Source: Cetorhinus maximus
Taxonomy: Eukaryota
Direction: 5' to 3'
DNA: 64,000 nt
Assembly: GCF_964194155.1 (NCBI RefSeq)
Contig: NC_135902.1
Coordinates: 49,476,001-49,540,000 of the forward strand
The number at the start of each line of letters is the position of its first letter. The stretch's first letter is position 1. Position numbers and translations under genes: made by a program. The notes under the pieces were generated by a model, which saw only the letters and a list, made by a program, of their open reading frames with translations, did not search any database and was not told where the DNA came from. Positions 1 to 64,000 of the stretch are shown here, in pieces.

Positions 1-591
1 TACTACATCATCCCTTTAAACGTCATCTGTTCCGGAGATGATCATACATATTGTAAATTTAACAGAGCGTCACTATAAATAATGCACAAGTTTGTTTGCA
101 ATTTCAACTACAAAAAAATTGTAAAAGACTAAACACTAGGTCCAAGGTAGCTCAGATTTTGTTAACTGAACTCAAACACCTCATCCAACATATTACATCA
201 CTGGTTTCCAAGAAAACTTTGGCCACTAATAATAGAAGGGCAGAGATCTGAAGACCTCACAGACATCCCAGAAATCACCTGGCAGATCCCCCAGCATCCA
301 GGAATCCCAGTTTCCAAACCTATGAATTACATTACTTAATGAATTGGATAGTAGCAGCCATCTGAACTGAAGCACTCAGATGCCTTTCATAGGCACAATT
401 CTAACTGGCATGAAAAACTGCTAAGAGTCACTATGACAAAGAGAAACAGCAATAAATGGAATGCAAAAATGTCAGTCAAGAGGCAGAGCTTGAAAAATAA
501 ATGGTTAGTGAGTGGGAGACAAGTAGGGAAACAGTTGCAAGGGAAAAATTTGGGGGAAAGATAAAGATTCTCCATGAATAGCTTTCACGTT

Positions 592-1125
592 CAACAACAA
601 CAATTTACATTCACATATCACTTTAACCATACAAATATATACCAAGACTCTTCATAGAAGTGTAGTCAGACAAAGATGGATGTCAAGCCAAAGGACATAT
701 TGGAAAGGATGAACAAAAGCTTGGTTAAAGATGTGTGTTTTAAAGGTTGTTGCGGGTTTCTTAAAAGGAGTAGAGAGAAGTGGAAAGATAGAGATTTAAG
801 GAATTCATTCCCAAGCATAGGGCTGAGATGCCCGAGAGCATACCTGACCACAGATAGTGCAAAGGGAGCAGTGGGCTGTACAAGGGATCAGTGGAATGCA
901 AAGTTCTGGGCAAGGGGGTGTTGTCCAGCTAGATGAGGTGACAAAGATAATTATGCTAAGACCATAAATGGATTTAAACATGAAAATTTTAAATGAGATG
1001 CTGAGCCAATGTACATCAGGAAAAACAAAATAAAAGATGAATGGGGCTTGAAGTTGGATAGAAAATAGCAAGAAGTTTGGATCAGCTTAAGTTTATGGAG
1101 AGTGAAGAATGTGGGTGTTCACAAT
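592..1125 (-). mobile_element. L2-clade LINE 3' fragment, decayed
   Basis: Reverse complement resembles the L2 3' end (..ttgttgttg tail, gaattcc segment) of copies at 5628, 17152 and 45776. Confidence 0.6.
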
Positions 1126-2837
1126 CACATGCTTTAAATATTAATTTTAACAGCAGGGTAAAGAACTCTGCAAATAAGTATAAGTTCATTTGAATGTGCA
1201 TGCAGAGATATAACTGAAATTTACACCAGTGAGGATAAATGTGACACTGCCCGACTTGAACCAATGCTTGCCCACTAATGACCTCAGTAGCTCATGGAGG
1301 CCTGCCTTCTTAGCTTGCCCCAGGCTTGATGCGGAGCAGTGCTCTTCAAGCTATTTAACCACTTATCTGTCCCTAACAGAGAGAGATGCCTTTGGTCCCT
1401 CGTGGACTACAGCTAATTACCTCAGGTCAACAGTTACAGCAGATTTGTAACCTTAAAATATGCTAAAAATATAAAATGACACTTGTTTCAATTACTCTCA
1501 GGGGTACCTAGTTTGGAACATTTTGTCGGATTTTAACGTCCGTAAGCAATGAAGATGTATTTGATAGATCTAAACCAATCAGACACCCACTCCAAGGTGC
1601 TCAAGAAGACTAACAAGAAAACAAAAGGTAGCTTAGTAGCTTGGAGATGCCAGATTGCTAATAGATACTCTATTATGGTAGACCCAATTTCCAATCCTTA
1701 GCTGCTATGTGCTCTGACCTGTATTTACAAGGGTGTGGGAGTGAGGGAGGGTGAGTGTCTTGGATGTCTTGTGGAGGAAATTAGATTGCCCTCTTCTCTT
1801 GTTATCCCATATGTTTCTGATAGCAAACCCAAGTTGCAATGAGCATCAACAGAAATTATCATGAGCCATAAGCACTGGCAACACAACGAGGATAACATGC
1901 AGGAAATAGAAAATAGAAACAGTTGTTGTTCTCAAGCATTTGGTTTATCAAAGATCACTGTTGGTTCTTATGAAAATGGTGGTTGGGAGGCTAGTGAGTT
2001 GTCTCTTGTCATAAGTATACAATCTACATCAGGATCGGTAATTGTCACAGGCACACACTGTTTATTTCCCTAAAAAAGAGGTGCTTAATTTGCTGTAAAG
2101 ACTACAAGGCTACTTTAAACAAAATAAATGAGGGAATATTTTGTTTTCTTTTCCTGGAAAAAAAAACGCAGCATGGATTATCATGATCTGGCACTGAGTC
2201 CAGTTGTCTCTGTTAATGTAGCCTATATGACTATGAGACATATCAAACTGGAGTCTGCTCACATTTTCCATGTCTAGACTACTGTTTAACACCATGTTGC
2301 ATTTTTCACATCATTGTTCTACGGTAAACAAAGCACTTCCTTTTTTCTCCCTCCCACTTCCTCATTTCTCCCTCCCAATTCCTCTCAATGTTACATCATG
2401 CCAGAATTTTAAAATGCTGTAAGGTTCCCCGGACCACGGTTTTATGTTTTCGTATTTCCTAAACTTTTTCCCTTGATGGCTGAATGCCATTTAATATCAA
2501 CTTACAGGGACTGCATATTATGACTGTTACAGCTGCAATAAAGTCAGTGAAAGGCTCAAATACAAAATAAGCAGCCAAAATATTCTTCATTCAACAGTGA
2601 AGACAAATGATTTCCACACCCATTTAAAAACTTACAACAGAACACATTGGAATGCTTGGTTTATATAATTGTTAATTAAAAGGAATGGATCGCTATTATA
2701 CAGTATGTTGCATCTGGTAAAGGTATTTTCAACACTGTAACTTGCTAACATTCGACAGAACATCTACCATAGTCTGGACAACAAGTCTGTACACCAGTTA
2801 ATCCAGCCAATAATGGAAATGAGGAACTGATACGCAC

Positions 2838-2880
2838 CGCTTTTTGTAAGTCATAACAGAATCTTTTCTTAGTATTGGTC
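2838..2880 (-). other. candidate 43-nt exon of unidentified minus-strand gene
   Basis: Minus strand: pyrimidine-rich ttgttcgttccccaccccaccctgagtacag|GACCAATAC...CAAAAAGCG|gtgcgt in non-repeat DNA; no peptide recognised. Confidence 0.3.
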
Positions 2881-3299
2881 CTGTACTCAGGGTGGGGTGG
2901 GGAACGAACAAGTTTTAAAAAAAGAATCCTCTTAACCCTCTTGAAGAATTGGTCAGATATGGTTCACACCCAAGCAGGCTACTACTCGTTTTTTTTAGTC
3001 TGTTTGGCTGTGGGAGCAATCACAACAGAGCATGATCTTATCTGTTTCCGACAGATACAAGTTATTCAAAAAGGAATGGCTAGATAGTTACCATGAGTGG
3101 AAATTCTAATATTAACTTTTCTTCATCTCTTCCAGCCAGGGGACACGGAATTCACTTGAAGCAGGCAGACATCATGTTTTTTTTTGGGGGGGAGGGGGGG
3201 GTTGATTTATAAATTTCCATGGAGCAACAAGCTAGTTGGGCTGAACAGTCTCCTCACCTGTACATTTCTTTGACAGTAAGCCATTGGACTGTCCCTTGT

Positions 3300-4540
3300 G
3301 AAAGGGAAATCATGTTTCATCAATTTATTCGAGTTCTTTGAAGGAGTAACATGCACTGTGGATAAAGGAGAGCCTGTAGATGGTGTTGCACTTCAATTTT
3401 CAGAAGGCATTTGATAAGGTGCCGCATCAAAGGTTATTGCAGAAAATAAAAGCTCATGGTGTAGGGGGCAACGTATTAGCATGGATAGAAGATTGGCTGG
3501 CTGGCAGAAAACAGAGTGTAAGCATAAACGAGACCTTTTCTGATTGGCAGGATGTGAAGAGTGGAGTACCACAGGGGTCTGCGCTGGGGCCTCAACTTTT
3601 TACAATTTACATCAATGACTTAGATGAAGGGAGTGAATGCATGGTGGCTAAATTTGCAGATGACACAAAGATAGGTAGGAAAGTACATTGCGAAGGAGAC
3701 ATAAGGAGTTTGCAGATGGATATAGATAGGTTGAGTGAGTGGGCAAAAATATGGCAGATGGAGTATAATGTGGGAAAATGTGGAATCGTTCGCTTTGGCA
3801 GGAAGAATAAAAAGGTAGAGTATTACTTAAACAGAATTCCAAGCTGCAGAGGGATCTAGCTGCTCTAGTACATGAGTTACAAAAAAATTAGTATGCAGGT
3901 TCTGCAAGTAATTAAGGCAGCTAATAGAATGCTATCCTTTATTACGAGAGGAACTGAACATAAAAGTCCGGATATTATGCTTCAGTTACACAGGGCATTA
4001 GTGAGACCACATCGCAAATAGTGTGTGCAGTTTTGGTCTCCTTATTTAAGGAAGGATGGAAATATGTTCAGAGGAGATTTACTAGATTGATACCTGGAAT
4101 AAGCGGATTGTCTTATGAGGAAAGGCTAAACAGACTAGGCTCATTTCCAATAGAGTTAAGAGTAAGGGGTGACTTGATTGAAGTATATAAGATCTTGAAC
4201 GGTATTGACAAAGTGGACATGGAAAGGACGTTTCCTCTTGTGGGTAAGTCTAAAACTAGGGTGTACTGTTTTAAAATTAGGGGTTTCCCTTTTAGGACAG
4301 AGGTGAGGAAAGTTTTTTTCACTCAGACAGTTGTGTGACTTTGGAACACTCTGCCTCCAAAGGCAGTGGAGGAGGGGTCATTGAATATTTTTAAGACGGA
4401 GGTGGATAGATTCTTGTTAGGCAAAGGAATCAAAGGTTATCAGGGGCAGATGGGAATGTGGACTTCGAAACACAAACAGATCAGCTATGATCTTAATGAA
4501 TGGCAGATCAGGCTCGAGGGGCCAAATGTTTCATATGTTC
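3300..4540 (+). mobile_element. CR1 (HER1-like) LINE, 5'-truncated, RT to 3' UTR
   Basis: ORFs 3380-3859 (FQKAFDKVPH, GVPQGSALGP, FADDTK) and 4021-4338 (RGDLIEVYKIL); frameshifted. Confidence 0.95.
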
Positions 4541-4734
4541 GCTCAAACACCATTAAAATACCATTAAGGCTTTCTGTTAAAACAAAACAAGCATATTGTA
4601 TATGTGTACTGTAGGAGGGGGAATGCAGCAGCTGTTTGTATAATTTCATGGAATTACCTGTTCAACTACTGCCATTTTCTGTGGGTTTATACTCAGTAAG
4701 TTCACACTGCAGGGGCATACTCTCAGATGACTTC

Positions 4735-5113
4735 TAAACTTCAATGAAACTTATAAGATCTTGGGAGAGTTTGACAGAGTAAGAAAGGCAGGTTTCCCTG
4801 GCTGGAGAATCTTGAAGTCGGGGGCATCGCCTCAGGACAAGGGATCGGTCATTTAGGACCGAAGTGAGAAGAAATTTCTTCCGAAGGCTGAGAATCTTTG
4901 GAATTCTCTACCCCAGAATTCTACTGATGCTCAGTCATTGAGTATATTCAAGGTTGAGATCAACAGATTTTTGGACTCCAAAGGAATCAAGGGATATGGG
5001 GATCGGGCAGGAAACTGGATTTGAGGTCCAAAATGAGCCATGCTTTTATTGAATGGTGGAAGGGGCTTGAGGGGTAGTATAACTTTGGCTGGCTCCTATT
5101 TCTTAAGTTCTTA
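4735..5113 (+). mobile_element. CR1 3' fragment
   Basis: Similar to the 3' part of the CR1 at 10020-10390 (gagaagaaatttctt...ggctcctatttctt). Confidence 0.8.
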
Positions 5114-5627
5114 TTGCGTAACACAATACACAGGAAGATTTTTTGAATTACTAAGTATAATTGCAGCATCATCCCTTCGAGATCAATGTAAAACAAAGAA
5201 GTTACATTGAGATTTCCACCTTCTTACTTGCAACCCAATAGCCATACAAATTACTATATGCACTAGATGCAAAATTATAAATCATCATAGGTCATTGCAA
5301 CATGAGGCTTGATCACTGACATCAGGAAGTTCTGTATTATCAACCACCATGCTGGTCTGAGGTCATCCCAATTTCAAACTAGCAAAGACCAGAACAAAAA
5401 TTGCAGCAAAGGTTCTAAGAGACCACTTACACCTGAAGATGATGATTCGTCTCCAGAGGCCAAGAGCAAAACTACCCTGAGACACAGCATTCTATGACTC
5501 CAGAAGCATATACATGGCTATATCCAAAGATAATTATCAATAGTTTTTAAAATCAGTCCTTGCATCCAGTACAATTTAAAATATATTACAAGATGATACA
5601 TTCTTCTTTATGGCACTATTCAGTCAA

Positions 5628-6030
5628 CAATTTGCATTTATATAACACTTAACATAATAAAATGTCCAACATAGCTTCACGGGAGCATTATAAAGCAAAA
5701 TTTGACCCCAAACCATATACGGTAATATTAGGGCAGATGGCCAAAAGCTCGGTCAAAGAGGTAGATTTTAAGGAGCATCTTAATGGAGCAAAGTGACATC
5801 GAGAGCGAAGAGGTTTACAGAGGGAATTTCAAAGCTTAGGTCGTAGGTGTCTGAAGGTGGTCAGTGACCAATGATGGAGCAATTAAAATTTGGGGTGCTC
5901 AAGAAGCCTAAATTAGAGGATCCAGGATATCTTGGAGAGTCATGAAACTGCATGAGATTGCAGAGATAGGGAGGAGTGAGGTCATGGAGGAATTTCAGAA
6001 CAAGGATGAGAACTTTAAAAGTCATGATGC
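5628..6030 (-). mobile_element. L2 LINE 3' end
   Basis: ORF 5861-6049(-) FKVLILVLKFLHDLTPPYLCNL...SSNLGFL matches the L2 ORF2 C-terminus; tail ttatataaatgcaa. Confidence 0.8.
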
Positions 6031-6315
6031 ACAGTGATTCCACAAACAATGTTTGCGAATGCCTACACCCATAAAATGTGTATAATTATACATGTAAATA
6101 TGCAATGATCTAATTAAATATATGTGAATGTATCCTTAATCATACAATAGTTTCGTGAACTAGGTGAACGTGCACCAATCCACATGAAAACTCAATGAAG
6201 TTTCCTTGAAGACCTAAATAAAATAAATACAATTTTACCTGAGTTTCTAAATTCTACTTTTGATTAAATTTTATGCAGCACTTAACTGGAGGAGTTAGAA
6301 AGAAAAAAAAAGATA

Positions 6316-6712
6316 CAGCTTGCATTTATATAGTGCCTTTCATAATCTCATGATGTCCCAAGGCACTTTACAACTAATGAAATTCTTTTAAAGCTAGTCG
6401 TTGTTGTTTTGTATGGAACTGCATTGTGCACATAGTGAAGTCCCACAACGGTAATGAGATAAAAGATTGGTTAATAATTAAATATTGACCAGGAAACTGG
6501 GGGAAATTTCTCTGGTGTTCGCTGAATAGTGCTATGGGCCTTTTTTTACGTCCATTTCAGAGGGGCAGAGCCTCAGTTTAACCTCTCATTCAAAAGCAGG
6601 CACTTCCAACAATGCAGATCTTCCGAATTTACTGAATTTACTTATAACCCTAGGTTATATGTCTAAGTCTCAGAAAAGAGGCTTGAAAGCATAACTTCTG
6701 ACCATTAAGCCA
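6316..6712 (-). mobile_element. DeuSINE-type SINE (SacSINE1-like)
   Basis: Reverse complement carries a Deu-domain-like segment (gttaaactgaggc...tggacgtaaaa...cccatagcactatt) and the tail gcactatataaatgcaag. Confidence 0.7.
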
Positions 6713-6713
6713 A

Positions 6714-6850
6714 AGTGTGTGTATCTACACCAAATGGACTGCAGCAGTTCAAGAAAGCAGCTAACCACCATCTTTTCAAGGGCAATTAGGGAAGGAAAAT
6801 AAATGCTGGCCTAGCCAGTGGCACTCACATTCCATGAATGAATAGGAAAA
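6714..6850 (+). mobile_element. 3' tail of the CR1-type LINE family of 46441-49595
   Basis: tggactgcagcagttcaag...aataaatgctggcc...atgaatgaat matches 49480-49590. Confidence 0.85.
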
Positions 6851-8217
6851 AGTTCAGAGCATCCTCTAACTCAGATACAACTAGAGACTTCAGGCTATCC
6901 ACCTTCAAATATAAATGATTTTTTTAAATAAAGATACTGCAAATTTACAAATCATTGCAGATGTTCTTAACAGTAACTTGTCTATATTTAGAAGCAACCA
7001 CGAATGTCAACTAAAGTATTCAAAAGTTTCACACTTCAAACATTCCAAGAAAACAAAGTGCAATTATTGTTCTCTGCTCCCCAAAGCTGAACACTGATCC
7101 CTTGGTCTATCCATGAACATAAAAGCATGTTTTTGCTAACATGAATACCAGAAGAATTTTTTTTTAAATAGGCAGTTGCCAGTAAATGATTTTACAGGTT
7201 AAAAAAAGGAAATATTCCATATGGAAGAGGAAGCAACAATTCCATTAAATAGATTTTTTAAAAACTTATTGTATTTTTTTCCCCCCACATGAAGGCACCA
7301 TGAAATTGGGCCAGCATCCCTGGTCATTCTTCCTCAGGGGGTACTGTGAAACTTTGGTTTTCAAAAAGGAATCAACACCTTTGGGGATTATTTTCAATAT
7401 TCTCCCATCTAAATTTACATTTATTTTTTAATGATCGACTTACCTCAAAGGTTGCAGGAGATGGCAAATTTAGTAATGTTCTTTACTTCCAAAAGTAACC
7501 TGCTATTTCAGATTTCCTTTCACTCAAGCATTTAAGTTATACATGTGGCCCACATGCATGACAGAGTGACCTGATTCATGAGCACTTTAATGGCCTGAAC
7601 TCATCTGGATGCTGAAGTGGAGACACCTAAGCTTGAAAACATAAGGAATTTTCCATGCTTAAGGTGCCTTTGGTTCGTAGTCCAGGCTGATCAAAAAAAA
7701 GGCTCAATTTTTATGAAGGAAAGGGGGTTTCTCAGACACATGCAGAACCCTGGATTTGTGGGGAGACCTGTCATGGCGGGTTTTTTGGAGGGAAAACAGA
7801 GTAATTTGCTGATTACCCAAACTAAAGAGATATATTCTGAGTCAAAACAATGGAGGAATATTTTTAATACCTGTTGGGGTTTCTTGCTCCTCTAAGTATT
7901 AGTTAAACTTTTGCATAAGAAGTTTCAAGTTTCTTCCTCCTTGTTTTTGCACAGACAATTATTGTGAACGGTATGAAGCAGAATATTTATTGGCACGAGG
8001 CCTTACTAATGGAATAAATATCATATTCCAAATAAAATATGCTGCAATAAACAGGGCACTACTACATTAGCCCACTTTGATCCAAAAAGAGACAGAAGAG
8101 GGTACTTTCTAAAAAGTGAAAGCCAAAAGCTGTGGTGATCCAAAGAGACTTATTGGCCTATATCTACTGATTAGAATGTCACATCGGTCCAGAAAATAAG
8201 CAGAACATCTGGTGGAA

Positions 8218-8500
8218 TCATAAGAAATAAGATCAGGAATAGGCCATTCAGTCCATCGAGCCTTCTCTGTCATTTGATAAGATCATAGCTGATCTGATTA
8301 TGGCCTTAACTCCACTTTTCTGCCTGTCCCCCATAACTCTTGATGCCTTTGTCTATCAAAAATCTGAACTACTCAGTCTTGAAAATATTCAATGACCCAA
8401 CCTCCACTGCTCTCTGAGGGAGAAAATTCCAAAGACTAACAGCCCTCAGAAGAAATTCCGCCTCTTCGCCATCTTAAATGGGAGGCCCTTTATTTTTAAA
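8218..8500 (-). mobile_element. CR1 3' end
   Basis: Reverse complement of the CR1 3' UTR (cataagaaataag...ggccattcag). Confidence 0.8.
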
Positions 8501-10585
8501 GTGGAGTACTATATCTGCAGGACGAGAGTACAAGGGGTAGAAACTATGCTATAGCTAGAAGAAACCCTGGTTAGACCATGGCTATAGTACTGTGTTCAGA
8601 TTTGGACACCACACCTTAGGAAGGATATACTGGTCTTGGAGAAGAGCAGCATAGATTTATCAGAATGAGACCTGGGCTCCAAGGGTTACATCAGGAGGAG
8701 AAATTACATAAATTAGGATTGTATTCACAGGAATTAAGATTATGGGGGATTTGATCAAAGTTTAAGATACCGATCTGAAAAACAGAGAAATTATTTCCAC
8801 TGGTCGGGGGGAGTCTAGGTCAAGGAGACATAACCTAAAAATCAGAGCCAGGCCTTTCTGAAGGAGATAGCTGAAGAGATAGTGGAGGCATTAGTGGTGA
8901 TCTTTCAGGAATCAGAGTCAGGGAGGGTCCCTGAGGACTGGAAAATCGCTAATTTAACCCCCCCTGTTTAAGAAGGGAGTGAGGCAAAAGACAGGAAATT
9001 ACAGGCCGATTAGCCTGACCTCGGTCATTGGTAAGATTTTAGAGTCCATTATTAAGGATGAGATTTCAGAATACTTGAAAGTGCATGGTAAAATAGGGCA
9101 AAGTCAGCATGGTTTCATCAAGGGGAGGTCATGCCTGACAAATCTGTTAGAATTCTTTGAGGAGGTAACGAGCAGGTTAGACAAAGGAGAGCCAATGGGT
9201 GTTATCTACTCGGACTTCCAGAAGGCCTTTGACAAGGTGCCGCACAGGAGGCTGATCAGTAAGATAAGAGCCCATGGTGTTAGAGGCAAGGTACTAGCAT
9301 GGATAGAAGATTGGTTGTCTGGCAGGAGGCAGAGAGTGGGGATGAGGGGGTCCTTCTCAGGATGGCAGCCGGTGACTAGTGGAGTTCCGCAGGGGTCAGT
9401 GTTGGGACCACAACTTTTCACTTTATACATTAATGATCTAGATGAAGGAACTGAGGGCATCCTGACTAAGTTTGCAGATGATACGAAGATAGGTGGAGGG
9501 ACAGGTAGTATTGAGGAGGCGGGGAAGCTGCAGAAGGATTTCGACAGGTTAGGAGAATGGGCAAAGAAGTGGCAGATGGAATACAACGTGGGGAAGTGTG
9601 AGGTCATGCACTTTGGTGGGAAGAATAGAGGCATAGACTGTTTTCTAAATGGGGAGAGAATTCAGAAATCTGGAGTGCAAAGGGACTTGGGAGTCCTAGT
9701 CCAGGATTCTCTCAAGGTTAACTTGCAGGTTGAGTCGGTAGTTAGGAAGGCAAATGCAATGTTGGCATTTATTTCGAGGACTAGAATATAAAAGCAGGGA
9801 TGTGCTGCTGAGGCTTTATAAGGCTCTGGTCAAACCACATTTAGAATATTGTGAGCAATTTTGGGCCCCGTATCTCAGGAAGGATGTGCTGGCCCTGGAG
9901 AGGGTCCAGAGGAGGTTCACGAGAACGATCCCAGGAATGAAAGGCTTAACATATGAGGAACGTTTGAGAACTCTGGGTCTATAGTCGATGGAGTTTAGAA
10001 GGATGAGGGGGGATCTGATTGAAACTTACAGAATACTGAAAGGCCTGGATAAAGTTGACGTGGGGAAGATGTTTCCATTAGTAGGAGAGACTAGGACCCG
10101 AGGGCACAGCCTCAGAGTAAAGGGAAGACCTTTTAGAACAGAGATGAGGAGAAACTTCTTTAGCCAGAGAGTGGTGAATCTATGGAATTCATTGCCACAG
10201 AAGGCTATGGGGGCCAGGTCATTGAGTGTATTTAAGACCGAGATAGATAGGTTCTTGATTGGTATGGGGATCAAAGGTTACAGGGAGAAGGCGGGAGAAT
10301 GGGGTTGAGAAACTTATCAGCCGTGACTGAATGGTGGAGCAGACTCAATGGGCCGAATGGCCTAATTTCTGCTCCTATGTCTTAAGGTCATCAACAGTGA
10401 AGTTAGGAAACACTTCTACATGCAAAGAGTGGTAGAAGTTTGGATCACTCTTTACAAACAGCATTGATGCTAGGTCAATTGTTAGTTTTAAAATCAGAAA
10501 TTGATAGATCTCTGTAAAAGCATATGGAGTTAGATCATAGATTGCCATCATCTACTTGAATGGCAGAAAAGGGTCAAGGAGCTAG
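8500..10585 (+). mobile_element. older CR1 fragment split by a younger CR1 (host parts ~8500-8859 and ~10391-10585)
   Basis: Host reads ...gccaggcctttc | aacagtgaagttaggaaacacttc across the insertion, continuous CR1 C-terminal sequence. Confidence 0.7.
8860..10390 (+). mobile_element. young CR1 (HER1-like) LINE, RT domain to 3' end
   Basis: ORF 8979-9791 (NYRPISLTS, QHGF, DFQKAFD, PQGSVLGP, FADD), continued by 9754-9984 and 9988-10308; tail atgggccgaatggcc. Confidence 0.97.
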
Positions 10586-10651
10586 ACATGCACACACTTG
10601 CAATTTGTGCTCATTAGCCGTTCCCGGAGAATGAAGAGGAAGCTCGTGCAT

Positions 10652-11470
10652 ATAGAGTCATAACAGCACAGGAGGTGGCCATTCAGCCTTTTGAGTCCAT
10701 GCTGACTCTTTCTCGGGCAATCCAGTCAATCCCATTTCCTTGTTCAATGCACACTGCCCTGCAAGTTTATTTCCAACATGCGCCTCGCCAATTTCCTTTA
10801 GAAACTCTGCTCTGCTTCCAGCTCATTACCACACGCTTAGAAAAAGTTCTTCCACACATTCCTCCTGCATCTCTTGCCTAAAACCTTAAATCTGTGTCAC
10901 TTAACCCTTGTACCATCAGCCAATGAGAACAGCTTTTCTTTGTTGACCTTATCTAAACCAGTCATAATCTCATACCCTTTTACCAAATTACCCTTCAATC
11001 CCCTTTGCTCCAAAGAGAACAATCCCAGTTTCTCTAACCTAAACCTGTAGCTAAAACTTCTCCCACCTGGAACCATTCCAGTAAATCTCCTCTGCAACAT
11101 CTCAAGGATCCTCACATCTTTTCTAAAGTGCGGTGATGAGACCTGGACTCAATACTCCAGTTGTGGCCTAACCAAAGCTTTACAAAGGTTCAGTATCACT
11201 TCCCTGCTTTTGTATTCAATACCTCTATTTATGAAGCCCAAGATCCCATATGCTTTTCTCACGACTCTCTCAATTTGTCCTGCCACCTTCAAAAGGTCTA
11301 TGCATATGAATCCCGAGGTCCCTCTTACCCTGCACATTTTTTAGAACTGTGTCATTAAGTATACATTGCCTTTCTCTATCCCTTCTCTCAAAACACATCA
11401 CCTCGCATCACCTCTATTTACCACTTGTCTGCCCAATTCTGCTAGCCTATCAATAACATGTTGCAATCGA
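10652..11470 (-). mobile_element. CR1 3' portion
   Basis: Minus ORFs 11149-11337 (GFINRGIEYKSREV) and 10897-11115 (LEKLGLFSLEQR). Confidence 0.9.
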
Positions 11471-11599
11471 TTGGCTCTTTGACTTTGGATGCATTTTTCA
11501 CAGAAAATTCTCCCATGAAAAATATATGGAAGTCATGAATTCACCTAGGTATAATATTTCCTCCTTTTAAAAAAAATATTTTAACCAACTTTCTATCAT

Positions 11600-11915
11600 T
11601 TAGTGCTGGGTTATTATTGGGTATTGGCTGAGCAGATATTCATGGCCTGTACTCCACCTTAGCAGCCAATTCTCATCTATGGGCCAGGACTGCAATGACC
11701 AGTAGGGTATTATTACAGGTCTAGTTTCTGACCTGCCACAATGTCCACACACACACTTCCAGCAAGGGTCATTACTTGCCAACCTACAGTGGGAATCCCA
11801 ATAAATTTCCTTCTCCCTATTCCAGGGCACTGAAGTCACGTGTAGTGCACTCTTCAGCTGAAATCAGCTAATTTATCACAGATCATGGATTAAACTTGTG
11901 CCTTCCTGTGTGGTC
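11600..11915 (-). mobile_element. old SINE-like repeat (related copies ~13085-13312+, ~18545-18810+, ~56260-56530+, ~62690-63010-)
   Basis: Recurrent head-like motif (aggaaggtcccaggtttgat...gctgatttcagc) and acacacacttccagca segment; family not named. Confidence 0.45.
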
Positions 11916-11947
11916 CAACGCCCAACAAGGTAATCTTATTCAGCCAA

Positions 11948-12825
11948 TAGAATCACAATCATTACAGCACAGAAGGAGGCCATCTGGCCTGTCATGTCTA
12001 TGCAGGCTTTCCATAAGGCTAATTTACCGAGTGCCACTCCCCTGACTTCACCCCATAGCCCTCCAGATTCTTCCTTTTCAGATAACGTCATTTTACTCTT
12101 CAATGTCTCGAATAAATCTGCCTCCACCACAAGCTCAAGCAGCACATTCTAGATCCTAACCACTCGCTGCATGAAAAAACTTGTCTATGTCGCCATTGCT
12201 TCTTTTGCAATTACCTGAAATCTATGCCCTCTTGTTCTCAATCCTTTCACCAATGGAGATGTTTTGTCCTCATCTACTCTATCCAGGCCCCCTCTTGATT
12301 TTGAGTACCTCTGCCAAATCTCCTCTCAATCTTCATTTCTCCGAGGAAATCAGTCCCAACTTTTCCAATCAATCTACATAACTGAAGTTCCTCATCCCTG
12401 GGACCATTTTCGTGAATGCACTCCTGTCTAATGCATTCAAATCTTTCCTAAAGTGTGGCATTCAGAACTGCATGTGGTGCTCCAGTTAAGGCCGAACCAG
12501 TGTTCTATACAAGTTTAACATAACCTCCTTGCTTTTATTGGCTTGGAAGGAGGGTCGTATGGACTCGATAAGTTAACTCCATTTCTCTCTCCAGAGAGGC
12601 TGCCAAACCTGAATTTTTCCAGCATTTTCATTTTTTATTTCAGATTTCCAGCACCCGCAGTGTTTTGCTTTTATCTCCTTGCTTTTATAATCAATATCCC
12701 TATTAATAAAGCCAAGGATCCTATATGCTTTATTAATTAGTCTCTCAACCTATCCTGCCACCTTCAATGATTTAGGCACATATACACCCAGGCCCCTCTG
12801 CTCCTACATCCCCTTTAGAATGGTT
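11948..12825 (-). mobile_element. CR1 3' portion interrupted by a Penelope-derived insert
   Basis: Begins tagaatc...acagcacagaaggaggcc (reverse complement of CR1 tail); CR1 C-terminal sequence on both sides of 12539-12674. Confidence 0.85.
12539..12674 (+). mobile_element. Penelope-like terminal fragment (family A) with degenerate hammerhead
   Basis: 14-bp TSD ctccttgcttttat (12525-12538 / 12675-12688); gggtc-gtatg-gactc stem followed by family A tail. Confidence 0.75.
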
Positions 12826-14978
12826 TTAGAATTATTTTTTAAGTTAATAATTTAGGATTAGCAGAATCCTCTTTCATTTTTATTATATTTTTGATAATTT
12901 TTACAATTTCTTAATTTTCATAATCTACCCATAGCTTGCAGCTTTCCTCAACTCAGCCCTCACTTTATATTAATAACTTTAAAAACTCAGTTCCACTGAA
13001 CAACCATAATCAGTGAAGATCATGCCAAACAGTTTATATTATTCAGCAAAATTAAAACAAGCAAAGTTGATCCATTAATTCAGTGAGGGACAAAGACTAG
13101 GAAGGTCCCAGGTTTGATATGCAGCCGTTGCCGAAATGGCTAACTTCAGCCCAGACATAACAATAGGCCTCAGTATCCCTGGATTAAGGAGGGAACTGCT
13201 CCTGTACAATATTTAACAATTGCTGGAGGTGGCTACATGTGGGTAATAACAGACTCCAATGTAATATTTTTATGATTGAATAACCTTCCGATATTCACAG
13301 TTGGGGCTCATGTAGGTTTACAAGGTATTTGAGCAGGAGTAGGCCCATCGACCCATTAAGCCTGCTCCAACATTCAACAAGATCATGGCTGACCTGACTG
13401 AAGCCTTAACTCCATTTTCCGGTCTGAGCCCCATAACTCTGCTGTTTTATGGTTCCAACTCTTTTACTTTGACTCTATAAACAAACAGGGGTAACCTTCT
13501 GAACTGCCACTTTCTTTTAGGTGTTCTGGCCATCCCAAAAGCCCAGCATTTTAGTTACCCTACCTTCACAGCAACAATCTTCCCAGAACTAAACATTATC
13601 TCAAAAATATTAACATGAACCATGAACTAGATATTCATCACAACATAAGCATCAAATCAAATTTTATATACATAAAACAAATCATAATTCAATTAGTAAA
13701 GAATATATTAAAAAACGAGGAAAAAATGAGAAGTTGACTTCCGATACAGAAGCACCAAAAATGTATGAAAATAATGCTTCAAAATTAAGCATCAGCGAAA
13801 ATATTTGCAGAAAGGGAATAAAGTAAACTACACCAAACATTTTTCTTTGTGCATTCTTTCAGCCAAGTCTAATATCTTCTTGGAAATAAGGTTTGTAACA
13901 AAATAAAGACACAAATAAATAAAACATTTAAACTCTACAGTAGAGTTGGGAGTGAAGGATAGAAGGTGTTGGACTGAGAGATTTGGCCATATGGAAGGAC
14001 AATCATATTTTAAATAATTTTATGTAAAATGTATGATGTATAATTTTAAATAAAATTAATTTTAAATTAAATAAATTTAAACCAGTAATTGGCCAGTGAA
14101 AAATCATTGATTTGCTTTAGTATAATTAGTAAAGCTAGCTGAAGTGAAGGAGAGAGCTTCCCAAAACCTTCAAAGTTTTGTCACTCAGTAGCAGAAAGCA
14201 GTGAAATGGGGAAATCAGTCAGTTACCAGCTCCAAACCCAGGAACATTTCCCATGAACACCACAAGTTTAAAACGTTGGGACTATCCGTTAAAATTCTCC
14301 CCTCCCCCACCCAGCCTGCTCACATTAATAACGGTCTCAGCCAAAACGCTTCGCCAGTGAACTCATCTCTATCACATAGACTCTCCTTTCACTAACTTAT
14401 CACCCGCCTTTCCTCTCGGAGTTGCTGTGTTAGTCGGAAGGCCTCCTTGTCTTACAATTGCCAGCTCTTTTTTCCTCTCAAATCTTAGTACCCTCTGCAG
14501 TTTCAGCCTCTTCTGATTTAGAGGAAGACTTTTGGCTACCTTTCATTCCTGCCAACCAGTTTGTGCTAATTTCCAGTCTCTCATTGAGACCCCATTGTCT
14601 TGGGAATTTGTTTCACTCCTTTCTGTACTTGACCCTGCTGGCTCCTCAAATCTTCTCTTCTCTCCCTCAATGCCAGTGCCACCATTACATCCCAGATACT
14701 CTTCAAGAGTGGCAAGCCTCCCTCGATGTACCATTCTCACCAGCCACACAGAATCATTCTACTCTCTCCCCTGGTTGGCACCAATTCTTCCATTTATGAC
14801 TGCCAAAATCTCTCTTTGGTTCAGCTCCAGCTTCATTGCTCTTGTTGACTCCTGCATTTTTGGTATCAAAACTATCACAAAGGCATCAATTACTTTTCTG
14901 GTTCTTGTTCCACACTTTTCCATACATTCAAAACAAAAAGTGGACAATTGTTGGGAAAAGAGAAATTAAATATTGTTT

Positions 14979-15290
14979 ACAAGTAATCATTTGGTAGTAC
15001 AGAACTTGAGTAATGTTGAAAAAAAAATTTTGTAGAAGCTTGTCTTACACTCATCAAAACCATTGCAAAAATACCAATGACGGGGGAAGCAACAACTTTA
15101 AACCGTATAAGAGTGTGCTGATTGATTGGCAAACGGACGCTGATTGGTAGAGGGGTTGAAGAATGCAACAATCAGCACTCTCTTCTCATACAGTGCCAAG
15201 TTGTTGCTACCCCTGAAATTGGTATTCTTGTGATTGTCCTGATGAGTGCAAGACGAAAAGCTTTGACAAAATGTCTTTTTCCAGCAATAC
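14979..15290. mobile_element. head-to-head inverted pair of Penelope-like termini (family B)
   Basis: ~15006-15124 is a diverged reverse complement of ~15169-15290; 13-bp TSD ttaaatattgttt (14966-14978 / 15291-15303). Confidence 0.75.
15234..15269 (+). ncRNA. minimal type I hammerhead ribozyme motif
   Basis: ttgtc-CTGATGA-gt(gcaag)ac-GAAA-agct-TT-gacaa: 5-bp stem I, intact core, 2-bp stem II, palindromic stem III. Confidence 0.7.
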
Positions 15291-16065
15291 TTAAATATTG
15301 TTTGGAGAGTTAGTTATGGGTTGGGATAATATATTTGTTATTCTCTAACCAGACTTCACTGTCTAGCATACAAGACTGAACAGCACAAAGATCAACATTC
15401 AACTTCCAAATAACACCACTCTTATCAGCTCAAGGGAAAGCTCAAGCATAGGCTATAGCAAGTCTCCCTTCCCTTCTTCCATCTACAAAATTACCAAGCA
15501 TTCACCTGGACATACCCTGATGTTACAACCTAGATCATGATGCTTTCCACACAGTAAGCAGCAAACATGACTCCACGTAGTACCCCTCCATGGCACAGTG
15601 CACTGGCAAGCATCACAGTGCACTTTCAAAATGCCTGGAGAAAGAAACCCATTATTATGAAGTACACAGCAAGTTTGCATAATTAGGTTCTGAACAAGGT
15701 CAAACCTTGACTTACCACAACTAAATCGGAACATTTGCCAAATATGTTTTCACATGCTATACTGCAAAGATTATACCACTGAAAATCATGAAGAGGAAAA
15801 TAAAATCTTTCCTGCAGGAACTAGCAATCCCTGGTAACTATCAAACAAGCTATACATCAAAAAGAAAATACAAGTTTCTAAAACATTTTAAAAAACGACC
15901 CTTTTTGCAAAAAGGAAATATGACAAACTATTAATCATTTTTAGTGGTATTTGAGCCAAAATACTTAGAATATTGAACTGCTCTTGCATAGCACTCATCC
16001 CATTCAAAGACGGTGATTCATTTCCCATTTGGCAGCAGTTCAGCCTGTGAAGGCTGTCTACTACG

Positions 16066-16869
16066 GATCTTCTTTTTGCTATGGATGTGTGCGGATTCTT
16101 ACACCTGACTTTTTGCATTGCTATTGTTGCCAGCTGGTCAGACTAGACCTCGTCCTGTTTACCAGACACACTAAGGGTATCCTATTGGGAGTCAAATCTT
16201 GCAGCCAGTCTGGGAAGGTTTGCAATCTTGCATAGATTTAAAATTTTAAATGTATTCAGTCATAACCACAATTTATCAGTAAAAATACAGTCAAAATCAT
16301 TTGTGTACAAAACCAATAGAAAAAATATGCCTCTTAAAGTTTCACTCTGTTAATTTGGCATATGGTAAAAGACAATGTTAATTTTAAAAGATTTATTGAA
16401 GCAGTTTATTTATTCACCACACATTCCAGTGGCATACATTTGGATTTACTGCAATAGTTCCAACTGAGGATTGCTGGTTTTTAGGTAAAACTCTTGGCCC
16501 GTATTGCCTTAGCAGATGTACCGTAAACATTTCAAATGAAAGTAACGCTCAGAGATTCATATGCATGTAGTTAACCAAATGAAGTGAAAATTAAAATTGA
16601 TGCGGAAACAGCTTGTATAACACAAATGACTTGGTTCAACTTTTTACATTACCCTACAACAGACTATATCGAAAAGCTAAATGGATCAGTTTTATAGTAA
16701 ATCCGCTAATGCAAACCATCACTTCACCCAAGAACTTGTGCATTTACAGTGTCTGTAATTTTCTGAGTACAGTCAGCATACATATTGCTAATCAGATTTG
16801 GTTAAAAGAAATAGACAGACTAGCAGTCAGGTGTAAGAATCCGCACACATCCATAGCAAAAAGAAGATC
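16066..16869 (-). other. long-range RNA duplex: perfect 45-bp inverted repeat with 714-nt spacer
   Basis: 16066-16110 gatcttctttttgctatggatgtgtgcggattcttacacctgact is the exact reverse complement of 16825-16869; strand is inferred. Confidence 0.85.
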
Positions 16870-17151
16870 TATGTAGCGCAGCAATATCTGAACATCAGAT
16901 TATGGGCCACCTGTAGTATTCTAGCTCTGCAAGCCTAACCATGAAAACCCAGAGAACTCTGTTCTATTTATGACTATATTTTCAGTTTGAACATTGTGGA
17001 CCTGAAGATTTGGAAAAGCTTGCACTCAGCGCTGTTGCCTCTTTGGTAGATAAATCTTCAATCATAATAACAAGATCTGTTAATGTCAGTATCTTGAGAT
17101 GCATGAGATTGTGTGATTCCCGAGGCTCTATGGAATTAAGGTACATGGATA

Positions 17152-17535
17152 AAAGCAATTTGTATTTTGTAGTGCCTTTATTGTAATAAAAAGTCCCAAG
17201 ACACTTCACAGGAGTATCATTAAACAAAATTTAACACCGAGCTACACAAGGAGATATTAGGACAGATAATCAAAACTTGCTCAAAAAGGTAGTTCTTAAG
17301 AAGCATCTTGAAGCAGGAGAGAGGATTCAGCTGGAGAGATTTAGGGGGAGAATTCCAGAGCTTAGGGCCTTGCCATCTGAAGGCATGACTGCCAATGGTG
17401 AAGCAACTAAAATCAGGAATGCTCAAGAGACCAGAACTGGAGAAGCACCAAGATCCTTGGAGAACTATAGGGCTAGGCAAGATTATAGAGAGGAGCAAGG
17501 CCATGGAGGGATTTGAAAGTGTTTTAAAACAGAGA
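17152..17535 (-). mobile_element. L2 LINE 3' end
   Basis: ORF 17220-17606(-) contains SSSGLLSIPDF...GPKLWNSPP...FKMLLKNYLF. Confidence 0.85.
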
Positions 17536-17949
17536 CAGTACTTAAGCAGGGATGAAGGCCAGTGGACAGAGCTCGGGGGTGGGTGGGAAGGTGGTGGGGT
17601 TGACACCTGGCCCTATGTGGTGCACCAATTGCCGAAAACACGTTCAACAGGGCACATAAAATCCAGTCCTTTGCTGAGTTCAGGTGCTGACTGGTGAAAG
17701 GACACTTTTGCCAAAGATGTGGTTGTCCAATAAAAATAAATATTGCTACCTAAAACCAATACTTAAAAATTGCAAATGAGGTCAGTTTGGTTCCTTTTTG
17801 ACTTTTGGAAGATTACAAAATAACGCAATCAGTTTACAAAGTCATCCTAACAAGTATCCAACAACAGGTCAATAAAATCAACTTGAGACGGTCTTGGATT
17901 GCTTAAAAAAAGTTACTGTTTTCATATAAGAAGTGAAGGTTTTCCCTTC

Positions 17950-18095
17950 ATAACAGCACTGTGGATGTAGCTACACCACATCGACTGCAGTGGCTCAAGA
18001 AGGCAGCTCACCACCACCTTCTCAAGGGCAACTAGGGATGGGCAATAAATGCTGGCCCAGCCAGCGAAGCCCACATCCCGTGAATGAATTTTTAA
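17950..18095 (+). mobile_element. 3' tail of the CR1-type family of 46441-49595
   Basis: ctcaagggcaactagggatgggcaataaatgctggcccagccagc is near-identical to 49519-49563. Confidence 0.9.
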
Positions 18096-19164
18096 AAAGC
18101 CAGGAATCAGTTGCTCAAAAAGTCTATACCAGAAAACCACCACCAATGTTGACTTTGAAAAATTGCCACAACTGGTGAGGAAAGGAGAGGGACAATTTCT
18201 GCAAATCAATACTTTCTCGAATACACTTCCAAAACACGTTATTTTGGCCAGGCTAGCTTGCATTTTAAATGTGTTAAATGTTAGTTGGCAATTGTATTTT
18301 CAGTTAATGATGTAACTGCGTACAAGATATTTACAGACAGTTCTAGTAAGATCCTACAGAATTTCTTTGCAAGATAAAACTGCCCCTTTAACTGAAATAA
18401 TTCTGCCATCAACCTTCTGATTTACAATGTACACAGAAATGTGGTAAGAGTGTAGGGACAGACAGCCATAACCAAACAGTCTGCGCTGATCCAAACTGTC
18501 TGCAAAACTGAAAACAAAGCAGATCTATTCAAACTTCTATGCTGGCCTAATGGGTAATAAGAACTGCCCAATGTAGCACTAAACCATACAAACCAGAAGA
18601 TCTCAAGATAAAATTCGCTTTTAGTGTTGCACTGGTTGATTTCAGTTAGGGCACAATAATTGGTATCAGTGCATTCAAATTAGTAGGATCAAAAGTCACG
18701 TTGGGTGCCAGTTCCAGATCCCTACTCTGTGACCCACAATAAAATTGGGGATAAACTGTCTACAGTTACTGGAAAAACAAATGTCAAGGCAACAAGTGAA
18801 TACCACATAATCCATATAAATGTTCACAAGCCCAAATTTTTAAAAATCCTTTCACTATTTCAAGGTTTAGGAACCCAATACTCTGTGGAGCTGAATCTTA
18901 GAGAGATTTATGCATGTATTTTTTAAAAGTGTGTCATAGAAACCTGCAGCACCAGAGGCAACCAACCACCACTTTGCTCCTGTGCACCCTCTTCAAAAGA
19001 ACAAATCGAGTTAGTAGAACTTACCTACTCTTTCCTCATAGACCTGTAATGTTTCCTTGTTAAAGTATTTATCCAATTCCCTTTTGAAAGTTACTACTGA
19101 ATCTTCCACCACTTTTTCAAATAGTGCAATAGAGGTCAGAACAACTCGCTGCTTAAATTTTATT

Positions 19165-20305
19165 TTTTTTTAATTCATTCATGGGATGTGGACAGCACTG
19201 GTTGGGATAGCATTTATTGCCCATCTCTAATCGTCCTTGAGGAGATGGTGGTGAGCTGCTTTCTTCAACTGCTGCAGTCCATGTGGTGTAGGTATACCCA
19301 CAGTGTTGTTAGGGAGGGGCTACCAGGATTTTGACCCATTGACTGTGAAGGAATGACAATATATTTCAAGTCAGGATGGTGAGTGGCTTGGAGGGGAACT
19401 TCCAGGTGGTGGTGTTCCCATGTGTCTGCCCTTGTCCTTCTAGATGGTAGCGCACGTGGGTTTGGAATGTGCTGCCTAAGGAGCCTTGGTGAGTTCCTGC
19501 AGTGCATCTTGTAGGTGGTACACACTGCTGCCACTGAGCATCAGTGATGGAGGGAGTGAATATTTGTGGAAGGGGTGCCAATCATGCAGGCTGCTTTGCC
19601 CTGGATGATGTCAAGCTTTTTGAGTGTTGTTAGAGATGCACTCACCCAGGCACGTGGAGTGTCTTCCATCACACTCCACACCTGTGCCTTGTAGATGGTG
19701 GACAGGCTTTGGGGAGTCAGGGGGAGAGTTACTCGCCACAGGATTCCTAGCCTCTGACCTGTTCTTGTAGTCACAGTATTTATGTGGCTAGTCCAGTTCA
19801 GCTTCTGGTCAATGGTAACCCACAGAATGTTGATAGTGGGAGATTCAGTGATGGTAATGTCATAGAATGTCAAGGGGCGATGATTAAATTCTCTCTTGTT
19901 GAAGGTGGTAGGACACTACCCTGAGGAACTCCTGCAGTGATGTCCTGGAACTGAGATAATTGACCTCCAACAACCACAGCCATCTTCCTTTGTGTTAGGT
20001 ATGACTAACCAGCGGAGATTCCACCTCCCCCCTCCATTCCCATTGACTTCAATTTTGCAAGGGCTCCTGGATGCCACACTTGGTCAAACGCAGCCTTGAT
20101 GTCAAGGGCAGTCACTCTCACCTCACCACTGGAGTTCAGCTCTTTTGTCCATGTTTGAACCAAGGCTGTGATGACGTCAGGTGCCGGAACCCAAACCTAG
20201 CGTCAGCACCTTATGGTTACCCAGCCTTGAGCTGTTAAGTCTTTTCGAAATCTATCCCATTTAGCACGGTGGTAGTGGCACACAACATGATGGAGGATAT
20301 ACTCA
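19165..20305 (-). mobile_element. CR1-type LINE (46441 family), internally deleted 3' portion
   Basis: Minus ORF 19541-19873 (ESPTINILWVTIDQKLNW...LSTIYKAQV) matches 48890-49250. Confidence 0.9.
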
Positions 20306-20459
20306 ACCTCCCCTCTGCTTCTTTCACACATTATCTTAAGTACGTGTCCTCTGATTACCAACACTCCCGCCAGCATGAACAGTTTCTGTGCATAATGCAA
20401 TATTTCCATGGATCATTTCACTATGTATTGTAATGAGGCAAAGATGAGAAAGTTCCAAG

Positions 20460-22755
20460 ACTTGATCAATTAAGAGACTGTGATCATTGTATCGTAAGGT
20501 TTAGGATGACGGTAGAAAAGGACAAAAGGCAATTCAGAGCAAGAATAATTAACTGGGGGAGAGCAGACTTTAATGGGGCGAGAACAGAGCTGAGCCAGAT
20601 AGACTGGAATGAAAGGTTGGAGAGAAAAACAATGGCCTATCTTCACAAAAAGAAATGGTTCGGGTACATTCAAGGTATATTTACTCAGAAGGGAATGGTA
20701 GGGCAAACAAATTCAGAGCTCCCTGGATGAAAAGGAGATAGAAATTAAGATAAAGAAAAAAAGTGTGTTTATGGCCGGTGTCAGGTAGAAAATACAATTG
20801 AGAACCAAGTGAAATAAAGAAGGTTCAGAGGAAAGGTGAAGAAGCAAATAAGAGGAGCAAAGAGAGATTATGAGAAAATACTGGCAGCCAACATAAAGGG
20901 GAATCCCAAAGTCTTCTATAGGCACATACATAATAAAAGGATGGTAAAAGGAGGAGGAGTAGGGCTCATTAGGGACCAAAAAGGAGCTTTACACATGGAG
21001 GCGGGGGCATGGCTGAGATGTTAAATGAATACTTTGCATCTGTCTTTACCAAGGAAGATGTTACCCAGGCCATGGTGACAGAGGAGGCAACTCTGTCACT
21101 AGAAGGGTTCAAAATTGATAAGGAGCAAGCATTGGATAAACTGTCGGTACTTAAGGTTGACAAAGCACCAGGACCGGATGAAATGCATCGAAGGATATTA
21201 AAGGAAGTGAGAGTGGAAATTGCATGGGCACTGGCCATAATCTTTCAGTCTTCCCTAGACTCAGGGGAGGTGCCAGAGGACTGGAGAATTTCAAACATTA
21301 CACGCTCGCTCAGAAAAGGTTGTAAGGGTGAGCCCAGCAATTACAGGCCAATCAGTTTAACTTGAGTGATGGTGAAGCTTCTAGAAACAATTATTCAGGA
21401 TAGAATTAGTAATCACATGGAAAAACATGGGTTGATTAGGAAGAGCCAGCATGGATTTCTAAAGGGGAAATCGTGTTTAACTAACTTGGAGTTTTTTGAA
21501 GAGGCAATCGAGAGAGGTTGATGAAAGTAATGCTGTTGATGTGGTGTACATGGACTTTTAAAAGACATTCAACGCAGTGCCATATAGACTTGTGAGAAAC
21601 GTTATAGCTCATGGAATAAAAGGGACAGTAGTAATGTGGATACAAAATTGGCTGAGTATAAAAGGGACAGTAGTAATGTGGATACAAAATTGGCTGAGTA
21701 ACAGGAAACAGACAGTAATAGTCAACAGATACTTTTCGGGCTGGAGGAAGGTTTGTAGTGGAGTTACCCAGGGGTCGGTATTGGGACCCTTGCTTTTCCT
21801 GATAAGATATTGATGACCCAGATCTTGGTGTGCAGGGAACAATTTCGAAGTTTGCGGGTGATACGAACCTTGGAAGTATTGTAAACTGTGAAGGAGGACA
21901 GTGTGGAACTTCAAAAAGGACAGACAAATTGGTGCAGTAAGCAGATAGGTGACAGATGAAGTTCAATGTGGAGAAGTGTGAGGTGATTCATTTTGGTAGG
22001 AAGATCATGGAGAGACAATATAAAATAAGGTGCCCAATTCTTAAGGGTATGCAGGAACAGAGAGACCTGGGTGTATATATGCATAGATCATTGAAGGTGG
22101 CAGGACAGGTGGAGAGAGCAGTAAATAAAGCATACATTATCCTAGGCTTTATTAATAGGGGCATAGTGTATTGGAGCAAGGAGGCTATGCTATGCTTATA
22201 TACGACACTAGGCAGACCTCAGCTGGAGCAGTTTGTACAGTTCTGGGTGCCACATTATAGGAAGGATGCAAATGCGTGGGAGAGAGTGCAGAAGAGGTTT
22301 ACAAGAATGGTTCCAGGGATGAGAAACTTCAATTATGAAGATAGGTTGGAGAGGTTGGGGCTGTTCCCCTTGGAGAGGAGAAGGCTAAGAGGAGATTTGA
22401 TAGAGATATTCAAAATCGTGAGGGGGCTGGATAAAGTAGATAGGGAGAAACTGTTCCTGCTTGTAAAAGGATCAAGAACGAAAAGGCACAGATTTAAAGT
22501 GATTTATAAAAAAAGCAAATGTGATGTGAGAAAAAACTTTCTATTCAGCAAGTGGTTCACCGGATGCACTGCCTGGAAGTGTGGTGGAGGCAGGGTCAAT
22601 CGACACATTCAAGGGGGCATTAGAAGAGTGTTTTTATTCAAATAATGTGCAAGGGTACATGGAAAAGGCAGAAGAATAGCACGAAGTTATGCCGGCGTAG
22701 GCATGATGGGCTGAATGGCTTCCTTCTGTGCTATAACAATTCTGTGATTCTGTGA
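20460..22755 (+). mobile_element. CR1 LINE, most of ORF2, decayed
   Basis: ORFs with [27 protein letters not shown] and 21956-22645 (RRLRGDLIEIFK); ends acaattctgtgattctgtga. Confidence 0.95.
21616..21699 (+). repeat. 42-bp tandem duplication inside CR1 RT
   Basis: ataaaagggacagtagtaatgtggatacaaaattggctgagt x2 ([14 protein letters not shown] twice). Confidence 0.95.
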
Positions 22756-22929
22756 ATGAAGCTTATCTGAAATAATATACATTGTCAAACTCCCAAGTTC
22801 ATATATCTGAATAAAGTACCAGAGGCTTACTAGCAGCCATGAAAGCATATCTCAGCTTGAGTGACCATTTTCAGGAAAGGAGATAGGAGTGAAAGAGAAA
22901 AGTATTTTGCAGGATCCTGTACAACACAG

Positions 22930-23320
22930 TGCAATTTATGGTAATTCGGCATAGTAAGATTAGTGGGTTAGTGCCAGAGAATGGTAGATGTGAAGGAATC
23001 AAAACAAGGACTTGTTTCTACTGCTTTGGGAAAATTAAGCAACATATGGAAGGCTAAAGGTATTTTCGTAAATCCAAATGTAAAGTTTATGAAGCAACTG
23101 TTATCCCTACATTATATGGATCTGAATGTTCGACATGAGAAAGGTTGCTGAGCAAAAAATACCAGCAGCAGCGATGAGATGGTTGAGAGGAATACTAGGA
23201 TTATCTAGGATGCAAAGGTCTAAGAATTAAATAAGAACTTAGCTTAGGCAAGAAATAAAGCTAATAAGAATAATAAGCTAACAAGAAAGATGACTGTAAT
23301 TGTTTGGGCATTTCTCAAGC
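22930..23320 (+). mobile_element. RTE-clade LINE relic (C-terminus)
   Basis: Frameshifted translation GKLSNIWK / KVYEATVIPTLYGSEC / MRWLRGILGLS / LFGHF fits RTE motifs (LLYGSETW, CLRRILGI, WFGH). Confidence 0.75.
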
Positions 23321-23659
23321 TTGGTAACAGCCGAGAATTCATGGGGCCTCATCATCACTACTGAGCTGATGAACAGAATTTAGTTGAAGAAGCAGTCGGA
23401 ACACAAGTTGTCTGAGATATCACAGGTGTAAACCCATACCTCCAAGTATCTGATCTCATCATTTCAGTGGGGTAACAGGCAAAACCCATGTCTTTTCAGA
23501 GAGTCAGTAGGTACTGTCATGAACATCTCTTGCACAATTCCTAATGGTGCATTCAAGACAACATTGGATGTCCAAGAGTAAGCTGCCAGCTCTCAGACAT
23601 AATTAGTGCATGATATGAAAACCTGCTGTAGGTTGTGTCGAGGAAACGGATATCATCAG

Positions 23660-23940
23660 TCAACCTCATTAAAACAGGTTATCTAGTCATTTAACACATA
23701 GCTGTTTATGGGCCCTTGCTGTACTTATTTCCCTATATTACAACAAGGACTCCACTTTATAAAGTACTTTGATTAGTTGTAAAGTGCTTTGGGACATCCA
23801 AAGATGATAAAAAGTGCTATATAAATGCAAGTTCTATCTCTTTTTTTCTATACCACAAAACATCAAGAAAGGGTCATAAAAGTGCTATATAAATGCAAGT
23901 TCTAACTTGTTTTTTCCTATGCCACAAAACATCAATATAG
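23660..23940 (+). mobile_element. DeuSINE 3' tail followed by ~70-bp tandem duplication
   Basis: tgtaaagtgctttgggacatcc tail; aaaagtgctatataaatgcaagttcta...ccacaaaacatcaa occurs twice (~23809 and ~23878). Confidence 0.7.
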
Positions 23941-25557
23941 GATAAAAGTGGAAAATAATCCGAAAAGTCAAAGTAAATTATGTACTTCAACTACACCACA
24001 GAATTAATTCATAAATGCCAATAATTTGCTGTTGGTTATATTTTAATCATTCCTTTCATCCGTGTGTTCAAGAATTTAATATATTTCATATAAAATGAAA
24101 GCTGAATTTTACATTGTGCAAGTCTATGGCTGTTGTTTTGATTAGATTAAGTGCGCGCTGTACGGTCTGTTCAGTGATGAGGGATGTGGTTAAGAAAGTG
24201 CTCGACTGGAATCTGGCTAAACAATTAGTAAATGCTGCACCCGAGTCAGTACATGACTGTTTCCACGGCTCAACCTCAATACAGTATTTAGGCGAAGCAG
24301 CTCAGTGACATGGAGAGGAAATGATCATAAACCAGATTTGCAATCTCCACATTGTATATTGGTCCACCACCCCTTCCTTAATTAAAAATCTTAGTTTATA
24401 CAGAAATGAACCTATTAAAAACATTATAGGCCTAGACACACTTAATACTTAGAAGTAAATCAAACTAACTTACAGTAAAATACCAGCTTCACATTATAGA
24501 ACAAGTACAGTATTTGAAAAACATCAAGTTTTGTTTGAACATAAAAACTCTTAAAAAGCCAGCATTAGCCTATTGAACAGAACTATTTTCAAATAATAGG
24601 TACAAATGTTCAGGATTAAGTATGGACAGAAGTGAAACACATAATAGGAGGTATGCGAAATATTCAAAGTTGGCAGTGAAGATCTTCAACCATTTTTGGA
24701 AATGGTCTCCCTCTACTGCTAGTTTTGGCTCAGTGAAGTATGGATTGATTTGTTTCCCTTTCTTCAGGCATGCATGTATACTAAATATCTTAAAACAAAA
24801 CCAGTCTCAGAAACATCAGATGTGTTAGCTCAACAGAGCTTTGAGCTTTTAAAATTACAATACCACTAGTTCTCCTCTATCAGCACATTCCCATTGAGAC
24901 TTGTGGAAATTCTGCAAACGTATTTACTATAACTAAGTTTCTGAAACTTTGTATGTGCTGAAATACCATATGCTAATGTACTGCAAAGAAAGGCCCAAAA
25001 GGAATATAAGATGGCATCTAGCTCCTTCTTACTGTATCCCCGTTAACAGTGTCTTCTGCAGTTTGAAATTGAGTGATTTTCTATTGCACATGACTGAAAA
25101 GGGGAAAGACAGCTGCGAGTGAAGGAAAACAAAGGGAGCATATGTTTACTCACTGAAGTGTGCTCTAATTTGGATCACAATACTTATGCCAAAGCTAAAA
25201 GGTATCAGGAAAAACTTGCTTCATTCTAGATGGCTACATAATCCTGTCATTAGTATCTTTATACATACTGATGAACATAAATCTGTTCAGGTAGCATTCC
25301 CCCACGCAGCACCCCTCCCCCTCCCCAACTCCAGATTTGACCAACAGTCACTTCTGCGCCTCAGAAAATAATGTGTTTAAGGGGAAATGGAAACCATAAT
25401 ACGCAATTAAAATATTTCTGAAGGCAGCCAAGCAAGATTGACAGCATTTGTATAACATATTTATCAGAATTCTCTCTCAAACAAGATAAATTTTGTAAAA
25501 TGAAGTCCATTTAAATTGCATGGTAACAAAGAAATGTTCATAAGGCGGGCACAAAGT

Positions 25558-26010
25558 TTATTCATTCATCAGTGCACATAAGCATCACTGGCAAGGCCAG
25601 CATTTATTGCCCATTCCTTATTGCCCTTCAAAAAGTGATGGTCAGCCTTCTTGAGCTGCAGCAGTCCATGTGGTGAAAGTACTCAGTATTGTTAGATTAA
25701 GGGAGTTGTAGGATTTTGACCAGGTAACAATGAAGGAATTGGAATAGACATACAAGTCAGCTTGGTAGTCTGACTTGGAGGAAAACCTCGAGGTGGTGAC
25801 CTGTTGCCCTTGTCCTTCTGATTGGCAGGCCCCGAATTTGGAAGGTGCTTTCAAAGATACTGCTTTGAGGTGAGTTACTGCAGGACAACTTGTTAATGGT
25901 ACACAGAGCAGCCACATAGGGAGTAAATGTTTAAGGTAGTAGATGGGGTGCCAGTCAAGCTGGTTGCATTGTTCTGGATGGTGTCTAGCTTGGTGGAGCA
26001 GTACACAAGG
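25558..26010 (-). mobile_element. CR1-type LINE (46441 family) 3' end, older copy
   Basis: attcattcat...ccagcatttattgccca...gcagtccatgtggtg is the reverse complement of the family tail. Confidence 0.8.
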
Positions 26011-26807
26011 CAACTATTAAAATGAACAGTTCCTGTGTGGAATTTATGGTTAAACATTTTCATTTGAAAGAAATTAAAGGAAGGTGGCACATGGCTCCAA
26101 TTGGCCGAATACAAAATTAGGTAGGTTCATACCCTCAATTTCTCATACTATGAATTCTTAATTGGTTATGGGGGGTTCAAAAGATCTACAAAACATATCA
26201 CTCAGACAACTGTCATAGACCATAACATGATAGGGAAGTATCAACAAAGGCTGGGAACAAGTCATTTGCTTATAATTGTAGGCAGGCATGCTATACTGTG
26301 CAGGGAGACTTAAAAAAGGGAAAGTGAGAAGAGAAATATGCTATAGTTCCTTTAAACCGTCAATATATTTTAGACAGCAAAATTGTTCACCACGGTCTAG
26401 CAACTCCTATGGAACATACTAAATTACAGGAAATGATGTGCAAAATAGAAACTAGGAAGATCAAGAACTAAGCATGAAAAGCAAATCATCCCCACCCACC
26501 AAAGAACCTTTGAGGAGGAAAAAAAAGTTTCAATCAAACCAGGATCTGATGCAGAAATGAGACTGCCTCTCGCACATCAGATTTAATGAATATGAATGCA
26601 CCGTTACCCACATGGACTGGACTGATGGTAAGCATGTGGATACCTTGCTGGGTTTTAAATTCAACATTGAACAAGAAAGAAAACTAGATAATCTACTGCA
26701 CAAGCCTTTAACAGTTCACAACCAGTGCCAAGTGGCTACAGTAAAAAAGAGAAAAAAGATTTAGCATGTATAGGTGGGCTAATGCAATACAAAAGTACAA
26801 TATTTTT

Positions 26808-29375
26808 AGAGTCAGAGGTCTACAGCACAGAAAAAGGCACTTCGGCCCAGCAAGTCTGCGCCGGTCAAACAAGTGCCTAAAACTTGTCTAATCCCATTTT
26901 CCAGCACTAGGCCTTGTACGCCATGGCATCGCAAGTGCACATCCAAATACTTCTTAAACATTATGAGGGTTTCTGCCTCTACCACCCTTTCAGGCAGTGA
27001 ATTCCAGATTCCCACCACCCTCTGGATGAAAAAATTCTTCCTCACATCCCCTCTAAACTTCCTGCCCCTTACCTTAAATCTATGCCCCCTGGTTATTGAT
27101 CCCTCCACCAAGGGGAAAAGTTCCTTCCTGTCTAACTTATCTATGCCCCTCATAATTTTATACACCTCAATCATGTTCCCCCTCAATCTCCTCTGCTCCA
27201 GGGAAAATAACCCCAGTCTATTCAATCTTCCCTCATAACTAAAACTCACTAACCCAGGCAACAACCTGGTAAATCTCCTCTGCACTCTCTCTCTCTCGCT
27301 CTCTCTCTAGTGCAATCACATCCTTCCTATAATGCAGATTCTGGAACTGCACGCAATACTCTAGCTGTGGCCTAACCAGTATTTTATACAGTTCCAGCAA
27401 AACCTCTCTGCTCTGATATTCTATGCCTCTTTTCCTTAACAGCCTTAAATCTAACGAAGTTATGATCACTATCTGCAAAATGCTCCCCCACTGATACCTC
27501 TCTACCACTTGCCCGGCTTCATTCCCTAAAATTAAGTCCAGGACCACCCCCTCTCTTTTAGGACTTTCTACATACTGGCTTACAAAGCTCTCCTGGGTGC
27601 ATTTTAAGAATTCAACTCCCTCTAAACCTATCACACTATGACTAACCCAGTTAATGTTGGGGAAGTTGAAATCCCCCACTATTACTACTCTATCATTTTT
27701 ACACTTCTCTGAAATTTGCCTACATATCTGCTCTTCTATTTCTCTGACTGTTTGGGGGCTTATAGTACACTCCCAGCAATGTGATTGCTCCTTTTTTGTT
27801 TTTTAGTTCTACCCATATGGCTTCATTTGACAGCCTGCTAAGATGTCATCCCTCCTTGCTGCTGCAATTGATTCCTTGATCAATTATGCGATGCCCCCTC
27901 CTCTTTTGCCTCCTTCCCTGTCTCGTCTGAAGACCCTATATCCTGAAATGTTGAGTTGCCAATCCTGCCCCTCTCTCAACCATGTCTCTGTGACAGCAAG
28001 GACATCATACTTCCATGTGTTAATTTGTGCCCTGAACTCATCTGCCTTATTCGTCAGACTCCTTGGATTAAAATAAATACCATCCAGCCTTGCCAAGCTC
28101 CCTTGTGCCTTAACTGGCCTATAATTTCTATGCTTTACAGACTCACTTGCGCTCTCTCCTAATTTTGGCTGTGCATCTCCCCCTGCTGAACCTCCTCTCA
28201 GGATCCCATCCCCCTGCCAAGTTAGTTTAAACCCTCCCCAACAGCACTAGCAAACCTCCCCACAAGGAGAGTTCCGGTTCAGGTACAACCCGTCCGCCTT
28301 GTACAGGTCCCACCGCCCCCAGTAACGGTCCAAATGTCCCAGAAATCTAAAGCCCTCCCTCCTGCAATATCTCTCCAGCCACACATTCATCTGGACTAAC
28401 CTCCTATTTCTATACTCACTAGCACGTGGCACCAGACGTAATCCAGAGATTACTGCTTTTGAGGTCCTGTTTTGTAATCTGTTTCCTAGCTCCCTAAATT
28501 CTGCCTGCAGAATCTCACTCCTCTTTCTACCTATGTCGCTGGTACCAACATGTACCACGATCTCTGTCTGTTTGCCCTCCCCCTTTAGAATGCCTTGCAA
28601 CCGTTCGGTGACATCCTTGACCCTGGCACCAGGGAGGCAACATACCATCCTGGAGTCACGTTTATGGTCGCAGAAATGCCCGTCTGTTCCCCTTACTATC
28701 AAGTCTCCTACCACTATTGCTCTTCCCCTCTTTTTCCTCCCCCCACCCCCGTGCAGCTGAGCCACTCAGTGCCATGAGCGTGTCTGCACTCCCCAGAGAG
28801 ACCGTCACTCTAACCGTTTTCCAATGCAGAAAAACGGTTCTCGAGCGATATGCATCCTGGGGATTTCCTGACTACCTGCCTGACACCTTTCTTCTGACTG
28901 ATGGTCACCCATTCCCTGTGTCTGCACTTCCATAAACTGTGGGGGTGAGCACATCTAAAAACGTGCTATCTACGAAACACTCAGCCTCACGGATGCACCT
29001 CAGTGCCTCCAGCTGCCGCTCAAGCTCCGAAACTTGGAGCTCAAGGAGCTGCAGCTGGTGGCACTTCCTGCACACATGGTCGGTCAGAGCACAAGGAGCG
29101 TCTAGGGCTTCCCACATTTTACAGGCAGTACATAATACAAGACTGAGCTGTCCTGTCATGCCTCTAGTTGAAACAAAACCCTTACTTTAAGTTAAATACA
29201 GTAAAAAGTTAAATTATTTACGTACATTAAATAAAATCTAGAACCCTTACCTTTCCTTAGCTTAATCTATTTTAAACTGGAGAAAAAAACTGTAGAAAAA
29301 CACTTACCCACTACTCACCCATCAGCTCTCACCTTTGTGCTGACATCACTTTTTGAAGCTTTCCCGCACTTGCAG
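26808..29375 (-). mobile_element. CR1 LINE with ORF1 (Cys-rich + SGNH esterase) and APE, RT deleted
   Basis: 28905-29159 CTAC..CRKC plus leucine heptads; 28247-28765 IVVGD, CLPGA, VHVGTSD, DGLYLN; APE VTETWL, GDFNFP, LDLIL; joins ORF2 C-terminus near 27430. Confidence 0.93.
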
Positions 29376-29379
29376 AGAA

Positions 29380-29960
29380 TCTGTGCAGGATTTGGTTAGG
29401 CCCAGCTAGAATACTGTGTTTAGTTCTAGTCCTTTTGCACGCTGGGATTTGATTTGATTCATTAAGGACTAAACTGTGTTCATGTGGCCAGGTTTATTTA
29501 AATTAGGTAAGTGAGAGAAAACAAGGGGACAAGTGTATAACTAAGCAATGTTAAAGGTTGGGAGGTCTCGCTTTTCGCAGAAGGTTATAGATCTTTAGAA
29601 TAAGTGGGTGCCTCGTGAAGATTCATTGCAAACTTTCAAATAAGAGCTCTACATGTTCCTAAAGGAGACTGATGCCTCTGGATACAATAGGTAGGTGGGG
29701 TCATTGGTGATATACCTCATGGTCAATGTAATCTCCTGGAGCTCATTTTAGTTTACTGAGGGGAGGAGGAAGCTCCTAGAACTTTTATTTTCCCCTGAAT
29801 TGGCTTAGGTGCCTTCTTTTGTAAATTTTGTTTGCATTTCCTGGTAAGTTACATGGCTGCTGGTGAAGAGCACTGAGGGTTGAGTTGCTTTGTTGCAACA
29901 TGACTGAATGGGACAGACTTGATAAACAAGCTGGTCTTTTTCTGCCCTCTTTTTTGCATA
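29380..29960 (+). mobile_element. old CR1 3' fragment
   Basis: ttggttaggcccagctagaatactgtgtttagttct (LVRP.LEYCV motif) followed by decayed 3' region. Confidence 0.55.
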
Positions 29961-30199
29961 TTAAATGTAAGTCTGCTGAACTAAGTGATTACAACTAAAA
30001 CTTAAATCAGGAGAAAGCCGAAATTCCTGACCTGCATTTATCCTCTTCCAACCAAAAGGAAAACATCTAGAACATTAATATATCTTGTAAAATACATGGT
30101 CTTTATTATTTGTTAATCGACTGAACATTATTCACTTGGAAGGATGAATGATATCATTGTAAGATTGCAAATTACTTCCGTTACTCCATTGTGCACGCT

Positions 30200-30495
30200 G
30201 TGGCCCATTCTGATCTGTCGAGCATCTCCTATTTTAAAATCATTCCATCATTGGCGGTTGAGCTTTCAGCTACCAGTGCTGGAATTCCACCCTTAAACCT
30301 CTCGATCTCTCTACCTCACCTTCCTCCTTTAAAATGCTCCTTAAAGCCTAACACTTTGACCAATCTTTTGGTCATCTGCCCTAACATGTCATGTGGCTCA
30401 GTGCCAAATTTTATTTGATCATGTTCCTGTTAAGTGCCATGGGACATTTTATTAAGTTAGTGGCTCTATACAAAAACCAAGCTGTATTAGTTATT
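30200..30495 (+). mobile_element. L2 3' end
   Basis: ctggaattccacccttaaacc...tcctttaaaatgctccttaaa...ggctcagtgccaaatttt. Confidence 0.75.
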
Positions 30496-30730
30496 GCTGT
30501 CGATGAAGGAATTGCCCATTGTATAGACAATTATTTGTAATTTGTTCCTGCAATTTAAGAATATACTCTACCAGCTGCATTCTGGGGATGACCAAATAAA
30601 TTCCTGAAACCCAAAAAAAGGACGGAACAAAGGAGGTCCTAGAAAGCTAACCCTAACCATATCTGATTTTTATATACTGGCTAAAAATGCCAATGAAGAA
30701 TAAGGGCAGACAAAACAAGGCACACATCAA

Positions 30731-30830
30731 GGTTCTGATGAAGGATCATAGGCCTGAAGCGTTAACTTTTTCTCTTCACAGGTGCTGAGTGACTTGCTGA
30801 GTATTTCCAGCATTATCTTTTTTTTATTGC
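30731..30830 (+). mobile_element. Penelope-like terminal fragment (family A) with hammerhead motif
   Basis: ggtt-CTGATGA-a-ggatc(ata)ggcct-GAAG-cgtt-aact; flanked by cacaca(t/c)caa (30721-30730 / 30831-30840). Confidence 0.7.
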
Positions 30831-31246
30831 CACACACCAAAGTCTCCACAATCAAACCAAACATGTGCAGGTTTAAAATATTTTCATCTTGTTAGGCATC
30901 TGTAGATAATATTTAATAGAAACACTGCATCACTTTTGAGCAACAGTCTGTCCAATTCACTAAGAACACCAATGCCATTGATCTGTGGTGTCTTGGTGAT
31001 CTGAGCAACAGAGATTATGTAAAAAAAAACCTCTTTTTGAGTCCTATTCAAACCAGCTCTATTTGTTTCTACTAATATTTCTGCCATGTCACCATATTAT
31101 GACTACAAGGTTAGGATTGATTTGCTATGAATCTGATGTGTAAGTCATGTGTTTATGTTCTTTCATGGGATTATATATACACCAGTCATTATGGTAATAC
31201 TTAAGAAAGTCAAAGGAATTAAAGCAAAATTTTTGCAAATACAAAA

Positions 31247-31289
31247 ATATATATATATATAATATATATATATATATATACACACACAC
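31247..31289. repeat. (TA)n(CA)n microsatellite
   Basis: Seen directly. Confidence 0.9.
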
Positions 31290-31445
31290 AACTAGGAGGG
31301 GTATTCATTTGCTTGTGCTACTTTTAAACTTTCATTGCCCAAGATAAAAAAGGCATCTGTCTGAGTTGGGAAAGTAGTACACGCAGCGAGTTCACTTTTC
31401 GTCCCTAGAGAATACATAGAGTAGATCAGATCTGTCAGTCACCAT

Positions 31446-31615
31446 CACTGGTACATTCTCCATGGCAACGCCTCTACCAGAGTCCACTTGCAAACCAATC
31501 AGCACTCTCTTCTCATACTGTACAAATTGTTGCTTTCCCCTTATACTGGTATTCTTGCGGAATGTCCTGATGACTGCAAGACAAAAAGCTTTGACGTCCA
31601 TTTTTTCAGCAATAA
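31446..31615 (+). mobile_element. Penelope-like terminal fragment (family B), degenerate hammerhead
   Basis: Homologous to 15169-15290; atgtc-CTGATGA-ctgcaagac-AAAA-agct-tt-gacgt. Confidence 0.7.
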
Positions 31616-34600
31616 CTGAAGATCATTGCACCAAATGGCTACCAGCTTGTATCAGGAACAGTTACGAATATTTCAGAGAACAAACCATGAAAACCTTCGT
31701 GCCTTTTAATAGTAATCTGAACACCAGAAGTGATCACTTCTTTGCAACCACTTCTTTATTTTTCATACATAAACATTTATTCAATTTTAGTTTTTGTGCT
31801 CACAGTAGGTACAACAGCATTAACAGTATTCCAGGTACTCTATTCACAAGGCTATCCATGCTAAGGGGTGAACCATTTGACATAATTGCTCAAGTTTACC
31901 AATAAATAATACTATAGGCATATGATAGTTCAGATAGCCATTCTTGGCTAGAAATATAAATTCATTGGTGACCCAGTTGTGAAGTGGTTATATTTTGCTG
32001 GAGATTAATCCGGAAGAGAAGTTAGTGAAAGTTTGTTCAAAAAGCTAATTTATCCAAAAATGGTTGTTACGGCACAATTTGAAAGTACAATTTATCATCA
32101 CCACAGTAATCAAAGGTGAATCAAGACTGATGGCACAACCAAATGTCAGGTAACAATTGGGATTTTAAGAGAAGTGGTCAGCTTTAGTCAGCGACTTCTC
32201 TCTATCATCAGGCTGAGATGGATTTCCAACTCCAAGTCCTACCATCACATTCAGACATGCAAAGAAATGCGATAAAGCTTCACTGATGACATATTGGGTA
32301 AAGGAACCACCCAGTGTAGTATTAAGACAAATAAAAATGTACACAGCAGTAAAAATGCATAATAAGGCATGCACATTGAAATACTATACTGTAAGACAAC
32401 AAAATAAAAATGAGAGAACTCAAAGCAATGCAAATCATGAATAGTATTCATAATACATTCTCATGAATGAATCACAGCAGATCTGCTTAAAAGGTTGTAT
32501 TACTATAGTGAATTAGGAAGAGAGGAATGTTTATAAGTATTTTTTGTACATGTACTTAGCCTATAGTTTTTAAAAAATTGAGTTTCTGTTACAACACAAT
32601 GTCCCTCATCATTATATTTAGGAATGTAGTGCCAATCTGGCAATTTGTACTCACTCTACTCAACAATAATGGTGTTTACTTACATAAACAGCTTCAAGCC
32701 TGTCATATTCTCAATTGGTTACTTCATCTGGCCAGGACATTCGCAGACACACACAAATTAGAGCATTACCAAGAAAGCCATAGTCCTCACCACAGCCAAA
32801 TGAAAGAAAATAAATCAAATTTCATTTATTTTTATGATAAGAAGCTGATGTTAAAATAGATTTGCAAACAGTTTAGACTCCTAATTAGCAGCTTAAGCAA
32901 CTTTATGAACTACTGATTCTGTGCAGCGCTATTCGAATTATGCAATGCATTTGAATTTATGTACACACAAATTCAGGTCACATCTGAGAGATTTTCTAAT
33001 GACATATTGAGTTTGATGAAGTCAATAAGATATTGTGCTCAGTAATTCTAGGAATCTGAAAGCTTTTTTTTTAAAAAAAGCACAATTAGATTCAAGTGCA
33101 ATTTTTTTTTCTTCCCTGATAATTTTCTTTCCAAGGCCACTGCTTCCATTCCCTTTCCCTCCCATATGACCATGTCATTCCACCGATCATACTTGGCAAA
33201 AACCTGCATCAAAGCACTCTGACACAACAAATTAGTATCCGATAGACCCACTCACTCAGGAGTTGTTTTATGTTTCATAGTCATACATATGAACTGAGGA
33301 AAAGGGCAAGGAAAGAATATTAGACTCAAAGCTATTCTTATCTTTTGGACAAGACAACTTCAGTATCATAGTACTAATACAGCACAGAAGGGGGCCCATT
33401 TTGCCCATGTGCCAATGCCGGCTCTTTCCCACATAGCCCTATAAATTTTCCATTCAAGTTCATGCTCTGTCTCCAATAGTACATATCTCTAACTCCTGGG
33501 GAGGCATAAAGAGGGTAAAAAAGACGGCTACTTCACAAAAAATTCTTGGAAATTCATCCCCAAATTCTTATGGTAATCAAATAAACTCTAAGAGACAATG
33601 GTTTCTAAACATAATTACTTTTTAATCTTACGTCCTTTTCACTCACTTGCACCTGGATAACTCATGCCAGTGGCCATTATTTTTGTGTGGCAGACATTTT
33701 GATCACATGACACATCACAGCCAAACTAATCTGATCAACACCCACAGATCAGGAGTAAGGACATTGCCCAATTTATTTCCTCCTGTTGCTGTTACAGACC
33801 AAGATGAGAGGAGTGCTCAATCAATTCTATCCCCACTTCTCCACAGGTCGTAACAATAGTTTAAATGTTTAATTCACCCTCAAAGCTGACTAATCGTTAC
33901 CCTTTGATACTGTTATTCCATACTGGCTTATTTCAGTAAACAAGAAAATATTGATTTATTATAAAACAAACTACTTTTTAAAAACAAGTTAATAAACTGG
34001 TTAACATACAAGTTGTAGTTTAGAAGAGTAACAATTTTTACCTTTTTAAAAAAACAACAGATATTCGAACCCTCATTCACTCTCACACAGACACAATACA
34101 GGACAAAATAAACAGTCCCCATCAGAGGCTGGAGGATGGAAGGAAGATTTAACATCAAGGTTGAGCAGAGAGGGGGAAAGAGTCTTTTCCTTGCAGCCTG
34201 CTCCTAAGGCACACTCACAATCACTCTGGCTGAGAGTTTTAAAAGATTATGTTCAGAGAATAACTTTTCTTAGGCCAGGTGTTTTCAACCAATCAGAAGA
34301 GTCCTTAGTCTGGCAACATCAGTTCTTTGTTAACTTAGATATACAAAGTAGCTCTTCCCTTTCCAAGTGTTCCCTGCTGGACATCTATCTTGACCTATGG
34401 TTTCTTGAAGAATGGCATATTCACAGCCTCGAATTAATATTGCAAACCTTTAAAAATAACTCAGGAGGAACAATGTCCAAAATTCAATGTCCTTCAAATT
34501 TTCCAAAAACAGGTTCCTCACACTCCATAACCCAAAGATTTGAAAGTCAATTGTAGCTCCCCTTCTTTCTCCACCCCAGTAGAAGTCAATCAACACAGCA

Positions 34601-36889
34601 TAGCCCGGAGATTATTTTTGAGTGTCATGCCCTGCATAACTTAACAAATAAATTCACTGAGCCATCAGGGGAAACTCCAAAACCTACCCAATGACAAAAA
34701 AGTTTAAATAAATAAAGGCAAAGTGAGAAAGTAAGAACCATTTTTAATAAATGGCATGTCGAGAATAAACAACTCCAAGGCTGTAATATTTTTCAGGGTG
34801 AATAAGATACTGATACACCAATCAAGCCTGACTTGTTATTTATATCAAACCAGTGTATTGTCAAGCATACACTAGGACTTAGACAGAAATGACAAATTTT
34901 ATGCTTGCTTCTACATCAAAACATCATGCAGAGCTCATGTGCCCACACAAACATGTAGTTCCACCAATAAAAGTGGACTGCTGTCTTAGTGCATTGGCAG
35001 CTGCACTGAGCCTTTTGCCTCTGCTGCTCCTCTACGAATATGTTTAACACGGGTATGTCTATTGGAAAGACCATCCCAAGATGTTTAGGGCCTCCAAAAA
35101 CCTTTGTGGGGATGAGGAGGGTCATAAGGTGAAATAGTTTGGGTGCTTGGAGACTGCCACCATTTTGGTTTAGTGCAGTACACTGTATGAAAGATTTAAC
35201 AGAAGGAATTGCAGAAAAATTTCTATTCAACTCCAGAAATCTTAGCTACTGTACACCCAGGTACCTTCCGGATATGCTGTGTCTAAATATTTGGTCATAA
35301 ATCTCGACCCAGTTCAGGAAACCTGTGAGAGCTGGTCCTTTGAGTGGGACAGAGCTAGATAAATAATAAGTGTTTTGACAGGTGGGTCTTGAATGAAATG
35401 ATATTTTGTTGTAAATCCACCATAAATCGATTACACAAATTTCTTCGGAAAAAAATAGCACGTCATTTCTCTTGCCATTATGTCAACAACTCAACAAATT
35501 CTGGACTTGGGAATTCCTAACATAAATGTACCTGTTTAACATTAATGTAAGGACCATTAGCCCAATGAAAGAGTAAGTTTAAGTGACCAAAGTTAATAAC
35601 TGGATTACATGAAATAAGTGTTCATGTCACAGTGGGTGGGTTTACACTCTGATCTCAAAGTTAAGTTGCTTGCTGTTTATGCTGGAATTAGTGGAATCTG
35701 AAAAGCTTACATGGTCACAACTAATTGGAAAGTTCTCTGCTTCAATTGGTGAATACATCCAATCCAATATTACGAATAGGATTTAAATTTAGTCATGAAA
35801 GTCTCCCCAAGTCAATTTTCAAGAGTCTAATATTTCAGCTGAGAAGTCGAAAGTTAAGAAAACTTTGGAGCAATGAAGCTAAGCTGCACCTCCAGGTAGA
35901 CTCAACACACTTTTTAAAAAAATATGATTTAGAATTTAATACATGTGCTAATTACAGAACATCACCACCACACCAATTTCTAATCCGCCGATGGGCTGCC
36001 CAGATTAGATCAATTTAGGGTGTAGAATTACCTGAATTAAAAGCTAAACCATTCATTAAATAATTGAACATATGCCTCGATGCAACACCACACAGATAAA
36101 AAGTAACAAGATTTCTCATTCACAAAGAAACAAACTCATTAGCCTAGCACCCATGACTCCCTCCTTGTGTGAGCAATTATGAAAATTAAAACAGGAAGAA
36201 ATCAATTTTTTGAAAAGCATAAGTATCTGAACCCAGCCAACCCAGCCTCAGACTGCTTAAACACATCTTAATTGCATTTTTTTTTAAAACATGGCTCATC
36301 AGTAACAGTGTTTTTGATTTAGGATGTTGAAATCATCAGAGCCAGACTGGAAAAAAATGTTGATATGGTAGTCAACAAAATCATTGAATGAATGAGTGAG
36401 TATAATTCCAGTCTGGCCTCGAAGGAGTGAAAGTATGGAGTCTTCTTTGCTTGCATTTCCTGCACTATAACAGTGACTACATTTCTAAAGTACTTTATTG
36501 GTTGTAAAGCGCTTTAAGACATCGGGTGGTTGTGAAAAGCACAATATAAATGCTCTTCTTTCTTTTCTTTTTTGGCAGAACTAGCACTCAGTTCACTGAT
36601 GTGCGTATTTATTTGAAATATATTAAACATTTTTAGAAATAATAGTTAAAAATATGGGGCAACAATCTTCAAACTGCAGCTGAGCAAGAGGCAGAATAAA
36701 ACACCATGCTGATGTCCTGATACAATATAGCAGAGAATAGTTTGCGTTTCTCCTTAAGAGGTCAGTCTTGGAAGTGCTGCTGCAGTAGTCGGGGGAAGAT
36801 TAGGGAAAGAATTCATGGCAAAGGGTCGAAAATAGATTGCCTCCTCAACCCTCTCAACCAAGAACAAAATATAATCTAGACACATTTTT

Positions 36890-37092
36890 AAAAACTTGCA
36901 TTTTATATAGCACTTTTCACAATGACTGGACATCTCAAAGTGCTTTACAGCCCATGAAATACTTTTGAAGTGTGGTCACAGAGGCTAATTTGCAAACACC
37001 AAACTCCCACAAACAACAACAGGATAATGGCCAGATTATCTTTTATTTTGTGATGTTGACTGAGGGATGAATATTGGCCAGGATACTGAGGA
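36890..37092 (-). mobile_element. DeuSINE 3' half (a plus-strand tail also lies at ~36445-36570)
   Basis: acttgcattttatatagcac...ctcccacaaac...gagggatgaatattggccagga matches the 6316 and 43103 copies. Confidence 0.75.
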
Positions 37093-37357
37093 TACATTAG
37101 TATCATCACAGGAAACAGAGATCAGAATTGCACTTAGACTCCAGGAAAATAGATATAATTTCTCACAACTGTCTCTTCCCTTATGATTCAAATGTGCATC
37201 ATACAACCAGAAAGAGAACTTCTGTTTTTTAAAATCTACTACTGAGGATTATGTTGGCAAAATCAGAAAAAGCAAACAGGGTCACAAGCTCTCCCTCCTC
37301 CGAGACGGTGCCCAGCACTGGCACCAAGACCCAGGTGGCATCCAACCCAGCTCTTAC

Positions 37358-37600
37358 CCTGCTCGTGGCTTGGGGAGGAGAGTCGCGCTAAGTGCCAACA
37401 CTCTGAACAAGTTTGACACGAGTCACTTGTTTTCTCCTCCCCATCTACTACTCTTTCTACTCAATCCAATCTTGGCACTGGCATCATGGTTCCAGAGATT
37501 TTTTTCTTCTTCTCAAGACCATTTAAAAACGTCTCCTACAGGGCCGCAGACACACACCAGCTCGGCTGCTTGATTGGACACATCTCCCCGCTGATTGGCT
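37358..37600 (-). promoter_or_regulatory. candidate promoter and non-coding first exon of a minus-strand gene
   Basis: Two minus-strand CCAAT boxes (agccaatcag ~37591-37600, tccaatcaag ~37569-37578), local CpG retention, donor CAGG|gtaaga at 37358/37357. Confidence 0.45.
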
Positions 37601-37660
37601 GGCATGCGTCTGTATCTAGACTGATTACAGCATGCATGTGGAGTGAAGAGAGGGCTGATT

Positions 37661-37735
37661 TGTGTGTGGGTGTGGGTGGATGGTGTGTGTGTTTGTGTGT
37701 GTGTGTGTGTGGGGGTGGGGGTGGGGGTGGGGGGG
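37661..37735. repeat. (GT)n plus (GGGGGT)n tract
   Basis: Seen directly; four G5-G7 runs at 37711-37735 could form a G-quadruplex. Confidence 0.85.
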
Positions 37736-40207
37736 CAGTGGGGCTTCACTAAGTCTTCTTTCACCAGGGAATTTGGAGAGCTTGGCTGAAGCCTCAGTGG
37801 TCAGTTACTATCACTCATTATGTCCCGTGCCTGTTCAGAAGCACTACACTTTCCTCATAAAACCCAGCCCCAGGTTGGAAGGAACACAGTTTAGGTAACT
37901 TAATCACCTTGTGAACTAAATTCATTTTATTTTAAAACTGCATTGCGTGCAGCCTGAGATAACGAATGTTATTTTATGCTATTTGAAATCCACAGTAGGA
38001 AAAAACTAAAAGTTTATTTGACCCCTTTCACATTAAAATCAATTATGTCAAGATGGCCTTTAGGAAACCTTGGTGTGATGTTACTATAGATCAGTAACAC
38101 TGAATGCAAATGCAAACGTCAATAGTGTCTGCTGCTTCCTGGCCAAGGCCCATAAGCTGAAGTGGCTCAGATAAAGTAATGGACTGGTGAGTACACAAAT
38201 AACATTTTTACAAAGTACATTAAAAACAAATTTATATATATTTATGTTGATCTATAATGAATAAACTTTAATCATTATATATTGAATGTTACTATGCTGC
38301 TTTATTGCTGTTTTCTTTGACATCTGCGGTCAAGTTAATTTTCAAGTGTTAAAATGGAAAACATTGGAAAATAGATTGGGATGCACGGACTTAGGCATTT
38401 GCTCTAAAATTTCCAAACTCAGTACAGTAAGAGTGCCAAAGCAAACGTGGTGTCTCCTTAAGGTGCATTCACACTCAGGCACCTTGTTCAGCTTTCAACT
38501 ACTGGAAACAGTTTACTTCTATCTAACCTGTCCATTACAAAGTTGCAGATTATGAATTCCACAGCAAACATTGGCATTAGTGCAAAGCAAAACAGTTTCA
38601 CATGAATAGTGCATTCTTAGCATAAATGCAGCCTGAATTTGGAATCAGGGCCAACAGTTCAATTCAGACCCTGACACCCAATTAAGACTTCATAGTTCAA
38701 CATTGGTGACACGTTGACACTGCTTTGCACCAACGCTAAACTTGCAGAGTGGAAGCATCATAAATTAACATAAATATGCAAACAGAATTCTTTCCAGCTG
38801 TTAGCACACTTGAGAAAATCCTCCACTTTCCACTTGATATTCCTTTAATTGGGGGGAAGAAAAGTGGGATTTTGTGAGGGAGAGCGTAGCCACAAATGTT
38901 CACTGTGGAATTGTTAATCTGCAACTTTACATGGGGCAGGGTAGACAGAAGCAAACTGTTTCCGGTAATTGAGGGGTCCACAACAAAGGTGCCATTGATA
39001 ATGAATTAAATGCAGAAGATTTGGAAAAGGACAGAACAAACTTCCAATCACAGTTTAGAGGTTGTAAAATTCACTTCTAGGGTTAGTGGTTGAGGCAGTA
39101 ACTATATTAACTTTCAAGGTTAAATTGGGCAGATGGATGAAGGAAAATGAAGATTAAGCGATACAAGTATATAGTGTAATTAGGACTATTCGCTCACTGG
39201 ATATTTACAGGCAACTTATAATAAAACTTGTATCCCTCTGCAGACCTGCTCTACGCTTGTATTCCCCACTGTCTTTATCTGATCTTCAAAAAGGTTTGTC
39301 TGGAGCATCATGAGCTTAACAGCAGTACCTCTTCTAATATAGACAACTGCAGGAAATCAGGACTAAATTGCAGGAAATCAGGATTAAATTTTGCCTTGTC
39401 AATACCTTAATATGTACAAAGGCACCAATGATTTAAAAAAAAAGCATTTTCACTTCTTTGCAATTGAATTATGTTAAAGGATTCACCTCAGTCTGTTTGG
39501 GGAAGAGAAGCTAAGGAGAGAAATTTCTGATCTATTGATGATCTGGATGGTCACAAAACATTTGAGCACTAAACAGGTCAAAACTTTGATAAATAATTGC
39601 ACCTGGAGAGAACTGATTATTTCAATCCCAACACCACAAGACAATGTGCGGCAGAAAACTTGGCACTATTTTAACCTGTTACAAAGTAATGTTTTGTTTT
39701 TGTTAGAAAAGTCCATAAACATATTGAGGAGAGTTTACATAAACATATTCTGTGAAGGATAATTAAATAGACTCAGTTACTCACTTATTTCCAGACTGGT
39801 CTTTTTTGTACAGTGAATGTTTGCTTCAAAAGAATACCTGGGTCTGTAGTGACCATCTAACATTAATTATGAAGAGTCACAAATCAACAAATCTGAAAAA
39901 AAAAAATCAACAGGTTCCTGCTCTTGATTACTATCCAACAACTGCTGCTGGAAGCTCATGGATTTTGGGTGAGACACACTTGAGCTCAAGTGCCATATCA
40001 GTGAAGACAAATAGCCTGCCAACATCAATGTCGAGACTTGCCTCTGAAAAATGGAAAACATCAGAGGATGGTGAACACCCATGTAATGACTGCCCACAAA
40101 GTTGTTGACCAGGTTAAGAGCAATGGGAAGGATAAAAGAATTTGTGAAAAAAAAGGAAGAAAAACATTTTGTAGTGCGATTATAGACGCCTTTAAGCTTT
40201 TCCGTTG

Positions 40208-40987
40208 CAACAATCGTCCTGGGATTCACCTACAACAATCGTCCTGGGATTCACCTACAACAATCGTCCTGGGATTCACCTACAACAATCGTCCTGGGAT
40301 TCACCTACAACAATCGTCCTGGGATTCACCTACAACAATCGTCCTGGGATTCACCTACAACAATCGTCCTGGGATTCACCTACAACAATCGTCCTGGGAT
40401 TCACCTACAACAATCGTCCTGGGATTCACCTACAACAATCGTCCTGGGATTCACCTACAACAATCGTCCTGGGATTCACCTACAACAATCGTCCTGGGAT
40501 TCACCTACAACAATCGTCCTGGGATTCACCTACAACAATCGTCCTGGGATTCACCTACAACAATCGTCCTGGGATTCACCTACAACAATCGTCCTGGGAT
40601 TCACCTACAACAATCGTCCTGGGATTCACCTACAACAATCGTCCTGGGATTCACCTACAACAATCGTCCTGGGATTCACCTACAACAATCGTCCTGGGAT
40701 TCACCTACAACAATCGTCCTGGGATTCACCTACAACAATCGTCCTGGGATTCACCTACAACAATCGTCCTGGGATTCACCTACAACAATCGTCCTGGGAT
40801 TCACCTACAACAATCGTCCTGGGATTCACCTACAACAATCGTCCTGGGATTCACCTACAACAATCGTCCTGGGATTCACCTACAACAATCGTCCTGGGAT
40901 TCACCTACAACAATCGTCCTGGGATTCACCTACAACAATCGTCCTGGGATTCACCTACAACAATCGTCCTGGGATTCACCTACAACA
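40208..40987. repeat. perfect minisatellite, 25-bp unit x 31 plus 5 bp
   Basis: Unit caacaatcgtcctgggattcaccta; no variant unit seen. Confidence 0.98.
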
Positions 40988-41704
40988 GACAAAAATAACA
41001 GCCAAAGATCAAATTAACTCCAACTGGACAGGTTTCAATAAATCTGAATTATGTCTTGGTTTCAAATGACAGCCTCATTTTGCTTTTGGTACTAAGTAAC
41101 ATATATTGTTCAGCCTGAGATTTATTTTGACGGTAAGAGTGGTCGTGGCTAGGTTGTTGAACAGCTATCCAAATGGTGCCACTAAAATGTTCCATACCTA
41201 AGCTGCCAATACTATATACTGGCTTCAGTACTGGAAAAGTGAAACAATTTCCACTTCAGCAATTATCGGTCCTCACAAAGAGCAGCCCAATCAATACATT
41301 TTACATAAATCAATTTAAACCAAAGATATGGCATTAATTCAAATGGAGTCTTTTATTGAAAAATATTAATATATCAGCAACCCCAAGCAATTATTTTTTA
41401 AGCTAACAGTTTAAATCACTTAGAAGTTTAAAACTTTACTGCACAGCATAAAGAACCAACTAAAACTGCATTATTCCACAGGATGTTGATGTTGAGTAGA
41501 GAATACAAAGAACCTGACAAATTCAGTCAATGATACCAGCAGAGAATAGACCATCGAGCAGCACAAAAGCGACTTAAAAGTACGTACTCAAAAACTGTAA
41601 GCCTTTGAGCATTTTAGTAAAGAATTATTTCATTCCCAGGGTTTAAAATGCTACAGTTGTCAATTACTTAGGTTGGGAGGATGCAATTACCATAAGTTAC
41701 AGCA

Positions 41705-42055
41705 TATAAGTCACAAGAACTAGGAGCAGGCCATTCGGCCCCTCGAGCCTGGTCTGCCATTTGACAAGAACATGCCTGATTGCATTGTGGCCTTAATTCC
41801 ACTTTCCTGTCTGCCCCCCCATAACCCTTGACTCCCTTGTCAATCAAAATCTAACTAACTCAGTCTTGAATATATTCAATGATCCAGCCTCCGCTGCTCT
41901 CTGGGGAACAGAATTCCACAGACCAACAATCCTCCAAGAGAAAAAATTTCTCATCACCATCTTAAATGGGAGACCTCTAATTTTTAAATGGACTCCCCCA
42001 CAAGGGGAATCTTGACAGTATCTGCCCTGTCACGTCTCCTCAGAATCTCATTTGT
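41705..42055 (-). mobile_element. CR1 3' end
   Basis: ggccattcggcccctcgagcctg...tcttgaatatattcaatga, like 8218-8500. Confidence 0.85.
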
Positions 42056-42061
42056 TACAAG

Positions 42062-42422
42062 TCAACCCGGCATATAAGATAGCCCCATTTTTCCTCCTTC
42101 ATAAATCATGATTTTTGTACATACTTACATATGTACTGGGAATAAAATCGAACCCCCTTTTTTGCTGCGCTCTCTTTAATAGTCAGTCTCAATTTTTCAT
42201 GGGTGCAAGGAATCACGCAGACAATATGGACTGCATTACAAAGATGCTGGGGAGTTTAAAACATGCCCACTCTGTTGTCAGATGCCAATGACGTTTCAAA
42301 ATGGCAACCACCCACACCCAAGCCATCAATTCACTTCTCACTTGGCGCACAAGTCAAACCTCATTTTTGGAGGAATATTGAGGCATCAAAGGTTGACTTA
42401 TATGCTGACATCATCAACAGTA
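42062..42422. mobile_element. possible decayed pogo/Tc1-type MITE
   Basis: Inverted subterminal motifs gcatataag (42070) / cttatatgc (42397). Confidence 0.35.
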
Positions 42423-43102
42423 CATAAAAGAACAAATGTTGAGGAATAAGTCAAAAAGCAGTAATCCAATTGTTGAAGCTATATCATGTCAAAATTGCAA
42501 GTTATCAAACAATCTCAAGATTTGATTACTGCTTCAAAATCAGTTTTTTTTTAAAAAACTTTGACAATACAGTCTGTTAATTTTAGAGCAGTTTAATTCA
42601 ATTTGTGGCCTGATTTAAGCCAATAACAGCTAATACTCCAGACTGTCAGCGTATTCCATGTCATAAAAACACAAACATACTCAAGATGAATGATTATTTA
42701 TTGGGACACCATTACTGCATGTCTATCAAGAAAAAAATTTACCTTTGAGTGCAAATTCTATGCTCAGTATATATTTTACATTTTGAATAAGCAAATTGTC
42801 AAGCATGTTCTAATATTTAGCCTTTGTCGGTCCACACTTTTGACTGCTCGGTGGGTTATTTGATGGGCAAAGCCTGGCATATGCAGAGGCACTGGGGCAC
42901 ACAGAGGACTGGAGGGTATTAGGCACATACTGTATTAATTCGGGGTTACAGAGAGCAATTAAATTCAGACAGTGCGAAACAACCCAACTGTAATATTTTA
43001 TCTATTTCAAATAATGTTATTGACTTTTTCTGGCTGGTCAAACACCCTGCAGCTGACAGGCTGGGCATGCAGATGCTTGGGGGGGGGGGGGGGGAAGAGA
43101 AA

Positions 43103-43500
43103 AAGATTTGCATCTGTATAGGACCGCTCACCAGACTTCCCAAAGCCCTTCACAGCCAATGAAGTGCTTCTGAAGTGTAATCACCATTGTAGTGCAGGAA
43201 ACGTAGCAGCCAACTTTGTGCACAGCAAGTTCCCACAACAGAAGTGCAATAATGGCCAGGTAATTTGTTTTTTTGTGATGCTGAATGAGGATCAATATTG
43301 GCTACAAAATAGTGTCACGGGATGTTTTGTGTCCATCTATGACAATAGACAGGGCCTCAAGTTTATCACCTCATCTGAAAGACAGGCACCTCTGACAGTG
43401 CAGCGGAGTGCTCAGTACTGCACATCAGCCTATACTGTCGTGCTCAAGTCCCAGAGCAGGATTTCAATCCACAATTTGTTACCCACTGAGTCATGGCTGA
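43103..43500 (-). mobile_element. near full-length DeuSINE
   Basis: Minus strand: tRNA-like head tcagccatgactcagtgggta, Deu-like core (gatgaggtgataaacttgaggccctgtct), L2-type tail. Confidence 0.7.
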
Positions 43501-44414
43501 CAAAGGAGAAAAACTGGCAAACTGCATGCCCTTCTTCTTTAAATAGTGCACCGAAGCTTATACATTACCTGAAGTACTGGAAGTAAAACTCAGTTTTAAA
43601 AGTAGAGTCTAAGTAAAACTGAAGTAAGCTCAGTCTTGGTTTGAAGCCTCTACTGAAAGAATGCACCTATGACAATGCAAGACTGAACTGCAGGCCTAGA
43701 GTATGTGCTCAAGGCTTGGCAGCAGGGCTTGAACCCATAAAAGCAATTAAATACCATTTCTGGAATACTGCATTTCACTTAATATTCATAATGGACTTGA
43801 AGTGCAAATGTCTCGGACAATTCTGCAGTTATTTTCCAGTAACTGGTTGCTTGAATCAAATGCTTCCCCATCGAGCGTTTAATCAGTAAAGTGATTTAAT
43901 GTCATGTGGAAGTCAACTTTTCATTTCCCTAGTGTGGAAGACATTTTTTTGGAAAGAAGAATGAGATGACATTCCCAAAATATCTCGCCACCATGGTCAT
44001 AAAACACACGATAGTGTCATTTGTTTAATTCATGCTTGACTGAATGCCTTATTTCCAGCCAACGTGGCTAAATTTTCAAAAAAAATATCCAGGTTAATTT
44101 AAAGAATATTTTCTGCCCAGTTTAAACATTGATTAGACTGCTTGCCAGATGGAAAGTACACTTCAACCATAGCAGAACTTACTGTTATAAAAACAAAAAG
44201 ACCTGGATTGTGTGTGTCAAAGACAATGGAATCTCATGGCCTCCCATCTCTAGAAAGTAGGTCAGATTGCAAAGACAAAGACATACTTCTTTTCTTTCTT
44301 AAAAATAAGCTCATATTTTCACCTTTATTACCTTAATTTTTCTTTTCACATTACATATTCATCTGCCAACCTCTCATTTCCCCAAATCTAGGGTTGATCC
44401 GTTGATCTTTAATA

Positions 44415-45438
44415 AAAAGTATCAGTTTCCCCATATATGCTGGTGACAGCGAGCTCTACCTCATCATCATCTCTCTCAACTCCTCCACTCTGACTGCTCA
44501 TCAGACATCTGGCATTGGACAAGCAGAAATTTTCTCCCTTAAATATTGGGAAGACAGAAGCCGTTCTCTTCAGTCTCCAGCCACCAACTCCATCCCTCTC
44601 CTTGGCAAGTGCCTGAAGCTTAACTGGACTGTTTGCAACCTTAGTGTCAAATCTGACCCCAAGATCTCTGGATACATATCCATGTCCTCACCAAGGCCAT
44701 CTATTTACAACTCCGCAACATGGCCCCACTCTACCCCTGCCGCAGCTTAGTTCCTGCCAGACCCTCATCCCTGCCTTTGTTATTTCTAGACCTAATTACT
44801 CGAACAGATTCCTAGCTGGCCTCCCACTTTCTTCCCTTGGTAAATTTTTTAAAACTTTATTCAAAGGGTACAAGTGTTGTAGGTAGCGTCAACATTTGTT
44901 GTCCATCTCTAATTGCCTTTGACGTGGTGGCGTTGGGCCACCTCCTTGAACTGCTGTAGACCACGTGGTGTAGGTACACCTATAGTGTTGTTAAGAAGGG
45001 TGTTCCAGGTTTTTGACACAGCGATAATGAAGAAGCAGTGATATAGCTCCAAGTCAGGATGGTGTGCAGCTTGGAAGGGAATTTGCAGGAACTGGTGATT
45101 CCATGCATCTACTGCTCTTGTCCTTCTAAATGGTAGAGGTTGAAAGAGGTTTGGTAAGTTCTTGCAGTGTATCTTGCAAATAGTACACAGTCATCCTTGT
45201 GCACTGGTGGTGGGGGAAAATAAATGTTTACGGTGCTGGGTGGGTGCTGATCAAGCAAAGCTTGTCCTGGGTAGGGCTGACCTTTAAGTGTTGTTGAAGC
45301 TGCACTATCCAAGCAAGTGGAGAGTATTCCATCACACTCCTGACATGCACCTTGTAGATGATGGACAGGCTTTCAGGAGTCAGGAGGTAAGTCACTTGCC
45401 ACAGAATTCCCAGTCTCTGACCTGCTCTTGTAGCCACA

Positions 45439-45483
<45 letters not shown>

Positions 45484-46215
45484 GTTGGTCCAGTTAAGTT
45501 TCTGGTCAACACTAGCTCCCAGGATATTGATGGTGGGGGATTCAATGATGGTAATGTTGTTGAACATCAAGGGGAGGTGGTTAGATTCACTCTTGTTGGA
45601 GATGGTTATTGCCAGACACTTGTACGGCATGAATGCAACTTACCACTTATCAGCCAAATGTCTGGGCCCTGCTGCATGCAGCACAGGCTGCTTCAGTACC
45701 TGAGGACTTGCAAATAGTATCAAAAGCTGTGCAATCATCATGTTCACTGCTGGTCTTATAACGGAAGGAAGGTTATGAGCACCACGTTCCATTCACCCAT
45801 CACCTATGCTCACTGACCTATATCAGTTTCTGGTTAAGCAATGTCACAATTTTAAAATGATCACCCTTGTTTTCAAATCTCTCCATGTCTTCATCCCTCC
45901 CAATCTCTGCAATCGCCTTCAGTCCACAACTTTAAGATATCTGTGCTCATCTAATTCTGGCCTTTTGAGCATCCCTGATTTTCATCGCTCCACAGAGGTG
46001 GCTGTGTCTGGCTGCCAAAACCCTAAGCTCTGGAATTCCCTCCCTTCTACCTCCTTTACGAAGCTTCTTAAAGCCTATCTCTTTGGCCAATCTTTTAGCT
46101 ATTTGCCATAATATCTCTATATGTGCCTCGGTGTCAAGCTGTGTTTTATTAAGCTACAGTGAAATGCTTTGGGACATTTTACAAGGCTAACAATGCTACA
46201 TAAATACAAGTTGTG
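44415..46215 (+). mobile_element. L2 LINE (RT to 3' end) split by a CR1-type insertion
   Basis: YAGDSELYL (YADDTQLY-like) at ~44436; resumes near 45776 with ORF 45806-46111 (FKMITLVFKSLH...KLWNSLP). Confidence 0.8.
44845..45775 (-). mobile_element. CR1-type LINE (46441 family) nested in L2, with (TA)19 expansion at 45440-45478
   Basis: Minus ORF 45373-45630 ESPTINILGASVDQKLNW; sibling copies have only gtattta(t) at the TA site. Confidence 0.9.
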
Positions 46216-46440
46216 GTTTCTGGGAAAAAAAATAAACAAGCCGAGAAAACAGCTATCAGCTAGGACAAAACACAAGGATACAGTATGAGGACAAGAACTC
46301 AGTGCAGAAAATACAGACATCATAGTATACCAAATATACTCAAGAGCACAATATATGTGCTAGTAGCAGGTAGATTCCTGACTGGTGATGACAATTGTGA
46401 TACAGTACAGCAGAAAGCAGTACAGGTGCTTACACTAAGA

Positions 46441-49400
46441 GGAGGCAATGGCATATTGGTATTGCCACTGGGCAAGTAATCCAGAGACCTAGGGGAATGC
46501 TCTAGGGACTTGGGTTCAAATCCAATCATGTCACGGTGGAATTTGATTTCAATAAAAATCTGGAATTAAAAGTCTAACGATGACCATTGTCAATTGTTGT
46601 AAAAACCCATCTGGTTCAGTAATGTCCTTTAGAAAAGGAAATCTGCTGTCATTCCCTGGCCCACAACAATGTGGTTGACTCTTAAAATGCCCTCTGAAAT
46701 GGCTGAGCAAGCCACTCAGTTGTATCAAACTGCTACAAAGTCTCAAAAAAGAAATGAAACCGGACAGACCACCCAGCATCAACCTAGGCACCGGAAACAA
46801 CCTTGCAAAGTCCTCCTTACTAACATCTGGGGGCTACTGCCAAAATTGGGAGAGCAGTCTCAGTCTTGTCAAGTAGCAGCCTGACATAGTCATCCTCATG
46901 GAATCATATCTTACAGATAGTGGCAGAACACACCCAGCAGAGGTGGCAGCATAGTGGTATACAGTCAGGAGGGAGTTGCCCTGGGAGTCCTCAACATCAC
47001 ATCTGGACCCCATGAAGTCTCATGGCATCAGGTCAAACATGGGCAAGGAAACCTCCTGCTGATTACCATGTACCGCCCCCTTCAGCTGATGAATCAGTGC
47101 TCCTCCATGTTGAACACCGCTTGGAGGAAACACTGAGGGTGGCAAGGGCGCAGAATGTACTCTAGGTGGGGGACTTCAATGTCCATCACCAAGAGTTTCT
47201 CGGTAGCACCACTACTGACCAAGCTGGCCAAGTTCTAAAGGACATAGCTGCTAGACTGAGTCTGCAGCAGGTGGTGAGGGAACCAACAAGGAAAAACATA
47301 CTTGACCTCATCCTCACCAACCTGCCTGCCGAAGATGCATCTGTCCACAACGGCATCAGTAGGAGTGACCACTGCATAGTCCTGGAGACAAAGACCTGCC
47401 TTCACATTGAGGATACCCTCCATCATGTTGAGTGGCACTACCACCGTGCTAAATGGGATAAATTACGAACAGATCTAGCAACTCAAGACTCGGCATCCAC
47501 GAAGTGCTGTGGGCCATCAGCAGCAGCAGAATTGTACACAGAACACAATCTGTAACCTCATGGCCCGGCATATCCCCCACTTTACCATTACATCAAACCA
47601 GGGGATCAGACCTGGTTCAATGCAGTTGGGCATGCCAGGAGCAGCACCAGGCATACCTAAAAATGAGGTGTCAACCTGGTGAAGCTATAACACAGGACTA
47701 CTTGCGTGCCAAATAGCACAAGCAACAAGTGATAAACAGAGCTAAGCGATCCCACAACCAACAGATCAGATCTAAGCTCTGCAGTTCTGCCACATCCAAT
47801 CGTGAATGGTGGTGGACAATTAAGCAACTCACTGGAGGTGGCGGCTCCACAAATATCCTCATCCTCAATGATGGGGTAGCCCAGTACACCAGTGCAAAAT
47901 ACAAGGCTGAAGCATTTGCAACAATCTTCAGCCAGAAATGCCAAGTGGATGATCCATCTCGGCCTCCTCCGGAGGTCCCCAGCGTCAGTGCCAGATGCCA
48001 GTCTTCAGCCAATTCAAGTCACTCCACATGATATCAAGAAATGGCGAAGGCACTGGATACTGCAAAGACGATGGGCCCTGACAATATTCTAGCAATAGTA
48101 CTGAAGACTTGTGCTCCAGAACTTGCTGTGCCCTTAGCCAAGCTGTTCCAGTACAGCTACAACACTGGCATCTACCCAGCTAAGTGGAAAATTGCCCAGG
48201 TATGTCCTGTACACAAAAAGCATGACAAATCCAACCTTGGCCAATTACTGCCCCATCAGTCTACTCTCCATCATCAGTAAAGTAATGGAAGGGGGTCATC
48301 AACAGTGCTATCAGGCAGCATTTGCTTAGCAATAACCTGCTCACTGACACCCAGTTTGGGTTCCGCCAGGGCCACTCAGCTCCTGACCTCATTACAGCCT
48401 TGGTTCAAACATGGACAAAAGAGCTGAAGTCCTGAAGCAGTGTGAGAGTGACTGCCCTTGTCATCAAGGAGCCCTAGCAAAACTGGAGTCAATGGGAATC
48501 AGGAGAAGAACTCTCCAGTGGTTGGAGTCATACCTAGCACAAAGCAAGATGGTTGTGATTGTGGGAGGTGAACCATCTCAGTTCCAGAGCATCACTGCAG
48601 GAGTTCCTCAGGGTAGTGGCCTCGGCCCAACCATCTTCAGCAGCTTCATCAATGACCTTTCTTCCATCGGAAGGTCTGAAGTGGGGATGTTCGCTGATGA
48701 TTGCACAATGTTCAGCACCATTCATGACTCCTCAGATATTGAAGTAGTCCATGTCCAAATGCAGCAAGGCCTGGACAATATCCATGCTTGGGCTGACAAG
48801 TGGCAAGTAACATTCTTGCTACACAAGTTCCAGGCAATGACAATCTCCAGCAAGAGAATCTAACCATCGCCCCTTGACATTCAATGACAATACCATCACT
48901 GAATCCCCCACTATTAACATCCTGGGGGTTACCATTGACCAGAAACTGAACGGAACTAGCCATATAAATACTGTGGCTACAAGTGCAGGTCAAAGGCTAG
49001 GAATCCTGCGATGAGTAACCCACATCTTGACTCCCCAAAACCTGTCCACCATCTACAAGGCACAAGTCAGGAGTGTGAAAGAGTACTCCCCACTTGCCTG
49101 GATGAGTGCAGCTCCCACAACATTCAAGAAGCTCATCGCCATCCAGGACAAAGCATTGATTCGCTAATCCACTTGATTGGCACCATATCCAAACATTCAC
49201 TCCCTCCACCACCAACGCACAGTAGAAGCAGTGTGTACAATCTACAAGATGCACTGCAGAAACTCATCAAGGCTCCTTAGACAGCACCTTCCAAATCCAC
49301 GACCAGTGTCATCAAGAAGGACAAGGGCTGCAGATAGATGGGAAAGCCACCACCTGGAAGTTCCCCTCCAAGTCACTCACCACCCTAACTTGGAAATATA

Positions 49401-49595
49401 TCGCCGTTCCTTCACGGTCACTGGGTCAAAATCCTGGAACTCCATCCCTAACAGCACTGTGGGTGTACCTACACCACATGGACTGCAGCGGTTCAAGGCA
49501 GCAGCTCACCATCACCATCTCAAGGGCAACTAGGGACGGGCAATAAATGCTGGCCCAGCCAGCAAAGCCCACATCCCACAAATGAATAACAAAAA
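46441..49595 (+). mobile_element. near full-length single-ORF CR1-type LINE with tRNA-like head, decayed
   Basis: A/B-box-like TGGCATATTGG (46449) and GGTTCAAATCC (46513); APE TNIWGL, GDFNVHH, LDLIL, SDH; RT GPDNI, GVPQGSGLGP, FADD; tail ...cccacatcccacaaatgaat. Confidence 0.92.
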
Positions 49596-49639
49596 CTCAT
49601 TACGACACCAACATGCAAGTTATAGGAAAGCAGAATACC

Positions 49640-50055
49640 ATGGAATCAGGAAATCAGAGATAAAAATAGAAAATGCTGGAAATACTCTGCAGTTTATAGC
49701 ACATCTGTGAAGAGAAACACAGTTAATGTTTCAGGCTTGTGACCTTCCATCAGAACTGAGAAAAGTTAGAGGTTTTGAGCAAGGGGTAGGTGGGTGGGAT
49801 AAGGAACAAAAGAAAGGTCTATGATAGTGTGAAAGTCAGGAGAGATTGAATGACAGAAAAGTTAGTCTAACAGGGCCAAAGAGAATGACACGGGGCAAGA
49901 AAAGAAACAAAGAGACAAAAAACATGCCGGGAACAGGTGTGCTGCTGACAAGAAAAAAAATCTGAAACAAGCAAAGGAAACAAAATGGAGCAGAAATGAT
50001 GGCCTGAAATTGTTGAACTCAATGTTGAGTCTGGAATGCTGTAATGTGCCTAATC
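49640..50055 (-). mobile_element. Penelope-like element 3' end (GIY-YIG C-terminus + 3' region, family A)
   Basis: Minus translation from 50053 LGTLQHSRLNIEFNNFR fits the PLE endonuclease motif L.TL.P.GLN; hammerhead-like cagtt-CTGATGG..GAAA-catt-aactg at 49720-49758. Confidence 0.8.
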
Positions 50056-50056
50056 T

Positions 50057-50598
50057 GTACTGTGTACAGTTTTAGTCTCTTTACTTAAGGAGGGGTTATA
50101 CTTGCATTGGAAGCAGTTCAGAGAAGAAGGTTCATTAGGCTGATTCCTGGGATGAAAGGGACAACTCAAGGAAAGTTTGAGAAGGTTGGACCAATACACA
50201 TTGAAGTTTAGAAGAATAACAGATGATCTTATTGAAAGATTCAAAATTCTGTTGGGGCTTGACAGGGTAGATCCTGGGAGGATGTTTCCTCTCATGAGCG
50301 AATCTAGAACTGGGGGCACAGTTTAAAAATAAGGGATCTCCCATTTAAGACAGAGATGAGGAAGAACTTCTTCTCTGAGGGTCGTTAATCTTTGGAGTTT
50401 TCTTGAACAGAGAGTAGTGGAGGCTGGGTCATTGAATATTTTCAAGACTGAGTTAGACAGACTTTTGATCGACAAGGGAGCAAGGGTTATGGGGGACTGG
50501 CAGGAAAAGGGAGTTAAAGCCACTATTAGTTCAGCCATGATCTTATTGAATGGTACAGCAGGCTTGAGGGACCTAATGACCTATTTCTCATGATCTTG
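50057..50598 (+). mobile_element. CR1 3' portion
   Basis: tactgtgtacagtttt...gagatgaggaagaacttcttc...cagccatgatcttattgaatgg. Confidence 0.9.
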
Positions 50599-51439
50599 CT
50601 GCCCGCTAAAAAAAATCATGGTCATTACTTCAAAGTAAATATCGGTCCCTTCTTTCATTCACAATTGAAACAATTGTCACAGCTGAATGACATCTTGCCA
50701 AAAGATCAATCCTATACCATAAGTGTGTTCATTAGACCCTTTAGGACCTTAGAAAATGGAATTTAAGGTCAAAATAGCTAGAGATCCAAGATATTCACGC
50801 ACTTCTCTCCCCAACTTACACTGTAACAGTGCTGGTCCAAATAATGCAGAAAAGGGCCACAGATTGATCATCACTGAGTTATTAGGGCTGAGTTCTTAAA
50901 AGAGGGGGGGGAAAAAAACAGTTCTTTGGCCTTGAAACAAGGCAAATGGGGGAAGACCTTGTGGAGGAATACAAGAAGCTAGTTAGAAGTACAAATGGTT
51001 GATCCTGAGCACTATTTCAAGTAAAACCACAGGGGACATAGGTACAGAAAATTCAGAAAACACAAAGCACTAATTCACAGACTGATTAACATCCAGAATT
51101 ATTTTCCAGGTATGATATTTGTAGTAAAAACTCTGGAGTACTCAGAGAAAGTTGAATGGGGGAAATATAAAGTCTTATAGAAAGATAAGCTAAATGGATC
51201 AAAGTACCTCCCCTCATCTATACTCATCATTGAGATTAGAAATGTGTACACAGTTGACACATTACATACTTGTTCTAAAAATGAATATTTAGAAAACAGC
51301 TTTTTCTTTTTTCCATTAGATTAAGTTGCATATTCTATTTAAAGTGTTTTAAATAACTCAATTCATCAGTGGCCATATGAAATTTCATCCTCAAGATTAT
51401 TTTGCTATACAATTAGAAACGTTATAACATTTATATAAC

Positions 51440-51750
51440 ATACCATGGCCTTGCCCTACTTCTGAAACTTCCTCCAGTCCCACAACCCTCCAAAAACTGT
51501 TATCCTCCATTTCTGGTTTCTTCTCTTTCCCCAATTTTAATTGCTCCACCATGCCTTCAGCTGCCTAGGCCATATGCTCTGGATTTCTCTCCCTAACCCT
51601 CTCTCCCCTCCCTGACTCTTTGACTAAGCTTTCAGTCACCTATTCTAATATCACGCATGTGCTTGGTGCCAAATGCCGTTTTATAACTTTCCTTTGAAGC
51701 ACCTTGGGAAATTTAACCATGTTAAAAGTAACATATAAACAAATTGTTAT
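51440..51750 (+). mobile_element. L2 3' end
   Basis: ccatggccttgccct...gccttcagctgcctaggc...gaagcaccttggga; a further decayed copy lies at ~57330-57600. Confidence 0.7.
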
Positions 51751-54689
51751 GATATATCCTACCAACATTTACAGAAGCTTCTTAGAAAATTTGGATATCA
51801 TTTTCGTTTGTAGATAATCATAAATTTGTGACCAGGCTAAAAATGTGCATCTTGATTTGCCAGACACAAAGTTCATTGGAACATGTGAGCAACTGGGATT
51901 TTTGCTCCTTGTTAGAAAACTCACCACAAAGACTTCTCAATCGTCCTGGAATGTAATTTTAAAATCCAAAATACTGTGCTCTCAAATACTGGTTTAGTAC
52001 TATCCACATTTAAATTTATTTCTATGTGCAATGAGTCACAAAAAAAAACAAACTCTGATCCAGGGCAAGGGAATGTATTTACTAGAAGATTGCCTAAATA
52101 TTTAGAACTTTTGCCAGGGCAAATGGTCTTTGGTTATTAAAAAGCTTTTGTCACTTCCCCCTAGACAAGTTAGGAGAATGATTAAGCCCACGGACACCTC
52201 CAGAATCAATATTCCTTGATGTTAAATCAGCAATCTTGAGTAGTGAGGTGGGAACAGAAGAATGAAAATGAGACCCTATCTTGGGTAACACAGCTCAGAC
52301 TAGGAAAAATTGCCCTAAAGGGAAAACCCTAATATCAGTGGACTGCATAATTGAACTAGGATCTCACAATAAACACTCCAATATTATGACAACCAGACTA
52401 ACTTTTTTTTAAAAACTGCATCTTTAATAGACACATACTTGGTCGATCGCTGGTAAAAACAAGTAATAAACTAAAGCCCGTTAGGATGCATGTTTAACTG
52501 ACAGTCTAAAGTAGAACCATAGCTATCACTGGAGTCAGACTTTCAACTAAATCCAAAGTAGCTCCAAATTTTGGCATCATGTACCACGAAAACTTGCATG
52601 CACATTAGCCCTGTGGGTTCAGTTTCACAATACACATTCCATTGATATGAACTTAACATGAATGAAGTCCATCTTTACAAAAATGTGCTATGCAAACAGT
52701 ACAAGAGTCTACATTTTCCAATCAACTTTATTTTACCAGCATCAAGCCATTCATTTTAAACAAGTTAACACCAGCATTAAAATGACACCAATCAGAAATT
52801 TTAGGCTTAAGTGACAGTACTGCTTAACATTTTATCTTAAGCAGCCTCATATTAAATCAGATTGCTATTGGCACAAAAAAATAAAGAAACTATTTGTTAT
52901 TTGTGCTTGATTTAAAATTATTTTTCTCATCCTTTGTAACTCACTCCATATTAAGCGTCACTATCTTGAATTATTTGAGCTCATCCTAACACATACCTTG
53001 GCTGCCATTGCAATAAGCCCACTACTCCCATTTTTCTCTTGGCCCTCACGATCTTCCATTCCACACAACCCTCATTTAAGATGCTGAGTTAAAATTTTCA
53101 TTTACTGCTTGCCCAAGAAAGATGCCCTACCTTCCCTAGGCTTAGGTCAGATCAATCAACACTTTAACTTCTTCAGCCATCCTCTGTCAATCTCATCCTC
53201 ATAAAAATTCCTACGTTCATATTCTTGGCTAAGCCCTTATCATCATGCATGCATACCCACAATCTTGATCACCAACACTGCAATCCCTGACCACTCACAT
53301 CCCCCTAACTCTCCTCCAATCCCACTGTTTTCACTATCTACCCAACTCTTCCCAGCTCCCTCACAAACTCACTCACTTTTGGTTATTCTGTCAAGACAAG
53401 TCTGCCACTGATGACTTGAACTGCTTCATTATTTATTTTCAATGCCCTTGCTCCCAGCAAATTCATCGGTGTCTCTCACCATCAGCCATTCCCCAAAACA
53501 GCCTCCAACTTCACTCCTTAAGGCCAGTAGTACAAAGTTGAGCATAAAAGGATACAACTAACACAACTAGCTTTGTCAGCATTCATCTGATCTGGCTTTT
53601 CCAAGTTATGCATTACTGTGTTTCACTCTGAACTATAACTCATCGAGATTCCATGATTATCCCATACGGCAAGCATAACTTCTGGTTTCTTTTTTCACTC
53701 ATATCCATTGCTTCCTTAAACATGTCTTCCACAACCTCTTTATCATTGAGGGAAAATAACAAGGAGGAGCTCAAAGGTTTTTGTTAATCAAGACGGAAAC
53801 TATCCTTGCAGCTGGCACTTCCTTCTGTTTCTTTCGCTCAAAAGCCTAGAGTTTTCCCATCTTTTCCCAATCTAGCTCTCAACATTCATAATTTTGCAGT
53901 TTTTGCCCTTTCTCCTCTCATCTCGGTCATCTCATCGATAAGGCATTCATCCACCCGTCCTACCACAATCATTCTGCTACAAGCATGCTGAAGCCAGCTG
54001 ATTATAACATGACTGCAGAGAAATTCACAGGCAGAACTACAATGTCTCCCCAGAGAGTGAACAAAGTCAAGCATTCTTGCAGAGAATAATGATATTTCCC
54101 AATCTAGTATTCAAATGCTCATTTGTCATCTCAGGAAGCAAATATTTGATTGGAAAGCAAGACCAAGGGAAAAAACTTCAGCAATTATACAAAAATTAAT
54201 CTTCAGCTTTAGACTCACTTTGCTTTACAGTAGTGAAAGAACTAATTTAAAATATTTCTAAGATGCTATTTACAATTTTGGGCTGCACCTTCATTTCAAA
54301 AAGATCAACACTGCTACATTCTGTTGCTAGGGATAGTACTGATAGAACTGCAAAGAGGTTTACTAAGATTTCTTCCCTTGGAGGTGATGGTTTTAAAATA
54401 TGTCCAGGCAAAAGGAATTTTCTTTAGTCATTAGGGGTTGAAAGTCTGGGGCAAGTCAGCTAATGAGAGCACTTTTGGGGTGTGGTTCTTTGGTTCACCC
54501 ATGGGAACATATTCATCTGCTAGCCCTGTCTGCCTCATGTCTTTCTGGAGTCCTCAGTGCTGCCCCCTCCCCCATTCATATACCTTGCAAGCATGGCAAA
54601 CAGTGAAATGTCCCACTCTCTAGGGCGCTTTATACATGGGTCCGAGTTTTTTTTCTCTCCAGATTTTTGTCAACAGGAATATTAAATCT

Positions 54690-54873
54690 TAAATGGTTCA
54701 CCTTGTACACTTTAGCTTCCAGCCCCTCGAATTGTATTCAGGCGCCTCAGAGTGCAACATGATCTACGTAGAATATTTGAATATCATTGCACTTTCTATA
54801 ATGGCTATTTTGAAATGGTTTGCAATATTCTTTTTGATATTTTATGAATAAAAGTATATTTTTGCAAAAAAAA
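54690..54873 (+). mobile_element. poly(A)-ended retroelement 3' tail, possibly Tx1-like
   Basis: Ends ttttatgaataaaagtatatttttgc-A9; clade assignment is from recalled resemblance only. Confidence 0.4.
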
Positions 54874-55354
54874 AGTGGGTCATCTTATACACAATTATAT
54901 AAAAAGGTGATTTTCAAACTGCTTAATCTCATTTCAGTCGTCATCTTCTGGATCATGTTTTTTAATTAACTGGTATTGTCTGACATGCAAATAGGTGAAA
55001 GTGTGTGGCAGGGGTGGGGGGGATTGCAGTGCAGGTAGACAGAAAAGTTCAGTATTTTACTTTGATTTTAAATCAAAAATTCAGTGGAGCTTTAACAAGT
55101 AGCATTTCATTTGCCCAAACAGCACACTTAGTTAAGTTTAAAATTGGTGAGGTCAATTTTCACTATTCCCCTTTTTTCTACGTTAACTATCCAATATGGC
55201 CCTTGGTTACATCCCTAATCTGTCGTGATACTGGTCAGGGATGCAGTAAGCTTACTGGATAGCATCCTGTGCCTACAAAGGGTTAAAATTAGACAAGATT
55301 GCCAGCCCAGATCCCTACCCAGTGGCTCCTGCTGGAGGATTTCAAATGCAGAGA

Positions 55355-55555
55355 GTGATAATGGTCTGGAATCTGCCTCCTGCAAAGGTGTAAAGACAAT
55401 GAATAATTTCATAAGGAAATTGGATGGGCACTTGAACGAAATAAACTTACAGGGCTATGTGGACATAGCAGCAGAATGGGACTGATTGAATTGCCCTACA
55501 GATAGCTGGCACAGACCTAATGCGCTGAATGGCCTCCTGTGTCGTAATGACTTTA
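55355..55555 (+). mobile_element. CR1 3' end
   Basis: ggaaattggatgggcacttga...ctgaatggcctcctgtg. Confidence 0.75.
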
Positions 55556-58334
55556 TCTCAAGTGAAGAGGATCTAGTTCAGCTGTGATGCCTTACTTGCT
55601 GGCTAAGCTCAAACATCAATAATGTCCACTTCGATGTGATATCCAATGCCTATAAAACTACTTACTATAATGAATCAGCTGTCAAGGGAAGGAGGAAAAT
55701 TGGAGGGACAAATAAGTTAATTGCCTCAGCAATGTTAGCATATCCATTAATGTAAAGCTTAAACGTAAGAACCTCCTATCTTATCCCACCTAATGAAATC
55801 TCAACCCCACACATCCCAAGCCGCTTGACTACAAACAATCAACAACTTGCACTTATACAGTGCTTCTAATGTAGAAAAATGTTTAAAAGGCATTTCATAG
55901 TGTGTAACAATACAAAATATTGAATGTGTGCATCTGGAAATACTGTGCAATCTATAATGTAAATATATTCCATATCACACCATGACATGAGTGTAAACTT
56001 TTTGTACAACCCACTAACAAAATAAAACAGTTTAAAGATAGGTTAATTTCACAAGAACGATGTCCTATTGTATTATGTGCAATGTTGTCACAAATGGTTG
56101 TGCAACCATCACAGCGTTCCTGTAAAGAGGTTACAGACTACCATGAAGAGCAAAAATGACATCTAAAACTATGTAATTTTAGGTGCATAATAACTGTCCT
56201 AGTCTACTTAAACCTTTAAGTGTTGAAAAATAAATTATGCATACTACATAACATGGCCTCAGGCAGTAGCAGCACTATGATCAGACTCAATGCCCCTGAA
56301 CTAGGAAGATGAGCAGAATAAGTCAGAGCTGTTGCTCCTGATCATTATCTAATAACAGCAGCTGGTAAATATACATGTGAACATCAGGTGAGGACAAGAT
56401 CAGGTCTGGCGTTAACACCTTCCTCCTCCCACACCCCCTCCAACTCCACCACCAAATGATGAAAGGCCATCAACAAACTAGGCTTACACATAAAGAATGC
56501 CTACTTGAGCACAGCGCAGAGGGCTGGCAAATAAACAAGTGAGATATTTGTTAAGTATCCCACAACTAAAACAGTTTTTAAATTACTAAATGAATGTGTA
56601 AGGTATATTACTTTAATCCATATATTAAAAGACAGAGCCAATAATACAAAACTTTGTCTAAAATCAAGGAAATTCAAAAGTAGAGACTGAATTCAGTGAA
56701 ATGGAAGTAGTCACAAGGCTAATGCAAATAAGCCAAATGGCATAAAATACAAAATAAACATAAATAGTAATTTACATGAAGAGTTGTAGACAAAGTAGCA
56801 GGCTCATGCATTTTTCTATACAAATGTCTATGCTACTAATAAATAAATGTTCTCAACTTGCTGGAGAAAACAGAAATTTGAGACCACTACAAACACTTTG
56901 GAATTTTCAGGAAATCTGGCATTTGCTTGCTATGGCTATCTCTTCTTCATCACAAAATAATCTCACTGCATTATCAAATACTTGCCCCTAATTGTCTGCA
57001 CTCATAGCTTCCTTGAGTTATCTCATGTTCAAAACATCACTTCCCAGGAATACCCACTGTCACGCTACAATCTGTAGTGTTTTGACTAGTGAGTTTCTCT
57101 CAGCCGTTGCTTATATCTCAACTATTAACAATACAGAAATATACTCGAAGTGCAGTTCTGTTCAACGTCCTCCAACTCCTCCCAATTTCCCATCTACCCC
57201 CTAGCCATCAACTCTCTACTGCTCTGCATCCCCCAAATGACATCTACCATTCCTCCTTCAACGTACTAATAACTCTCAGCAGTTATTTTGATGAAGTGAC
57301 TTCTTAAGCACATCATCAAACCTGTGTCTGCTAACATACTTCCTCCTTCAATACCACAATTATGGTCTTACCTCTCCCCACCTTTAACTTTCTCCAGTGC
57401 TACAAGTTCCCGCTCTGTGCTTCTGACTCCAGCCTTTTGTGCATTCCTCTTCCTTATCTCACCATTGCCTTCAGCCTCACAAATTCCTTATCTCTCCAAT
57501 TCCCCCCTCACCCCTTAAAAGATCTTAAGATCACCTCTGACCAAGCTTTTGATCATTCCCAATACCAACTCCTTTGGCTCAGAATCCATTTTTCTGTTTC
57601 CAAAATACCAAGACTCAAGTACAAACGTAGAGGCATTGTTTTTAAAAATCTGCAAAACTGACTGCCCATTTTAAATCATTAAATGCATGCAGTCGCATTA
57701 ATTTCCAGGGTAGAATAATAAGTTACATGTAGAACATTAATGTATATTAAGCATGGCCAGCAAGCTCTTTTATTCAGCCCCCAAATTTCCTCATATTAAG
57801 TACTCAAAGCCAATTTTTAACTGCATTTAGTTTGAGAGATAAAAGCAAGTTGGAATTGGCTTTGTGTGTTTCATATAAGGAGAAGCAGTTTGTGGATTAT
57901 CTGCTCAGCTGCAGCCTTTTACACCACCCAGGTCAAAGTGGCAGAATAGAAAAGACTGGTGTCAGTTTGGTTTAAATCAACTAATTTTTGGACCAGCCTG
58001 GGAAAATTGAAGAGCAGAGGCTGAAGCTTTCTAGGCTGAAGAATCACTGCTGTTAAAGCAAAAAAGATTCAAGCCATTCTTGTACAAGCACAACATTGCA
58101 CTGTGGGCTTGCAGTAGATAGATTGTAGCTTCAGTGAATTACAGCGAGAACAAGTGAAGGGAACACTCTGTAGAGGGCATGCCTCTTCCATGCTGCATTA
58201 ACTCAACGTTAAACTACATTATAACTGATCGTAGCTGATAAAACATCCAATAGAATTGAAAATCAGGTGTTGACAATCATTAACATTCCAACTAAAACCC
58301 ACAACATTCTTTAAAAAAACGTCAATTCATCCTC

Positions 58335-58535
58335 TCAATGTTAACAGATCCTTAAAGAAGTTCCAGAATTCGGATCCGCAACTTTGCCAAAAGCTAACCA
58401 GCTCTTCCTTGGGCCATACCCTATGTGTCAAGTTTCGTTGAAATCCGTCCATTAATTTTTGAAATATGTTTACAAACAAAGACTAAAATGGAGTGAAAAC
58501 ATTACCTCTGCCCACCTTCAGTGGCAGGGTAATTA
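58335..58535 (+). mobile_element. Helentron-associated (HINE/DINE-like) non-autonomous element
   Basis: aagtttcgttgaaatccgtcc core-like motif, acaaacaaa, and terminal hairpin attacc-t-ctgcc...ggcag-ggtaat (58501-58533). Confidence 0.5.
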
Positions 58536-59429
58536 CGGCACAGGGATTCGAATGATTAGCATTGGAATCTCCCTACCTGTCACATCAGGCATATAGATTT
58601 CAAAATAACTGATGTAAAAAGAATATGAAAAGGGAAATAAACACTGGGTCATCTTTAGCAACTTCCCAATATTACCAGCTGCTTCCTAGCTTTGGGAGAA
58701 GGGAAGTGGGTGAGGAGAGGGGAAGAAGGATGAGACTGAGAACGAGACTGGGGTGAAAGGATAGGAGTGAAACTGGAGAAGATGTGCATAAGAATGATGC
58801 GAAGAGGGAAGGAGGGTTTTTTTTTTCACCTATGTTGCCTTACAGCGTCTATGTAAGGATCTTACTTTTTGGTTAAGATATCATTTTTTTTTGCGCATGG
58901 GGGTGGGGGGTGGGTGGTGCTGGGCTCAATTTTTTTTCCTTGATAGTGTATTTGGACTCAGTTCTGCATAATACTGCAGTCACTCAATGGGTTTTGACAA
59001 GAATTGGGCTGCCATCATCAAAAAGAGGTGAAATTGAGTTAAATTATGAAATACTCAATCTTCTTGTATCTCGCCATTACTCATCCAGAAAAGGCAGCAG
59101 CTGCCTGCTCCTTGACCTCAGTATTATTGTTAACAGCTTTTCACATCCTCTTCCCTGAAGATTTGGATAAGGCCATCATGTTACATACCTTGTGTACTTT
59201 TGACACCTACAGTTCCATATATGGAATTCAAAAATATTTTACATAGCACTTGTTTAACAAGGAAGGAGCTCTGATTGATTAAAATGTACAATGGTTTTCC
59301 GAATAAAAGGAAAACATATTTTTCACATCCAAACATGACCAGGCAAAGTGGTGAATAGTGCTCCCCATGTACCAAAAAGAACTTCAGCTCAGCGTTACTG
59401 TGATAATGTTTCCATTTTCTCGAATTGCA

Positions 59430-60345
59430 GTTTTTTAAAAATTCATTCATGGGATGTGGACATGGCCATTTATTGCCCATCCCTAATTGCCCTTGAGAGG
59501 GTGGTGACGAGTTGCCTTCCTGACCCTCTGGTCTGTGTGGTACACCCAAAGTGCTGTTGGGGACGGGGCGGAAGAGTTCCAGGATTTTGACCCAGCGACA
59601 ATAAAGGAATGGCGATATATTTCCAAATCAGGATGGTGAGTGGCTTGCAGGGGAACTTCCAGGCGGTGGAGTTCCCATGTGTCTGCTGCCCTTATCCTCC
59701 TAGATAGTAATGGTCATGGGTTTGGAAGGTGCTGTCTAAGGAGCCTTGGTGAGTTCCTGCAGTGCATATTGTAGACAGTACACATTGCTGCCATTGTGCG
59801 TCAGTGGTGGAGGGAATGTTTTTGGATGGGGTGCCAGTCAAGCGGGCTGCTTTGTCCTGAATGGTGTCAAGCTTCTCGAGTGCCATTGAAGCTGCACTCA
59901 TTCAGGCAAGTGGAAAATATTCCATCACACTCCTGACTTATGCCTTGTAGATAGATGGTGGACAGGCTTTGAGGAGTCAGGTGGTGAATTACTCACCGCA
60001 GGATTCCTAGCATCTGGTCTGCTCTTGTAGTTACAGTATTTATAAGGCTAGCCCAGTTCAGTTTCTGGTTAACAGTAGCCCCCCAGAATGTTTATAGTGG
60101 GGGATTCAGATTCAGCAATGGTAATGCCATTGAATATCATGGGGTGATGGTTAGATTATCTCTCATTGGAGATGGTCATTGCCTGGCACAAATATCACTT
60201 GCCACCCCAAGCCTAGATATTGTCCAGGTCTTGCTGCACTTGGACATGGACTGCTTCAGTATCTGCATCACTGCCAACGATATTGAACATTGCACAATCA
60301 CGAATATCCCCAATTCTGACCTTAAGATGGAAGGAATCATAGGCT
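59430..60345 (-). mobile_element. CR1-type LINE (46441 family) 3' ~0.9 kb
   Basis: Minus ORFs with EAVHVQVQQDLDNI and KLDTIQDKAARL; family tail at 59440-59500. Confidence 0.92.
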
Positions 60346-60751
60346 GGTACTTCCAACAATAGGGTGCACATCTCATTTATCCACTGACAAATGCAGTTTG
60401 TCGCAACTAAATAGAACATAACATCACAAACAGCACAGGCCCAAAAGGAAGGTGGATCCAGGGAGGTATAAATTATATGCAACACCAAGATTTAATGGGG
60501 GGGCATGGGTGCAATGGGCAGGAGCAAGAAATAAGAGGGGGGGGGGGGACCATAATTAATTAGTGTAAGCAATGCTATTAATTCCCATGCAAATTTAAAA
60601 TAAATTACAATGTTCAAATCATCAGGTACAATTCATTACCAATATCGTTCCTCATATGAACATAACAGAACAAGCCAAGCATTTAAGATACCCTTTTATC
60701 TGTCCTTTACAAAACATCCAACAATAAACAACTAATGTCCTAGCAACCAAT

Positions 60752-61150
60752 CTAGGGAACAGTACTATAATGGTTATCTTATGGTATTAGTAATCCTGGA
60801 TTAATGCTCAATAAATATGAGCTGGGGAATTTAAATTCAGTTAATCAAAAATAAATCTGGAATAAAAAGCTAGTATCAGTAATGGTGACCATGAAACTAC
60901 CAGGTTGTCATAAAAACCTATCTGGCTCACTGATGCCCTTCAGGGAAGGAAACCTGTTGTCCTTATTTGAACTGACCTGAATGTAGCTCCAGGCCCAAAG
61001 CAATGTGGCTTGATTCTTAACTGTCCTCTGAAATAGACTAGCAATTCACTCAACTGTATTCAAGGTGGTGGCTCACCAGCAGATTCTCAAGGACAATTAG
61101 AGATGGGCAATAAATACTGGTAGCAATATCCATATCTTGTATTCAATGAA
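60752..61150 (+). mobile_element. short element sharing head and tail with the 46441-49595 LINE
   Basis: ~60912-61063 aligns to ~46600-46727; ~61059-61120 aligns to ~49492-49554. Confidence 0.8.
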
Positions 61151-61381
61151 CATTAGGCTGAAACTAACTAATTAAAGTTGTGGTTAAAAAAAAGGCTCTT
61201 TCATTCCTTCAAAAATACATCACGTTTTCCCCACTTATTACACTTAATTCACAATCTGCCTTTTATAATTTAGTGATGTATCCTAAATTCCACAGATATT
61301 TTAAAAATCAGGAAACATGGAATGCAAAAAGATCACCTGATCAGTCCTTCTACAAATCATTCAAATATTAATTCTACTTAA

Positions 61382-61472
61382 ACAAAAATAGCTGGAAAAA
61401 CTCAGCAGGTCTGACAGCATCTGCGGAGAGGAATACAGTTAACGTTTCGAGTCCGTATGACTCTTCATCAGA
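61382..61472 (-). mobile_element. Penelope-like terminal fragment (family A)
   Basis: 15-bp TSD attaat(t/c)ctacttaa (61367-61381 / 61473-61487). Confidence 0.8.
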
Positions 61473-61473
61473 A
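61436..61473 (-). ncRNA. minimal hammerhead ribozyme motif, core intact, stem I truncated
   Basis: tt-CTGATGA-a-gagtc(atacg)gactc-GAAA-cg-TT-aactg with a perfect 5-bp stem II. Confidence 0.7.
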
Positions 61474-63576
61474 TTAATCCTACTTAACCTATTTGGGAGA
61501 AAATTCTTCACAAATACTCCTTGATTCCCAAAGGCAATCAAAGTAAAATTCCAGCAGTGTCGCAACTAAGCTTGTTTGGCGTATTGATACCAACATGCTA
61601 CAGGGAAATAGAAGTACTTAAGTCAATATGTATGGTAGCATTCTTATACGCTGTACTTAATTCATCACCTGAAATTGCTCCCAACACATCCACCTCCAGT
61701 GACAAGCCCGTATGCAATAGTACTTTATCCCAATACGACATAGCTAAAATAGCTCTCCCTAGACAAACCGCTGGGCTTTACACAATTCAAGACGACTACA
61801 GTACATGCCCATATTTACACTTCATGAAAATCCCATGGAAGAAAATATATCTGCAGCAAGGTCATGCAAACATTCCTTGTGCTAATCTTTATAATCAACT
61901 CAGACTGTCTATCTAATCCTGCATTTCCACTACCCAGCCCCAACCTGCTGGGTTTCAAAGCTAACAGTAAACCTGAACAACACAGAAACATTGATATGAT
62001 TTTTGTTTACTTCCATTACATCCATAGTAGAAGATGGAAAACATTGACCAGGATATCAATCCAATGGCACAAAACATCAAAAGGCATAATTTCACCCTTC
62101 TTTTTTTTGTTTGCTAAGCAGTCCTGAAGTTTTAACTTAGTGGCTCAGACATTGGAAAATTACCTATAATTTGGCAATTTGTATTTTCATACAGAGAAGC
62201 AACCATGAACCAATTGGAAAGGTCACACAATGCCCAGCTAAGATGGCATTTAAGCACGTCAGGAAGAAATTAAAAAAGAACCTTTGCCCTGCCATAGCTC
62301 CATGATATGTAGAACCTAGGAATTCTTCAAGAGGTACTAGCCAGGATTTTCCACTTGATCACTCACCAGCCCCTGATTTTCTTTTCATTCATCTTAATGG
62401 ACAGGAAAATCACAGAATAAAATGCAGAGATCACAACAGAAAACCCCAGCCACCGAAAGCACAAGCTGAAAAATTCCAAGCTCAGTATTTTATAGAGGAC
62501 AAAAGTTTCCCAGAACAAACGAAATTCAAAAACCCTACTTGTCAAAATATGTCACATTATACCACGACATTCCTTGCAATATAACCTCAATCATTAAAAA
62601 AATATTAAAATGCCAACACGGGACATGATTTTTTTAAAAATATTTTTCTCCTCACCAATTTATCCTTTCCCAAAGGCATCAACTCCTTAGCAGCATATGT
62701 TTGCACAAACACTGGCTCCACCATTTATCCATCAACCAAAATGATCAGTATTCAAGAGCAAGGCTTGGCAACTAGTCAATCATAGAGGTGTGACAGTCAG
62801 CCTAACCCTGTCCTTACCAAACATACACACAATCATTTCCAGCATGGTCATTAGTTAGTGATCAGCAGCATGTACCTTTAATGATTTTTCCCTGCAAGGA
62901 GATCAAATCCCTGCAACCATTCTAACTGATATGTCCTAAATTAGGGATTGAACATAGGACACCTGGTCTGAATGGCTCCTCTACTCACCTGATAAAGCCA
63001 TTTGCCATCAGCACAGCTAAAGGATAACTTAGAAGAAATAATTGATATTGTACTGTCAATAAAATATTTTGCTGCAACCCACTGGGACAGATGGATACAA
63101 TATGTTGATGCACTGCCAATCATGTATGCCATATGCCCTCAGATCCCACTTTCCTACTGAGTTTATTATTCATTGTATATCATACTGTTTTACCACATTC
63201 ACTATAGCAGCTGGGTAGAGTAGCAAGAAAAATAAAAATGGAACATTAAGATTTTACAACAACCAGGCTATATATAGAACATGCTGTCAGCAAGCTTGAA
63301 GAAATAACTGTGATCCTTCTACTCAACATGAAACTGACAATAACAAGGAATCATCAGAACCATTCAACTAAATTATTGTCCTGTATTAAGCTGCCAATCC
63401 TCTAAGAATTAATATAAATTTTACAAAGTAAGGTGGTGACTTGTTTTGGAAGCAAGAAAGTGAACTGCAATGTTTATGAATAGAATTAAGCTGATCGAAA
63501 GTAAAAGGCCCTTTTGATCTCATTCTTGCAGAATGCCAGCCCTAAGACCTTCCCTTTACAATCTTAAAACATCCAC

Positions 63577-63709
63577 CTGAAAGACAAACAAATCAGTTTA
63601 ACACCGTAACAGAAGAACACCACCATTAATGGTGTAGCAATCAAACAGTTCAATACAAGAATGATCACCTAAATTATCTTAGCGTTAAGGCTGAAATTTC
63701 CAAACTTAC
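63577..63709 (-). other. candidate 133-nt GT-AG intron between non-coding exons
   Basis: TGC|gtaagt ... aactgat-ttgtttgtctttcag|GTG; the downstream exon has early stops in all three frames. Confidence 0.45.
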
Positions 63710-64000
63710 GCACCCAGAGATGGTAACACAACGAACTCACTAACCTCAGCCTTACGGAGGAATGCTGGCATTTTATGGTGCTGACACACCCTACAGGCTT
63801 TCTACTCAAGAAATATTTAATTTCTTTCAATGCTTTAACATAAATGTGTGCGTTAGTGAAATAACTGAAGAACCAATAGGCTACTCTATCAAATAGTATG
63901 ATGGTTGTGCTTACACAGATAAATGGGTGGTAAAAATTAACAAAATTTATTTTCTCCCACATCTATAGACCACAATAGCTCAGCCTGCGGCAATTTATCT

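What the first reader, a model, noticed from the sequence alone, without database searches (positions are those of the whole stretch)
16058..16876. Perfect 45-bp long-range duplex in unique-looking DNA, a likely ADAR substrate
Seen: 16066-16110 and 16825-16869 are exact reverse complements 714 nt apart. Neither arm resembles a repeat in this window, and neighbouring transposon copies are visibly diverged. Pairing extends imperfectly: ctatt 16121-16125 with 16810-16814, and 16138-16146 with 16788-16796. Several mismatches are G-U wobbles only on the minus strand. At the outer edge, minus-strand A16870 lies in a UAG context opposite C16065. Established: ADARs prefer UAG and A:C mismatches in long duplexes. 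Inference: a selected intronic dsRNA of a minus-strand gene.
Basis: partly seen in the sequence, partly recalled or inferred. Interest (0 to 1): 0.8.

Follow-up and report, generated by a model that had tools for sequence, protein, structure and literature searches.

The report
Short inverted duplicate in shark-type DNA
A 45-base stretch of non-coding DNA from a cartilaginous fish has an exact reversed copy 714 bases away; this is most likely a DNA copying accident that would form double-stranded RNA if transcribed, and nothing tested here shows that selection keeps it as an RNA-editing signal.

Summary
The 45-bp perfect inverted repeat (16066-16110 / 16825-16869, 714-nt spacer) is real, far beyond chance, and single-copy in the window. 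The host is a cartilaginous fish. Base skews mildly favour minus-strand transcription, but no exon or host gene was found.

The inner 'extension' is at chance level. Its wobbles favour the plus strand 6 to 4. The proposed A16870:C site is unpaired in the minus-strand fold.

Best reading (0.5): a template-switch or microhomology-primed inverted copy. With the slow shark mutation clock it could stay perfect for about 10^7 generations without selection, and ADAR would edit it incidentally if transcribed. Rivals: a selected ADAR-recruiting stem plus edited hairpin (0.2); terminal repeats of a low-copy non-autonomous DNA transposon (0.2). Conservation and editing, the decisive tests, could not be run because no vertebrate genomes or RNA-seq were available. 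Interest is low to moderate.

The parts
16066..16110 (.). Left arm of the perfect 45-bp inverted repeat (3' arm of the duplex on a minus-strand RNA)
   Evidence: exact match; no third copy in the window
16825..16869 (.). Right arm of the perfect inverted repeat (5' arm on a minus-strand RNA)
16111..16824 (.). 714-nt spacer: single-copy in the window, no exon, ORF homologue or Rfam family; not an old palindrome
16032..16064 (-). Local hairpin on the minus strand (7 bp with two U-G pairs, 1x2 loop, 6 bp, 4-nt loop) one base from the end of the long duplex; holds two UAG triplets (A16062, A16059)
   Evidence: -17.5 kcal/mol vs -11.7 on plus, z -4.17, 0 of 200 shuffles; pair probabilities 0.83-1.0; adjacency p about 0.013-0.055, post hoc
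16024..16065 (.). Left outer flank with interrupted complementarity (blocks of 5, 6, 4 and 4 bp) to the right outer flank; candidate priming 'microhomeology' or decayed outer arm
   Evidence: duplex display; p 0.004-0.037 for 15-45 nt flanks on both strands, 0.05-0.30 for 10, 60 and 80 nt; alignment test not significant (p 0.41)
16870..16906 (.). Right outer flank, partner of the interrupted complementarity; contains a 6-bp hairpin at 16886-16900

Best explanation
A local inverted duplication made at the DNA level, probably by one template-switch (MMBIR-like) event. A nascent 3' end annealed about 800 nt away on the opposite strand through the interrupted complementarity of the two outer flanks, copied 45 nt, and returned. 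The same result would follow from homogenising part of an older imperfect inverted repeat. Which arm is the copy cannot be told. The copy is younger than most transposon copies in the window but need not be recent in years, since the shark mutation clock is slow. If the region is transcribed (minus strand slightly favoured), the 45-bp stem will form and ADAR will probably edit it non-selectively, like inverted repeat pairs, without that implying function. SHOWN: the perfect arms, sharp ends, single copy in the window, one-sided weak outer complementarity, host group, stem stability. INFERRED: the template-switch mechanism, the age, neutrality, transcription and editing.
For: 45 of 45 Watson-Crick pairs with no wobble or bulge, and an abrupt fall to chance on the inner side. 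Excess complementarity only on the outer side and on both strands, slightly better on plus (plus-strand pairs 16053-16061 with 16873-16882 at 0.59-0.69), as a one-sided priming site predicts. Template switching creates perfect inverted repeats in one step and converts near-perfect ones (PMC5453318; PMC8794818). Germline templated insertions of 25 bp or more exist in humans and mostly have microhomology or interrupted 'microhomeology' at their junctions (PMC8421209). The host is a cartilaginous fish; at 7e-10 per base per generation (PMC10587355, a different species) 90 neutral sites wait on average 1.6e7 generations for a first substitution. The window holds two other local inverted repeats that have decayed: 38484-38572/38895-38983, 70 of 89 pairs, longest perfect run 14, and 15006-15294 at about 70%. 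No coding exon or known RNA nearby.
Against: The 714-nt spacer is far longer than the short-range switches described in those papers (spacer capped at 70 nt in the yeast study, and switched repeats had shorter spacers: PMC8604942). Classical inverted-template events were only 10 of 103 and 11 of 99 germline calls in PMC8421209. The outer complementarity is weak, was not significant by alignment (p 0.41), and several flank lengths were tried. The minus-specific UAG-bearing hairpin next to the stem is not required by this model (p about 0.013-0.055). No empty site or outgroup sequence could be examined.
Confidence: 0.5

Rival explanations
1. A selected intronic RNA structure of a minus-strand gene. 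The 45-bp long-range stem recruits ADAR like an editing inducer element, and the edited adenosines lie in the abutting 13-bp hairpin (A16062, A16059, both in UAG) or in the stem's own UAG, not at A16870. The stem might alternatively regulate splicing of nearby non-coding exons.
For: The stem lies in DNA that is single-copy in the window. Strand skews fit minus-strand transcription. The hairpin is minus-specific through two U-G pairs (-17.5 vs -11.7 kcal/mol, z -4.17); only 21 hairpin clusters this stable occur on both strands of the window, so adjacency has p about 0.013-0.026. Known inducer stems have 25-54 bp (PMC5654063 Table 1). Two exon-like segments, 15716-15778 and 15506-15634, lie 300-550 nt downstream on the minus strand and rank 6th and 4th in a crude splice-site scan.
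Against: No wobble or bulge in 45 bp: if 10% of pairs were non-Watson-Crick (an illustrative rate), the chance of none is 0.009. The GluA2 element has four mismatches and a bulge. No recoding exon: the 129-nt candidate has no protein homologue. The hairpin test is post hoc; its first estimate (1 of 6396 windows) shrank about tenfold on a finer scan. Human conserved complementary regions have a median length of 13 nt (PMC8052449).
Confidence: 0.2
2. The arms are the terminal inverted repeats of a young, low-copy, non-autonomous cut-and-paste DNA transposon (MITE) of about 800 bp, perfect because the insertion is recent and transposase needs intact ends.
For: Size (804 bp) and end-located repeats of 41-45 bp are typical (recalled knowledge). 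The outer 4 bases form a palindrome that could be a target-site duplication. Absence of a second copy in 64 kb excludes only very abundant families (inference). A MITE-like element with TTAA at both ends lies at about 38458-39009.
Against: The only symmetric duplications at the arm ends are the 4-bp palindrome or its central 2 bp. No duplication of 5 bp or more flanks the arm ends; the asymmetric 5-6-bp hits lie 17-29 nt outside the left arm or overlap the palindrome. The resulting termini match no superfamily signature that I recall. Residual complementarity lies outside the perfect part, whereas transposon repeats usually decay inwards. No transposase remnant in six frames of 13441-19160.
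Confidence: 0.2
3. A non-autonomous Helentron (HINE-like) element on the minus strand: subterminal inverted repeats plus a 3' stem-loop.
For: On the minus strand a hairpin directly follows the 3' arm, and a run of three T lies 58 nt past the arm, within the 38-60 nt described for HINEs (PMC4067079).
Against: HINE subterminal repeats are 12-15 bp, not 45. The 5' side has no TT flank in either orientation. No second copy in the window.
Confidence: 0.05
4. An assembly artefact: a mis-join or consensus error that copied 45 bases in reverse.
For: Perfect identity; both outer ends fall on a 4-base restriction-type palindrome (sequence).
Against: The window has no N and resolves a 780-bp perfect tandem array, which suggests long reads (inference). 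No match in plasmids, phages or GTDB genomes, so no sign of a vector or microbial source.
Confidence: 0.04

Closest known systems
Template-switch mutations (four-point model, PMC5453318; PMC8794818) and MMBIR templated insertions (PMC8421209)
   Same: Perfect reverse-complement copy with sharp ends, flanked by dissimilar sequence, with interrupted complementarity at one junction.
   Different: Spacer of 714 nt against tens of nt in the short-range studies; no ancestral or empty allele available to show the event.
Editing inducer elements such as GluA2 Q/R, Gabra3 I/M, GluK2 (PMC5654063)
   Same: A long stable stem in the same size range (25-54 bp) next to a shorter stem holding adenosines in a UAG context.
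   Different: Here the stem is perfect and long-range; no coding exon, no shown editing, no shown conservation; the short stem abuts the long one instead of lying 32-230 nt away.
Pairs of conserved complementary regions, PCCRs (PMC8052449)
   Same: Probably intronic, long-range complementary pair within 10 kb, far below -30 kcal/mol (-82.9).
   Different: PCCRs are defined by conservation, which is untested here; their median length is 13 nt.
Repeat-derived hyper-edited dsRNA (PMC5625713)
   Same: Near-perfect non-coding duplex within 2 kb, likely edited non-selectively if transcribed.
   Different: The arms belong to no repeat family visible in this window.
MITEs and HINE/Helentron elements (PMC4067079)
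   Same: Non-coding unit under 1 kb bounded by inverted repeats; a hairpin follows one arm.
   Different: No canonical target-site duplication or terminal motif, arms too long for HINEs, no TT flank, no second copy in the window.

Membership tests
Editing inducer element / site-selective ADAR substrate | Long stable stem of about 25-54 bp | tested here: met
   45 bp, -82.9 kcal/mol, end-pair probabilities 0.69-1.0 on both strands; range
Editing inducer element / site-selective ADAR substrate | Adjacent shorter stem holding the target adenosine | tested here: inconclusive
Minus-specific hairpin 16032-16064 with two UAG triplets; post hoc p 0.013-0.055.
Editing inducer element / site-selective ADAR substrate | Stem interrupted by mismatches or bulges, as in GluA2 | tested here: not met
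   45 of 45 Watson-Crick against 43 bp with four mismatches and an 8-nt bulge
Editing inducer element / site-selective ADAR substrate | Lies next to a recoded exon of a known gene | tested here: inconclusive
   No exon or homologue found; short or non-coding exons would be missed
Editing inducer element / site-selective ADAR substrate | Sequence and structure conserved, with compensatory changes | not testable with these tools
Editing inducer element / site-selective ADAR substrate | A-to-I editing observed in RNA | not testable with these tools
   No RNA-seq
Template-switch / templated inverted insertion | Exact reverse-complement copy with abrupt ends | tested here: met
Template-switch / templated inverted insertion | Microhomology or microhomeology at a junction | tested here: inconclusive
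   Outer flanks p 0.004-0.037 for 15-45 nt by duplex energy, p 0.41 by alignment; exact microhomology would be hidden inside the perfect arms
Template-switch / templated inverted insertion | Ancestral allele lacks one arm or has imperfect arms | not testable with these tools
   No orthologous loci available
MITE (cut-and-paste DNA transposon) | Terminal inverted repeats around a short non-coding unit | tested here: met
   804-bp unit, no ORF homologue
MITE (cut-and-paste DNA transposon) | Target-site duplication and terminal motif of a known superfamily | tested here: inconclusive
   Only a 4-bp palindrome or its central 2 bp qualify; superfamily signatures are recalled, not looked up
MITE (cut-and-paste DNA transposon) | Many dispersed copies | not testable with these tools
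   None in 64 kb; the rest of the genome is not available
HINE / Helentron | Subterminal inverted repeats of 12-15 bp | tested here: not met
   Arms are 45 bp; definition
HINE / Helentron | 3' stem-loop near the 3' end | tested here: met
   Hairpin follows the arm on the minus strand, T run 58 nt past the arm
HINE / Helentron | T-rich (TT) flanks at both ends | tested here: not met
   No TT at the 5' side in either orientation
Any Rfam RNA family | Covariance-model match | tested here: not met
   0 matches at gathering score in the window; 2 weak matches (E 0.4, 2.8) in 14000-18000, neither on the arms

The most novel reading that the evidence does not exclude
An undescribed, selected non-coding RNA module of cartilaginous fishes: a mismatch-free 45-bp long-range stem that loads ADAR onto a directly stacked, minus-strand-specific hairpin with two UAG target adenosines, deep in an intron and far from any coding exon, possibly steering the splicing of the exon-like segments at 15716-15778 and 15506-15634. 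It could have been born by template switching and then kept, which would give a traceable origin for an editing inducer element.
Probability: 0.12. Interest if true: 0.62.

Novelty: new member of a known kind. Interest (0 to 1): 0.27.

Why it matters
If the best reading holds, this is an ordinary local inverted duplication. Its main lesson is that in slowly mutating shark genomes a perfect inverted repeat is weak evidence of selection. It would also be one example of a templated copy made over about 800 nt. If the rival holds, it would be a non-coding, mismatch-free ADAR-recruiting stem in a lineage for which the 20 of 56 papers listed by my one search (titles and abstract starts only) showed no dedicated editing survey. 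Shark genome alignments could then date the birth of such an element.

Tried and rejected
Old palindrome of the whole 804 bp: the interior aligned slightly better than fold-back controls (p 0.003-0.04), but dinucleotide shuffles gave p 0.04-0.12 and the same-orientation control scored about as well; rejected.

Inner extension of pairing: chance level; rejected.

Strand call from wobbles: they favour plus, not minus; rejected as an argument.

Host gene search: Pfam on 365 stop-to-stop frames (all 70 of at least 38 aa in 11000-19500, and 295 of 298 of at least 45 aa elsewhere in non-repeat DNA; 501 frames of at least 38 aa existed) gave 6 weak matches, none at a curated cut-off. Six read-through frames of 13441-19160 gave none. 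The 129-nt exon candidate had no homologue (PDB best E 0.53). One minus-strand frame of 14403-17300 had 0 hits among 1.84 billion proteins; the other five frames were not searched there.

The hairpin as a remnant of the LINE 3' stem-loop, which has a similar shape: a profile of 7 copies gave no hit at the locus; rejected.

Vector or microbial origin: 0 matches in GTDB genomes, plasmids and phages. A 22-base piece of the arm was in 0 papers (one strand, DNA spelling, main texts only). Rfam: nothing.

The hairpin rarity (1 of 6396 windows) was an undercount caused by the 20-nt step; one search supersedes it. The hammerhead-like motif scan found 2 sites against 2.19 expected, so it shows nothing on its own.

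Unchecked: vertebrate genomes, repeat libraries and RNA-seq (not available); metagenome and viral contig collections (closed). No supplementary files were read; editing-site and PCCR tables there could bear on whether a human counterpart is known.

Full report
Observation. The two arms, 16066-16110 and 16825-16869, are exact reverse complements, 45 of 45 Watson-Crick, 714 nt apart. The chance expectation for the window is about 8e-18. This is the longest exact inverted match in the window. The next are 35, 29, 29 and 28 nt inside LINE copies 10-42 kb apart; within 2 kb the next non-microsatellite match is 17 nt. Self-blastn marks 26% of the window as repeated but finds no third copy of either arm. 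nhmmer with the arm, the spacer halves, the flanks or a two-arm profile finds nothing convincing elsewhere; the best stray hits are E 0.013-0.13 for flank or spacer pieces. None of 38 repeat intervals matches 15300-17183 better than E 0.22. The core observation stands.

The inner matches exist but are what random flanks give: p 0.38 by anchored alignment, 0.31-0.55 by duplex energy against random flanks, 0.15-0.75 against 1000 shuffles per length. In 16111-16146 the mismatches include 6 wobbles possible only on the plus strand and 4 only on the minus strand; in the outer register the count is 4 to 1 for plus. A16870 is in a UAG and faces C16065 in register, but in the minus-strand ensemble it is unpaired (0.0) at a junction. 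On the plus strand that position is a G-U pair (0.81), and the helix continues through 16053-16061 with 16873-16882 at 0.59-0.69. Both strands fold far better than 20 shuffles (minus -281.8, z -6.4; plus -265.2, z -9.5), which mainly reflects the 45-bp stem.

Setting. A LINE reverse transcriptase at 8958-9788 has its best named relatives in cartilaginous fishes (Stegostoma 72%, Pristis 68%, Callorhinchus 65%, Hypanus 64%; named turtle hits 47-54%), so the host is very likely a shark, ray or chimaera. In 42,990 non-repeat bases AT skew is +0.060 and GC skew -0.052. That fits transcription on the minus strand by the known strand asymmetry of introns (recalled), although replication asymmetry could also give it. 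No coding exon was found: 365 frames gave no Pfam match at a curated cut-off, six read-through frames around the repeat gave none, the best nearby exon candidate (15506-15634, minus) had no homologue, and one 966-residue minus frame across both arms had 0 hits among 1.84 billion proteins. Rfam found nothing. A promoter-like stretch with two CCAAT boxes and a splice donor lies at about 37358-37600 on the minus strand (not followed up). The host gene is therefore unknown, and 'intronic' is an inference.

First, the outer flanks are more complementary than shuffles of themselves, in blocks of 5, 6, 4 and 4 bp out to 16024/16906. The p values are 0.004-0.037 for 15-45 nt flanks on both strands and 0.05-0.30 for 10, 60 and 80 nt; an alignment test gave 0.41. 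The signal is modest, one-sided and not strand-specific. Second, on the minus strand 16064-16032 forms a 13-bp hairpin one base from the end of the long stem: -17.5 kcal/mol against -11.7 on plus, z -4.17, 0 of 200 shuffles. It depends on two U-G pairs and holds two UAG triplets. A 4-nt-step scan finds 21 hairpin clusters this stable on the two strands of the window, so finding one at one of eight junction-strand positions has p 0.013-0.026, or 0.055 at a looser threshold. This test was chosen after seeing the hairpin.

Mechanism. A stem with no wobble or bulge, sharp ends and loose complementarity on one side is what a DNA-level template switch produces. A 3' end anneals on the opposite strand through interrupted complementarity, copies a short tract and returns. 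Such events create or perfect inverted repeats in one step (PMC5453318, passages; PMC8794818, first sixth of the text). Germline templated insertions in humans mostly show microhomology or interrupted microhomeology at their junctions (PMC8421209, passages and part 1 of 2 of section 10). Against this, the short-range studies concern spacers of tens of bases (PMC8604942 capped them at 70 and found switched repeats had shorter spacers; passages; PMC8755829, passages). Classical inverted-template events were 10 of 103 and 11 of 99 calls in PMC8421209.

Perfection needs no selection in this lineage. At 7e-10 per base per generation (epaulette shark, PMC10587355, passages), 90 neutral sites wait about 1.6e7 generations for a first change (another species' rate, CpG sites ignored). 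Perfect arms only bound the pairwise divergence at about 6%, younger than the 70-89% identical repeat pairs. Two older local inverted repeats in the window have decayed (38484-38572/38895-38983, 70 of 89 pairs; 15006-15294, about 70%). I give this reading 0.5. Whatever its origin, the stem (-82.9 kcal/mol) would form in any transcript across both arms, and long near-perfect non-coding duplexes are the usual hyper-editing targets across animals (PMC5625713, passages). 'ADAR substrate' in this incidental sense is likely if the locus is transcribed.

Rivals. A selected editing-inducer module (0.2) gains from the stem length (known elements have 25-54 bp; PMC5654063, passages and section 9), the minus-strand skew, the UAG-bearing hairpin, and two exon-like segments 300-550 nt downstream (crude scoring). 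It loses from the absence of mismatches, of a recoded exon and of any conservation data; human conserved complementary regions have a median of 13 nt (PMC8052449, passages). A low-copy MITE (0.2) fits the size, and one window cannot exclude it, but the only candidate target duplication is the 4-bp palindrome at the arm ends or its central 2 bp, and the leftover complementarity lies outside the perfect part. A HINE-like element (0.05) fits the arm-plus-hairpin order but fails on repeat length and TT flanks (PMC4067079, passages). An artefact (0.04) is unlikely in a gap-free window that resolves a 780-bp perfect array; no microbial, plasmid or phage match exists.

Verdict. The feature is real and unusual to look at, but it belongs to known kinds under every reading that the evidence favours. 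It works like a long-range RNA duplex if transcribed. It is not shown to be an editing inducer element, and one typical feature (an interrupted stem) was tested and not met. Other papers were seen only as search listings with abstract starts. Transposon superfamily signatures, the hammerhead core and the intron strand asymmetry are recalled, not taken from a call. Conservation in other cartilaginous fishes and stranded RNA-seq would settle the matter. Interest 0.27.

Noticed in passing
window 15006-15294, partial copy at 31449-31615: A 289-bp self-palindromic repeat (arms about 70% alike) with a hammerhead-ribozyme-like core at 15239-15258 on plus and a decayed mirror copy on minus. This is the layout of Penelope-like retroelement ends (recalled). 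The motif alone is at chance frequency (2 found, 2.19 expected), does not fold as a hammerhead and has no Rfam match.
   Followed up: partly
window 38458-39009: A second local inverted repeat: 89-bp arms at 79% (38484-38572 / 38895-38983, 322-nt spacer), with TTAA at both outer ends of the gapped alignment; looks like an old MITE.
   Followed up: partly
window 37358-37600, minus strand: Promoter- and first-exon-like stretch: locally CpG-rich, two CCAAT boxes, an 8-codon upstream ORF and a splice donor at 37358; possibly an alternative promoter of the unknown host gene.
   Followed up: no
window 40208-40987: A 25-bp unit repeated 31.2 times with 100% identity: a very recent or actively homogenised minisatellite, showing that perfect duplications do arise in this region.
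   Followed up: no
window 15506-15634 and 15716-15778, minus strand: Two exon-like segments (129 and 63 nt, both multiples of 3) with strong splice signals just 3' of the duplex. They are not in frame with each other; the 129-nt one has no protein homologue. Possibly non-coding or poison exons, or chance.
   Followed up: partly
window 61445-61471, minus strand: A second match to the hammerhead-like core, with a 5-bp stem between the two motif halves, at what looks like the end of a short repeat.
   Followed up: no
window 26800-29200, minus strand: A fairly complete CR1-type LINE with recognisable ORF1 (esterase-like GDSL/OSK match, weak zinc-ribbon match) and endonuclease parts.
   Followed up: no
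window 15900-15915: A perfect 16-bp palindrome sharing an 8-mer with the left arm and with the left inner junction (15901, 16072, 16109); by my estimate within reach of chance in T-rich DNA.
   Followed up: partly
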